A stretch of 11,618 nucleotides of DNA. It comes from a virus. Its lineage: Duplodnaviria > Heunggongvirae > Uroviricota > Caudoviricetes. This document shows, in pieces, positions 1 to 11,618 of the stretch (the first letter of the stretch is position 1; every line of letters begins with the position of its first letter). The notes beneath the pieces are model-generated. The model was not told the origin of the DNA. It did no database searches and saw only the letters and a list, made by a program, of their open reading frames with translations. The stretch spans positions 1 through 11,618 of the IMG/VR virus record IMGVR_UViG_2585427748_000011; one strand, given 5' to 3'. Both the position numbers and the translations under genes were made by a program.

Positions 1-333
1 ACTGGCATGTTTCATGATGTAACGCATGCCGGTGATGTATTGCCCCTCATGCTGACTGGCGCGGCTGTACGGGGGATTACCAAAGGCAGCACCTTTAAGC
101 TCCGCAAGACGTTCAGACCAGTCATGCGCCAGCGCGTTGTCTTCCGCAGTGTAATAAGCGGCACATTTGGCGTTATCACCATCAGTGAACAGATCCAGAA
201 CAAACGGGCCAAACAGGGTGTTAATTCCCCAGAAAATGTTGTCCGGCGTGCGCCACTGATCGCCCACTTCCTTCAGTTCATGGGCTGGTTTGTTTCGCAG
301 CTCCACCAGCGCCTGGCAATATTTATTACTCAT
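1..333 (-). CDS. Phage Dam-family DNA N6-adenine methyltransferase, N-terminal part only (gene continues beyond left window edge)
   Basis: Reverse-complement translation from ATG at 333-331: MSNKYCQALVELRNKPAHELKEVGDQWRTPDNIFWGINTLFGPFVLDLFTDGDNAKCAAYYTAEDNALAHDWSERLAELKGAAFGNPPYS..., containing an NPPY catalytic-type motif. The ATG overlaps the TAA stop of the upstream gene (coupling). Not in the ORF track because no stop lies within the window. Confidence 0.6.
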   Translation of the reverse strand, partial: MSNKYCQALVELRNKPAHELKEVGDQWRTPDNIFWGINTLFGPFVLDLFTDGDNAKCAAYYTAEDNALAHDWSERLAELKGAAFGNPPYSRASQHEGQYITGMRYIMKHAS

Positions 334-827
334 TAAGCCCCCACGTAATTCCCTGACAGATACCACTCTTCACCCGATGCAGCGCGCTTGCTGCTTTTCC
401 GTAAGCACCGCTCACGATGCGCCAGAAAATTGTTTCGTTCTGGCTGGGAGTGGCTTTCACGGAATGCCTCCATCCACACCGTTGCAGCTCGACGGAATAA
501 GCCCCTGGACTCCAGTTCTTCAGCCTGGCGGGTCAGGCACAAAATCACCCGGGGGTCGTTAGTGCCGACATAGAAATTGCGCACAGGTCTGGTTTCACGA
601 ACTGGTTGTGGTTCCGGCTCCTGCGCTCTCTCAGTCAGGCGCGGGAAATGTCTGCGTGTATCCCCTTCACAACGGTGAGCCACACGCCCACTCTGACGTA
701 ACTTGCTTGCTGACTGCAGAACGCGCTGCCGTGAGTAACCAGCAAAAGCATCTGCAATGTCTCCGGAAGTACACCCCGGATGGGCTTCAATGAATTTCTG
801 AACGTCATTCAAAAGACTCATGATCAC
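333..827 (-). CDS. Hypothetical phage protein, 164 aa (same length as K-12 CPS-53 YfdN as I recall; function unknown)
   Basis: ORF in track; ATG at 827-825 overlaps the TGA stop of the upstream replication gene (ATGA coupling); its own stop overlaps the start of the methyltransferase gene. Confidence 0.6.
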   Translation of the reverse strand: MIMSLLNDVQKFIEAHPGCTSGDIADAFAGYSRQRVLQSASKLRQSGRVAHRCEGDTRRHFPRLTERAQEPEPQPVRETRPVRNFYVGTNDPRVILCLTRQAEELESRGLFRRAATVWMEAFRESHSQPERNNFLAHRERCLRKSSKRAASGEEWYLSGNYVGA

Positions 828-1765
828 CCCCTGAATCCTGCCGGGATCTGGCTGTAGTCCACGTTGTCGTAACTGGCTTTGAAGTACGGGTCTTCGCGTT
901 TTTCGGTGTACGTGCTGACGGACGGTGATAAGCGCAGGGAAAGCTCATCCCATTTTTCCCGCAACTTCGACGGGCTGAGCACGTTACGGCACCAGAACGG
1001 ATCGCGGCTGACGCGGCTGTACATCTCGCAGATTTGTTTGTGAGTACGACCATCCTGCACACACATCAGGCGAATTTCGTTTGCCCAGGCTGTCCAGTTC
1101 GGTTCTTTGGGACGAACCACCTCGCCGTCACATTCGGCGGCTTGCTCGTACAGGGCGATGATTTTTTTCCAGAGCCACTGTGCGCAGGTCAAATCATCCT
1201 GCGTTCCCCACTGGCGCTTTTTAGGGCTGAATACAACCGCATCAGGATGGCGAGTTAAAAAATCCTGTTCATCCGTCTGCGTGTCCGGTTGCGAAGCGTC
1301 CGGACGAGAAGGTTTTTTATCTGACGGATCATGTTTTGATTTTACTGACGGATCCCCGCCAGATTCTGACGGGTGAAAACCCGCTTTTTTGCCAGATTTC
1401 GACGCATCAAATTTTGACGGGTCAGATTTTGATGCGTCAGATTTTGACGGGTCAGAATCTGACAGTTGAGAAAATGCCGCTGCCTGAAGCTTCGCAACGT
1501 TAAGCTGATAAACATTCGACGCATTGCGGTTACCCTGGCGACGCGCCTTACGTGTTAACCAGCCTTCTGCTTCCAGCCGTGCGATAGCCGTCCTGACGGT
1601 ACTCATCCCCGCGCCAATCTGACGGGCAATAGTTTCAATTGATGGCCAGCACACACCTTCGTCATTACTGAAATCAGCCAGGCGGGCCATAATTGCCACG
1701 CTGGATAATTTCATGCCTGATGCAGCGCAACCATCCCATACATAGCCGGTTAATTTAGTGCTCAT
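824..1765 (-). CDS. Phage replication initiation protein (O-like; N-terminal winged helix-turn-helix domain, repeat-encoded linker)
   Basis: 313-aa ORF; N-terminus (SVAIMARLADFSNDEGVCWPSIETIARQIGAGMSTVRTAIARLEAEGWLTRKA) resembles the HTH domain of phage replication initiators. Central low-complexity linker SDPSKSDASKSDPSKFDASKSG is encoded by tandem DNA repeats. RBS GAGG 7 nt upstream of ATG at 1765. Confidence 0.7.
   Translation of the reverse strand: MSTKLTGYVWDGCAASGMKLSSVAIMARLADFSNDEGVCWPSIETIARQIGAGMSTVRTAIARLEAEGWLTRKARRQGNRNASNVYQLNVAKLQAAAFSQLSDSDPSKSDASKSDPSKFDASKSGKKAGFHPSESGGDPSVKSKHDPSDKKPSRPDASQPDTQTDEQDFLTRHPDAVVFSPKKRQWGTQDDLTCAQWLWKKIIALYEQAAECDGEVVRPKEPNWTAWANEIRLMCVQDGRTHKQICEMYSRVSRDPFWCRNVLSPSKLREKWDELSLRLSPSVSTYTEKREDPYFKASYDNVDYSQIPAGFRG
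1318..1470. repeat. Iteron-like direct repeats (candidate replication origin) inside the replication initiator gene
   Basis: Core CTGACGG/TTGACGG/TTGATGC recurs at 1321, 1345, 1366, 1399, 1414, 1429, 1444, 1459. The last five copies are spaced exactly 15 bp apart (unit approx TTTTGACGGGTCAGA). Confidence 0.5.
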
Positions 1766-1774
1766 GACCGACCT

Positions 1775-2113
1775 CTATTTCCCTGAATTTACGACGAAAC
1801 TGTTCGAGCGGGCTGAAGCACTCATGCTCATAGCCTTCGCGGAGGTAGATAACTCGTTGTGTTTCCGGCTCCCAACGAATGACTCTGACGGGCACTCCGT
1901 AGTGATCTTTGAACCAGCGGTTAACTTGTCGCAAAGGACTGTCTCCTTCTGCCGGTTGAAATCACCCACAGCCCACTCAGCAAAGCTGTGGGTTACAATT
2001 TCCCTGTCACCTGGTACATTAACTGCATAGCAATACTCCACCTTCGCTTTTCCACCCGGTACAGGAAGCGCAATCAGTTGCGAGCGACGGTAGTGTGTTG
2101 TTAAACTGTTCAT
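1775..2113 (-). CDS. Hypothetical protein, 112 aa
   Basis: ATG at 2113-2111 overlaps the TGA stop of the upstream cII-position gene (ATGA). Stop at 1775-1777 is followed by GAGG and the ATG of the replication gene, so it fits the coupled minus-strand operon. Strand choice over the overlapping + ORF 1758..2030 rests on this context. Confidence 0.5.
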
Positions 2114-2718
2114 GCGTTAGTTTCTCCACAGTCACGACACGCCACGGCGCCCGGAGCTGCACACTCGCGGGCGTCATTACTTTCTGAAATGCAAAAGATT
2201 TTGTAGACCAGTGCTGCATGCTCCTGCAGCTTCGAAATTGAGAGATACAGCTCGTCGTTAATTGCTGTCTTCTCATGCGGTTCCACCACACCGTCTTCGA
2301 TTGCCGAACGAATCTGTCTGGAATAACTGCCAATCTGTTCAATGACTTCCAGCAGGCGCTGGTTAATATCGGCGTTGTCCACATCCTCGACGTCAGGAAG
2401 AGACACAAAGACGCCATTTGCAGACTGCGCCACAGCGTCAGCAATGAAGTGAGTTCCACCAGCACGTTGCAAAATCATTGCCCATCCCAGCGGGAAAATC
2501 TGATCGCCATCGGCACGAAGACGGTTAAATAATGCGTTTTCTGTTACATCCAGCCAGTCAGCTGCTTCAGCGTAACCACCCGGCAACGCTGCGATAGTTT
2601 TTCTGACAGCTTTCACGTACCACTCAGGCTGTTTTTCTACTTTCCAGTGATGCTTACCCACGGTTAGCCTCATCGTTCTGTGGTTTCTGTTAATCGATTT
2701 ATCCATTAGATTTTTCAT
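2110..2718 (-). CDS. Regulatory protein at the cII position of the immunity region (possibly phage CII/CP76- or YdaT-like); start uncertain
   Basis: Track ORF 2110..2775 begins with GTG at 2775 and would overlap the cro-like gene by 77 nt. In-frame ATGs at 2718 (MKNLMDKSI...) and 2706 (MDKSI..., overlapping the cro-like TAA) are more plausible. Functional call is by position and vague family recollection only. Confidence 0.5.
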
Positions 2719-2899
2719 AAAGCTCAGGTTTAAATGGCAACCGTCCGCAAGTTCTATATGCAGCTTCTGCTGCACGTCCTTTTGGAATTAACTGGCCCGG
2801 ACGGTTTCGCCACTGATAAACGGCTTCAGTTGTTATGCCGAAAAAAGCAGCAACTTTCTCAATACTGCCGAAGTAGCTTTCGATATCGTCAGTTGTCAT
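2699..2899 (-). CDS. Cro-like small HTH DNA-binding protein (Cro/YdaS-like)
   Basis: 66 aa, MTTDDIESYFGSIEKVAAFFGITTEAVYQWRNRPGQLIPKGRAAEAAY has an HTH signature. Divergent from the repressor gene; RBS GGAGGG 3-5 nt upstream of ATG at 2899. Confidence 0.65.
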   Translation of the reverse strand: MTTDDIESYFGSIEKVAAFFGITTEAVYQWRNRPGQLIPKGRAAEAAYRTCGRLPFKPELYEKSNG

Positions 2900-2996
2900 A
2901 CGCCCTCCAAACTAAGTTTTATTAGATGCTAATTACAAATCTATCTTTGGTCAATAAAAACTAAGATTACTTAGCAATTCAAGAAATGGTGCTCCT
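2900..2996. promoter_or_regulatory. Divergent immunity control region (OR-like): candidate PR-like promoter for the cro-like operon plus operator dyads
   Basis: On the minus strand: -35 TTGACC (plus coords 2949-2954), 17-bp spacer, -10 TAGCAT (2926-2931). 11-bp dyad AAACT-A-AGTTT at 2909-2919 over the predicted start/leader; partial copy AACTAAGAT at 2959-2967; CTAAG-ATTA-CTTAG at 2961-2974. No convincing repressor promoter found by eye. Confidence 0.4.
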
Positions 2997-3623
2997 ATGG
3001 AAACGGTTGGTCAGCGTATAAAAGCTCTGAGAAGAGTTACCGGAACGTCCCAGAAAGAATTGGGTAAATTTTGTGGAGTAAGCGACGTTGCTGTGGGGTA
3101 CTGGGAGAAAGACATCAATACCCCTGGTGGGGAGGCACTTTCGAAATTAGCGAAGTTCTTCAATACGTCAATAGATTACATTCTTTATGGTGCTGAGTTT
3201 GAAGGCAAACTCGTCACAAACATGCGCAGAGTTCCTGTAATATCGTGGGTTCAGGCTGGGCAGTTTACTGAGTGCAGGGCAGCAGAAGTGTTTAGTGAAG
3301 TGGACAAGTGGGTAGATACATCATTAAAGATTGGTGATAACTCATTTGCATTAGAGGTTAAAGGTGACTCCATGACTAACCCTAATGGCCTCCCAACAAT
3401 ACCAGAAGGCGCAACAGTGATTGTAGATCCAGATGCAGAACCTCGTCATGGAAAAATAGTCATCGCTCGACTTGATGGAACAAACGAAGCTACAGTAAAA
3501 AAATTAGTCATCGATGGCCCTCAAAAGTTTTTAGTGCCATTAAATCCTCGGTATCCCAACATCCCTATCAATGGTAATTGCCTTATCATTGGTGTAGTCA
3601 AAGGAGTTCAATACGAACTCTAA
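2997..3623 (+). CDS. CI-type prophage repressor (N-terminal HTH_XRE, C-terminal S24 LexA-like autopeptidase)
   Basis: 208 aa. N-terminus QRIKALRRVTGTSQKELGKFCGVSDVAVGYWEKD is an XRE-type HTH. C-terminal domain has the Ser motif GDSM and downstream Lys (ATVKKLV) of the S24 Ser-Lys dyad, and a LexA-like cleavage site VQAG-QF. Confidence 0.85.
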   Translation: METVGQRIKALRRVTGTSQKELGKFCGVSDVAVGYWEKDINTPGGEALSKLAKFFNTSIDYILYGAEFEGKLVTNMRRVPVISWVQAGQFTECRAAEVFSEVDKWVDTSLKIGDNSFALEVKGDSMTNPNGLPTIPEGATVIVDPDAEPRHGKIVIARLDGTNEATVKKLVIDGPQKFLVPLNPRYPNIPINGNCLIIGVVKGVQYEL

Positions 3624-3644
3624 GACCTCTCTTCTCTAACTAAG

Positions 3645-3678
3645 GCACCGAACTAAGAAAAGTTTGGTGTTTTCTCTT
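3645..3678 (+). terminator. Candidate intrinsic terminator downstream of the repressor gene
   Basis: Stem CACCGAACT (3646-3654) pairs with AGTTTGGTG (3661-3669), 9 bp with one G-U; loop AAGAAA; followed by TTTTCTCTT (3670-3678). The reverse strand has no U-tract. Confidence 0.5.
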
Positions 3679-3705
3679 GCCATAATAACTAAGTTAAGTT
3701 AGATT
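3677..3705 (+). promoter_or_regulatory. Candidate pL-like early-left promoter with operator dyad in the spacer (OL-like)
   Basis: -35 TTGCCA (3677-3682), 17-bp spacer, -10 TAGATT (3700-3705). Spacer contains dyad TAACT-A-AGTTA (3686-3696), same core as the dyad at 2909-2919. Identified by eye only. Confidence 0.3.
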
Positions 3706-3910
3706 TTATATCAAAGATAACGAACAGGCAGGACGCCCACGAAGTAGCCGCCTGGGGCATATGAAGTCCAGGATGATTCGTTGAGTCATGTTGTGCCACT
3801 AGGCACTCATGTTAAAGCAGGTGTATGAAATGAAAGTCCAGATTTTAAACAATAACTGTGAAGTCGTTTGGGCGTAAAACATGACCGCGCGTAGACCAAG
3901 GGAGGAAAAA

Positions 3911-4087
3911 GTGGGAATAGTTAGAAATCAAGCAGATATATTGAAAATCAGCTCTGAATTGCTTGGAGTTTTGAAAAGTGAGCTCACCGCACATGGCATC
4001 GAGCCCACTGACGAAAATTTAAGTTGGGTTTTGTCGATTATTCAACAATCACTCAAGCCCAGCCTCAGCAAACTTTTTATCGAGTAG
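3911..4087 (+). CDS. Small hypothetical protein (58 aa from GTG 3911; 68 aa if ATG 3881)
   Basis: Strong SD GGGAGG (3899-3905) 6 nt before in-frame GTG 3911; ATG 3881 has no SD. AT-rich island; overlaps the 3' end of a convergent minus-strand ORF by 39 bp. Confidence 0.35.
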   Translation: MGIVRNQADILKISSELLGVLKSELTAHGIEPTDENLSWVLSIIQQSLKPSLSKLFIE

Positions 4088-4240
4088 TGCTTCGAACTTA
4101 TCGTAAAGCTTGCTTATGTCGTCTATCGGGTTTTCTGACGTACTGTAATTTTTATCTGATGTCATGGCAGCAGTCTGATATGCAGTGTGAGTCTTAACCG
4201 ATAGTTGGAATAAATAAAGAATTTTTTCTTCTTTGGTCAT
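4049..4240 (-). CDS. Small hypothetical protein, 63 aa (MTKEEKILYLFQLSVKTHTAYQTAAMTSDKNYSTSENPIDDISKLYDKFEALLDKKFAEAGLE)
   Basis: ATG at 4240-4238 preceded on the minus strand by AAGGAA at about 8 nt spacing. The track ORF 4049..4282 starts further upstream without an RBS. AT-rich, convergent with the repressor and the + strand small ORF. Confidence 0.45.
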   Translation of the reverse strand: MTKEEKILYLFQLSVKTHTAYQTAAMTSDKNYSTSENPIDDISKLYDKFEALLDKKFAEAGLE

Positions 4241-4495
4241 AACTATTTCCTTCTTGGCTATATGAAAACACCAAGATACCACCGAGCCTGAAGTGGTGAA
4301 AAGACAGGCACATAACAGCTAAGTATTTTCAACCAGAGAGAATCCTTAGCGTTGTGGTGAATGCGGCTCAGCGCACGCGGGTTAAGGTTGAGGCTGACAG
4401 TCGACCTTCTGTGGATACCCACCCGCCTGGTGTGCAACTTTCGCCAGGCACCGGGAGGCACCCGGCACCACAACTTTATGCTGTGTGTAGTCCTC

Positions 4496-4541
4496 GCGGT
4501 ACCAGTTTGTACACTTGCTTCCGGCTGGTACCGCTCTTTTT
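4496..4541 (+). terminator. Terminator-like hairpin in the untranslated leader (possible 3' end of a small RNA or an antiterminated terminator)
   Basis: Perfect 10-bp stem GCGGTACCAG (4496-4505) / CTGGTACCGC (4525-4534), 19-nt loop, then TCTTTTT (4535-4541). The loop is long for a canonical terminator. Confidence 0.45.
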
Positions 4542-4630
4542 ACAAAACAGAGAAGAACATCACCGGACGACGGGCTCATAACCCAATCCATCCGGGCGGC
4601 TGCCACCGCAGGTGTTCTTCTCTGTTTTGT
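4542..4630 (+). other. Long perfect inverted repeat (18 bp arms, 53-bp spacer) predicted to form an extended RNA stem; candidate RNase III processing site or structured regulatory RNA
   Basis: ACAAAACAGAGAAGAACA (4542-4559) is the exact reverse complement of TGTTCTTCTCTGTTTTGT (4613-4630). The stem can extend with G-U pairs into the preceding U-tract. No ORF with an RBS spans it. Confidence 0.4.
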
Positions 4631-4678
4631 GGAGAAACCAACCGACCTTGCAGGGTCGATATGATTAGGAGCAGAAAA

Positions 4679-5041
4679 ATGGCTAGCGAACGCAGTACTG
4701 ATGTGCAGGCATTTATTGGGGAGCTGGACGGCGGCGTATTTGAAACCAAAATCGGCGCAGTTCTCAGTGAAGTCGCTTCCGGTGTGATGAACACGAAAAC
4801 CAAAGGTAAGGTCTCACTCAACCTGGAAATCGAACCATTTGATGAGAACCGTGTGAAAATCAAACACAAACTCTCATATGTTCGCCCGACTAACCGCGGG
4901 AAAATTTCCGAAGAAGACACCACCGAAACGCCGATGTATGTCAATCGCGGTGGTCGCCTGACTATTCTGCAGGAAGACCAGGGACAATTACTGACTCTTG
5001 CCGGTGAACCTGACGGAAAACTCCGCGCAGCAGGTCATTAA
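4679..5041 (+). CDS. Hypothetical phage early protein, 120 aa (YfdP-like by length and position)
   Basis: ATG 4679 preceded by AGGAG (4667-4671, spacing 7). The track ORF 4361..5041 carries a 106-codon Arg/Cys-rich N-terminal extension across the structured region, judged non-coding. Confidence 0.7.
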   Translation: MASERSTDVQAFIGELDGGVFETKIGAVLSEVASGVMNTKTKGKVSLNLEIEPFDENRVKIKHKLSYVRPTNRGKISEEDTTETPMYVNRGGRLTILQEDQGQLLTLAGEPDGKLRAAGH

Positions 5042-5106
5042 TATCGTTCTTAATTAACCGATTATTTATCTCATCACTGAATATCTTTATATAGTGAGGA
5101 CTTATT

Positions 5107-5931
5107 ATGTCTCAGAACTTAGACGCAACCGCAATTAATCAAATCCATGCCCTTATTTCTGCTCAGGGTGTTAATGAAATTATCAGTAAGATTGGTGCCG
5201 ATGCTGTGGCATTGCCTGAGAATTTCCGCATTCATGATCTGGAAAAATTTAATTTAAATCGCTTCCGTTTCCGTGGTGCGCTTTCCACTGCCAGCATCGA
5301 TGACTTTACCCGTTATTCTAAAGATCTTGCAGATGAAGGCACCCGCTGCTTTATCGATGCCGATAATATGCGTGCCGTCAGTGTGCTTAACCTGGGTACT
5401 ATTGGTGAACCAGGTCACGCAGATAACACCGCCACACTCAAACTGAAAAAGACAGCACCGTTCTCTGCTCTGTTGTCTGTTAACGGCGAGCGTAACTCCC
5501 AGAAGTCACTGGCAGAATGGATTGAAGACTGGGCCGACTATCTTGTGGGCTTTGATGCTAATGGTGACGCTATTAAGGCAACAAAAGCGGCTGCGGCGGT
5601 CCGTAAAATCACGATTGAAGCAAACCAGACCGCTGATTTTGAAGATAATGACTTCAGCGGCAAACGCTCCCTGATGGAGTCTGTCGAAGCGAAGACCAAA
5701 GATATTATGCCAGTGGCATTTAAATTTAAATGCGTTCCGTTTGAAGGCCTGAAAGAACGTCCGTTTAAATTACGCCTCAGCATTATCACTGGCGATCGTC
5801 CTGTACTGGTTCTGCGCATTATTCAGCTGGAAGCAGTGCAGGAAGAAATGGCTAACGAATTTCGTGATCTGCTTGTTGAGAAATTTAAAGACAGCAAAGT
5901 AGAAACCTTTATTGGTACTTTCACCGCCTGA
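5107..5931 (+). CDS. Hypothetical phage protein, 274 aa (YfdQ/DUF2303-like by recollection)
   Basis: ATG 5107 preceded by GTGAGGA (5094-5100); clean 274-aa ORF; family assignment is from memory of length and gene order in CPS-53. Confidence 0.7.
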
Positions 5932-5943
5932 TTTCATTACTGC

Positions 5944-5965
5944 AAATGCCCCTGCGGGGGCATTT
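5944..5965 (+). terminator. GC-rich hairpin between genes (weak terminator or mRNA-stabilising stem)
   Basis: AAATGCCCC (5944-5952) / GGGGCATTT (5957-5965), 9-bp perfect stem with UGCG loop. The 3' flank ATGGAAAC lacks a real U-tract. Confidence 0.3.
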
Positions 5966-6059
5966 ATGGAAACATAATTGACTCAATAATCGCCTGATGG
6001 CGAGGGTTTTCTTTAACCAAAATTCAGCGCGGTGCAGCGCATATAAAGTGGAGAACAAA

Positions 6060-6596
6060 ATGTCATTTATTAAAACTTTTTCCGGGAAGCATTTTTATTA
6101 TGACAGGATAAATAAAGACGACATCGTGATTAACGATATCGCGGTTTCCCTTTCAAATATCTGCCGCTTTGCCGGTCATCTTTCTCACTTCTACAGTGTC
6201 GCCCAACATGCGGTGCTTTGCAGCCAGCTGGTGCCGCAGGAATTTGCTTTTGAAGCGTTAATGCATGATGCAACAGAAGCGTATTGCCAGGATATTCCCG
6301 CTCCACTGAAACGCCTTCTTCCTGACTATAAACGGATGGAAGAAAAAATAGACGCCGTAATCCGTGAGAAATACGGGTTACCCCCGGTTATGAGCACGCC
6401 CGTGAAATATGCCGATCTCATCATGCTGGCAACCGAACGCCGCGATCTCGGGCTTGATGATAGCTCTTTCTGGCCTGTACTGGAAGGTATCCCGGCAACA
6501 GAGATGTTCAAAGTGATTCCACTGTCGCCAGGCCATGCCTACGGGATGTTTATGGAACGTTTTAACGAGTTATCGGAGTTACGCAAATGCGCATGA
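6060..6596 (+). CDS. HD-domain 5'-deoxynucleotidase (YfbR/YfdR-like dNMP phosphohydrolase)
   Basis: 178 aa from ATG 6060 (GGAG at 6049-6052); HD-domain signature H...HD...D in VAQHAVLCSQLVPQEFAFEALMHDATEAYCQDIPAPLKRLL. The track ORF start at 5997 lacks an RBS. Confidence 0.75.
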   Translation: MSFIKTFSGKHFYYDRINKDDIVINDIAVSLSNICRFAGHLSHFYSVAQHAVLCSQLVPQEFAFEALMHDATEAYCQDIPAPLKRLLPDYKRMEEKIDAVIREKYGLPPVMSTPVKYADLIMLATERRDLGLDDSSFWPVLEGIPATEMFKVIPLSPGHAYGMFMERFNELSELRKCA

Positions 6597-6937
6597 ATGT
6601 TTTCGAAATGGAAGGGTTTCTTCGCGGGAAATGTGTACCACGAGATCTGAAAGTGAATGAAACAAATGCTGAGTATCTGGTGCGTAAATTCGATGAAGTA
6701 CGTGCTGAGGCTCGCAACGAGGGTATTAACTATACCGCAAGCCGTCTTGCTGCGGCTTTCAATCACGGATTTATCAATAAGTCTTTACGTGAAGTTTTCG
6801 ACGTTACACGCATGATTCTGTCAGCGAAAGAAGAGTTGGCTAATGAACCACACCCGATTGATGGCCTGTCCGGTGAATATGCGGAGAAATCCCTAGAAGA
6901 ATGGGCGGAACAGATTCGCAAAGGAGGCAACCAGTGA
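6587..6937 (+). CDS. Hypothetical early protein X, 116 aa (C-terminus ...EEWAEQIRKGGNQ)
   Basis: GGAG (6575-6578) 8 nt before ATG 6587; alternative ATG 6593 forms ATGA with the upstream stop. Its stop TGA overlaps the GTG start of the next gene (GTGA). Confidence 0.6.
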   Translation: MRMNVFEMEGFLRGKCVPRDLKVNETNAEYLVRKFDEVRAEARNEGINYTASRLAAAFNHGFINKSLREVFDVTRMILSAKEELANEPHPIDGLSGEYAEKSLEEWAEQIRKGGNQ

Positions 6938-7614
6938 GCAAGATTGACTATCAAGAACTGCGCGAGGCGGCGGAACAGGCAACGCAAGATGAATGGGTAG
7001 CATATATTTTGCCGGGTCATAACGGCATTTATCCTGCGCGCACGTCTGAGGGTAGGCATTGCGGATACTTTATTGACTGGCCTGGCGTCTGTCAGGGGCG
7101 GGAGAGCATCAGCATCAGAACCTACGCAGTGAATTGCAATGACGCATGGCTAAACACCGAAGGTGATGACATCTCCGGCTCATACGTTAAGTACAAAGAC
7201 CATCAGGAAGTGGTTGCCGCTCTTGAGGCCAAGTGCGCGGCGCTGGCTGCTGAGAATGCGGGAATAAAGTCTGCAATTCCAAAATCACGGGATATTGAGG
7301 ATGACAATGACAATATGGATGACGTATCTCTCGCGGAAGACTTCGGGTTCAATCATGCAATAGAACGGATGAGGAGACAGATACCTGAAACGCCAACCAC
7401 TGATGCTTTCCTGGCTGAAGTCCGGGCGCAGGGGGTGGATGCTGCTATAGAAGCTGCAAAAAATCTGGTGGCCCAAGAATATGAGTGTAAGGATTTCAAA
7501 GCGGCGCAGAGTGATTGCTGTATGCACCCTGGTTCAGACCTGGTAGGGAAGGTTGAAATGACTGAGTGGTTAGTTGACTTTGCTGCCCAGCTTCGCAAAG
7601 GAGGCAATCAGTGA
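6934..7614 (+). CDS. Hypothetical early protein Y, 226 aa, mosaic (N-terminus like protein Z, C-terminus like protein X)
   Basis: AAGGAGG (6921-6927) 6 nt before GTG 6934. N-terminus SKIDYQELREAAEQA; C-terminus ...DFAAQLRKGGNQ; coiled-coil-like middle. The track start ATG 6901 has no RBS. Confidence 0.6.
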   Translation: MSKIDYQELREAAEQATQDEWVAYILPGHNGIYPARTSEGRHCGYFIDWPGVCQGRESISIRTYAVNCNDAWLNTEGDDISGSYVKYKDHQEVVAALEAKCAALAAENAGIKSAIPKSRDIEDDNDNMDDVSLAEDFGFNHAIERMRRQIPETPTTDAFLAEVRAQGVDAAIEAAKNLVAQEYECKDFKAAQSDCCMHPGSDLVGKVEMTEWLVDFAAQLRKGGNQ

Positions 7615-8147
7615 GCGAAATTAATTACCAGGCACTGCGTGAGGTGGCGGAACGTGCAATTCCAGCAATGGAACGCCTGTTAATGTTGCCAGTTGATGAT
7701 GATTTGTTAAGTGAACAGGAACTTAAAGATTACGGTGTGGATATTGATGCGCTCAATGCCTTCAAATTTCTGACCGGACCAGAAACCGTGCTGGCACTAC
7801 TGGATGAACGGGAAAGAAACCAGCAATACATCAAACGCCGCGACCAGGAGAACGAGGATATTGCGCTTACGGTTGGGAAGCTGCGCGTTGAGCTTGAAGC
7901 AGCAAAATCAAAACTCAACGAGCAGCGCGAGTATTACGAGGGAGTTATCTCTGATGGGTGCAAGCGTATTGCTGAACTGGAAGCGCGGGAAGTTCAATTA
8001 CCGACTCGCTACGACCTTCGATATGGACACCCGATAAATGCAGATGAGCGACAAGTCATGATACCTAAAGAAAATGGCAGTTGGCTTTACCTGATTGACC
8101 TAGAACACGCATTACGCGTCGCTGACATTCGCATCAAAGGAGAGTGA
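7611..8147 (+). CDS. Hypothetical early protein Z, 178 aa (N-terminus SEINYQALREVAERA; coiled-coil-like C-terminal half)
   Basis: AAGGAGG (7598-7604) 6 nt before GTG 7611, which overlaps the stop of Y (GTGA). The junction sequence is near-identical to the X/Y junction. Confidence 0.6.
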   Translation: MSEINYQALREVAERAIPAMERLLMLPVDDDLLSEQELKDYGVDIDALNAFKFLTGPETVLALLDERERNQQYIKRRDQENEDIALTVGKLRVELEAAKSKLNEQREYYEGVISDGCKRIAELEAREVQLPTRYDLRYGHPINADERQVMIPKENGSWLYLIDLEHALRVADIRIKGE

Positions 8148-8148
8148 T

Positions 8149-8664
8149 ATGGCGTTAACACACCACGAACTCTGTCAGATTGCGTACAAGTTCCTTAAGC
8201 GCAACGGGTTCAAGGTTTGCTTTCATGACCGCTTTGTTGCTGTAACCAGTACCGGAGAACAGCCAGATGCTATGGGATTCAGAAATTCAGCATCATGCCT
8301 GATAGAGGCGAAGTGTTCTCGTGCTGACTTGTTGGCAGATAGAAAAAAGCGTTTCCGTAAAAATCCCTCACTTGGCATGGGCGACTGGCGATTCTTTATT
8401 AGTGAGCCGGAAATTATTTCAGTTGAGGATTTACCTCCCGGCTGGGGATTACTTCACGTTGTTAACGGAAGAGTACGGAAAGTACATGGATGGCCCAGGG
8501 GTAATTGCTGTTGGGGTAATCCTGACGATAAGCCATTTACCGGGAATAAGCAGGTTGAATGCGATTACATGTTATCTGCATTAAGGCGCATGGAGCTAAG
8601 AGGACACCTTAATGAAATATATGACGGTGTAATTGTTAATAAGAAAGAAGGAAACGCAGCATGA
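8149..8664 (+). CDS. PD-(D/E)xK nuclease-superfamily protein (MmcB-like by recollection)
   Basis: 171 aa; RBS AGGAGAG before ATG 8149; motif D...E-x-K in GEQPDAMGFRNSASCLIEAKCSRAD. Confidence 0.55.
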   Translation: MALTHHELCQIAYKFLKRNGFKVCFHDRFVAVTSTGEQPDAMGFRNSASCLIEAKCSRADLLADRKKRFRKNPSLGMGDWRFFISEPEIISVEDLPPGWGLLHVVNGRVRKVHGWPRGNCCWGNPDDKPFTGNKQVECDYMLSALRRMELRGHLNEIYDGVIVNKKEGNAA

Positions 8665-9530
8665 CCACTTTAACCGACAAAGAACTGATTAAAGAAATCA
8701 GAGAGCGTATAGGCAGCCTGGACGTCCGAGACAATATTGAGCGTCGGGCTTATGAAATTGCTCTGGCATCGCTGGAACGCGAACAGATTCGCCACGAGCA
8801 TGCCAAATGGTCTGACTCCACATTTGGCTGCGTTGGCCCCATTGGTCCGCTGAAACATCTCTCAAAAGAGGCACTGGAAGCCGCAGCCGAACCAGACGAT
8901 CTTAGCGAGTGGGCTGATATGCAGTTTCTGTTGTGGGATGCACAGCGCCGTGCTGGCATCAGCGATGCTGAAATTACCGCTGCTATGGAAGATAAATTGA
9001 AGATCAACATGGAACGCCAGTGGCCTGAACCAAAAGATGGTGAGCCTCGCTTGCACATTAAAGAACCCGGCAACTCTCCGGTAACTCCGGCTCGCCTGCC
9101 TGGTGGTTTCACCATTGAGGATGCGAAGGCATTACATGAAGACCTGGTTCGCAGCCACATAAGCCAGGCTTTAAGTGGTGAAAAGATGAAAAAGAACGAT
9201 CGCGATGCTGATTTGCGCTGGATTCATGGCGTAATAGTTCAGGCAGCGTGGTTTGTAAAAGCATCACTGGAGCAAAATGCACTATCGGGCAACTATCCGG
9301 TAACTCCGGATGGTTGGATAAGCTGTAGTGAGCGAATGCCGAAAAAGAATCAGAACGTACTTATTTCGGTGAATTTCGATAGTGATCTGGTTGAGCCGCT
9401 AATATGCTCCGCACGCTATACCGGAAGTACCTTTCGGCGAGGACAAGCAACGATTAAGCCGGGTAATGGTATTGAGCAGGCAACCCACTGGATGCCGCTG
9501 CCAGAACCGCCGCAGGAGGTGAATCAATGA
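8661..9530 (+). CDS. Two-domain phage protein: N-terminal MazG-like NTP pyrophosphohydrolase-type region (DUF550-like), C-terminal DUF551-like domain
   Basis: 289 aa; ATG 8661 overlaps the upstream stop (ATGA), RBS GAAGGAAA. N-terminal acidic helical motif EALEAAAE...EWADMQFLLWDAQRRAGISDAEI; C-terminal WISCSERMPKK...THWMPLPEPP. Domain names are from memory. Confidence 0.55.
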   Translation: MTTLTDKELIKEIRERIGSLDVRDNIERRAYEIALASLEREQIRHEHAKWSDSTFGCVGPIGPLKHLSKEALEAAAEPDDLSEWADMQFLLWDAQRRAGISDAEITAAMEDKLKINMERQWPEPKDGEPRLHIKEPGNSPVTPARLPGGFTIEDAKALHEDLVRSHISQALSGEKMKKNDRDADLRWIHGVIVQAAWFVKASLEQNALSGNYPVTPDGWISCSERMPKKNQNVLISVNFDSDLVEPLICSARYTGSTFRRGQATIKPGNGIEQATHWMPLPEPPQEVNQ

Positions 9531-9610
9531 GCTGGCCTGATGCAATCGTAACTCTGGGGATGGTATTCGCAGTAGCGTTTGTTGTGTACTCGATTTGTCG
9601 ATGGGGATAA
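9527..9610 (+). CDS. Small hydrophobic peptide, 27 aa (MSWPDAIVTLGMVFAVAFVVYSICRWG), predicted single transmembrane helix
   Basis: Strong SD AGGAGGT (9514-9520) 6 nt before ATG 9527, which overlaps the upstream TGA (ATGA). Too short to appear in the ORF track. Confidence 0.45.
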   Translation: MSWPDAIVTLGMVFAVAFVVYSICRWG

Positions 9611-9614
9611 CCAC

Positions 9615-9857
9615 ATGTTCGCTTTGATTCAACGCGGTCAGATATACACGGACAGAGCTGGATACCCCGTGGTGATTACTCGCATCACTGAGCACTCAGT
9701 GTTCTTTCGACGGATGGACGGACGATCCGGGCGGGTACGCATTGGTGAGTTAAACTGCCTGTTCGAACATATTGACCACCAGGAGTACCGCAAAATTCTC
9801 GCGGACACTGAGCAGGAAAAGCACCTGAAAAAATTACGAGCCATAAAAAGGAAGTAA
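9615..9857 (+). CDS. Hypothetical small phage protein, 80 aa (possibly DUF4222-like)
   Basis: ATG 9615 with weak SD GGGGA; the track ORF starts at TTG 9579 inside the preceding peptide ORF. Basic C-terminus KHLKKLRAIKRK. Confidence 0.5.
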   Translation: MFALIQRGQIYTDRAGYPVVITRITEHSVFFRRMDGRSGRVRIGELNCLFEHIDHQEYRKILADTEQEKHLKKLRAIKRK

Positions 9858-9860
9858 AGA

Positions 9861-10007
9861 ATGAATAAAGCATTTGAACGATGGGTCCACCAGCGTTACG
9901 GCAATCGCTATGACCTGACGCGAGATGTTGACGGCTTCTACTGTCGTGAAGTTGTGAAGCGAATGTTTGAAGTGTGTTGCCACTGCCGTGGGCTGAGTGT
10001 TGTGTGA
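9861..10007 (+). CDS. Small Cys-rich protein, 48 aa (MNKAFERWVHQRYGNRYDLTRDVDGFYCREVVKRMFEVCCHCRGLSVV)
   Basis: AAGGAAG 6 nt before ATG 9861; its stop lies beside the GAGG RBS of xis. Four Cys in the C-terminal 20 residues. Not in the ORF track (below length cutoff). Confidence 0.4.
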   Translation: MNKAFERWVHQRYGNRYDLTRDVDGFYCREVVKRMFEVCCHCRGLSVV

Positions 10008-10015
10008 GGTAATAC

Positions 10016-10252
10016 ATGGGCAATGTGATTCAACTGGCTCCCAATGAATGGGTTTGTGAAAGCGTTCTTATCGCAATTACCGGGCTCAAACCAGGCACAA
10101 TTCTTCGGGCCCGGAAAGAATGCTGGATGGTTGGAAGAGAGTATATTCACGTATCACCAGACGGTAATCCAAAGCCTTCCAGTGAATGTATGTATAACAG
10201 AAAAGCAATAGATGCCTGGGTCGCCTCAATGAAAAACAAACAACCCAGGTGA
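10016..10252 (+). CDS. xis: Excisionase-like protein (Xis)
   Basis: 78 aa immediately upstream of the integrase; MGNVIQLAPNEWVCESVLIAITGLKPGTILRARKECWMVGREYIHVSPDGNPKPSSECMY matches my recollection of enterobacterial phage excisionase-like proteins; RBS GAGG. Confidence 0.7.
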   Translation: MGNVIQLAPNEWVCESVLIAITGLKPGTILRARKECWMVGREYIHVSPDGNPKPSSECMYNRKAIDAWVASMKNKQPR

Positions 10253-10307
10253 TTTAATATCATGAAATATGTAAGCTCGTATCGCTCTTGGGCGTCTGGA
10301 GGTATCG

Positions 10308-11618
10308 ATGGATAAAGTCAAATATCCAACAGGCGTCGAAAACCACGGCGGCACATTACGCATCTGGTTTAATTTTAAAGGTAAACGTGTCAGGGAAAAT
10401 CTTGGTGTCCCTGACACTGCCAAGAACAGGAAGATCGCCGGGGAACTGCGGACATCAGTATGTTTTGCCATCCGCACAGGAAGCTTTGATTATGCTGCAC
10501 AGTTCCCTGACTCCCCCAACCTTCAGGCTTTTGGGGTAAGTAAAAAAGAAATTACGGTGAAGGAACTTGAAGAAAAGTGGCTGGATCTGAAACGAATGGA
10601 AATCTCTGCAAATGCATTCAATCGCTATGAATCCGTTGCAAGAACGATGGTTCCGAAAATTGGAGGCAGTAGACTGGTGTCATCGGTAACCAAAGAGGAA
10701 TTGCTGTATATCAGGAAAGATTTGCTGACCGGGTATCAGAATTCAATGAAAAACAAAGCAGCAAAAGGACGGAGCGTTGTTACTGTAAATTATTACATGA
10801 CGACAATCGCTGGAATGTTTCAGTTTGCTGCAGATCACGGTTACTTAGAAGCAAATCCCTTCCAGGGAATTAAGCCTCTTAAAAGAGCCAGGGCAGAGCC
10901 AGATCCGCTAACTCGTGACGAATTTATTCGCCTGATAGATGCTTGCCGACATCAGCAGACGAAAAACCTGTGGTCATTGGCTGTGTACACAGGAATGCGT
11001 CACGGTGAACTGGTCTCCCTGGCCTGGGAAGATATCGATCTGAAGGCAGGAACAATTACCATCAGGCGCAATTATACGAAACTTGGTGAGTTCACTCTAC
11101 CGAAAACTGAAGCAAGCACAAACAGGGTTGTGCACCTTATCCAGCCCGCTATCAGTGTCCTGAAAAATCAGGCTGAAATGACAAGACTGGGTAAGCAGTA
11201 CAACATCAAGGTGCAACTACGTGAATATGGACGTTCAGTGAACCATGAATGTACTTTCGTGTTTAACCCTCAAGTGGTTAGAAAAAGCGAACAGGTAGGT
11301 TTTGTCTACAAAGTCGATTCTGTAGGTGACTCATGGGAAACAGCCATTAAGCGTGCAGGGATCAGGCATCGAAAGGCATACCAGTCACGACACACTTATG
11401 CGTGCTGGTCATTATCTGCCGGAGCAAACCCAAGCTTCATTGCCAGCCAGATGGGCCATGCAAGTGCCCAGATGGTATTCAATGTATACGGAGCATGGAT
11501 GACTGACAGCAATGCAGAACAGATCGCAATGCTGAATCAGAAGCTGACAGATTATGTCCCAATGATGCCCCATAGTCACCAAAGTGACACCAGAGGCTTA
11601 TTAAAATCAGTAAGTTAA
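10308..11618 (+). CDS. int: Phage tyrosine integrase (lambda-Int family site-specific recombinase)
   Basis: 436 aa; N-terminal arm-binding-type region (GTLRIWFNFKGKRVRENLG). Catalytic-domain motifs: R in YTGMRHGEL, H-x-x-R-type motif at AYQSRHTYACW, nucleophile Tyr in VFNVYGAW. RBS GGAGG 5 nt upstream. Stop codon is the last 3 bases of the window. Confidence 0.9.
   Translation: MDKVKYPTGVENHGGTLRIWFNFKGKRVRENLGVPDTAKNRKIAGELRTSVCFAIRTGSFDYAAQFPDSPNLQAFGVSKKEITVKELEEKWLDLKRMEISANAFNRYESVARTMVPKIGGSRLVSSVTKEELLYIRKDLLTGYQNSMKNKAAKGRSVVTVNYYMTTIAGMFQFAADHGYLEANPFQGIKPLKRARAEPDPLTRDEFIRLIDACRHQQTKNLWSLAVYTGMRHGELVSLAWEDIDLKAGTITIRRNYTKLGEFTLPKTEASTNRVVHLIQPAISVLKNQAEMTRLGKQYNIKVQLREYGRSVNHECTFVFNPQVVRKSEQVGFVYKVDSVGDSWETAIKRAGIRHRKAYQSRHTYACWSLSAGANPSFIASQMGHASAQMVFNVYGAWMTDSNAEQIAMLNQKLTDYVPMMPHSHQSDTRGLLKSVS

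Follow-up and report, generated by a model that had tools for sequence, protein, structure and literature searches.

A convergent gene pair between the repressor gene and yfdP

The DNA analysed here, referred to throughout as the window, is an 11,618-nt stretch of a tailed-phage genome. By its gene order it is a lambdoid E. coli prophage of the SfII/SfV/e14/KplE1 (CPS-53) type, and positions 3600-5110 match the E. coli KSC1031 chromosome at 100% identity and Shigella phage SfII at 98%. The minus strand carries, in order, a replication gene, a DUF4222 gene, ymfL (in the cII position) and cro; the plus strand carries a cI-type repressor gene, yfdP, yfdQ, yfdR and more genes, with xis and int last. 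The repressor (2997-3623, plus strand) is of the LexA/S24 type, with Pfam HTH_3 and Peptidase_S24 matches (9e-28 and 1e-10), and is labelled a LexA family protein in RefSeq. Between cI and yfdP sits a pair of small convergent ORFs. The cassette formed by the pair lies 257 nt 3' of the cI stop codon, and the right neighbour of this slot is an STnc100-family sRNA gene with its terminator (4321-4543, plus strand; Rfam RF02076, 48.5 bits against a gathering score of 47, E = 3.8e-8).

The rightward member of the pair, which we call the plus gene (3911-4087, plus strand; PHROG 15476), encodes 58 aa from a GTG start. Together with its Shine-Dalgarno sequence, AAGGGAGG at 3898-3905, 5 nt before the GTG, it spans 3898-4087. 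A longer plus-strand ORF (3881-4087) would encode 68 aa from an ATG at 3881, a codon that has no ribosome-binding site and is not conserved; because homologues begin, with ATG or GTG, at the position equivalent to 3911, we take the protein to be 58 aa and not 68. The opposing minus gene (4240-4049, minus strand; WP_000159356.1, PHROG 2605) encodes 63 aa from an ATG that lies inside a longer minus-strand ORF (4282-4049). Its Shine-Dalgarno sequence, AAGGAA (the reverse complement of 4247-4252), stands 6 nt before the ATG and extends the feature to 4049-4252. The two genes overlap tail to tail by 39 nt (4049-4087), a segment that is read on both strands. RefSeq annotates the minus ORF only, the plus gene being missed by standard annotation, and named copies of either gene are called "hypothetical".

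A preliminary description of this DNA had reported both ORFs, their good Shine-Dalgarno sequences and the 39-nt overlap, all of which agree with the sequence and the ORF list. It had also placed them in the most AT-rich part of the window. This holds: the GC content of 3880-4260 is 0.399 against 0.478 for the whole window, which is within the lowest 1.6% of 381-nt segments, and the segment of that length with the lowest GC in the entire sequence begins at 3898.

Sequence constraint on both strands

Coding constraint was evaluated with Nei-Gojobori counts over the non-overlapping parts of each gene, and as a control the same aligned blocks from 8 diverged sequences were read in all six frames. 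For the plus gene, pS was 0.63-0.64 and pN 0.27-0.28; for the minus gene, the values were 0.77 and 0.16. The claimed frames alone were stop-free (0 stops in the 8 diverged sequences), with 8-33 stops in the other five frames and 8 and 22 in the codon-matched antisense frames. They also had the lowest pN/pS of the six (0.43 for plus, 0.21 for minus). Within the overlap, pS falls to 0.42-0.46 compared with 0.63-0.77 in the flanks, a drop that dual coding would predict.

By these measures both ORFs are genuine protein-coding genes under purifying selection, which answers the reservation in the preliminary description that one strand alone might be coding. The opposite position, that just one strand or neither codes and that the second ORF is a chance antisense frame, could draw on RefSeq's annotation of the minus ORF alone and on the fact that real genes often have open antisense frames. 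It is refuted as far as sequence evidence goes, and we give it next to no weight: the claimed frame is the sole stop-free one of six in each non-overlapping block, with the lowest pN/pS, and the plus protein is kept to 47% identity with its motifs invariant.

Conservation and linkage of the pair

Both proteins have homologues in a collection of 5.8 billion proteins, at identities reaching down to 47-52% (plus) and 28-61% (minus). The minus family is narrow, amounting to 16 clusters (50% identity) in a set of 1.84 billion representatives; a scan of genome contigs with the plus alignment returned one locus. The pair was present, convergent and overlapping in 55 of 55 related loci, down to 52% (plus) and 61% (minus) identity, and was found again in the further distant loci L064 and L067, where the minus protein is 44% identical. 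Overlap length in the homologues is 39, 36 or 27 nt. The order is invariable, with a cI-type repressor gene followed by the plus gene and the opposing minus gene, and the repressors are only 26-44% identical to each other. Thus the co-occurrence beside repressors that the preliminary description had proposed to look for was found in all loci examined, with diverse repressor types. It could stem from plain physical linkage, the genes being overlapped. One metagenomic locus, L066, has an intact plus gene opposite a minus gene that seems to be frameshifted.

The plus-side partner in L067 is a protein of 130 aa in which an N-domain like that of CDS3 of phage Kati is followed by a plus-like (PHROG 15476) C-domain, and it faces a minus-type gene. 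PHROG 2982 likewise joins a YmfJ-like N-terminus to a plus-like C-terminus. These fusions suggest that the plus-type domain stays with a minus-type gene despite the exchange of other parts, and because the plus C-terminal domain always accompanies a minus-type protein, we infer that the two are cognate partners.

A predicted repressor-controlled PL upstream of the plus gene

The cI gene is followed by an intrinsic terminator (3645-3679, plus strand), a 10-bp hairpin of -12.6 kcal/mol and then UUUCUCUUG; the SfII and SfV annotations place a terminator at the same spot. A promoter scan predicted a plus-strand promoter with TTGCCA at 3677-3682, a 17-nt spacer and TAGATT at 3700-3705. Within the 11.6 kb, the operator motif AACTAAG-N4-STTAG is confined to two places: the cro-cI intergenic region (2910-2976), with sites at 2910 and 2959, and the vicinity of this promoter, with sites at 3651 and 3687. 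Counted on both strands there are 7 matches, compared with 1.1 expected, and none of 200 shuffled sequences reached 7. The last site (3687-3702) overlaps the predicted -10. Because a motif shared with the cro-cI region overlaps this -10, we assign 3677-3705 as PL and the sites at 3651-3666 and 3687-3702 as OL (3651-3705 in all). Similarity to prophages with other repressors (ymfK type and others) starts at ~3719, right after PL, and an immunity-module boundary just past 3677-3705 agrees with this assignment. We found no plus-strand terminator between PL and the plus gene, and we therefore predict that this gene heads the early-left operon and, given its place 3' of PL, that it is repressed in the lysogen.

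A conserved structured RNA element (3714-3788, plus strand) occupies the 5' end of the predicted PL transcript and forms the left flank of the slot. It occurs 3' of different PL promoters in many loci, with one copy per locus, scores 95 bits with the covariance model, and is folded by RNAalifold into 15 pairs, 7 of which have compensatory changes. No Rfam family matched it. The element was also considered as a possible relative of the HK022 put antiterminator RNA (putL/putR), a two-stemmed RNA of ~70 nt just 3' of PL. Its position, size and covarying stems would fit; the covariance model found nothing in the HK022 stretch expected to hold PL and PR, where the record annotates no cI, cro or nun, and it found no second, putR-like copy in the window.

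Between this element and the plus gene lies a 22-codon remnant of an SfV orf33-type gene (3809-3877, plus strand), with the translation MLKQVYEMKVQILNNNCEVVW, which is the N-terminus of SfV orf33. Similarity to SfV ends at ~3873. We read this remnant, at the left junction of the cassette, as a recombination scar that marks a past replacement.

A conserved promoter-like element facing the plus gene

Upstream of the minus gene, a block of ~60 nt is ~90% conserved where the minus proteins fall to 61% identity. It contains a leftward promoter-like element (4273-4300, minus strand) with a moderate -35, TTCACC (4300-4295), a 16-nt spacer and an extended -10, TGgTATCTT (4281-4273). The same block also precedes the non-homologous ymfI of e14, an 81-aa ORF of SfV and gp50 of Salmonella phage 118970_sal3, and in these three its similarity ends right at the -10 (TATGCT, TATCCT), as expected for a shared promoter with interchangeable transcribed cassettes. 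Among 5426 complete E. coli genomes, ~850 have the block, with or without the cassette, and 63 have the full cassette. We predict from these comparisons that 4273-4300 is a sigma-70-type promoter of the minus gene. It matches 8 of 12 hexamer positions, which explains why the promoter scan did not list it, and a dyad, ACCAC-N11-GTGGT, lies between its -35 and -10. No conserved promoter was detected upstream of the plus gene.

A structured RNA in the minus leader was considered and rejected since the changes in L050 do not compensate each other, and the leader was therefore treated as a promoter acting at the DNA level. An 11-nt identity between the cI terminator (3664-3674) and the minus leader (4264-4274) was also dismissed, because ~0.4 such matches are expected by chance and because its cI side is confined to a single immunity type. 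We found no intrinsic terminator on either strand within the cassette, here or in 7 homologous loci.

Unrelated convergent pairs occupy the same slot

Other prophages and phages have an identical convergent layout between the same flanks, made of unrelated genes. In e14, ymfJ (102 aa, plus strand) and ymfI (113 aa, minus strand) overlap by 63 nt; in SfV, orf33 (98 aa, plus) and the unannotated 81-aa ORF (minus) overlap by 83 nt. The corresponding overlaps are 29 nt for CDS3 (plus) and CDS4 (minus) of phage Kati and 38 nt for gp51 (plus) and gp50 (minus) of 118970_sal3. Neither BLASTP nor hhalign detected homology among these alternative cassettes, and YmfJ and YmfI were equally unrelated to the plus and minus proteins (hhalign probability <1%, BLASTP negative). 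All of the alternative proteins belong to PHROG families of unknown function, with 0 Pfam matches. Close relatives also differ here, as SfII carries the pair and SfV carries orf33. Judged by these comparisons, the slot is a hot spot for accessory genes, at a fixed site and with contents that vary among related phages.

The e14 counterpart, in E. coli K-12, shares with the window a cI-type repressor (ymfK/cohE), PL, the same leader RNA, a plus-strand gene, an opposing minus-strand gene and the same leftward promoter element, followed by an STnc100-like region; it differs in its proteins, which are larger (102 and 113 aa) and have no detectable similarity to the plus and minus proteins. Late in the SOS response, ymfJ RNA rises ~16- to 28-fold (log2 4-4.8) together with intE and ymfM, with a delay for which the authors hold the CI-like repressor responsible, and YmfJ protein was detected after DNA damage (PMC11002266). 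In the same study, ymfI RNA changes little and is slightly up, not down, late in SOS (PMC11002266). The ymfI-ymfJ pair is also listed among convergent excludons detected from RNA-seq coverage (PMC12288877). As an analogy drawn from non-homologous genes, these observations fit a PL-driven plus-strand gene and a separately transcribed minus-strand gene. Beyond the SOS and excludon lists, we found no function for ymfI or ymfJ in the literature.

Predicted properties of the two proteins

AlphaFold2 models predict that both proteins are acidic two-helix hairpins, with helices at residues 6-27 and 34-55 in the plus protein (pLDDT 70) and 3-28 and 38-59 in the minus protein (pLDDT 73), each joined by a loop. 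Both have a net negative charge and are amphipathic, with no hydrophobic stretch and no transmembrane segment in either. The statement of the preliminary description that neither protein resembles anything nameable was borne out by the profile and structure searches that it had recommended. Pfam, NCBIfam and PADLOC scans of the proteins and their family alignments gave no match to a known function, and none to a model of a toxin, an antitoxin or a defence gene. Against PDB sequences, profile searches turned up chance matches only (E >0.4). The PHROG matches of both proteins are of unknown function throughout, and fold searches with the AlphaFold2 models, of moderate pLDDT (70-73), returned generic helical hairpins only. 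Phage proteins that are small, acidic and helical usually work by binding to other proteins.

We also considered whether the plus protein could be a ribbon-helix-helix repressor of the Arc/Mnt/CopG type that acts on the ACCAC-N11-GTGGT dyad in the minus promoter. The pattern ILKISSELLGVLKSEL..G..PT..NLSWVLSII loosely resembles a strand-helix-helix, and the dyad does lie in the spacer of the promoter-like element. In the model, however, a helix begins at residue 6 and no N-terminal strand precedes it. No ribbon-helix-helix family of Pfam matched the protein at E <= 10, its net charge is negative, and the dyad is kept also beside unrelated plus-side proteins. The fold was rejected, and a repressor of this kind is highly improbable.

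A proposed expression switch and its alternatives

We read 3890-4300 as an accessory cassette that is complete in itself, can be exchanged horizontally and holds the first place in the early-left (PL) operon. That a mobile, conserved two-gene unit stands first in this operon, with one gene dependent on PL and the other equipped with a predicted counter-directed promoter, is well supported, as is the conservation of the overlapping convergent design across unrelated cassettes. The plus gene, without a promoter of its own, would be read from the repressor-controlled PL ~200 nt upstream; it would be silent in the lysogen, and its product would be the earliest protein to appear upon induction or infection. 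The minus gene would be read leftward from its own conserved promoter and could be expressed in the lysogen. Since the coding sequences overlap and no terminator was found between the genes on either strand, the mRNAs must overlap and be antisense to each other, so the antisense interplay put forward in the preliminary description follows from the gene arrangement. The dominant promoter would then suppress the opposing gene, in an excludon-type switch set to minus in lysogeny and to plus, with minus shut off, in lytic growth. Both products would be more likely to bind proteins than DNA and, as presumed cognate partners, the early plus protein may modulate or neutralise the lysogen-phase minus protein. 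The most plausible role would be a lysogen function, speculatively and most obviously the exclusion of other phages, that must be switched off for the prophage's own lytic growth. At a rough probability of 45%, our main reading is a tentative one: a swappable cassette in which a lysogen-expressed and an induction-expressed gene are opposed through antisense transcription, and probably through their products too. Its extension to the slot as a whole is more doubtful. In prophages of the SfV/e14/KplE1 type, interchangeable cassettes might each express an effector from the shared leftward promoter and a cognate antidote or modulator first from PL, with repressor inactivation flipping expression from one to the other.

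The interaction between the two proteins is an inferred part of the main reading, and the genes might instead be independent accessory genes, an early lytic gene and a lysogen-expressed moron, that are co-inherited only through a 3' overlap reflecting compaction and not regulation. An overlap of this kind makes recombinational separation destructive, and the free shuffling of plus-side N-domains (Kati CDS3-like, YmfJ-like) indicates that the slot recombines. We nevertheless find independence doubtful, because the plus-type C-domain stays with a minus-type gene to ~45-50% identity and through domain fusion, and because five non-homologous cassettes keep the convergent overlap, a regularity that is difficult to account for unless the layout is under selection. 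The leftward transcript could, on the other hand, be the main function of the locus, as an RNA that is complementary to the PL leader and to the first early gene, damps leaky early-left expression (xis, int and others) and so stabilises lysogeny, with the minus ORF as a passenger. The promoter-like element is more conserved than any cassette, is common to unrelated cassettes and occurs in many more complete E. coli genomes than the cassette does (~850 compared with 63 of the 5426), and face-to-face promoters are an established regulatory device of temperate phages, as in P2 and 186. Against this, the minus ORF is under strong purifying selection (pN/pS 0.21) and retains a good ribosome-binding site, and every alternative minus-side ORF belongs to a conserved PHROG family; we judge this reading unlikely.

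A strict toxin-antitoxin or abortive-infection module, with the minus protein as toxin and the plus protein as antitoxin or the reverse, was an idea of the preliminary description. In its favour, the genes are small and tightly paired and lie in a prophage next to the repressor, and a plus gene first expressed on induction would suit an antidote. The genes are not co-transcribed, though, and neither Pfam, NCBIfam nor PADLOC supplied a toxin, antitoxin or defence match; both proteins are acidic and lack a transmembrane segment, and a lysogen-expressed toxin with a repressed antidote would kill the host unless it were conditional. Such a module is improbable, and we retain the opposed, exchangeable cassette as our preferred reading.

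Relation to known systems

The cassette resembles type II toxin-antitoxin systems in having two small, tightly linked genes on a mobile element, and differs from them in being convergent and not an operon, in matching no such family and in having no detected DNA-binding antitoxin domain. The likeness to type I systems, where a non-coding antisense RNA opposes a small hydrophobic membrane toxin, fails on other grounds: a conserved protein of acidic, amphipathic character is encoded on either strand, and no such toxin is among them. The toxin-antitoxin-like label of the preliminary description was accordingly not upheld.

The comparison with rexAB in the preliminary description holds only for the position beside the repressor. 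Lambda rexAB, however, is co-transcribed with cI and lies upstream of OL/PL, whereas the cassette lies downstream of PL. The locus does share with lambda rexA/rexB, and with bstA of Salmonella phage BTP1, another repressor-adjacent exclusion gene, the character of an AT-rich, non-essential accessory locus that varies among related phages. Unlike Rex, its proteins have no RexA or RexB family match, a terminator and PL separate it from cI, and its genes are antisense to each other. The broader suggestion of an accessory site beside the repressor stood with respect to the variable contents (SfII versus SfV), and not with respect to lysogen expression of the plus gene, which is predicted to be repressed there.

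In the definition of Hendrix and Juhala, a moron is an additional gene that sits between conserved phage genes and brings its own promoter and terminator. The term "possible moron" suits the variable presence at a fixed site, in that SfII and the window prophage have the pair where SfV, e14, Kati and sal3 hold other genes between the same flanks. It also suits the deviant base composition (0.399 versus 0.478) and the orf33 scar at the junction, and would suit the predicted minus promoter. It does not suit the lack of any terminator found in the cassette, or the presence of two opposed genes of which one depends on the phage PL. Excludons are convergent or divergent genes with overlapping antisense transcripts and mutually exclusive expression. 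The cassette shares with them convergent neighbours whose mRNAs must overlap and predicted promoters that face each other, one of them under a switch-like repressor; it differs in that the coding sequences themselves overlap, and not only the UTRs, and in being a mobile unit inside a phage early operon, where mutual exclusion would be predicted from the layout. Of the interpretation in the preliminary description, the accessory cassette, its antisense interplay and its conservation next to repressors are supported, and the toxin-antitoxin and Rex labels are not.

Implications

Repressor-adjacent loci house temperate-phage genes that alter the lysogen, including genes for exclusion, defence and virulence, and the cassette adds two uncharacterised but clearly selected small proteins to them. 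It also shows a repeated design rule for opposed, overlapping genes, by which the repressor governs one and a shared counter-promoter drives the other; many enterobacterial prophages, e14 of the laboratory strain K-12 among them, have this arrangement with unrelated genes. If the extended reading is true, the interchangeable cassettes would represent a class of prophage modules, for conversion or exclusion, that is new and carries its own self-immunity; E. coli K-12 would supply a ready model for it in ymfI/ymfJ. A lysogeny/lysis toggle for an effector and its antidote would then offer a simple route to new phage-encoded defence or conversion pairs, and would explain long-unassigned K-12 genes.

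A slot for convergent gene pairs

The site held by the cassette, the plus gene (3911-4087) and the facing minus gene (4240-4049) downstream of the cI-type repressor, is occupied in related phages and prophages by four further gene pairs that are not homologous to it, all of them convergent and tail-overlapping. These pairs lie in e14 (L058, 1896-2483), SfV (L057, 3591-4050), Kati (L060, 875-1487) and 118970_sal3 (L061, 1757-2306). In the SfV records, the minus-strand ORF of 81 aa (PHROG 3311) is not annotated. A gene of the SfV orf33 type has left a 22-codon remnant (3809-3877, plus strand), whose stop codon stands immediately before the plus gene; the remnant is a scar left by cassette exchange.

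Elements on either side of the slot

The repressor operator motif AACTAAG-N4-STTAG occurs at two sites in the cro-cI region (2910-2976) and at two sites after cI (3651-3704), which define OR and OL of this immunity type. At the extreme 5' end of the transcript predicted from the early-left promoter PL is a conserved plus-strand RNA element of ~70 nt (3714-3788), also present 3' of many differing PL promoters. Its closing stem and inner hairpin covary, with compensatory changes in 7 of 15 pairs, and it contains a near-invariant 30-nt stretch (GGACGCCCACGAAGUAGCC...). The element has no Rfam entry. It is similar to HK022 putL in position and size; its covariance model matched nothing in the part of HK022 that was searched, nor any further site in the window. 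It may act in processive antitermination or as a leader signal of some other kind.

To the right of the two genes, a leftward promoter-like element on the minus strand (4273-4300; TTCACC, 16 nt, TGgTATCTT) is common to unrelated cassettes and is found in ~850 E. coli genomes; in the e14 prophage of K-12, it lies upstream of ymfI (L058, 2501-2566). It stands back to back with a gene for an STnc100-family sRNA (4321-4543, plus strand), matched at 48.5 bits, slightly over the Rfam gathering score of 47. RefSeq has a pseudogene ('frameshifted hypothetical protein', ~4354-4664) overlying this match; the annotation is probably spurious and the sequence beneath it structured RNA. The space from the STnc100 terminator to the beginning of yfdP holds a long plus-strand inverted repeat (4542-4630; 25-nt arms, 88% complementary, 39-nt loop), which is kept in both e14 and SfV. 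The interval from yfdQ to yfdR contains a second, weak STnc100-like match (5923-6103, plus strand; 23 bits, E = 0.1).

Elsewhere in the window, the Rfam 'mir-5880' match at 1390-1464 (minus strand) is spurious. The sequence matched is a series of short repeats (…ATCTGAC…GTCAAAA…) within the replication-initiator gene, which resemble the origin iterons found in O-type genes of lambdoid phages.

Mosaic plus-side proteins

On one metagenomic contig (L066, 4100-4400), the plus-type gene is intact and the minus-type gene is split by a frameshift, which may reflect either an error in sequencing or a true pseudogene.

The proteins on the plus side are built as mosaics of domains (L067, 4151-4543, minus strand; PHROG 2982), in which an N-terminal domain resembling either Kati CDS3 or YmfJ is fused to a C-terminal domain of the plus type. 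This arrangement suggests that the plus-side proteins share a common N-terminal function, and that their C-terminal specificity is exchangeable.

Follow-up and report, generated by a model that had tools for sequence, protein, structure and literature searches.

STnc100 (Rfam RF02076) and PasD, treated as a single family (bioRxiv 10.64898/2026.05.13.724894), are among the most abundant prophage sRNAs of pathogenic E. coli. In EPEC, PasD is a Northern-verified discrete RNA with Hfq-dependent stability and RIL-seq partners (PMC8550237), and PasD2 is part of the most abundant CsrA chimera (bioRxiv 10.64898/2026.08.12.744399). Copies described in the literature come from the late region, close to Q, stx, nanS and holin genes. 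Operon leaders and terminators can yield phage sRNAs as by-products, as with lambda 6S and StxS, which are short PR'-tR' transcripts functioning as Hfq sRNAs, and with lambda PreS from the early-left operon (PMC7547250; bioRxiv 10.1101/2024.10.31.621285).

The stretch of DNA analysed here (11,618 nucleotides, referred to as the window) is the early region of an SfV/ST64B-type lambdoid phage. The element at 4283-4678 sits within its PL operon, with cI on one side and yfdPQR…xis-int on the other, and we observe that this 400-base stretch contains two conserved phage RNA modules in tandem, which are separate and independently mobile (Table 1). Module 1 adds a new member to the already known STnc100/PasD sRNA family. 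The novel part is module 2, for which the function given below is a proposal from sequence. The original prediction had described the region, on its sequence alone, as a highly structured, GC-richer stretch with several hairpins, and this description holds: all the listed structures are present on the plus strand, the GC fraction is 0.567 at 4351-4650 versus about 0.39-0.41 in the flanks, and 4283-4690 folds with a z-score of −5.6 (0 of 100 shuffles as good). Most strongly folded is 4536-4690 (z = −6.0), with the sRNA part alone reaching only −2.3. Folding energy is not strand-diagnostic, since the minus strand also scores −4.8; it is the T-run behind the terminator, the G-U pairs and the Rfam match that point to the plus strand.

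Table 1. Positions of the RNA modules, their parts and the neighbouring operon features in the window.
Feature	Position	Strand	Basis or detail
Candidate PL promoter, TTGCCA-17-TAGATT	3677..3705	+	promoter scan; assignment by inference
Operator-like repeat AACTAAGTTAAGTTAGAT	3687-3704		overlaps candidate PL
Hairpin GCUAAGUAUUUUC / GAGAAUCCUUAGC	4318..4350	+	inverted-repeat search; directly 5' of sRNA core
Module 1, STnc100/PasD-family sRNA	about 4321-4541	+	Rfam RF02076
Pseudoknotted core	4351..4474	+	Rfam match, covariation
P1 helix	4351-4359 / 4466-4474		
H1 helix	4363-4367 / 4373-4378		bulged A
Pseudoknot AAGGUUG / CAACUUU	4384-4390 / 4435-4441		
H4 helix	4425-4432 / 4442-4449		
H5 hairpin CCGGG-AGGCA-CCCGG	4451-4455 / 4461-4465		loop AGGCA
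Invariant 22-mer	4449-4470		exact in window
Single-stranded linker	4475..4495	+	RprA alignment
Intrinsic terminator of sRNA	4496..4541	+ only	10-12-bp stem, 17-19-nt loop, UCUUUUU
Module 2, three-way junction, tRNA-like leader	4537..4635	+	fold, covariation
Module 2 closing stem	4537-4561 / 4611-4635		~25 bp
Module 2 long arm	4563-4595		tip GGG-CUCAUAA-CCC at 4572-4584
Module 2 second hairpin	4596-4609		variable
Small GC hairpin CGACCU-UGCA-GGGUCG	4643..4658	+	fold; between junction and yfdP RBS
yfdP, 120 aa	4667..5041 (RBS AGGAG 4667-4671, ATG 4679)	+	PHROG and Pfam matches; RefSeq annotation of identical prophage
xis	10016-10252		operon end
int	10308 onward		operon end

A scan with Rfam covariance models, which the original prediction had put forward as a check on its candidate small RNA, returned a match above threshold to STnc100 (48.5 bits against a gathering score of 47, E = 3.8e-08) that covers model positions 1-206 and is thus full-length; the candidate is a discrete sRNA gene with an intrinsic terminator. 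The same model gave sub-threshold matches in SfV, ST64B, phiES15, SJ46 and P1. With STnc100 and with PasD1 and PasD2 of EPEC prophages, the window RNA shares the invariant CACCGGGAGGCACCCGGCACCA block, the closing helix, H1, H5, the terminator and the prophage location. It differs from the described copies in lying in the early-left operon behind PL rather than in the late region, in having no promoter of its own, in its own version of H1 (GCGGC/GC(A)CGC) and in an RprA-like linker.

Evidence for the core fold comes from relatives as well as from the window. Across 34 aligned non-redundant relatives, P1, H1 and H5 are paired in 97.6% of cases, compared with 42-51% when the partners are slid, and the P1, H1, H4 and H5 helices covary, with H5 covariation found in phage Flotzy and P1-helix covariation in phage P1. 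At least 10 sequence versions preserve the covarying pseudoknot (6.9 bp on average, against 4.75 ± 0.25 when permuted, 0 of 5000); the STnc100/PasD preprint makes no mention of it (bioRxiv 10.64898/2026.05.13.724894). The invariant 22-mer recurs in at least 120 viral contigs, representing 53 clusters. Of the stems called from the window sequence earlier, the 6-bp stem at 4425-4449 was recovered as H4, and the 5-bp stem at 4452-4466 exists as a hairpin but was placed one position off (H5, 4451-4465). The hairpin at 4318-4350 falls in Rfam model positions 1-30 and has an equivalent of different sequence in the same place in ST64B; it is possibly a 5' processing or stabilising element.

The order of core, linker and terminator is common to free-standing family members, and the window terminator, which begins 21 nt past the P1 helix, is within the family norm of 20-35 nt after the core. 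In Q-encoding phages, many members are flanked immediately by a strong lambda-PR'-like promoter upstream and by holin genes downstream, such that promoter-bearing relatives fill the slot between Q and the holin gene that lambda 6S and StxS occupy, whereas the window copy is PreS-like in position. Many STnc100/PasD copies are, in this way, a late-operon leader transcript that stops at the terminator Q has to overcome. We found no sequence relationship to lambda 6S, StxS or PreS, which are short and simple in comparison with a core of ~125 nt and a pseudoknot. The core of phages P1 and SJ46 lacks a terminator and adjoins the tciA RBS, indicating that it can also serve as a 5'-UTR element, an arrangement that fits a purely trans-acting role less well.

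The perfect 10-bp stem with a U-tract that had been noticed at 4496-4541 is formed by 4496-4505 and 4525-4534, followed by TCTTTTT. The hairpin has a folding energy of −20.5 kcal/mol and its stem covaries among homologs; it was missed by the pattern scan because its unusually large loop of 17-19 nt is longer than 8 nt. As a strong predicted intrinsic terminator ahead of the downstream early genes, it must, on the modelled fold, attenuate transcription into them, in line with the attenuation element first suggested. Two other identities proposed for this segment were rejected. The boxA-like string CGCTCTTTTTACAA is indeed located at 4532-4545, but it consists of the terminator 3' arm and T-run and is not conserved: the CGCTCTT part, in the segment aligned to 4530-4547, gives way to CGTCCTT, CGCCCTT, CACCTTT or CATTTTT among homologs, with the T-run alone kept, and we do not regard it as a boxA/nut site. 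The proposed resemblance to the core of DicF did not survive either. DicF nt 17-32 align with GCGGUACCAGUUU(G)UAC inside the terminator 5' arm (15/16 matching, with one gap), a local match that is barely above chance, being equalled by 11 of 1000 shuffles; the DicF covariance model (RF00039) has no match at E<=10 in 4100-4800, and the DicF 5' pairing region is absent. What the window RNA has in common with DicF is its setting, as both are sRNAs within a prophage operon close to the immunity region.

The terminator raises the question of read-through, which the original prediction had assigned to RNA-based antitermination, among other routes. For such antitermination we obtained no positive evidence, and the family's position after late promoters of Q-dependent phages argues against it. 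In its HK022 put-like form, the structured core would be a cis-acting, protein-independent processive antiterminator that folds on the nascent PL transcript, binds RNA polymerase and carries it past the RNA's own terminator to xis and int, replacing the missing N. Like HK022 put and lambda nut, the core is found near the start of an early operon, with terminators downstream of it and in a phage with no recognisable N: it stands at the place of lambda nutL/N and HK022 putL, ahead of the operon's only strong terminator and with xis-int at the operon end, and no N-like gene is annotated in the identical prophage (RefSeq). The same core heads early operons with other genes (kil-gam in phiES15, tciABC-ban in P1), and typical base-pairing sRNAs have simpler folds than this invariant, pseudoknotted one. 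However, the many members found between a strong lambda-PR'-like promoter and holin genes stand on the other side: in these Q phages the RNA's terminator must stop unmodified polymerase, since a factor-independent antiterminator there would make the lysis genes constitutive. Furthermore, PasD accumulates as a discrete Hfq-dependent RNA (PMC8550237), and the family model finds nothing in the HK022 immunity region, where putL and putR lie, a test that works in one direction only. Size and fold also differ, with five helices and a pseudoknot over ~125 nt versus two stem-loops of ~70 nt in put (PMC9378689). We consider a put-like antiterminator very improbable and read module 1 as an sRNA of the STnc100/PasD family.

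The linker of this sRNA resembles a core-genome sRNA. Positions 4479-4492 (UGCUGUGUGUAGUC) are identical to nt 62-75 of E. coli K-12 RprA (14/14), and in the phiES15 and Flotzy linkers the RprA identity is extended to 16-24 nt. The RprA covariance model (RF00034) has no match in the window and reaches sub-threshold matches in phiES15 and Flotzy (41 bits versus a gathering score of 70). Relatives have up to 24 nt plus the terminator in common with RprA, and canonical STnc100 members also match RprA nt 30-48; the window RNA is different from RprA in having no RprA 5' hairpins. These identities suggest that a core-genome sRNA and a phage RNA are evolutionarily linked, and they make the linker a candidate pairing or Hfq/RNase E-interaction segment. 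An RprA-like action on rpoS was rejected, as the duplex between linker and rpoS leader (−17.7) is no better than those of shuffled linkers (−18.7 ± 2.5). Together with the conserved pseudoknot core and the late-operon leader role of many copies, the RprA-identical segments in some copies offer experimental handles on the family.

Transcripts entering the RNA region likely start at the candidate PL, whose assignment is in keeping with ACTAAG-N5/6-TTAG repeats, a second set of which is found at 2909-2974 in the cI/cro intergenic region. The promoter scan found no sigma-70 promoter with a match of at least 9/12 at 4100-4350, and the best promoter-like match beside the sRNA in a relaxed scan is 6-7/12, so that sRNA expression would depend on the putative PL ~600 nt upstream. 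The PL transcript would cross a convergent 63-aa gene on the minus strand (4049-4240). In SfV and ST64B a terminator is predicted just 5' of the RNA, which speaks for read-through or for a promoter that went unrecognised. Past the RNA modules, yfdP is the first gene, followed by yfdQ, yfdR, Ead/Ea22-like genes, xis and int, and we found no other convincing plus-strand terminator downstream in the operon. Counting against the preferred explanation, a terminator at 4541 as strong as this one looks does not account for the expression of xis and int after induction. Next to PL, where an N-like arginine-rich antiterminator gene would be sought, an unannotated 68-aa ORF (3881-4087) starts MTARRPREEK, but it belongs to a PHROG of unknown function and overlaps the convergent annotated gene.

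The second module begins where the first one ends. The 18-bp inverted repeat noticed earlier at 4542-4630 is present, although it is not one more hairpin of the same structure: it is the closing stem of a separate conserved module. Its 25-nt arms (4542-4566 and 4606-4630) are 88% complementary, 18 nt of them perfectly, and the repeat reaches 4537-4635 once G-U pairs are counted. Among relatives, module 2 cells are paired in 92.2% of cases versus 38-51% when slid, with 16 compensatory pairs versus 1-5 (0 of 500 shuffles), and G-U pairs fix the strand as plus. The module is found in at least 120 viral contigs, 25 species genomes and at least 14 enterobacterial genera with a constant architecture, and relatives carry a GC hairpin of other sequence at the position of 4643-4658 (e.g., GGCGGYGGCAGCCGCC).

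The element also lies within an open frame, and the region could in principle be protein-coding, either as an extended YfdP that starts at ATG 4361 or as a decayed gene with incidental hairpins. In 16 of 19 close variants the yfdP frame continues upstream for 106 codons without a stop, and PGAP places a frameshifted hypothetical protein over 4354-4664, so that the RefSeq label at the RNA locus is a frameshifted pseudogene. Against this stand an ATG 4361 with no RBS, compared with AGGAG 7 nt before the ATG of yfdP itself; PHROG profiles that span the 120-aa form from residue 1; in-frame stops in 3 of 19 distinct close variants; and relatives with indels of many lengths in the variable hairpins. 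In addition, the helix substitutions are compensatory and include G-U pairs, which indicates selection at the RNA level, and the element is also found in non-coding leaders of unrelated operons. A coding origin is thus very improbable, and the region was correctly described as untranslated, non-coding and structured, except that the statement that it holds no RBS-supported ORF passes over the yfdP frame that stays open up to the RBS-less ATG 4361.

Within module 2, the loop and the GGG/CCC stem of the long arm are nearly invariant, and all surrounding helices covary. This anticodon-like arm (CGACGGGCTCATAACCC) is identical to the metZ arm (CGTCGGGCTCATAACCC) at 16 of 17 positions, with the CUCAUAA loop and all three G-C pairs preserved. 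Known anticodon-arm mimics include the thrS operator, and tRNA-like RNAs include stable RNAs co-transcribed with phage tRNA clusters. Compared with initiator tRNA (metZ/W/V), module 2 has neither a D arm nor a T-loop, and in the window a 25-bp stem within an mRNA leader takes the place of the acceptor; this stem is followed by GGAGAAAC, with neither an acceptor stem nor an unpaired NCCA. A tRNA or tmRNA identity was rejected, as neither ARAGORN nor the Rfam tRNA model made a call in the window or in seven related loci, where true tRNAs alongside were called. Module 2 matches no Rfam family, targeted full-text literature searches found no description of it, and searches on initiator-tRNA mimics in prophages and on ST64B sRNAs found nothing relevant. 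It is apparently an RNA class not previously described. The closing stem has 25 consecutive predicted pairs with compensatory changes and is thereby the type of RNA duplex, near-perfect over at least about two turns, that RNase III takes as substrate. Most likely, module 2 is a cis-acting processing, stability or translation-control element, and its invariant arm is probably bound by a factor whose usual target is tRNA-fMet. Should such a factor be engaged, module 2 would represent a novel type of RNA mimic in phages, with bearing on phage-host conflict over tRNAs and translation initiation.

A stronger version of this idea is that module 2 is no passive processing site but an anti-defence or translation-hijacking device, acting as decoy or sensor for factors of the initiator-tRNA anticodon arm such as VapC-type PIN nucleases, IF3 or the 30S P site. 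The near-invariance of an arm so close to metZ amid covarying helices fits this idea, as does a second architecture (class B) inside phage tRNA arrays, which has an acceptor-like 6-7-bp stem and an encoded GCCA. VapC of Shigella and Salmonella cleaves tRNA-fMet (PMC7180214), and these are genera infected by SfV and ST64B. However, the idea is purely sequence-based, ARAGORN and Rfam do not recognise module 2 as tRNA, and the window copy has no acceptor end and no CCA. A single copy in an mRNA leader would be a weak stoichiometric decoy, and the ST64B copy has a U at the A37-equivalent position and a degenerate arm. Taken together, we regard a decoy or sensor as unlikely for now, and retain a cis-acting leader element as the preferred function.

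With respect to the relationship between the two modules, we observe that the two are found together, with the order varying, in SfV-like phages, in P1 and in one phage each of Klebsiella and Pantoea. The tRNA-like motif is within 1.5 kb of the core in only 51 of 168 cores, and 84 of 87 motif-only loci have no core; these counts rule out strict coupling. Under a joint reading, the recurrence in different orders would be due to functional coupling: module 2 (4537-4635) would belong to a widespread, undescribed class of temperate-phage RNA that mimics the initiator-tRNA anticodon arm and engages a factor specific for tRNA-fMet, whether to divert VapC-type anticodon nucleases as a decoy or for P-site/IF3-directed translation control, and the STnc100/PasD core would be a pseudoknotted protein-binding domain and no ordinary base-pairing sRNA. 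We hold this combination of claims to be unlikely.

The explanation that we prefer, with a probability of roughly 60%, is a PL-operon leader that holds an STnc100/PasD sRNA ending at 4541, followed by a module 2 leader made only on read-through. The sequence analysis shows the family membership, the gene context, the structures with their covariation and the sequence identities; for promoter usage, processing, Hfq and CsrA binding of the window copy and the function of module 2, we infer the following course. Cleavage of the LexA-like repressor would let PL (3677-3705) fire, and most polymerases would halt at 4541. The 5' side would be trimmed near the 4318-4350 hairpin, leaving a 3'-terminal fragment of about 190-220 nt that would accumulate as a trans-acting sRNA, associated with Hfq and CsrA by analogy with PasD. 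The terminator would also restrict the transcription that reaches yfdPQR, xis and int. Module 2 would be transcribed only when polymerase reads through, forming the 5' UTR of yfdP, and an RNase III cut in the 25-bp stem would part the sRNA from the mRNA.

The K-12 prophage CPS-53 has neither module, the yfdP RBS being its sole common part with the window. The sequence or a close relative is present in 2780 of 5426 complete E. coli genomes.

The structured stretch at 4283-4678 folds more stably than shuffled sequence (z = −5.6 for 4283-4690; z = −6.0 for 4536-4690), and every hairpin listed in the original prediction is found at the coordinates proposed or one base away, in a stretch whose GC content, as had been noted, lies above that of its flanks. 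The minus strand also folds strongly (z = −4.8), so that strand assignment needs evidence other than folding; the plus strand is set by the T-run after the 4496-4534 hairpin, by many G-U pairs in conserved helices and by the Rfam match. In agreement with the predicted lack of an ORF with a ribosome-binding site, the region is non-coding, because the yfdP frame, open upstream as far as an ATG at 4361, has no ribosome-binding site there, carries in-frame stops in 3 of 19 distinct close variants, and lies across helices whose substitutions are compensatory. In an identical prophage, the RefSeq (PGAP) annotation places a pseudogene, 'frameshifted hypothetical protein', across the RNA (4354-4664), probably a spurious call on structured RNA.

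On sequence and model evidence, module 1 (~4321-4541) is a small RNA of the STnc100/PasD family: the Rfam scan that had been suggested for a candidate small RNA gives a full-length STnc100 match (48.5 bits; gathering score, 47), while the model matches in SfV, ST64B, phiES15, SJ46 and P1 all fall below threshold. This adds a member to an already known family and brings new structural and contextual information. The block CACCGGGAGGCACCCGGCACCA (4449-4470) is present without mismatch in at least 120 viral contigs (53 clusters when grouped at 92% identity), an apparent invariance that is biased because the block served as search seed; at loci chosen via a different motif, its sole variants are AGGC(A/U/G) in the loop. 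Alignment of 35 non-redundant core copies shows the closing helix P1, H1 and H5 to be 97.6% paired (42-51% in slid controls), with a covariation score of 0.204 versus 0.013-0.164 that none of 500 shuffles reached. H1 changes wholesale around a constant bulged A, from canonical CCCCC/GG(A)GGG to GCGGC/GC(A)CGC of the window type and CUUUC/GAAAG of a third type; covariation is seen for H5 in phage Flotzy (GGUGG-AGGCA-CCACC) and for the closing helix in phage P1 (GUUGCGGUG/CACCGCAAC). In some viral contigs, two STnc100-type cores stand in same-strand tandem at fixed spacings, either 484 nt (L023, 3233/3717; L040, 923/1407; L054; L074) or about 270 nt (L127, 1486/1761; L079).

We also observe a pseudoknot in the core, which is new in this analysis, between the segment after H1 and the H4 loop, formed in the window by AAGGUUG (4384-4390) and CAACUUU (4435-4441) and elsewhere by AAGGCUGG/UCAGCCUU, CCAGUC/GACUGG, AUCAGCG/UGCUGGU, UCUGGUGU/ACACCGGG, AGACUGACAAA/UUUGUCAGUCU and UGCCAGGUCG/UGACCUGGCA. 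When each type is represented once, cognate segments pair over a mean of 6.9 bp versus 4.75 ± 0.25 after permutation (0 of 5000 permutations equal the observed value). A 2026 preprint on the family (bioRxiv 10.64898/2026.05.13.724894) mentions neither the pseudoknot nor promoters.

A 21-nt linker follows the core, with a segment (UGCUGUGUGUAGUC, 4479-4492) identical at 14 of 14 positions to E. coli RprA nt 62-75, and then a terminator (−20.5 kcal/mol). The resemblance to DicF that had been suggested is real as a local likeness (15/16 to DicF nt 17-32) and does not extend to family membership, as no model match was obtained; the similar string, GCGGUACCAGUUU(G)UAC, sits in the terminator arm and is equaled by 11 of 1000 shuffles. 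The proposed boxA was rejected, being part of the terminator tail with a 'CGCTCTT' portion that varies among homologs. RprA resembles the phage STnc100 family at both ends (K-12 rprA, L239 473-578, against loci L023 and L061, Flotzy and phiES15): its nt 30-48 (GCAUGGAAAUCCCCUGAG) match the 5' side of P1/H1 in canonical copies, with 0-2 of 500 shuffles as good, and for nt 59-82 and beyond the matching parts are the linker and terminator in Flotzy and phiES15. The host RNA may be a collapsed relative of the prophage family, or the reverse.

The 18-bp inverted repeat of the original prediction is present, not as a mere hairpin but as the closing stem (~25 bp counting G-U pairs) of a three-way junction at 4537-4635 (module 2), with a long arm at 4563-4595 and a small variable hairpin at 4596-4609 in the predicted fold. 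The arm tip (CGACGGGCUCAUAACCC) agrees with the anticodon arm of E. coli initiator tRNA (metZ, CGUCGGGCUCAUAACCC) at 16 of 17 positions, covering three G-C pairs and the CUCAUAA loop, and loop variants such as UUCAUAC and UUCAUAU retain CAU. Across 13 diverged copies, module 2 and the preceding terminator are 92.2% paired (38-51% in slid controls), with 16 compensatory pairs versus 1-5 and a score matched by 0 of 500 shuffles. At least 120 viral contigs contain the 20-mer ACGGGCUCAUAAYCCAAUCC, as do 25 species-representative genomes from Escherichia, Shigella, Citrobacter, Enterobacter, Kosakonia, Mixta, Raoultella, Leclercia, Phytobacter, Erwinia, Pantoea and other genera. Two architectures are seen: class A, that of the window, runs terminator, U-run, long stem, invariant arm, variable hairpin, GGAGAAAC, GC hairpin and, in front of the operon's first gene, its ribosome-binding site; class B lies 6 nt downstream of tRNA genes in late regions and has an acceptor-like 6-7-bp stem ending G-CCA. 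Module 2 has no Rfam match (E ≤ 10 in the window, E ≤ 0.1 in relatives) and no ARAGORN call, and a targeted literature search gave no description of it. It is apparently a separate, undescribed RNA, to judge from its sequence a tRNA-like mimic departing from anything catalogued; its function is putative, and the invariant initiator-like arm would imply a specific partner. Outside Enterobacterales, the exact 20-mer occurs in two assemblies: a Chryseobacterium sp. contig (L251), where contamination or transfer is possible because the complete enterobacterial class A context surrounds it, and an Acidobacteriaceae MAG (L255), where a different stem (CUCCAAUCG/GAUUGGAG) closes the arm in an unrelated context.

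The two modules are independent, since 84 of 87 loci found by the motif only (the initiator-like arm) have no core and 117 of 168 cores have no motif within 1.5 kb. They nevertheless co-occur repeatedly and in several orders: core, terminator and motif in SfV-like phages, motif immediately before core in phage P1, and 455 nt apart in a Klebsiella phage. Window positions 4496-4678 are 98-100% identical in mEp460, cdtI and Stx2c phages, all without a core, which places a mosaic joint at ~4496. In Pantoea phage PA-1 (L134, 1995-2200), the tRNA-like arm is followed after ~35 nt by GUUGUGGUGAAUCG, which the STnc100 closing helix typically has as its 5' strand; this segment, with no recognizable 22-mer and no Rfam match, may represent a core that has diverged strongly.

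The window corresponds to the early control region of a lambdoid prophage of the SfV/ST64B/CPS-53 type. Among 5426 complete E. coli genomes, 2780 contain the sequence or close relatives.

Features of the early control region
Feature	Position	Strand	Remark
O-like replication gene	824-1765	minus	
CII-like gene	2110-2775	minus	
Cro-like gene	2699-2899	minus	
cI repressor	2997-3623	+	LexA-like (S24)
Promoter-like site	3677-3705	+	TTGCCA-17-TAGATT; promoter scan
yfdP	4679-5041	+	downstream of the structured stretch
yfdQ/DUF2303	5107-5931	+	
yfdR	5997-6596	+	
Ead/Ea22-like genes		+	after yfdR, before excisionase
Excisionase	10016-10252	+	
Integrase	10308 onward	+	

ACTAAG-N5/6-TTAG repeats (AAACTAAGTTTTATTAG, AAACTAAGATTACTTAG, AACTAAGTTAAGTTAG, ACTAAGgcaccgaACTAAG) lie on either side of cI, at 3641-3704 and, as two further copies between cI and cro, at 2909-2974, overlapping the plus-strand promoter-like site and another on the minus strand (2954-2926); these are probably OL/PL and OR of this immunity type. 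From this promoter, operator and operon layout, the structured stretch holds the place of nutL-N in lambda and of putL in HK022, ~600 nt from the 5' end of the presumed PL transcript, with a convergent minus-strand gene between. This 63-aa ORF (4049-4240, from ATG; phrog_2605), to which PL transcription would be antisense, overlaps a small convergent plus-strand ORF (3881-4087; 68 aa, phrog_15476, arginine-rich start MTARRPREEK, no known function), and RefSeq annotates only the former. E. coli KSC1031 carries an identical copy with the whole prophage visible, in which a Q-type late antiterminator is present and no N is annotated. The window's right operon has no Rfam match to C4 antisense RNA or IsrK; those of SfV (L001, 722-910, minus) and ST64B (L005, 409-597, minus) match both strongly (80-82 and 64 bits), a P1/Gifsy-like immunity RNA pair.

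About 15 of 53 clusters of the STnc100 family have their own strong promoter, TTGACx-17/18-TAAATT, with the −10 hexamer ending ~7 nt before P1, and in most clusters a terminator follows P1 by 25-35 nt. Lambda PR' reads TTGACT-17-TAAATT. Downstream of promoter-bearing copies the next gene, at 270-470 nt, is a holin (one of four Pfam families), and in one case the upstream gene is the Q antiterminator; Klebsiella phage 2 LV-2017 has the order Q, terminator, promoter, STnc100 (81 bits), terminator, two tRNAs, tRNA-like element, terminator, holin. Given this promoter and these neighbors, such copies occupy the PR'-tR' slot as counterparts of two RNAs that function as Hfq sRNAs, lambda 6S and StxS (PMC7547250; bioRxiv 10.1101/2024.10.31.621285). 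The window copy, with no recognizable promoter of its own in promoter scans, shares the early-left operon position of the lambda sRNA PreS (same sources). In P1 and SJ46, no terminator follows the core, which continues into the tciA ribosome-binding site within the C1-controlled ban operon, an operon that also has a dicF-like region and tRNAs. In phage P1 (L003, 2440-2660), where the operon has three tRNAs, the tRNA-like variant immediately 5' of the core has closing stem AGAGCAUUCU/AGGAAUGCUCU and loop UUCAUAU. Some promoter-bearing late-region copies have a short conserved ORF 3' of the core, before the next terminator (L133, 1633-1685; L013, L041, L071), e.g., MFKERNGKNKCILVNR, conserved ...CTGGTAAATCGGTAG.

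Put-type RNA antitermination, as originally suggested, would fit the suggestive position, and the operon ends in xis-int with no other clear terminator; its strongest argument is that enough transcription would have to reach xis/int past the −20.5 kcal/mol hairpin. However, in phages that encode Q, the same RNA and terminator lie between a strong promoter immediately upstream and a holin gene, a place where a self-sufficient antiterminator would be lethal to lysogens; moreover, PasD is a discrete, Hfq-dependent RNA (PMC8550237), and the HK022 immunity region has no match to the family model. Identity, structures, covariation and gene context are shown; as for mechanism, we favor, with a probability of roughly 0.6, one in which PL transcripts would enter module 1 upon induction and mostly terminate at 4541, the 3' fragment being trimmed near the 4318-4350 hairpin and working in trans together with Hfq and CsrA in the manner of PasD (PMC8550237; bioRxiv 10.64898/2026.08.12.744399). 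The terminator would also be an attenuator for yfdPQR…xis-int, with read-through RNAs carrying module 2 as the yfdP 5' UTR; RNase III could plausibly cut its long duplex, and such a cut would separate sRNA from mRNA. ST64B has a hairpin of different sequence at the place equivalent to 4318-4350.

Follow-up and report, generated by a model that had tools for sequence, protein, structure and literature searches.

A conserved three-way-junction leader RNA with an initiator-tRNA anticodon-arm-like tip at operon heads of lambdoid prophages

Genomic context of the locus

The DNA considered here (the window, that is, the whole stretch of 11,618 nt that was analysed and to which all coordinates refer unless another sequence is named) is 100% identical to a prophage of Escherichia coli KSC1031 and about 97% identical to Shigella phage SfV, and the prophage is a lambdoid one of the SfV/CPS-53 type; of 5,426 complete E. 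coli genomes, over half contain a match to the region. Along the + strand, a cI-like repressor gene (2997-3623) is followed by a promoter-like site with CTAAG operator repeats (about 3620-3705), by two convergent and overlapping small ORFs (3881-4087, +, and 4049-4240, -; PHROGs 15476 and 2605, both of unknown function), of which only the - strand one is annotated in RefSeq, and by an STnc100-like sRNA or leader (4321-4543, +; Rfam RF02076, 48.5 bits with a gathering score of 47). This RNA ends in an intrinsic terminator (4496-4541, +), with its stem at 4496-4507 and 4523-4534 and the U-tract UCUUUUU at 4535-4541. Next comes the element that is the subject of this work, which RefSeq labels as a frameshifted hypothetical protein, and then a Shine-Dalgarno sequence AGGAG (4667-4671, +) and yfdP (4679-5041, +; PHROG 204), as annotated by RefSeq in the identical KSC1031 locus. 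The genes after yfdP are yfdQ, yfdR, yfdS, yfdT, xis and int, and this order places the element in the 5' untranslated leader of the leftward operon, which runs from the cI side to int. Among homologues of the same architecture (Type A, defined below) the first downstream gene is usually yfdP, and otherwise an rdgC-like gene (PHROG 724), a gene for a yfdR-like HD phosphohydrolase, yfdS or xis. In most of them a hairpin with a U-run abuts the element directly.

CTAAG operator-like repeats stand on both sides of the cI-like gene (2911-2974 and 3620-3705), with CTAAG-ATTA-CTTAG at 2961-2974. Between 3500 and 5200 there is one σ70-like promoter match, TTGCCA-17-TAGATT at 3677-3705, amid the second set of CTAAG repeats, and it is likely to be the leftward early promoter. 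A palindrome, ACCAC-N10-GTGGT (4278-4297), lies between the - strand gene at 4049-4240 and the STnc100-like RNA, 3-4 bp inside the mosaic boundary (about 4275-4279) at which homology to SfV and its relatives starts; it may serve as a site for a regulator or belong to a promoter region.

Other mosaic boundaries flank the element closely. In the mEp460, cdtI and Stx2c phages the shared sequence extends only from 4496 rightwards, a boundary inside the sRNA terminator, and in SfII and SKA5 it extends only up to 4655, before the yfdP ribosome-binding site, which indicates that the element travels with either flank. CPS-53 of E. coli K-12 does not carry it: a larger deletion there, which removed the immunity region together with the element, fuses iteron DNA to yfdP (L154, 3400-3520). 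In the window, a cluster of repeats, both inverted and direct (GATTTTGACGGGTCAGAATCTG and similar), at 1360-1461 lies within an ORF on the - strand (824-1765) encoding a helix-turn-helix replication protein, and these repeats look like origin iterons.

Architecture of the leader RNA

The element is built around a perfect inverted repeat, ACAAAACAGAGAAGAACA at 4542-4559 and its exact reverse complement TGTTCTTCTCTGTTTTGT at 4613-4630, with 53 nt between the arms. These 18-bp arms form the longest perfect inverted repeat of the window, and in 300 dinucleotide-preserving shuffles of it (loops of up to 300 nt) the longest perfect repeat was mostly 10-12 bp and at most 16 bp. Thus, the preliminary description of this DNA was right to point to exact arms, to their rarity by chance and to an extension to about 25 bp through G-U pairs with the upstream U-tract. 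As judged from folding and covariation, the repeat is the basal stem, P1, of a + strand RNA of about 100 nt organised as a three-way junction. The 5' strand of P1 (4537-4561, +, 25 nt) includes the first arm and the 3' strand (4611-4635, +, 25 nt) the second; the outer extension sets the last five U of the terminator U-tract (4537-4541) opposite GGAGA (4631-4635), and the inner one adds U4560·G4612 and C4561-G4611. P1 therefore comprises 25 bp, 20 of them Watson-Crick and five G·U, with four of the five G·U pairs in the U-tract:GGAGA extension. The 101-nt RNA has a folding energy of -51.2 kcal/mol (z = -8.5 relative to shuffles).

The perfection of the 18-mer is particular to the variant in the window, since most E. 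coli copies have a G·U wobble through replacement of A4557 by G, and in other genera the majority of copies are mismatched at the centre of P1 (column 20/115 is mismatched in 47 of the 74 sequences of the alignment described below). The composition of the arms is asymmetric in every variant, with no U in the 5' arm and no A in the 3' arm, which is what allows G·U pairs to be so numerous. Were P1 to be opened, pairing of the pyrimidine-rich 3' arm (CUUCUCU) with the downstream AGGAG would be conceivable. P1 was considered as an intrinsic terminator in its own right and rejected, as no U-run follows it on either strand; the sequence after the helix is GGAGAAACC on the + strand and UAAAAAG on the - strand.

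Within P1 stand two hairpins. The P2 arm (4563-4595, +) has a co-varying closing stem (4563-4567 with 4591-4595) and carries an invariant core of 21 nt, GACGGGCUCAUAACCCAAUCC (4569-4589, +), which is identical in Type A, in Type B and in the other contexts described below. P3 (4596-4609, +), the hairpin GCGG-CUGCCA-CCGC, is indicated by the fold and by compensatory changes at columns 67/101 and 68/100, and it varies in sequence and in length, from 14 to about 41 nt among homologues. Several P3 loops read UUGCAG or UCCUAAC and look like anticodon-loop 7-mers. The 53 nt that appear as a "spacer" between the arms are the most conserved part of the element, a two-hairpin module which includes the anticodon stem-loop of the initiator tRNA. 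After the 3' arm, a linker, GGAGAAACYAAC (4631-4642, +), contains a Shine-Dalgarno-like GGAG; nearly every Type A copy keeps this linker, some of those without an upstream U-tract among them. Beyond the 3' strand of P1 the conserved linker reads GGAGAAACCAAC. Finally, a fourth hairpin predicted by folding, P4 (4643-4658, +), with the loop UGCA, is located just 5' of the yfdP ribosome-binding site; its stem differs among homologues and its loop is similar, and the motif UGCAG spans the loop and the first base of the 3' side of the stem.

Conservation, covariation and strand

A pattern scan with the conserved inner sequence returned 26 loci in GTDB species representatives, almost all from Enterobacterales, the host genera being Escherichia, Shigella, Citrobacter, Enterobacter, Klebsiella, Kosakonia, Leclercia, Mixta, Erwinia, Pantoea and Phytobacter. 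In IMG/VR the same sequence occurs in more than 120 contigs, at the least, among the matches listed. From the GTDB and IMG/VR loci, 74 distinct Type A sequences were collected in an alignment (A1), on which the three-helix fold of the window was tested. The fold pairs 96.0% of 2,516 cells in A1, and when partners are slid by 1-3 columns the figure falls to 41-50%. Ten pairs are changed on both sides, and compensatory cells number 126, compared with 37.6 +/- 4.6 after shuffling, a value of 126 being reached in none of 500 shuffles. For instance, in P1 the column pair 18/117 is GC in 46 sequences and CG in 28, 13/122 is CG in 46 and AU in 21, and 24/111 is AU in 59 and GC in 13. The co-variation of the two arms, which had been proposed as a check on the suggestion that the repeat acts as an RNA stem, is thus present in related prophages, and pairing of the arms is conserved across homologues while their sequence is not.

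The strand is given by the wobble pairs. G·U pairs are frequent in A1 (UG in 66 sequences at 28/107, GU in 20 at 12/123 and GU in 18 at 25/110), and at these positions an RNA from the opposite strand would have A·C mismatches, so their abundance points to a + strand RNA. In agreement with this, the covariance model built from A1 scores 119.7 bits on the + strand of the window and 48 bits on the - strand. Copies of the element measure 104, 105, 106, 107, 108, 112, 123, 127, 129, 130 or 131 nt, a spread that rules out a conserved reading frame, and the P1 duplex has 20-25 bp in every Type A copy. Both the structure of this leader RNA and its existence as a family are well supported.

Relation of P1 to the preceding terminator

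P1 had been proposed to compete with the terminator hairpin for the U-tract in mutually exclusive structures. This does not hold, because the U-tract is outside the terminator stem and both helices are present together in the minimum-energy fold of 4480-4700. Moreover, transcription reaches the 3' arm 70-95 nt past the U-tract, which, going by this geometry, would be too late to affect the decision to terminate. In the modelled read-through RNA the U-tract is instead absorbed into P1.

An anticodon stem-loop of initiator tRNA at the tip of P2

The tip of P2, GGG-CUCAUAA-CCC (GGGCUCAUAACCC, 4572-4584, +), is identical to the anticodon stem-loop of the initiator tRNA-fMet (residues 29-41), with three G-C pairs, the loop CUCAUAA and the anticodon CAU at 4577-4579. 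Three consecutive G-C pairs in the anticodon stem are a mark of initiator tRNAs. A 14-mer, CGGGCTCATAACCC, is common to the core of the element and E. coli metZ, and a 19-mer, GGGCTCATAACCCAATCCG, is found within genuine tRNA-Met(CAU) genes of metagenomic phage tRNA arrays, the identity of the core to genuine phage tRNA-Met(CAU) genes extending over 18-19 nt. The presence of the 19-mer in tRNA-Met genes makes the 3' extension AAUCC tRNA-like too, since it corresponds to the 3' strand of a 5-bp anticodon stem and the start of the variable region. The element thus has what is seen in anticodon-arm mimics, namely a leader hairpin reproducing the anticodon stem-loop of one tRNA, here about 100 nt upstream of yfdP.

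As the core served as the search pattern, its invariance within the A1 set is partly a matter of construction. Selection on the core is nevertheless indicated by its identity in RNAs whose P1, P2-closing and P3 sequences are unrelated (Type B, the locus L158 and an Acidobacteriaceae-type phage). In scans that demanded a changed base at one of the anticodon positions, eight variant contigs were found, compared with more than 120 canonical ones, at the least, among the matches listed: C34 is changed to U or A in four contigs and A35 to C or G in four, three of them from one lineage, and no contig with a change of U36 was found in these scans. A37U is present in the ST64B and Klebsiella lineages. 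The anticodon loop therefore appears to be strongly, not absolutely, conserved.

Comparison of CUCAUAA with downstream start-codon regions gave no consistent complementarity among homologues. Inside yfdR, 10 nt (GGTTATGAGC) within CGGTTATGAGCAC (6385-6397, +) are complementary to the tRNA-like loop and stem; this stretch was rejected as a target, being one match at no more than two mismatches where 0.2 are expected by chance per window. A separate observation concerns a metagenome contig (L184, about 2000-1900, -) which carries the 5' two-thirds of a tRNA-fMet gene and stops after the anticodon stem (…CCCAATC / CGCCTGCG…, the stroke marking the break), a break that looks like an integration junction in a tRNA-fMet gene.

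Other scaffolds and the operon-head module

A scan for the core followed by G revealed a second group, Type B, consisting of Y-shaped RNAs in which P1 has only 5-7 bp and in which the sequences of P1, the P2 closing stem and P3 differ from those of Type A. RNAalifold, applied to 15 distinct Type B sequences, arrived independently at the same Y shape, with nine compensatory pairs. The core is found on yet other stems in L158, in a Pantoea MAG (L031) and in the Acidobacteriaceae-type phage (L020, L156, L166 and L188), where it caps a simple two-tier hairpin. Type B stands at the head of the late operon, 3' of Q-like genes and one or two terminators and directly upstream of holin-endolysin-spanin cassettes with three families of holin (PHROGs 198, 20 and 126). 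Judging from these comparisons, the leader-RNA family has two architectures or more: Type A opens the leftward early operon, and Type B the late, lysis operon.

The surroundings recur as well. A terminator lies just upstream of the element in both types; two Type B loci (L157 and L164) have a canonical STnc100 (84.4 bits; 3082-3262 in L157) about 250 nt upstream of the element, L158 has an isrJ match (72.6 bits, 956-1026) at about the same distance upstream of it, and ST64B has an STnc100 match of 35.1 bits (L003, 2298-2416). The succession of an sRNA-like leader, a terminator, the tRNA-like element and a first gene at two different operon heads argues that the element follows operon position and not one particular protein. 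It follows the same line of thought that STnc100 and IsrJ downstream of Q-like genes could be short terminated leader transcripts and not free-standing sRNA genes, so that prophage "sRNAs" of this kind are suggested to be parts of larger leader modules. The possibility that the leftward leader is a duplicate of the Q-dependent late leader was rejected, given that the two leaders of SfV show no similarity to each other, and a search with the covariance model R1 found no second or diverged copy in SfV, HK022 or the 933W late region.

Proposed mode of action

The explanation that we consider best, with a probability of about 0.5, is that of a leader RNA with a basal helix and a tRNA-like tip that would act through successive steps of read-through, RNase III cleavage and factor binding. 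RNA polymerase reading through the preceding terminator, presumably during lytic development, would transcribe the element, which is probably made mainly in this way or by an antiterminated polymerase. Once the 3' arm is made, P1 would form and take up the terminator U-tract, as in the predicted structure. RNase III would then cut P1, parting the sRNA or leader from the coding mRNA and freeing or exposing the tRNA-like module of P2 and P3. In the last and speculative step, this module might engage a factor that normally reads the anticodon arm of the initiator tRNA, the candidates being the P site of the 30S subunit and a tRNA-fMet-specific enzyme or nuclease such as VapC.

Cleavage of P1 by RNase III seems to us about an even prospect. 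The idea comes from the length of the duplex and from analogy with the lambda N leader; taking near-continuous dsRNA of about 20 bp or more as the mark of a substrate, P1 offers 25 bp, with pairing kept in 74 homologues. The P1 of Type B has only 5-7 bp, which excludes RNase III as the common mechanism of the family. Published RNase III maps that come from K-12 would not cover the element, which is deleted there.

As for what the tip does, the tRNA-like loop precedes the first start codon by about 100 nt in the window, by about 170 nt in L034 and by about 575 nt in L108, a spread of about 2.7-fold within Type A and up to about 6-fold overall, which speaks against direct control in cis of one start codon; together with the inconsistent complementarity of the loop, it favours a role in trans or in processing. 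MetRS reads the CAU anticodon and does not need the G-C pairs. Of the recognisers considered (the 30S P site, MetRS and VapC-type PIN toxins), the 30S P site and the tRNA-fMet-specific VapC-type PIN toxins may be the ones that read the CAU loop as well as the three G-C pairs. Such toxins, from Shigella, Salmonella and others, cleave tRNA-fMet in the anticodon stem-loop (PMC4705866). One may go further and imagine that lambdoid phages make, by read-through at operon heads, a dedicated decoy of the initiator-tRNA anticodon arm, excised by RNase III in Type A and acting in trans during lytic growth, which would either shield tRNA-fMet from VapC-type nucleases or occupy the 30S P site and so reprogramme initiation; we regard this bolder version as doubtful.

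Alternative explanations

The presence of a perfect 18-bp inverted repeat could in principle reflect a feature of the DNA, such as a protein-binding dyad, a cruciform or a miniature transposable element with the arms as its terminal inverted repeats, and both the dyad and a tiny inserted element had been put forward at the outset. The abundance of G·U and U·G pairs, the compensatory changes and the difference in model score suit a + strand RNA alone, and it is the pairing and not the sequence of the arms that is conserved. The sequences that flank the repeat, CTTTTT and GGAGAA, differ and so give no target-site duplication; a query with the 89 nt deleted, the check suggested for an empty site, found none among its best 30 matches in complete E. 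coli genomes, all 30 aligning in two pieces that span 381 bp with the 89 nt present; and the repeat occurs once in the window and once in the whole SfV genome. Neither a binding dyad nor a MITE is therefore retained, and an explanation at the level of DNA is extremely improbable. Another reading takes the long stem as the sole functional part, a plain hairpin for RNase III processing or translational control like that of the lambda N leader, with an incidental tip: P1 is long (25 bp), nearly perfect and maintained by compensation, and the leader lies on one side of it and the first gene of the leftward operon on the other. RNase III, however, requires no specific apical sequence, and yet the apical 21-nt core is more conserved than P1 and is kept in Type B, where P1 is reduced to a few base pairs, so that we hold this reading to be unlikely, without dismissing it.

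The tip itself might have been inherited, if the element were a remodelled phage tRNA-Met that has lost the D arm and is retained as a mark for processing by RNase P, E or Z or as a stabiliser of the mRNA 5' end. The identity of the core to genuine phage tRNA-Met(CAU) over 18-19 nt, the overall Y shape with a short P1 and the position of Type B all fit, the last because the interval from late promoter to lysis genes is the slot that tRNA genes occupy, at the start of the late operon, in other lambdoid phages (PMC8022706), among them 933W according to its annotation (ileZ-argN-argO). On the other hand, the element was rejected as a tRNA gene, neither ARAGORN nor the Rfam tRNA model making a call in the window or the Type B loci; there is no T-loop and no CCA-like feature, and inheritance alone fails to explain an invariant loop amid replaced stems, all of which makes this origin rather improbable. 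Very improbable indeed is a cis-acting antiterminator RNA of the HK022 put type that would modify RNA polymerase in phages without N. The element does stand at an operon head, and LLS, ST64B and phiNP have no N homologue and have been proposed to use a put-like mechanism (PMC12315714). But it is 3' and not 5' of the leader terminator and forms a three-way junction and not two tandem stem-loops; visual comparison revealed no evident similarity to putL or putR, and in local alignments of putL and putR with 4300-4699 the best segment (score 22) fell in the STnc100 part, with nothing better in the element. In the immunity/put region of HK022 (L007) the element model gave no hit that rises over noise, and its weak hits (18.3 bits at 6441-6495 and 10 bits at 8322-8414) fall outside putL and putR. 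The element is thus not an obvious candidate for a put-like mechanism in N-less phages. As a separate observation, the STnc100 core GCGGGTTAAGGTTGA (4340-4400) resembles HK022 putL, GCGGGTTCAGGATGA (L007 8215-8325, -), and putR, GTGGTCAAGGATGA (9445-9540, +); the score of 22 is not significant when compared with shuffles (16.2 +/- 2.2, maximum 25), and the resemblance is of interest, though non-significant, because this phage group has no N homologue. The leader RNA with a basal helix and a tRNA-like tip remains the reading that we prefer.

Significance and comparison with known systems

The family is apparently undescribed. Rfam release 15 gives nothing at the gathering threshold over 4537-4660, and with the E-value threshold relaxed it gives only chance-level matches to miRNA precursors (E of at least 0.2); a literature search found no paper describing the element or containing the extended motif, and a recent preprint on the Pas and STnc100 sRNAs makes no mention of it. 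About half of complete E. coli genomes and many Enterobacterales prophages carry the element, which stands at the entry of the operons for lytic growth and lysis. Should the tip have a function, the element would be a phage RNA of wide distribution imitating the tRNA on which every translation start depends, it would link phage development to translation initiation or to host defences that target tRNA, and it would provide a new structured-RNA family for annotation.

When compared with the RNAs that surround it in prophages, the element is adjacent to the STnc100 (RF02076), PasD and IsrJ sRNAs, with which it recurs as a module of sRNA, terminator and element in both early-left and late contexts, but the Rfam model of STnc100 ends at 4543 and the element is outside it. 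With the tRNA genes of late operons (933W ileZ-argN-argO, phage L and Sf6) it shares the slot, in Type B, and a core that is part of a phage tRNA-Met; unlike them, it lacks the D arm, the T loop and the acceptor end, and tRNA finders are silent on it. HK022 putL and putR are likewise structured RNAs encoded in cis at the early-operon head of an N-less lambdoid phage. The put RNAs form two stem-loops upstream of terminators and bind the zinc-binding domain of the RNA polymerase β' subunit (PMC9378689), whereas the element is a three-way junction 3' of a terminator and has no evident sequence similarity to put.

The likeness to RNase III sites concerns the stem. Lambda has an RNase III hairpin in the N leader, ahead of the first gene of its leftward early operon, and the element resembles this site and those of the T7 early mRNA in being a long, near-perfect hairpin of about 100 nt in an untranslated leader, with a duplex of a size suited to RNase III. 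The first gene here is yfdP and not N, and the apex of the element, in contrast with these sites, holds a strictly conserved tRNA-like module for which an RNase III site has no need.

The likeness to the thrS operator concerns the tip. The operator of the E. coli thrS mRNA is a mimic of the tRNA-Thr anticodon arm that is bound by ThrRS, and in both cases one particular tRNA has its anticodon stem-loop reproduced by a hairpin of an mRNA leader. The element differs in copying the initiator tRNA-fMet, in standing in phage operon leaders at a variable distance from the start codon, and in preceding genes that are unrelated to methionine or translation. Structured leader RNAs with tRNA anticodon-arm mimicry are a known kind, of which a phage version modelled on the initiator tRNA is apparently new.

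What the first reader, a model, noticed from the sequence alone, without database searches (positions are those of the whole stretch)
6060..9530. Cluster of nucleotide- and DNA-modifying functions in the early operon (HD 5'-deoxynucleotidase, PD-(D/E)xK nuclease-like, MazG-like pyrophosphohydrolase, plus Dam methyltransferase at the left edge)
The early-left operon encodes an HD-domain dNMP phosphohydrolase (clear HD motif), a protein with a PD-(D/E)xK motif, and a protein whose N-terminal half looks MazG-like. Together with the phage Dam methyltransferase, this suggests manipulation of host nucleotide pools or nucleic acids, for example counter-defence or superinfection exclusion. Enzymatic assignments other than the HD motif are tentative.
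Basis: partly seen in the sequence, partly recalled or inferred. Interest (0 to 1): 0.5.

Follow-up and report, generated by a model that had tools for sequence, protein, structure and literature searches.

The report
Mosaic accessory genes in prophage early operon

Summary
Window 6060-9530 (+) carries six translationally coupled genes in the early-left operon of a CPS-53/Sp15-type lambdoid prophage, in the position of lambda's exo-xis region.

- **HD protein (6060-6596):** this is yfdR, 97% identical to E. coli K-12 YfdR. YfdR is a published weak 5'-deoxynucleotidase and DnaA binder.
- **289-aa protein (8661-9530):** PF04447 (DUF550, MazZ-like dATP/dGTP pyrophosphohydrolase, E 6e-42), then a helical linker, then DUF551.
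- **Dam gene:** real, but it lies on the opposite strand in the rightward replication operon.

The genes do not travel together. DUF550 sits in 2 of 51 yfdR-bearing viral contigs, and yfdR in 6 of 60 DUF550-bearing contigs. Only 15 of 928 E. coli genomes with the nuclease gene have DUF550 beside it. No defence-system model matches, and there is no PurZ. The conserved module is yfdP-yfdQ-yfdR. I read this as mosaic accessory cargo of modest interest.

The parts
6060..6596 (+). yfdR: HD-domain phosphohydrolase (5'-deoxynucleotidase, DnaA-binding protein)
   Evidence: 97% identical to K-12 YfdR b2361. Matches phrog_318 at E 1.6e-111 and PDB 2gz4 at E 1.4e-13. Motif residues H50, H69-D70, E73, D78, D119 are present. 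PGAP names close copies 'yfdR: 5'-deoxynucleotidase'.
6587..6937 (+). 116-aa chimera: N-terminal 42 aa of YfdS joined to an Ea22-type C-terminal module; no DUF551
   Evidence: 37/42 identical to the start of K-12 YfdS. The C-terminus matches phrog_614/368. No Pfam hit. PGAP names an identical-length copy 'YfdS family phage-associated protein'.
6934..7614 (+). Ead/Ea22-like coiled-coil protein (GTG start overlapping the upstream stop)
   Evidence: PF13935 at E 1.8e-27. The GTGA junction is repeated at 7611.
7611..8147 (+). Second Ead/Ea22-like protein
   Evidence: PF13935 at E 7.5e-37. Matches phrog_250 at E 5e-83.
8149..8664 (+). 171-aa PD-(D/E)xK nuclease-fold protein, an unannotated sister family of MmcB-like (PF06319)
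8661..9530 (+). 289-aa protein: variable leader, DUF550/MazZ-like NTP pyrophosphohydrolase domain (nt 8787-9074), 73-aa helical linker (about nt 9075-9290), DUF551 beta-domain (nt 9312-9515)
   Evidence: PF04447 at E 5.8e-42 and PF04448 at E 4.7e-21. The only PDB sequence hit is MazZ 7ody (E 0.29). hhalign to a MazZ fragment gives E 3.9e-4. E70/E73/E77 and E83/D86 are invariant in a shallow alignment. The linker is flanked by a 22-nt direct repeat.
4676..5931 (+). yfdP and yfdQ (DUF2303): the genes that really are linked to yfdR
   Evidence: YfdP is present in 42 and YfdQ in 46 of 51 yfdR-bearing viral contigs. DUF2303 matches at E 6e-91. The K-12 layout is yfdP-Q-R-S-T.
1..333 (-). 5' part of a phage Dam (N6-adenine) methyltransferase gene, the yfdM homologue; cut by the window edge and in the rightward operon, so not part of the cluster
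   Evidence: PF05869 at E 1.2e-25. The translation carries NPPY. Neighbours are annotated in L001 and K-12.
9527..9610 (+). Unannotated 27-aa hydrophobic small ORF, ATGA-coupled to the stop of the DUF550-DUF551 gene
   Evidence: Read directly from the sequence. The peptide is conserved in 11 amino-acid variants over 30 loci, including Sakai Sp15.

Best explanation
Window 6060-9530 is the promoter-distal, accessory part of the early-left (pL-type) transcript of a CPS-53/Sp15-type lambdoid prophage of E. coli. It is the positional counterpart of lambda's exo-xis region. Six translationally coupled genes would be made together in the first minutes after induction or infection; this timing is inferred from the layout. 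They are separately exchangeable cassettes, not one machine.

(a) YfdR is shown to be the K-12 orthologue. By published work it is a weak 5'-deoxynucleotidase that binds DnaA domain I. Together with YfdQ plus YfdS or YfdT it inhibits oriC initiation. Its most likely role here is to slow host chromosome initiation.

(b) Two Ea22-like coiled-coil proteins and a YfdS/Ea22 chimera are lysis-lysogeny modulators by analogy with lambda Ea22.

(c) The 171-aa protein is an MmcB-like PD-(D/E)xK enzyme. I infer a metal-dependent DNA endonuclease acting on branched or damaged DNA during phage recombination or repair.

(d) The DUF550-DUF551 protein is a MazZ-like pyrophosphohydrolase. I infer that it converts purine (d)NTPs to (d)NMP plus PPi, with DUF551 serving as a portable adaptor domain.

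Any joint effect on nucleotide pools would be incidental to this particular mosaic.
For: Identity and layout:
- Close relatives are annotated E. coli prophages. Two of them (TOE17 and AHB12) are integrated next to mlrA.
- K-12 CPS-53 shows the same yfdM-yfdN | yfdP-Q-R order.
- Stop and start codons overlap or abut across all six genes, and there is no internal + strand promoter-like site.

Assignments:
- YfdR is 97% identical to the K-12 protein. DnaA binding, initiation inhibition and low nucleotide affinity are from PMC4776307.
- Nuclease fold and motif. Purifying selection.
- PF04447 and DUF551. MazZ similarity. The dATP/dGTP pyrophosphohydrolase activity of a DUF5664-DUF550 fusion protein and of MazZ is reported in PMC12884076 and PMC8342488.

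Independence of the cassettes:
- Co-occurrence counts.
- Only 1 of 5,426 genomes has at least 80% of the region in one place, and none has at least 80% of the whole window.
- Repeated junction sequences lie at module borders.

Context of the nuclease family:
- Neighbours are always on the same strand in early regions. They include Ea22-like genes (25 of 104 loci), RdgC (5), NinG (5), NinB (5) and an Rv2179c-like exonuclease (3).

The exo-xis region is described as a mosaic pL-driven accessory region linked to inhibition of host DNA replication in PMC10834534.
Against: - No activity was measured for any of these proteins in this allele.
- The structure model of the DUF550 domain was poor (pLDDT 30-45), so its fold rests on sequence profiles only.
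- The biochemically tested DUF550 protein is a fusion with DUF5664. DUF5664 has dNTP pyrophosphohydrolase activity on its own (PMC12884076), so the activity of a lone DUF550 domain is less certain than the Pfam name implies.
- The nuclease's substrate is a guess from fold and neighbours.
- The co-occurrence counts come from redundant E. coli-rich samples, and the tblastn detection misses distant analogues of each enzyme.
- The YfdS-like gene here lacks DUF551, so it is unknown whether the published YfdQ/R/S effect on DnaA operates in this prophage.
Confidence: 0.7

Rival explanations
1. Coordinated nucleotide-pool manipulation. The MazZ-like enzyme converts dATP/dGTP to dNMPs and the HD enzyme YfdR then removes the last phosphate. 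This would be a two-step dNTP-to-deoxynucleoside drain that starves host or competitor DNA synthesis, like the DatZ + MazZ pair of Z-genome phages but without PurZ.
For: Both enzymes are in one translationally coupled operon. The DatZ family is the YfbR-like HD family, and DUF550/MazZ is its partner in PurZ phages (PMC12884076). YfdR is annotated as a 5'-deoxynucleotidase.
Against: The pair is rarely together: 2 of 51 and 6 of 60 contigs. yfdR is linked to yfdP/yfdQ instead. No PurZ-like ORF is in the window. YfdR's nucleotide affinity is reported as low and its function as elusive (PMC4776307). Z-phage DUF550 proteins form their own clade (PMC12884076), so their specificity cannot simply be transferred.
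Confidence: 0.12
2. Counter-defence or superinfection-exclusion cargo. One or more of the genes, most plausibly the 171-aa nuclease or the MazZ-like hydrolase, neutralises a host immune system or blocks incoming phages.
For: The location is early-expressed and accessory. The nuclease gene is also frequent on plasmids: 248 places on E. coli plasmids and 864 PLSDB records. One example sits beside mobilisation, StbB and HicAB genes. Distant homologues are translationally coupled to Dam-type methyltransferases.
Against: No PADLOC defence model matches any of the ten proteins tested. No anti-defence family is known for any of them. The methyltransferase association is seen in only about 13 of 104 loci. 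No experimental hint was found in the papers read.
Confidence: 0.12
3. Decaying pseudogenes. The 171-aa ORF and the DUF550-DUF551 ORF are remnants, as RefSeq annotation suggests ('frameshifted', 'incomplete').
For: PGAP labels 99.8-100% identical copies as a frameshifted pseudogene and as two partial pseudogenes. The Sakai Sp15 copy does carry a 2-nt deletion in the catalytic codons.
Against: Both ORFs are uninterrupted in the window. Full-length 160-176-aa homologues with conserved catalytic residues occur across many genera. dN is much lower than dS. At least 525 of 958 E. coli records carry the undeleted form. A 289-aa protein 99% identical to the window's exists elsewhere, in a cluster of 27 member sequences. 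The pseudogene labels may arise because the truncated O157-type product serves as PGAP's reference; this is an inference.
Confidence: 0.05

Closest known systems
E. coli K-12 cryptic prophage CPS-53 genes yfdP-yfdQ-yfdR-yfdS-yfdT (YfdR: HD-domain 5'-deoxynucleotidase and DnaA-binding protein)
   Same: yfdR is 97% identical. The yfdM-yfdN | yfdP-yfdQ-yfdR order is the same. The first 42 residues of YfdS are retained.
   Different: Downstream of yfdR the cargo differs. K-12 has YfdS (with DUF551), YfdT and TorI. This window has a YfdS/Ea22 chimera, two Ea22-like genes, the nuclease and DUF550-DUF551.
Lambda and Stx-phage exo-xis region (Ea22 and neighbours)
   Same: Same position in the pL operon upstream of xis-int. 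Ea22-family genes are present. The region is mosaic with portable C-terminal domains including DUF551 (PMC10834534).
   Different: The lambda small genes orf60a/61/63/73 were not found. This region carries enzyme-fold cargo instead.
MmcB-like family (PF06319; Caulobacter MmcB; structure 3dnx of SPO1766)
   Different: The window protein does not hit the PF06319 model, and only 8 of 62 relatives hit it weakly. It is phage- and plasmid-borne, and it has an extra conserved C-terminal helix region (K128-P129, E137, R146-R147).
MazZ of cyanophage S-2L (7ody) and the DUF550 dATP/dGTP pyrophosphohydrolase of Acinetobacter phage SH-Ab 15497
   Same: Pfam family PF04447. ExxE...ExxD motif and the KLxINxxRxW helix align with MazZ.
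   Different: No PurZ or DatZ context. It is fused to DUF551 rather than DUF5664. E. coli prophage members lie outside the Z-phage clade (PMC12884076). Substrate is unknown.
YfbR of E. coli and phage T5 Dmp (5'-deoxyribonucleotidases)
   Same: HD metal-binding motif. The PHROG annotation is 'deoxyribonucleoside 5' monophosphate phosphatase'. That this label derives from T5 Dmp is my own recollection, not checked here.
   Different: Scores far below the YfbR equivalog cut-off (19.6 against 122 bits) and just below the Pfam YfbR-like cut-off. There is no host-DNA-degradation programme in a temperate lambdoid phage.

Membership tests
YfdR orthologue group / HD-domain phosphohydrolases | H...HD...D metal-binding residues | tested here: met
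   H50, H69-D70, E73, D78 and D119 are present and align with Atu1052 2gz4.
YfdR orthologue group / HD-domain phosphohydrolases | Near-identity and synteny with K-12 yfdR | tested here: met
   173/178 identical. Preceded by yfdP-yfdQ as in K-12.
YfbR-type 5'-deoxynucleotidase (Pfam PF12917 / NCBIfam NF003009) | Score above the curated cut-off | tested here: not met
   Pfam 24.0 against 25.9 bits. NCBIfam 19.6 against 122 bits.
YfdR function | 5'-deoxynucleotidase activity; DnaA binding | not testable with these tools
   Taken from PMC4776307 for the K-12 protein.
PD-(D/E)xK nuclease superfamily | alpha-beta-beta-beta-alpha-beta core fold | tested here: met
PD-(D/E)xK nuclease superfamily | Catalytic D ... 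(D/E)-x-K on strands 2 and 3, conserved across the family | tested here: met
   D40 is invariant. E53 and K55 are invariant in 36 close relatives and at least 90% conserved in 62 distant ones.
MmcB-like (PF06319) | Match to the family HMM | tested here: not met
   No hit for the window protein even at E 10. 8 of 62 relatives hit weakly, best E 2.9e-4. The 3dnx fragment hits at E 3.2e-32.
MmcB-like (PF06319) | Closest solved structure is a family member | tested here: met
MazG-like all-alpha NTP pyrophosphohydrolase / PF04447 (DUF550, MazZ-like) | Match to the family HMM above cut-off | tested here: met
   142.3 bits against a cut-off of 23, E 5.8e-42, residues 43-138.
MazG-like all-alpha NTP pyrophosphohydrolase / PF04447 (DUF550, MazZ-like) | Acidic ExxE ... 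ExxD metal-binding motif | tested here: met
   E70, E73, E77, E83 and D86 are present and invariant in a shallow alignment. The ExxD helix aligns with MazZ.
MazG-like all-alpha NTP pyrophosphohydrolase / PF04447 (DUF550, MazZ-like) | Four-helix-bundle fold | tested here: inconclusive
   The AF2 model is helical but pLDDT is 30-45 in this domain. Foldseek gave no match at E <= 0.001.
Z-genome (PurZ-DatZ-MazZ) pathway | PurZ (adenylosuccinate-synthetase homologue) encoded nearby | tested here: not met
   No such ORF is in the 11.6-kb window and all larger ORFs are accounted for. The rest of the prophage was not seen.
Dedicated multi-gene system (operon-level module) | Components co-occur across genomes | tested here: not met
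   2/51, 6/60, 6/51 and 1/60. 15 of 928 genomes. 4-5 of 80 loci.
Known anti-phage defence systems (PADLOC) | Match to any defence protein model | tested here: not met
   0 hits for 10 proteins at E <= 0.01.
Phage Dam methyltransferase (PF05869) | HMM match and NPPY motif | tested here: met
   E 1.2e-25. NPPY is in the translation. It is on the minus strand and in another operon.

The most novel reading that the evidence does not exclude
Two readings that the evidence does not exclude.

(i) The 171-aa protein represents a very widespread family of early-expressed phage and plasmid PD-(D/E)xK nucleases that carries no family annotation and is partly mis-annotated. The family has at least 3,300 clusters at 50% identity. 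RefSeq labels copies as 'frameshifted' or as 'adenylosuccinate synthase'. Distant members are translationally coupled to Dam-type methyltransferases and RdgC. The family could be a methylation-aware or structure-specific nuclease used in conflicts between mobile elements.

(ii) In this mosaic the DUF551 domain of the MazZ-like protein replaces the DUF551 that the YfdS-like gene has lost. That would tether a dNTP hydrolase to the YfdQ-YfdR complex that inhibits DnaA.
Probability: 0.12. Interest if true: 0.55.

Novelty: new member of a known kind. Interest (0 to 1): 0.25.

Why it matters
The value is mainly in annotation and triage. The region is ordinary lambdoid accessory cargo, so it should not be flagged as a new nucleotide-manipulation or defence system.

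Two by-products are useful:
- A large PD-(D/E)xK family related to MmcB has no Pfam, NCBIfam or named PHROG model. In the RefSeq records examined, intact E. coli copies are hidden behind 'frameshifted' labels, possibly because a truncated O157 allele serves as the reference; distant copies are called 'adenylosuccinate synthase'. In both cases the gene is hard to see in protein-based surveys.
- MazZ-like DUF550 enzymes are common in ordinary (non-Z-genome) E. coli prophages, occurring in about half of complete genomes. Their role there is unknown and is easy to test.

Tried and rejected
- **AlphaFold2 of the 289-aa protein** with a 31-sequence alignment. The alignment was too shallow. The DUF550 part had pLDDT 30-45 and only DUF551 was confident. 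Foldseek against the PDB then gave nothing below E 0.49. No fold claim is made from it.
- **phmmer of the full 289-aa and 171-aa proteins against PDB sequences.** There were no useful hits. A domain-only query and a family profile were needed.
- **PADLOC scan.** No hits.
- **Z-genome reading (HD + DUF550 as DatZ + MazZ).** Rejected because there is no PurZ and the pair rarely co-occurs.
- **'Adenylosuccinate synthase' label on distant plasmid homologues**. It looked like a PurZ lead. The proteins are only 227 and 257 aa, which is far shorter than PurA, and they have no Pfam hit. Their N-terminal parts are the nuclease domain, so I treat the label as a naming error.
- **A general nuclease-methyltransferase partnership.** Methyltransferases of four types appear within 3 genes in only about 13 of 104 loci. 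That is too weak to build on.
- **Genome-contig scan with the diverse alignment A2.** It failed for lack of a conserved stretch. It was repeated with A1 and returned 33 loci.
- **Pseudogene reading of the nuclease and DUF550-DUF551 ORFs.** Rejected.

Full report
**What the window is.** The 11.6-kb window is the immunity and early region of a lambdoid prophage of E. coli.
- On the + strand lie a LexA/S24-type repressor (2997-3623), yfdP (4676-5041), yfdQ/DUF2303 (5107-5931), and then the six genes of the finding (6060-9530). After them come a DUF4222 gene, an excisionase (10016-10252, PF06806) and a tyrosine integrase that runs off the right edge.
- On the - strand lie cro-like and cII-like genes, a replication-initiator-like gene (824-1765), a PerC-family yfdN homologue (333-827) and the start of a Dam methyltransferase (1-333).
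- Close relatives are annotated E. coli prophages, two of which are integrated beside mlrA.
- K-12 cryptic prophage CPS-53 has the same core order, yfdM(Dam)-yfdN-yfdO | yfdP-yfdQ-yfdR-yfdS-yfdT-torI.
- The finding's region therefore occupies the distal pL operon upstream of xis-int. This is the place that lambda's exo-xis region occupies (PMC10834534).

**Check of the observation.** The coordinates are exact: 6060 is the yfdR start and 9530 is the stop of the last gene.
- The six genes are coupled as follows: yfdR stop/next start overlap by 10 nt; GTGA overlaps at 6934 and 7611; a 1-nt spacer at 8148; an ATGA overlap at 8661.
- No + strand promoter-like site lies between 6000 and 9600, and only weak terminator-like hairpins were found.
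- The Dam gene is real (PF05869, E 1.2e-25, NPPY). It lies on the other strand in the rightward operon, so it is not part of this transcription unit.

**HD protein.**
- The 178-aa product is 173/178 identical to K-12 YfdR.
- It matches phrog_318 at E 1.6e-111 and the HD protein Atu1052 (2gz4) at E 1.4e-13. It carries H50, H69-D70, E73, D78 and D119.
- It is not a YfbR equivalog: NCBIfam gives 19.6 against 122 bits, and Pfam YfbR-like gives 24.0 against 25.9 bits.
- Noguchi and Katayama (PMC4776307) report three things about K-12 YfdR. It is a structural homologue of YfbR with much lower nucleotide affinity. It binds DnaA through the Phe46 region of domain I. Extra copies of yfdQ + yfdR + (yfdS or yfdT) inhibit oriC initiation.
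- This part of the finding is therefore an already known gene.

**PD-(D/E)xK protein.** The 171-aa ORF (8149-8664) has no Pfam or NCBIfam hit and only function-unknown PHROGs.
- Its 308 word-index homologues are all 'hypothetical'.
- A profile of 36 of them finds 3,305 cluster representatives at E <= 1e-3 in the 50%-identity library.
- D40 is invariant. E37, E53 and K55 are invariant among close relatives and at least 90% conserved among 62 distant ones. A following S57-R58-x-D60-F/L motif is conserved too.
- The AlphaFold2 model is confident (pLDDT 84.9, pTM 0.79). It has the canonical helix, three strands, helix, strand order, with D40 at the start of strand 2 and E53/K55 on strand 3.
- The 3dnx sequence belongs to Pfam MmcB-like PF06319 (E 3.2e-32). 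A family profile hits 3dnx by sequence at E 1.2e-4.
- Single members hit Hjc (18 of 36; 12 of 62) and MmcB-like (8 of 62) only weakly.
- The gene is under strong purifying selection: dN is 0.07-0.25 while dS is saturated, and dN/dS is 0.03-0.10 where it can be computed.
- I file it as a member of the PD-(D/E)xK superfamily and a sister family of MmcB-like, not as a member of PF06319.

**MazG-like protein.** The 289-aa product is modular: a variable leader, a PF04447 domain (residues 43-138, E 5.8e-42), a 73-aa helical linker absent from many alleles, and DUF551 (residues 218-285, E 4.7e-21).
- The acidic residues E70, E73, E77, E83 and D86 fit the ExxE...ExxD pattern of MazG-type enzymes.
- The only PDB sequence hit of the domain is MazZ of cyanophage S-2L (7ody, E 0.29). 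hhalign to the MazZ fragment gives E 3.9e-4 with the ExxD helix and a KLxINxxRxW helix aligned.
- The structure prediction failed for this domain, so the fold is supported by sequence only.
- Published work assigns dATP/dGTP pyrophosphohydrolase activity to a DUF5664-DUF550 fusion and (d)GTP-specific activity to MazZ. It also shows that DUF5664 alone is active, and that Z-phage DUF550 proteins form their own clade (PMC12884076, PMC8342488).
- The name is therefore a good lead for chemistry but not for substrate.

**Do the genes form a system?** The evidence says no.
- In 5,426 complete E. coli genomes, yfdR occurs in 2,971, the nuclease gene in 928 (with 248 places on plasmids), and pieces of the DUF550-DUF551 gene in 2,947.
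- Only one genome holds at least 80% of window 5900-9900 in one place, and none holds at least 80% of the whole window.
- Only 15 genomes have the nuclease gene and DUF550 side by side.
- In IMG/VR, 51 yfdR contigs with at least 4 kb downstream carry yfdP (42) and yfdQ (46), but DUF550 in only 2 and the nuclease in 6.
- Sixty DUF550 contigs with at least 4.5 kb upstream carry an Ea22-like gene (51), but yfdR in only 6 and the nuclease in 1.
- Among 80 viral loci chosen for the nuclease family, HD, DUF550, DUF551 and Dam relatives each appear in only 4-5.
- Module borders carry repeats. An 89-nt repeat spans the '...RKGGNQ stop / GTG start' junction of both Ea22-like genes. A 22-nt repeat (encoding GN(S/Y)PVTP) brackets the linker of the 289-aa protein. 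These are the sort of sequences at which cassettes could be exchanged.
- No PADLOC defence model matches.

**Context of the nuclease family.** In 104 loci with a gene model, the neighbours are always co-oriented early genes.
- They include Ea22-like genes (25 loci), an unannotated modular protein (32), RdgC (5), NinG (5), NinB (3+2), an Rv2179c-like exonuclease (3), DNA methyltransferases of four kinds (about 13 in all) and YfbR-like HD proteins (2).
- On plasmids the family is frequent (864 PLSDB records).
- In two distant cases the homologue is translationally coupled to a Dam-type methyltransferase next to rdgC, and is mislabelled 'adenylosuccinate synthase'.
- This fits a recombination or repair nuclease best. 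It does not exclude a conflict-related role.

**Verdict.**
- The region is mosaic accessory cargo of a well-known kind.
- One gene is already characterised (yfdR). One belongs to a named family (DUF550/MazZ-like with DUF551).
- One is a new, unannotated member family of the PD-(D/E)xK superfamily.
- Interest is modest at 0.25. The main residual novelty is the nuclease family and the unexplained prevalence of MazZ-like enzymes in ordinary E. coli prophages.

Noticed in passing
window 9527-9610 (+): Unannotated 27-aa hydrophobic ORF (MSWPDAIVTLGMVFAVAFVVYSICRWG) whose ATG overlaps the stop of the DUF550-DUF551 gene. The peptide pattern MxWP(D/E)A...(Y/F)SICRWG is kept in 11 amino-acid variants over 30 loci, including the unannotated gap before the DUF4222 gene in Sakai Sp15. 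It is probably a real small membrane peptide.
   Followed up: partly
window 6894-6982 and 7571-7659: 89-nt direct repeat (76% identity) covering the end of one gene ('...RKGGNQ' stop) and the GTG start of the next Ea22-like gene. It is a repeated module junction that could serve as a recombination site for cassette exchange.
   Followed up: partly
window 9069-9090 and 9288-9309: 22-nt direct repeat (95% identity) encoding GN(S/Y)PVTP on both sides of the 73-aa helical linker between DUF550 and DUF551. Many alleles lack the linker, so it looks like an insertion/deletion between these repeats. This long allele is at >=80% coverage in only 1 of 5,426 complete E. coli genomes.
   Followed up: partly
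L245 (E. coli O157:H7 Sakai, prophage Sp15) 5001-5514, against window 8149-8664: The Sakai copy of the 171-aa nuclease gene has a 2-nt deletion exactly in the I52-E53 codons of the catalytic E-x-K motif, leaving a 58-aa product (ECs_3008). RefSeq PGAP labels intact copies that are 99.8-100% identical to the window as 179-nt 'frameshifted' pseudogenes, so the intact gene is not annotated as a CDS in the E. coli records examined. That the Sakai-type truncated product is PGAP's reference is my inference.
   Followed up: partly
L247 7001-7684 (Citrobacter plasmid NZ_CP115618.1) and L248 4741-5514 (Bordetella plasmid NZ_CP016173.1): Distant homologues of the nuclease (about 38-43% identity over the N-terminal domain) are annotated 'adenylosuccinate synthase', although they are only 227 and 257 aa and have no Pfam hit. 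Both overlap by 4 nt with a Dam-type methyltransferase gene and lie next to rdgC.
   Followed up: partly
window 6587-6937 (+): The gene that PGAP calls 'YfdS family' in a related genome keeps only the first 42 residues of K-12 YfdS (88% identical). The rest is an Ea22-type C-terminus, and the DUF551 domain of K-12 YfdS is missing. The only DUF551 in the window is on the MazZ-like protein.
   Followed up: partly
L246 (plasmid pSTEC2018_607-d) 6001-6516: The nuclease gene is common on E. coli plasmids (248 places in complete genomes; 864 PLSDB records across many genera, about half of them predicted conjugative). One copy 100% identical to the window's lies between stbB and hicAB on a 59.8-kb plasmid.
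   Followed up: no
window 5107-5931 (+) and 4676-5041 (+): yfdQ (DUF2303, E 6e-91) and yfdP are the genes truly linked to yfdR (46 and 42 of 51 contigs). Both have unknown biochemical function, although yfdQ is required for the published DnaA-inhibition phenotype.
   Followed up: no
window 3623-4676: About 1 kb lies between the repressor gene and yfdP, with a promoter-like site at 3677-3705 (+) and only small unassigned ORFs (for example 3881-4087, 68 aa, with no family hit). This is presumably the pL/operator and N-like antiterminator region, but it was not identified.
   Followed up: no

Follow-up and report, generated by a model that had tools for sequence, protein, structure and literature searches.

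The window, by which is meant the whole 11,618-nucleotide stretch of DNA that was analysed, is the early-left operon, from the repressor to xis/int, of an E. coli lambdoid prophage. Three consecutive genes of this operon, designated X, Y and Z, are followed by the excisionase and integrase genes and preceded by genes for a CI-like repressor, Cro and a CII-like protein. Gene X (6587..6937, + strand) encodes 116 residues and is, as judged by sequence similarity, a protein of the HK620-HkaH/YfdS type that carries an Ead C-terminal module behind a different N-terminus. Residues 1-41 resemble HK620 HkaH, HK97 gp37 and YfdS, and residues 37-116 correspond to the Ead-family C-terminal module, ending in AEQIRKGGNQ-stop. 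The PHROG matches were phrog_583 at residues 1-42 and, at residues 36-116, phrog_614 and the C-terminal part of phrog_368. The identity to HkaH of HK620 was 39%, best at the N-terminus. PGAP labels X either 'hypothetical' or 'YfdS family phage-associated protein', and X had no Pfam match, so that it was not counted as a member of the Ead/Ea22-like family.

Gene Y (6934..7614, + strand) has a GTG start and encodes an Ead/Ea22-like protein of 226 residues that matched PF13935 at 97.3 bits (cut-off 27). It covered a single PHROG family from end to end, residues 1-226 aligning to positions 1-239 of the phrog_368 profile, and in strain TOE17 PGAP calls the identical 681-nt CDS an 'ead/Ea22-like family protein'. 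In Y, the conserved N-terminal segment leads into a variable region and a predicted long helix; the patch PTTDAFLAEVRAQGV comes next and precedes a variable core, and the protein ends with the tail FAAQLRKGGNQ-stop. The helix, at residues 90-114, was suggested solely by a low-confidence structure model made with no alignment (mean pLDDT 49, pTM 0.30), which was poor and was used for secondary-structure hints only. The conserved patch (7393..7437, + strand) is a further mosaic boundary within the gene; it was present in most of the proteins encoded upstream of such junctions, ahead of the hypervariable core, several phage matches (H32, H34, H35) started at about window position 7386, and the starts of the Y alignments clustered at residues 150-170. 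In the Ead C-terminal module, the predicted first helix (TDAFLAEVRAQGV) and the predicted last helix (FAAQL...) may pack together around the hypervariable core.

Gene Z (7611..8147, + strand), also with a GTG start, encodes a protein of 178 residues of the lambda-Ea22 type that ends in IRIKGE-stop and matched PF13935 at 127.4 bits (cut-off 27). It was 61% identical to Ea22 of lambda/DE3 over 141 aa, with residues 58-125 near-identical; the N-terminal segment and the coiled coil are common to Z and lambda Ea22, while the C-terminal domain differs. The profile scores thus identify Y and Z as members of the Ead/Ea22-like family. A search for relatives of Y and Z among solved structures returned insignificant matches only, the NCBIfam search gave no useful match, and PADLOC found 0 matches to defence-system models among X, Y, Z and their neighbours.

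The X/Y junction at 6911-6939 (CAGATTCGCAAAGGAGGCAACCAGTGAGC) and the Y/Z junction at 7588-7616 (CAGCTTCGCAAAGGAGGCAATCAGTGAGC) had 27 of their 29 bases in common and differed at position 4 (A/C) and position 21 (C/T). A repeat search widened the pair to two direct copies of 89 nt with 76% identity and a spacing of 677, copy 1 at 6894..6982 and copy 2 at 7571..7659, both on the + strand. Copy 1 takes in the end of the upstream gene and the first ~16 codons of Y, both conserved, together with the Shine-Dalgarno sequence and the GTGA overlap between them. The 23-mer CGCAAAGGAGGCAAYCAGTGAGC occurred 2 times in the window when up to 3 mismatches were allowed, where 200 shuffles gave an expectation of 0.00, which ruled out a chance origin of the repeat.

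The two junctions have the layout of a translational coupling site. The Shine-Dalgarno sequence AAGGAGG lies inside the upstream open reading frame at both (6921..6927 for Y and 7598..7604 for Z, + strand), where it is read as K-G-G in the frames of X and Y, respectively. It is placed 6 nt before the GTG codons at 6934 and 7611, and the stop and start codons share the 4-nt overlap GTGA. By translation, X ends in EQIRKGGNQ and Y in AQLRKGGNQ, and Y begins with VSKIDYQELREAAEQ and Z with VSEINYQALREVAER. The initial annotation, which had described two near-identical junctions with RKGGNQ tails, AAGGAGG, a GTGA overlap and similar N-termini, was therefore correct in these particulars. Moreover, the similarity was not limited to the ribosome-binding site, since BLASTP aligned the C-termini of X and Y with 14/32 identical residues (E 6e-4) and the N-termini of Y and Z with 13/27 (E 3e-4). 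There was no promoter or terminator at the junction and no Rfam match, the sole match in the window being at 4321-4543.

Internal Shine-Dalgarno sequences stimulate frameshifting in prfB and dnaX. A similar role here, with programmed frameshifting or read-through at the junction producing X-Y or Y-Z fusions, would be compatible with the Y frame, which contains no stop between an ATG at 6901 and the GTG, and with phrog_14548 (378 positions), a family in which a C-terminus of the X type runs on into an N-terminus of the Z type. However, the junction has no slippery heptamer (X XXY YYZ), and its RNA fold z-scores (+1.26 and -0.57) indicated no significant structure that could act as a stimulator, so that this explanation is highly improbable. 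Long junction-spanning 'fusion' ORFs, for example ...RRQPVSKIDYQ in locus L012, were attributable to extension of the downstream frame by the ORF caller.

Y and Z adjoin one another on the same strand, both belong to PF13935, and the repeats, which are direct, have a spacing of 677 bp, all of which would be expected if a local tandem duplication of one ancestral gene had given rise to Y, Z and the end of X, with the junctions as the leftover duplicated ends. The shared DNA, however, was confined to the 89 nt of the island and did not continue through the gene bodies; outside it, similarity between Y and Z was undetectable in the DNA, and their pairwise protein comparison gave nothing significant past ~27 N-terminal residues. 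In addition, each gene body has nearer relatives in other phages, where it has other partners, as in the case of Z and lambda Ea22 (61%, 141 aa), and the junction also occurs between dozens of unrelated gene pairs elsewhere. Duplication is consequently an improbable source of the repeat, and as a recent event it is largely refuted. The tandem family of early proteins that had been suggested on first reading survives at the family level only, in that Y and Z are both Ead_Ea22 proteins. The suggestion that Y is a chimera fared similarly: its termini do resemble those of Z and X, but Y has the standard architecture of a wholly mosaic family, as its end-to-end match to phrog_368 indicates. Judging from sequence comparison, X is the clearer chimera, as residues 1-41 and 37-116 were found apart from each other in other loci.

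Of 5426 complete E. coli genomes, 2448 contained the Y/Z island, as did 418 phage records, those of HK620, HK97 and P22-like phages among them. In one genome per species, a scan with an exact 20-mer, for which we estimate about 2 chance matches in 596 Gb, found 6 loci and did not reveal a wide taxonomic spread of the junction; 2 of the loci were in Escherichia, 1 was probably a mis-binned E. coli prophage contig and 3 were chance matches with no other similarity. The junction recurs between many otherwise unrelated gene segments in phages of E. coli and Salmonella. In HK620 an RKGGNQ-type junction is located between hkaH and hkaG, and the GenBank record of this phage has no annotated boundary features. 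Seven boundary sequences were reportedly defined in HK620 by Clark et al. in 2001.

Across 98 unique contexts, only the interval from about -33 to +48 relative to the GTG was highly conserved, the sequence outside it being at background. The bases of the 23-mer are conserved by construction, because the cassette survey picked its contexts by an exact match to this sequence. A second sample of junction-like contexts was ascertained on the N-terminal peptide alone, with all synonymous codons allowed. In this peptide-ascertained sample, positions -12 to -8 of the Shine-Dalgarno sequence were invariant and positions -13 and -7 were 96% and 93% conserved, respectively. No variation was seen at the third positions of the K, G and G codons, whereas conservation at those of the N-terminal codons was 56-93%. 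About one third of the Ead/Ea22-type starts in the same sample (22 of 67 unique contexts), that of lambda ea22 among them, were found without the RKGGNQ junction.

These data bear on the nature of the RKGGNQ tail. The hexapeptide terminates many different proteins with unrelated bodies, usually after a conserved and possibly helical F-A-A-Q-L, and Ea22 proteins likewise have in common a terminal K/R-G-E ('+GE') motif, described by the authors as 'of unknown significance' but possibly meaningful (PMC7093339). Selection could accordingly act on the tail as a peptide that has a function at the C-terminus, for example as a tag for degradation or interaction, and the DNA identity would then be secondary. 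This appears unlikely for several reasons, 1) the K, G and G codons that constitute the Shine-Dalgarno sequence have no synonymous variation, 2) the codons outside it change the amino acid (N to S, D, K, C or I; R to G, H or S), 3) the nucleotides are kept even where the upstream sequence does not code for an RK tail, as with GGAGGCAACCAGTGAGC, 4) RKGGNQ in alternative codons was not seen in the contexts surveyed, and 5) the KGE tail behaves alike, an almost invariant AAAGGAGAGTGA being followed by one base and then ATG. No paper in the searchable literature contained the string RKGGNQ. The tail is best read as the putative ribosome-binding region of the downstream gene in the frame of the upstream gene, and not as a swapped protein terminus.

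A second adapter junction, AAAGGAGAGTGATATG (8136..8151, + strand), was found at the end of Z, where the tail K-G-E-stop is the Shine-Dalgarno sequence of the gene that follows, which starts with the ATG at 8149. Lambda ea22 has a K-G-E end like that of Z, and the close match to strain CMZE063 (H2) stops at window position 8153. The fetched loci contained 94 unique [K/R]GE-stop contexts, in nearly all of which AAAGGAGAGTGA[T/G]ATG was preserved, before at least 10 different N-termini. The RKGGNQ and '+GE' tails can both be read, at the level of sequence, as probable ribosome-binding sites of the next gene in the upstream frame. The PATDAFLAEVRAQGV patch is a further candidate exchange site beside the two adapter junctions.

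The segments on either side of the junction assort across it. In the 102 distinct junction contexts from viral contigs, 25 sequence types upstream were joined to 24 downstream in 65 different combinations, and 44 four-gamete quartets were counted across the junction. In mosaic pairs, the left end of the similarity fell between -36 and -17 in 146 of 150 cases and the right end between +5 and +49 in 127 of 130. Where the cassettes differed on both flanks, the exact tract across the junction had a median length of 28 nt (quartiles 25-33). The published minimum for efficient pairing is 23-27 bp with Red-beta and 31-34 bp with RecA (PMC3945230).

In E. coli strain SMBL, X was joined straight to Z through a single hybrid junction, and the locus was shorter by exactly 677 bp, the spacing of the repeats. 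The hybrid reads CAGATT...GGCAAC, then CAGTGAGC, then GAAATT, which places the crossover inside CAGTGAGC, and its flanks were 98.1% and 99.3% identical to the window. As in the mosaic pairs, where the ends of similarity were similarly placed (146/150 and 127/130), the recombinant joint of SMBL was within conserved sequence, as in a lambdoid boundary. The longest identical run shared by the two copies in the window was 16 bases, shorter than the minimal pairing lengths given above, and loss of Y by simple intramolecular deletion would therefore be inefficient. Instead, the X-Z arrangement of SMBL may be ancestral or have been built between different phages. A recombinase gene (Red, RecT or Erf) was not identified in the window. 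The proposal made on first inspection, that recombination had occurred at a conserved linker, is supported by the 65 combinations, the 44 quartets, the island-bounded mosaicism and the apparently recent X-Z joint of SMBL.

The explanation that best accounts for these observations, to which we assign a probability of roughly three in four, is that the junction is both a translational coupling site and a short homology patch for cassette exchange, that is, a classical lambdoid 'boundary sequence'. The junction module would be the initiation region of an Ead/Ea22-type gene, consisting of AAGGAGG, a 6-nt spacer and GTG-AGC. Its downstream part would be ~16 codons of the conserved N-terminal segment of the family, and its upstream part the last conserved codons (F-A-A-Q-L) of the family's C-terminal module. 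With GTG-AGC as the start, the +1 frame always contains a TGA, and an upstream gene in that frame consequently reads R-K-G-G-N-Q and stops on the overlap. Tight coupling of stop and start would result, as we infer from the arrangement seen in the sequence. The island is near-identical in DNA between otherwise unrelated gene bodies and thus provides a patch of ~25-33 nt of exact homology, across which putative phage or host recombination enzymes would exchange, insert or delete whole cassettes. The two copies of the junction would then reflect the presence of two such cassettes in tandem. Against a selected role in recombination, the constraints on the Shine-Dalgarno sequence, the start codon and the two terminal peptides could fully explain the island, and recombination would then be a consequence.

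A broader and distinctly speculative version is that both junctions, CGCAAAGGAGGCAACCAGTGAGC leading into an Ead/Ea22-type gene and AAAGGAGAGTGA[T/G]ATG leading out to others, are more than by-products of ribosome binding and are maintained as universal adapters of a cassette system based on homologous recombination. If so, co-resident prophages and infecting phages would swap variable effector domains while expression stays coupled, the swapped domains would be those of early-operon accessory proteins, either lysogeny modulators or counter-defence factors, and the RKGGNQ and K/RGE tails would be footprints of the adapters.

The boundary-sequence reading, by comparison, makes the system clearly a fresh example of known phage mosaicism, with no new mechanism and no new protein function. 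It bears on the old debate as to whether mosaicism is targeted to conserved boundaries or arises from random joints that are filtered by selection, and it offers a countable case, in which a single junction of 23-80 nt is found among dozens of unrelated partners and in which nearly identical prophages can be seen to differ by the presence or absence of a segment of exactly cassette size. The reading of the tails as ribosome-binding sites matters for the design of truncations and for conservation analysis in Ea22-type proteins.

Ea22 proteins are three-part and mosaic, with a common N-terminal segment and coiled coil and dissimilar C-terminal domains (PMC10834534, PMC7093339), and those of lambda and Stx phages are reported to be pro-lysogenic and tetrameric (PMC7093339, PMC10834534). 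Y and Z scored well above threshold for the Ead/Ea22 family (PF13935 / IPR025153), which includes lambda Ea22, P22 EaD and HK620 HkaG. The architecture of N-terminal segment and coiled coil was present in Z, while Y has the N-terminal segment and a helix predicted with low confidence. Y differs from the family in its middle region, which is unrelated, and in its C-terminal module, which is of another kind and has the RKGGNQ end. In lambda, ea22 is single and has no RKGGNQ junction upstream, whereas Y and Z are in tandem.

Lambdoid 'boundary' or 'linker' sequences were described by Susskind and Botstein (1978) and, for HK620, by Clark et al. (2001), as summarised in PMC3233612 and PMC2327257. 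Like these, the junction is a short conserved sequence located exactly at a gene boundary, with alternative non-homologous flanks and exchange points within it. Unlike an intergenic linker, it codes on both sides and doubles as a ribosome-binding site and a stop/start overlap, and it divides single genes of one family and not functional modules. Relaxed (homeologous) recombination by phage Rad52-like recombinases has been proposed as a source of mosaicism (Martinsohn et al. 2008, PMC2327257; De Paepe et al. 2014, PMC3945230). The likeness, which is one of sequence pattern, is that the mosaic blocks are edged by short stretches of above-background identity and that the tracts of 25-33 nt are within the Red-beta range. 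Finally, translationally coupled overlapping genes of the NTGA type likewise have a 4-nt GTGA overlap and a 7-nt Shine-Dalgarno sequence 6 nt upstream, within the upstream open reading frame. Unlike the usual coupled overlaps, a single initiation region is here conserved in DNA before many genes and imposes a six-residue tail on unrelated upstream proteins.

The X/Y and Y/Z junctions, read directly, were identical at 27 of 29 positions, and the two 29-mers were contained in a gapless repeat of 89 nt (6894-6982 and 7571-7659) with 76% identity and a spacing of 677 bp, confirming the near-identity described in the initial annotation. The 23-mer core occurred twice in the window; the number expected by chance, allowing up to 3 mismatches, was 0.00. 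In both copies, AAGGAGG was located 6 nt ahead of the GTG, and the upstream TGA began on the last two bases of the GTG. Translation of the three plus-strand genes showed that X (6587-6937) ended in ...AEQIRKGGNQ-stop, that Y (6934-7614) began with VSKIDYQELREAAEQ and ended in ...AAQLRKGGNQ-stop, and that Z (7611-8147) began with VSEINYQALREVAER. This is the sequence arrangement for stop/start coupling, and translation of the upstream and downstream genes may be coupled at the junction.

A scan of viral contigs for exact CGCAAAGGAGGCAAYCAGTGAGC gave at least 119 loci. Among the matches listed, the upstream proteins shared the RKGGNQ ending and otherwise had 18 tail types, most with the pattern "PATDAFLAEVRAQGV ... 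variable core ... FAAQLRKGGNQ" and three without any part of it. The downstream proteins in these matches mostly began with MS(K/E)I(D/N)YQALRE and were divergent thereafter, and a few, such as a 74-aa and a 335-aa protein, were unrelated. Counted from the GTG, column conservation in the 98 unique 400-mers among these matches was high between about -33 and +48 and at background elsewhere. Of 5426 complete E. coli genomes, 2448 carried the island, with a maximum of 11 places in one genome; 473 places were on plasmids. It was also found in 418 phage records, including HK620 (at hkaH/hkaG, with the tail RKGGSQ), HK97, P22-like phages (EaE/EaD) and Stx phages. In a scan of one genome per species, it was essentially restricted to Escherichia. 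A 1374 bp contig from a Sutterella MAG (L204) was probably mis-binned, judging from its 97-99% identity to E. coli prophage DNA, while the matches in Anaerolineales, Chlorobiota and Chlamydiae MAGs (L202, L206, L207) were rejected as chance, having nothing in common beyond a 20-mer.

The flanking sequences assorted across the junction. Among the matches listed, 102 unique contexts formed 25 upstream and 24 downstream flank clusters, which met in 65 combinations and gave 44 four-gamete quartets. When the upstream flank was the same and the downstream flank different, similarity stopped at +5 to +49 in 127 of 130 listed pairs; with the same downstream and different upstream flanks, it started at -36 to -17 in 146 of 150. 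In six complete genomes (H8-H13), the match to the window was split in two and had a span of 1224 bp as compared with 1901 bp, an exact Y-sized presence/absence difference. In one of them, strain SMBL, Z followed directly after X, and the single junction was of the X/Y type up to GGCAAC and of the Y/Z type from GAGCGAAATT, which places the crossover within CAGTGAGC. The SMBL flanks were 98.1% and 99.3% identical to the window; given this hybrid junction and the near-identical flanks, a recent event inserted or removed Y exactly between the two repeats. The proposal of recombination at a conserved linker is thus borne out by the 65 flank combinations, the loss of similarity inside the island and the SMBL X-Z junction.

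Exchange of cassettes may proceed through homologous recombination or its relaxed form. For cassettes differing on both flanks, the stretch of exact identity spanning the junction had a median of 28 nt (quartiles 25-33); its lower bound was set in part by the sampling, since the 23-mer was used to collect the loci. This length is comparable to the minimal pairing lengths of Red-beta, 23-27 bp, and RecA, 31-34 bp (PMC3945230). Direct deletion between the two window copies would be inefficient, since their longest run of consecutive identical bases is 16.

A second scan of viral contigs looked for the N-terminal peptide in any synonymous coding, and so was not ascertained on the junction. The 80 loci among the matches listed gave 67 unique contexts, of which 35 had the 23-mer with at most one mismatch, 10 had it with 2-4 mismatches, and 22 had other upstream sequence, the lambda type included. 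The junction at such starts is therefore common, not obligatory. From the observations that 1) among the matches listed, the third positions of the K, G and G codons, which form the Shine-Dalgarno sequence, were invariant in junction-like contexts and those of the N-terminal codons only 56-93% conserved, 2) changes in the tail were non-synonymous and outside the Shine-Dalgarno sequence (N to S, D, K, C or I; R to G, H or S), and 3) GGAGGCAACCAGTGAGC was also present after upstream sequence that codes for no RK tail, we conclude that the N-terminal ~16 residues are conserved as peptide and that RKGGNQ is most likely the initiation region of the downstream gene, translated in the frame of the upstream gene.

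Another invariant adapter junction, AAAGGAGAGTGATATG (8136-8151), joined the end of Z to the next gene; AAAGGAGAGTGA encoded the K-G-E-stop of Z, and a single T separated it from the ATG of the next gene. A survey of ORFs of at least 60 codons ending in [K/R]GE-stop in the fetched loci gave 94 unique contexts, nearly all of which kept AAAGGAGAGTGA[T/G]ATG, before at least 10 different N-termini. Lambda ea22 ends in the same way as Z. The same explanation as for RKGGNQ fits the K/R-G-E tail, namely the Shine-Dalgarno sequence of the next gene read as protein, and would account for the "+GE motif of unknown significance" of Ea22 proteins (PMC7093339).

Window positions 6400-8300 were 99.9% identical to the prophage adjoining mlrA in E. 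coli strain TOE17. The minus strand of the window carried PerC-like, HTH and CII-like genes and Cro, and the plus strand a CI-like S24 repressor; the order continued with YfdQ (DUF2303), YfdR 5'-deoxynucleotidase, X, Y and Z, and beyond Z with a gene of unknown function, a dATP/dGTP pyrophosphohydrolase-DUF551 protein, a DUF4222 protein, excisionase and integrase. This order places X, Y and Z in the early-left operon, at a location comparable to the lambda exo-xis region. Between the repressor and yfdQ, an Rfam match to STnc100, a gammaproteobacterial sRNA (4321-4543, plus strand; 48.5 bits, gathering score 47), overlapped the start of ORF 4361-5041. The pyrophosphohydrolase and DUF551 domains were fused in one protein (8661-9530), a domain of which may circulate among early-operon cassettes.

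Pfam Ead_Ea22 matched Y with 97 bits and Z with 127 bits (cut-off 27), so the suggested tandem duplication holds at the family level only. Y was named "ead/Ea22-like family protein" by PGAP and was covered end to end by phrog_368, and the Pfam search gave no match for X. Residues 1-41 of X were of the HK620 HkaH/HK97 gp37/YfdS type and residues 37-116 were the C-terminal module of Y-type proteins (phrog_614 and the C-terminal columns of phrog_368); the two parts, joined at "..VRKFDEVRAEARNEG..", were found apart in other loci. The description of Y as the chimera consequently needs rewording, and X looks like an HK620 HkaH/HK97 gp37-type protein minus its coiled-coil middle. Residues 154-168 of Y (7393-7437), PTTDAFLAEVRAQGV, formed a conserved patch, common to most proteins ending in RKGGNQ and followed by a hypervariable core. 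Several phage matches started at about 7386, at this patch, which therefore appears to be a further exchange boundary inside the gene. The sole PGAP annotation of Z in TOE17 was that of a partial pseudogene, "missing C-terminus" (8269-8583 of locus L001, window about 7668-7982). The window ORF was intact from GTG (178 aa) and covered the whole Pfam model; the GTG start and the variable C-terminal domain probably produced the pseudogene call as an artefact of annotation.

A literature search, beyond the reach of which lay Clark et al. 2001, found no paper mentioning the RKGGNQ tail. Over 141 residues, Z had 61% identity to lambda Ea22, rising to near-identity along the coiled coil, and it had the same ending, IRIKGE-stop, but its C-terminal domain was a different one. 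Published descriptions of Ea22 proteins give them a mosaic build of three parts, in which the N-terminal segment and the coiled coil are common and the C-terminal domains are unlike one another, and report that they favour lysogeny (PMC10834534, PMC7093339). The junction adds a clear example to a kind of feature already known and is a well-defined instance of the lambdoid boundary- or linker-sequence model of modular evolution (summarized in PMC3233612 and PMC2327257).

Follow-up and report, generated by a model that had tools for sequence, protein, structure and literature searches.

Enterobacteria possess a number of small single-pass inner-membrane regulators, among them the micropeptides of the AcrZ, MgtS, MgrB, KdpF and SgrT type. 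Short and very hydrophobic peptides also occur as type I toxins (Hok, Ldr, Ibs, ShoB and TisB), among them that of hokW/sokW in the prophage of phage 933W, and the genes of such toxins are kept translationally silent. A third group, the Pf3-coat-type peptides, span the membrane once in an N-out/C-in orientation. In lambda and Stx phages, the exo-xis region of the early operon, which contains ea8.5, ea22, orf60a, orf61, orf63 and orf73, influences lysogenisation and induction (PMC4195576). Here, we describe a 27-codon ORF located in an 11,618-nucleotide stretch of DNA from a Caudoviricetes virus (IMG/VR record IMGVR_UViG_2585427748_000011), hereafter the window, and compare the predicted peptide with these systems.

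The small ORF (MSWPDAIVTLGMVFAVAFVVYSICRWG) occupies positions 9527 to 9610 of the plus strand (ATG 9527-9529, TAA 9608-9610; 84 nt). Its Shine-Dalgarno sequence, AGGAGGT (9514-9520, plus strand), is separated from the ATG by a 6-nt spacer and is embedded in the last five codons (Q-E-V-N-Q) of the upstream gene (8661-9530, plus strand), which encodes a 289-residue protein with a dATP/dGTP pyrophosphohydrolase domain and a DUF551 domain (Pfam). The same DUF551 protein occurs in E. coli AHB12, where RefSeq records it as pseudogene fragments. The duplex of AGGAGGT with the 3' end of 16S rRNA has a predicted free energy of -11.6 kcal/mol, and behind unrelated upstream genes the small ORF is preceded by either AGGAGGT or GGAGGA (-9.3 kcal/mol). 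The start codon overlaps the TGA stop codon of the upstream gene (9528-9530) in the tetranucleotide ATGA (9527-9530, plus strand); as read from the sequence, this overlap supports coupling of the small ORF to the upstream gene by termination and reinitiation.

A second tight junction is present at the 3' end of the small ORF (9603-9617, plus strand). There, GGGGA (9603-9607), the probable Shine-Dalgarno sequence of the next gene, lies inside codons W26-G27 and is followed by the TAA, a 4-nt spacer and the ATG at 9615 of a gene encoding an 80-residue DUF4222 protein (Pfam; 9615-9857, plus strand), a neighbor absent from the first-pass annotation. Beyond the DUF4222 gene come an ORF of 48 aa (9861-10007), xis (10016-10252) and int, the last running from 10308 to the end of the window. 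The order on one strand of the window is a cI-like repressor gene, YfdQ/YfdR-like and Ea22-like genes, the DUF551 gene, the small ORF, the DUF4222 gene, xis and int, and no promoter-like site was found on either strand between 8600 and 10400. In our reading, the small ORF is a true gene of the delayed-early class and belongs to the leftward operon (pL-type, exo-xis/b-region) of a lambdoid prophage. The first-pass annotation had proposed a strong ribosome-binding site, coupling to the preceding gene and a location in a prophage early operon, and on all three points the present analysis agrees with it.

If the small ORF encodes a functional peptide, substitutions among its alleles should bear the mark of its reading frame. 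The 77 distinct alleles (249 copies) were joined in a minimum spanning tree, along which 257 changes were distributed over codon positions 1, 2 and 3 as 65, 50 and 142. These comprised 139 synonymous and 118 non-synonymous changes (omega ~0.29, p=1e-22), a signal confined to the sense frame, as the two other frames yielded omega values of 0.88 and 1.20 that were not significant; the allele samples had been gathered by sequence patterns or peptide regular expressions, and are therefore biased towards conserved positions. Pairwise pN/pS was likewise 0.38 in the frame of the small ORF versus 0.87 and 2.05 in the other frames. The length of the ORF is fixed at 27 codons, and alleles in which approximately one third to one half of the residues are changed are still alike in length, in hydrophobicity and in the motifs at their ends. 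One and the same DUF4222 gene is found behind two alleles with 9 differences in their 27 residues.

The integrity of the ORF points in the same direction. It had been stated at the outset that disruption of the ORF beside conserved flanking genes would argue against it; of 80 loci with a flanking DUF4222 gene of 99% identity or more, 79 have the 27-codon ORF intact. The ATGA overlap is present in 80 of 80 DUF4222-anchored loci, and it also occurs behind other upstream gene families, in a sample that had been selected for ATGA. When members were recovered from the 3' end, ~117 of ~121 were open, and overall ~97% of copies are intact. Null alleles amount to a few per cent and include an amber codon at position 3 (phiSTEC1589-Stx1c and Shigella phage POCJ13), a frameshift in the start region (two IMG/VR copies) and a 1-nt deletion (E. 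coli G6/7); their occasional occurrence indicates that the small gene is dispensable. Substitutions also occur at W3 and P4, with W3R in seven copies and P4S or P4T in seven copies.

Taken together, the substitution pattern and the conservation across genomic contexts indicate that the small ORF is more than a chance reading frame. At the level of sequence comparison, they confirm that these 84 bases are a real, selectively maintained gene for a predicted one-helix membrane peptide in lambdoid prophages of E. coli and Shigella, including Shiga-toxin prophages, as the first-pass annotation had supposed when it called a small hydrophobic peptide gene here. That the region is instead a recombination linker, an RNA element or an antisense ORF of 30 residues (9524-9616, minus strand), with the sense ORF incidental, is barely credible. 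Such a reading would account for the position of the block exactly at mosaic joints, and the codon-aligned antisense ORF is indeed uninterrupted, both in the window and in two relatives. An antisense ORF, however, predicts that the first codon position would be the most variable, and the observed third-position excess, restricted to the sense frame, rules it out. An RNA element was rejected as well, as no Rfam family matched the site and no RNA structure was detected at the small ORF (z = +1.56, less structured than shuffled sequences; minus-strand fold z = +1.4). Neither does this reading anticipate diverged alleles that keep their length, hydrophobicity and ends.

The gene is widespread. It was found at 1481 places in 1112 of 5426 complete E. 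coli genomes (~20%), and its carriers include Shigella and the phages 933W and VT2-Sakai; the exact mosaic of the window was not located among these 5426 genomes, and two prophages of E. coli K-12, CPS-53 with the DUF551 gene yfdS and Rac with xisR, both lack a homologue. The Shine-Dalgarno sequence and the ORF travel as a block that stands behind at least four unrelated upstream genes, namely DUF551 genes with differing N-terminal domains, 933W L0139, a 114-aa gene of ArgO145 and a 189-aa gene of CFSAN029787. Downstream of the block lie DUF4222, hokW/sokW (directly adjacent in 933W and VT2-Sakai), a toxin-antitoxin pair, terminator-like hairpins, a gene on the opposite strand, or other genes, and in contexts other than that of the window the mosaic junction is placed precisely behind the stop codon of the small ORF.

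This variety of contexts bears on the idea that translation of the 27 codons matters in cis, by delivering ribosomes or keeping the mRNA unfolded, and that the peptide itself is functionless. The tight start and stop coupling on both sides of the ORF in the window and the placement of the DUF4222 Shine-Dalgarno sequence within its last two codons would suit that idea, but we consider it very improbable. A leader or coupling ORF would be expected to have a free peptide sequence and one fixed downstream gene; here the amino acid sequence is under selection, the length does not vary, and the block is equally conserved where it is followed by a terminator-like hairpin, by hok/sok or by a gene on the opposite strand.

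A gene carried by about one fifth of complete E. coli genomes, by Shigella and by 933W and VT2-Sakai is nevertheless missing from the annotation of reference phages and from the family libraries that we searched. In ten of ten public records inspected, comprising E. coli AHB12 and NCTC9112, plasmid pEC2_5 and the phages JLK-2012, 933W, VT2-Sakai, BP-4795, ArgO145, YYZ-2008 and vB_EcoS-613R10, the ORF is represented by an 84-nt gap with no feature. A length of 84 nt is under that at which many gene callers report an ORF, and the expectation that such callers miss this gene was borne out. The description of the ORF as unannotated applies to these ten records and not to GenBank as a whole: a few entries do call it (ETI78407.1, ASL58468.1 and AOM45384.1, 'bacteriophage protein'), and RefSeq WP_255625547.1 is a 40-aa N-extended form from strain CFSAN029787. 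Ribosome profiling of strain Sakai considered only ORFs of at least 30 aa (PMC5597208). Annotating the small ORF would close a systematic gap.

Searches with the window peptide against Pfam-A, NCBIfam, PHROGs v4, PADLOC and PDB chains returned no match, and its relatives produced weak matches alone (E 0.019 or weaker), to PHROGs of unassigned function and to unrelated Pfam families. With the 44-aa stop-to-stop extension as query, two clusters were obtained, both of them N-extended calls. A profile search of 1.84 billion representatives gave 33 matches, nearly all of which were the same family with extensions, fusions or frameshifts; the exceptions were a few long proteins (P0027, P0040 and P0052), whose matches lay for the most part in the non-coding extension at the N-terminal end of the query, and no link from the small peptide to a known longer protein emerged from this search. 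That the peptide seemed to cluster with DUF551 proteins of 121 aa looks like an artefact of clustering or labelling. The peptide strings were not found in the searchable literature, nor in the supplements to the EDL933 and Sakai translatome papers and an enterobacterial microproteome preprint. The peptide resembles the smORFs catalogued in 'The Cryptic Bacterial Microproteome' (PMC11188072) in being hydrophobic, intergenic, under purifying selection and devoid of a Pfam domain, and differs from them in that its strings are absent from those supplements that were available.

The peptide is predicted to be essentially a single transmembrane alpha-helix with a tryptophan near each membrane interface. 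Residues 6-24 are uncharged and have a mean Kyte-Doolittle hydropathy of 2.42, and AlphaFold2 models a helix over residues 3-26 (W3-W26), with a block-mean pLDDT of 92-96 over most of its length. The hydrophobic moment of the helix is no higher than that of shuffled sequences, so that the helix is non-amphipathic, and a search for a one-sided conserved face did not find one (conservation moment 2.45 of 17.56). The N-terminal tail, MSWPD, is acidic (charge -1) and the C-terminal tail, RWG, is basic (R25, charge +1), and these tail charges were the same in all three core-family alleles tested. The motif Y-S-I-C at the C-terminal end was rejected by inspection as a lipoprotein signal, as processing there would leave a product of four residues; it is in addition a poor fit to the lipobox consensus.

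From the positive-inside rule and the analogy with Pf3-coat-type peptides, we infer that the peptide would insert into the inner membrane N-out/C-in and without a signal peptide. Like those peptides, it combines the lack of a signal peptide with a short, net negative N-tail, a hydrophobic span and an R-W pair in a net positive C-tail at what would be the cytoplasmic end. The likeness is one of topology, itself predicted; unlike Pf3 coat, the small peptide is a shorter, non-virion product of an early operon.

A membrane helix encoded immediately 3' of, and overlapping, an upstream gene might also serve as a detached or alternative C-terminal anchor that tethers the upstream 'Ea'-type protein, whether by non-covalent pairing, fusion or frameshifting. 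The small ORF always occupies this position, natural in-frame fusions of an Ea22-like coiled-coil protein with the peptide exist (P0044, 143 aa; P0051, 206 aa), and two of the look-alikes described below (L112 and L109) also follow DUF551-like genes in distant phages. We nonetheless judge an anchor function to be quite improbable, as the families of the upstream proteins are unrelated, the ATG and the strong Shine-Dalgarno sequence of the peptide itself are conserved, and the fusions are rare cluster representatives set against hundreds of separate copies. In such fusions, if they are functional, the helix would adopt the opposite orientation. A programmed frameshift into the peptide was excluded by the lack of a slippery site ahead of the upstream stop codon, together with the peptide's own start signals.

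The small size and extreme hydrophobicity of the peptide are also typical of toxins, and we weighed the alternative, the first of two possibilities raised in the first-pass annotation (the second being a modulator of membrane proteins), that it is a putative host-toxic, membrane-depolarising peptide that would oligomerise in the manner of the Hok, Ibs, ShoB and TisB-type toxins or of a mini-holin and damage or kill the cell. The small residues G11, A13, A15 and A17 could aid self-association, hokW/sokW adjoins the small ORF in 933W and VT2-Sakai, and null alleles recur, as would be expected were expression costly. Beyond being a small hydrophobic membrane peptide, though, the product departs from type I toxins. 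The small ORF has no cognate antisense RNA with a promoter of its own, no promoter-like site and no inhibitory mRNA fold, and it does not form a transcription unit of its own with translation repressed by structure or by a weak or occluded ribosome-binding site; rather, its Shine-Dalgarno sequence is strong, accessible and in unstructured RNA, and the ORF is coupled to the gene upstream. It would be co-transcribed with early genes needed before lysis, its helix is not amphipathic, no defence or toxin model matched it, and nearly all of its copies are intact. Toxicity is for these reasons an unlikely function, and the anatomy of the peptide is more in keeping with a modulator than with a type I toxin.

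The properties that we found for the peptide, a length of no more than 50 aa, a single predicted hydrophobic helix that carries no charge and is of sufficient length to cross the bilayer, and selection at the protein level, are those of small single-pass membrane micropeptides. Like the AcrZ, MgtS, MgrB, KdpF and SgrT-type micropeptides, with which it is grouped by functional kind and not by homology, it would consist of scarcely more than one transmembrane helix and is encoded within an operon behind a good Shine-Dalgarno sequence, and by analogy it may be expected to make helix-helix contact with a larger membrane protein. It differs from these in being carried by phages, as part of a mosaic, and not by the chromosome, and the conserved motifs W-P-D/E-A near its N-terminus and C-R-W-G at its C-terminus are peculiar to it. 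With the exo-xis and b-region genes of lambda and Stx phages it shares its region and operon and a small, mosaic and non-essential character (PMC4195576). It is, however, none of the named ORFs of that region, and a tblastn search with the peptide showed no phage lambda match among the matches listed (60 of 95 records). Ea8.5 and Ea22 have been described as soluble, in contrast to the predicted membrane-embedded peptide.

We therefore favor, as the probable function, a translationally coupled early gene whose product is an N-out/C-in inner-membrane peptide acting by helix-helix contact with a membrane protein. Ribosomes completing the DUF551 gene would terminate at the TGA within ATGA, and either the same ribosomes would reinitiate or fresh ones would load on AGGAGGT to produce the 27-residue peptide. 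The absence of a soluble domain and the uniform, non-amphipathic hydrophobicity make it most likely that the peptide acts inside the bilayer, where it may pack against the helices of a larger membrane protein of the host or the phage. Candidate contact residues are the conserved small residues A6, G11, A15 and A17 and the C-terminal Y-S-I-C-R-W-G. The outcome would be the tuning of a membrane process in early lytic growth or in the lysis-lysogeny decision. Points that count against this reading are the null alleles, the changes at W3 and P4, the lack of a preferentially conserved helix face and the Ea22-like fusions with their opposite orientation. The peptide offers a concrete candidate in the exo-xis/b region, whose poorly understood genes affect lysogeny and the induction of Stx prophages. 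At 27 residues it is easily synthesized, tagged and mutated, and the natural amber and frameshift alleles provide ready null controls.

Mini-ORFs of 23-37 aa with the pattern M-x-W-P-D/E-A followed by a helix were also present in unrelated viral contigs with a local GC content of 30% to 64%, as well as in Achromobacter, Bilophila and Bdellovibrio-like genomes, within regions that resemble prophages. The motif scored 10 of 73 versus 0 of 48 for a residue-swapped control (Fisher p=0.005), and the look-alikes that were tested had an N-tail charge of -1 in five of five cases and a C-tail charge of +1 in three of five. We tentatively raise the possibility, which we hold to be the less probable one, that the E. 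coli/Shigella family is one branch of a wider, undescribed phage class in which M-x-W-P-D/E-A passes directly into a transmembrane helix and a short basic tail usually follows. Were this class real, it would constitute a new phage micropeptide family across several bacterial phyla. Homology among its members would make the short WPEA cap, on the periplasmic side, a conserved determinant of function, and the target would then be a host inner-membrane machine common to Proteobacteria, such as a membrane insertase, a membrane protease or a component of DNA entry or of division, acted upon early in the lytic cycle or in the lysis-lysogeny phase. An integrase-like ORF stands shortly downstream of the mini-ORF in Achromobacter aloeverae (L535) and in an IMG/VR contig (L109), a position that matches that of the small ORF in the window, and in A. 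aloeverae an excisionase-looking ORF is located between the two.

The 27-codon open reading frame runs on the + strand from an ATG at 9527 to a TAA at 9608-9610 and encodes MSWPDAIVTLGMVFAVAFVVYSICRWG, a peptide whose residues 6-24 carry no charge and have a mean hydropathy of 2.42, in agreement with the hydrophobic product described in the first-pass annotation. The strong ribosome-binding site described there is likewise present: a Shine-Dalgarno sequence, AGGAGGT (9514-9520, +), lies 6 nt from the ATG and is predicted to pair with the 3' end of 16S rRNA at -11.6 kcal/mol. The TGA (9528-9530) of the preceding 289-aa gene (8661-9530, +) falls within ATG(9527)A, confirming the proposed ATGA overlap, at which, by established principles, ribosomes would initiate by termination-reinitiation. 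The next gene, encoding a DUF4222 protein, starts at 9615 (+), 4 nt past the stop codon, and its probable Shine-Dalgarno sequence, GGGGA (9603-9607), lies within the final two codons of the small ORF.

Gene order in the window was established by Pfam and PHROG scans. On the + strand, an S24/HTH cI-type repressor gene (2997-3623) is followed by a DUF2303 (YfdQ-like) gene, a YfbR-like gene, two Ead/Ea22-like genes, a 171-aa gene, and the gene upstream of the small ORF, which encodes a dATP/dGTP-pyrophosphohydrolase domain and DUF551. Directly after the small ORF come the DUF4222 gene (Pfam), a 48-aa Cys-rich ORF (9861-10007, +; …CREVVKRMFEVCCHCRG…), a DUF1233 excisionase gene, and the integrase gene, and a CII-like gene is on the strand opposite to the small ORF. 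This array makes up the pL-type (leftward early) operon of a lambdoid prophage, so that the early-operon placement of the small ORF holds. The ORF is located in the exo-xis/b-region, the genes of which are non-essential, yet affect lysogenisation and induction (PMC4195576). A scan of both strands of window 8600-10400 found no promoter-like site, and its sole terminator-like match falls inside the DUF4222 gene. The 48-aa ORF matches phrog_3871, of unknown function; it has no Pfam family, and in relatives it carries only the label 'hypothetical'. Elsewhere in the window, 4321-4543 (+) matches the Rfam STnc100 sRNA family (48.5 bits against a gathering score of 47) and overlaps the beginning of an ORF of 226 aa (4361-5041) without a Pfam family.

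The coding capacity of the small ORF was assessed in three independent samples. A scan of IMG/VR with a 5'-anchored pattern, together with other loci of the collection, yielded 130 matches, 117 of which were family members of 27 codons, representing 51 different nucleotide sequences. Codon third positions were the most variable in this sample (entropy 0.93, versus 0.48 and 0.28), and pairwise pN/pS was 0.38 in the ORF frame versus 0.87 and 2.05 in the other frames. The second sample comprised 80 IMG/VR loci selected solely for a DUF4222 gene at least 99% identical to that of the window. An intact 27-codon ORF lies directly 5' of DUF4222 in 79 of these loci, and in the remaining one a G-run is longer by one G; decay between conserved flanking genes, which the first-pass annotation had named as evidence against a gene, is thus not what these homologues display. 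Two alleles (MSWPDAIV... and MTWPEAL...) that differ at 9 of 27 residues both precede the same DUF4222 gene. A 3'-anchored pattern gave the third sample, of about 121 true members; two have a codon-3 TGG to TAG change, two a start-region frameshift, three in-frame deletions, two read past codon 27 for want of the usual stop, two have a GTG start, and all others are intact. In the pooled set of 77 distinct alleles (249 copies), changes counted along a minimum spanning tree numbered 65, 50, and 142 at codon positions 1, 2, and 3, and comprised 139 synonymous and 118 non-synonymous changes (omega about 0.29, p=1e-22); the two alternative frames gave no comparable signal of selection. The first and third samples and the pooled set were selected with sequence patterns or with a permissive regular expression for the peptide, which inflates the apparent invariance at the pattern positions, and the DUF4222-anchored sample is free of this bias. 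The small ORF is a real gene, and very probably one that is translated into a membrane micropeptide; that it is no gene at all we regard as extremely improbable.

An antisense ORF of 30 aa (9524-9616, -), codon-aligned exactly with the small ORF and open in the window and two close relatives, was rejected as the selected reading, since its first codon position would be the one to vary most. RNA folding of the site was less stable than shuffled controls on both strands (z = +1.6 and +1.4), and Rfam contained no match there.

The Shine-Dalgarno sequence and ORF form a block of about 100 nt that recurs behind unrelated upstream genes. These include DUF551 genes with pyrophosphohydrolase or Ea22 N-domains, L0139 of phage 933W, a family of 114-167 aa with the C-terminus ...GLISVEDILR, and a 189-aa gene of CFSAN029787, the last three of which contain no Pfam domain. 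Downstream of the block are DUF4222-xis-int, hokW/sokW in 933W and VT2-Sakai, an opposite-strand toxin-antitoxin pair in ArgO145, a KilA-N gene, other genes, or, in several cases, terminator-like hairpins. The Shine-Dalgarno sequence is AGGAGGT or GGAGGA (-9.3 kcal/mol) across nearly all contexts. Loci at which no gene follows conserve the block equally well, and therefore neither the DUF4222 Shine-Dalgarno sequence nor coupling alone can explain the conservation of the block; we consider it very unlikely that the ORF serves purely for translational coupling. The 3' mosaic joint is immediately past the stop codon, and the 5' joint is about 15-20 nt upstream, so that the block sets the final residues (…QEVNQ) of the upstream protein. 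Two protein cluster representatives, P0044 (143 aa) and P0051 (206 aa), are natural in-frame fusions of an Ead/Ea22-like coiled coil to the micropeptide and look tail-anchored. We consider it unlikely that the peptide serves as a membrane anchor for the upstream protein.

AlphaFold2, supplied with the 44-aa stop-to-stop translation, predicted a single continuous helix over peptide residues 3-26, with block-mean pLDDT of 92-96 over most of its length. Trp3 and Trp26 are separated by 23 residues, approximately the thickness of a bilayer including its interfaces. The N-terminal tail has a charge of -1 (D/E5) and the C-terminal tail +1 (R25), and the positive-inside rule and the behavior of Pf3-coat-type peptides, by analogy, suggest that the peptide would insert N-out/C-in. 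The most conserved positions, A6, G11, A15, A17, Y21, S22, I23, C24, R25, and W26, are spread beyond a single helix face, and no one-sided conserved face was found. The helix is not amphipathic, its hydrophobic moment being no greater than that of shuffled sequences. This property, and a locus with no antitoxin RNA, promoter-like site of its own, or occluded ribosome-binding site, argue against a depolarising toxin, which we hold to be a lesser possibility. From this anatomy, the absence of a soluble domain, and co-expression with early genes, the most likely mode of action lies inside the membrane, where the peptide would pack against a larger membrane protein in the manner of small membrane-protein regulators. 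Taken as a whole, a micropeptide gene whose product acts as such a modulator appears reasonably likely.

Approximately 97% of copies of the ORF are open. The codon-3 amber occurs in phiSTEC1589-Stx1c (L214 1201-1284) and Shigella phage POCJ13 (L215 1201-1284), which have in common the upstream ...GAAGGAGGTACGCCA segment and have diverged in the remainder of the ORF, pointing to a recombined null 5' end or else to recurrent inactivation. In E. coli G6/7 (L281 about 1039-1125), a 1-nt deletion moves the ORF into the DUF4222 frame and would yield a hybrid of the N-terminal half of the helix and DUF4222. Hexanucleotide-type expansions, (AM)n or (AV)n, lengthen the helix by 4-8 residues in P0033, P0034, P0036, and P0039 (…GIAMAMAMAMAMAVAL…, …AVAVAVAVAL…), and stop-loss extensions also exist. 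These null and odd alleles indicate that the gene is dispensable and decaying in some prophages.

The gene is conserved and almost universally unannotated. The homologous 84 nt are a featureless gap in the ten public records inspected (E. coli AHB12, NCTC9112, and plasmid pEC2_5; phages JLK-2012, 933W, VT2-Sakai, BP-4795, ArgO145, YYZ-2008, and vB_EcoS-613R10), and the site in PhiR49_2 also has no feature. The claim that the ORF had been missed requires qualification in that a few GenBank submissions call it (ETI78407.1, ASL58468.1, and AOM45384.1, the last as 'bacteriophage protein') and RefSeq WP_255625547.1 is a 40-aa N-extended version at a locus with a chance in-frame ATG upstream. The peptide had no match in Pfam, NCBIfam, PHROG, PADLOC, or PDB, and its strings occur neither in the searchable literature nor in the searched supplements of an enterobacterial microproteome preprint and of the two translatome studies, on EDL933 and on Sakai. 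The Sakai study scored only ORFs of at least 30 aa (PMC5597208) and so could not have reported it. Kinship with DUF551, implied by a 90%-identity collection that clusters the peptide with 121-aa DUF551 proteins (e.g. P0016, P0003), was rejected as an apparent artefact. The label 'DUF551 domain-containing protein, partial' on fragments of the peptide at contig ends apparently also reflects a clustering or labelling artefact. The 289-aa upstream gene of AHB12 (L001 862-1731) is identical to that of the window, with its reading frame intact, but RefSeq splits this gene into two fragments, DUF550 and DUF551, each marked as a partial pseudogene.

Of 5426 complete E. coli genomes, 1112 carry the 101-nt element, at 1481 places in all. 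The particular mosaic of the window does not occur in this genome set, and the K-12 prophages CPS-53 and Rac lack the small ORF. Plasmids account for 150 of the 1481 places; the plasmids that were examined or listed measure 85-98 kb and, from this size and their Ea22/DUF551 arrays, are probably phage-plasmids. In one, pEC2_5 (98 kb), the unannotated ORF (L132 2516-2599) lies between a DUF551 gene and the gene that follows. By tblastn, 95 phage records contain the element, mainly Stx-converting and other lambdoid coliphages. Phages are known to encode small membrane peptides, so this gene adds a member to a familiar kind rather than a new principle, and its existence would not greatly surprise a specialist; its interest is that it is common and easily tested and that it occurs in Stx phages of medical importance and in a regulatory region that is poorly understood. 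Among one-genome-per-species representatives, the core family was found in E. coli, in Shigella flexneri (L475, peptide identical to the window's), and on two tiny contigs. One of 431 nt, in a Xanthomonas pisi assembly (L491), encodes a peptide identical to that of 933W, and one of 369 nt, in an Acinetobacter idrijaensis assembly (L559), carries the E. coli-phage ORF; both are most likely assembly contamination.

Many pattern matches outside the core family are mini-ORFs of 23-37 aa in which M-[NST]-W-P-D/E-A leads straight into a hydrophobic helix, in most cases with K or R at the C-terminal end (e.g. MNWPEAILGSVFLIVIAAVILGLAIITK, MNWPEAFAAAVTAICVAAVIIAMTRM, MSWPEAFFGAVFIICVAWVYVTAIKDKDD, and MNWPEAIFGIIIAIVIAWVLVTIIKN). 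They derive from viral contigs with local GC of 30%-64%, and also from Achromobacter aloeverae and Bilophila wadsworthia genomes and Bdellovibrio-like MAGs; many lie within gene arrays and overlap a neighbour gene by 4 nt. None gave a significant match to Pfam or PHROGs. With the CCG-proline pattern, transmembrane mini-ORFs made up 10 of 73 distinct non-core peptides, versus 0 of 48 with a W/P-swapped control (Fisher p=0.005). That these sequences and the core family form one wider class is possible but less likely than not, the peptides being too short to tell homology from convergence. The gene order of the window is mirrored in distant prophages: on the integrase side in A. aloeverae (L535 2501-2584), where the mini-ORF precedes an ORF that by eye resembles an excisionase and then an integrase-like ORF, and in an IMG/VR contig (L109 2501-2590), where it is just upstream of an integrase-like ORF; on the DUF551 side, the mini-ORF of locus L112 (2501-2572) lies just after a DUF551-like gene.
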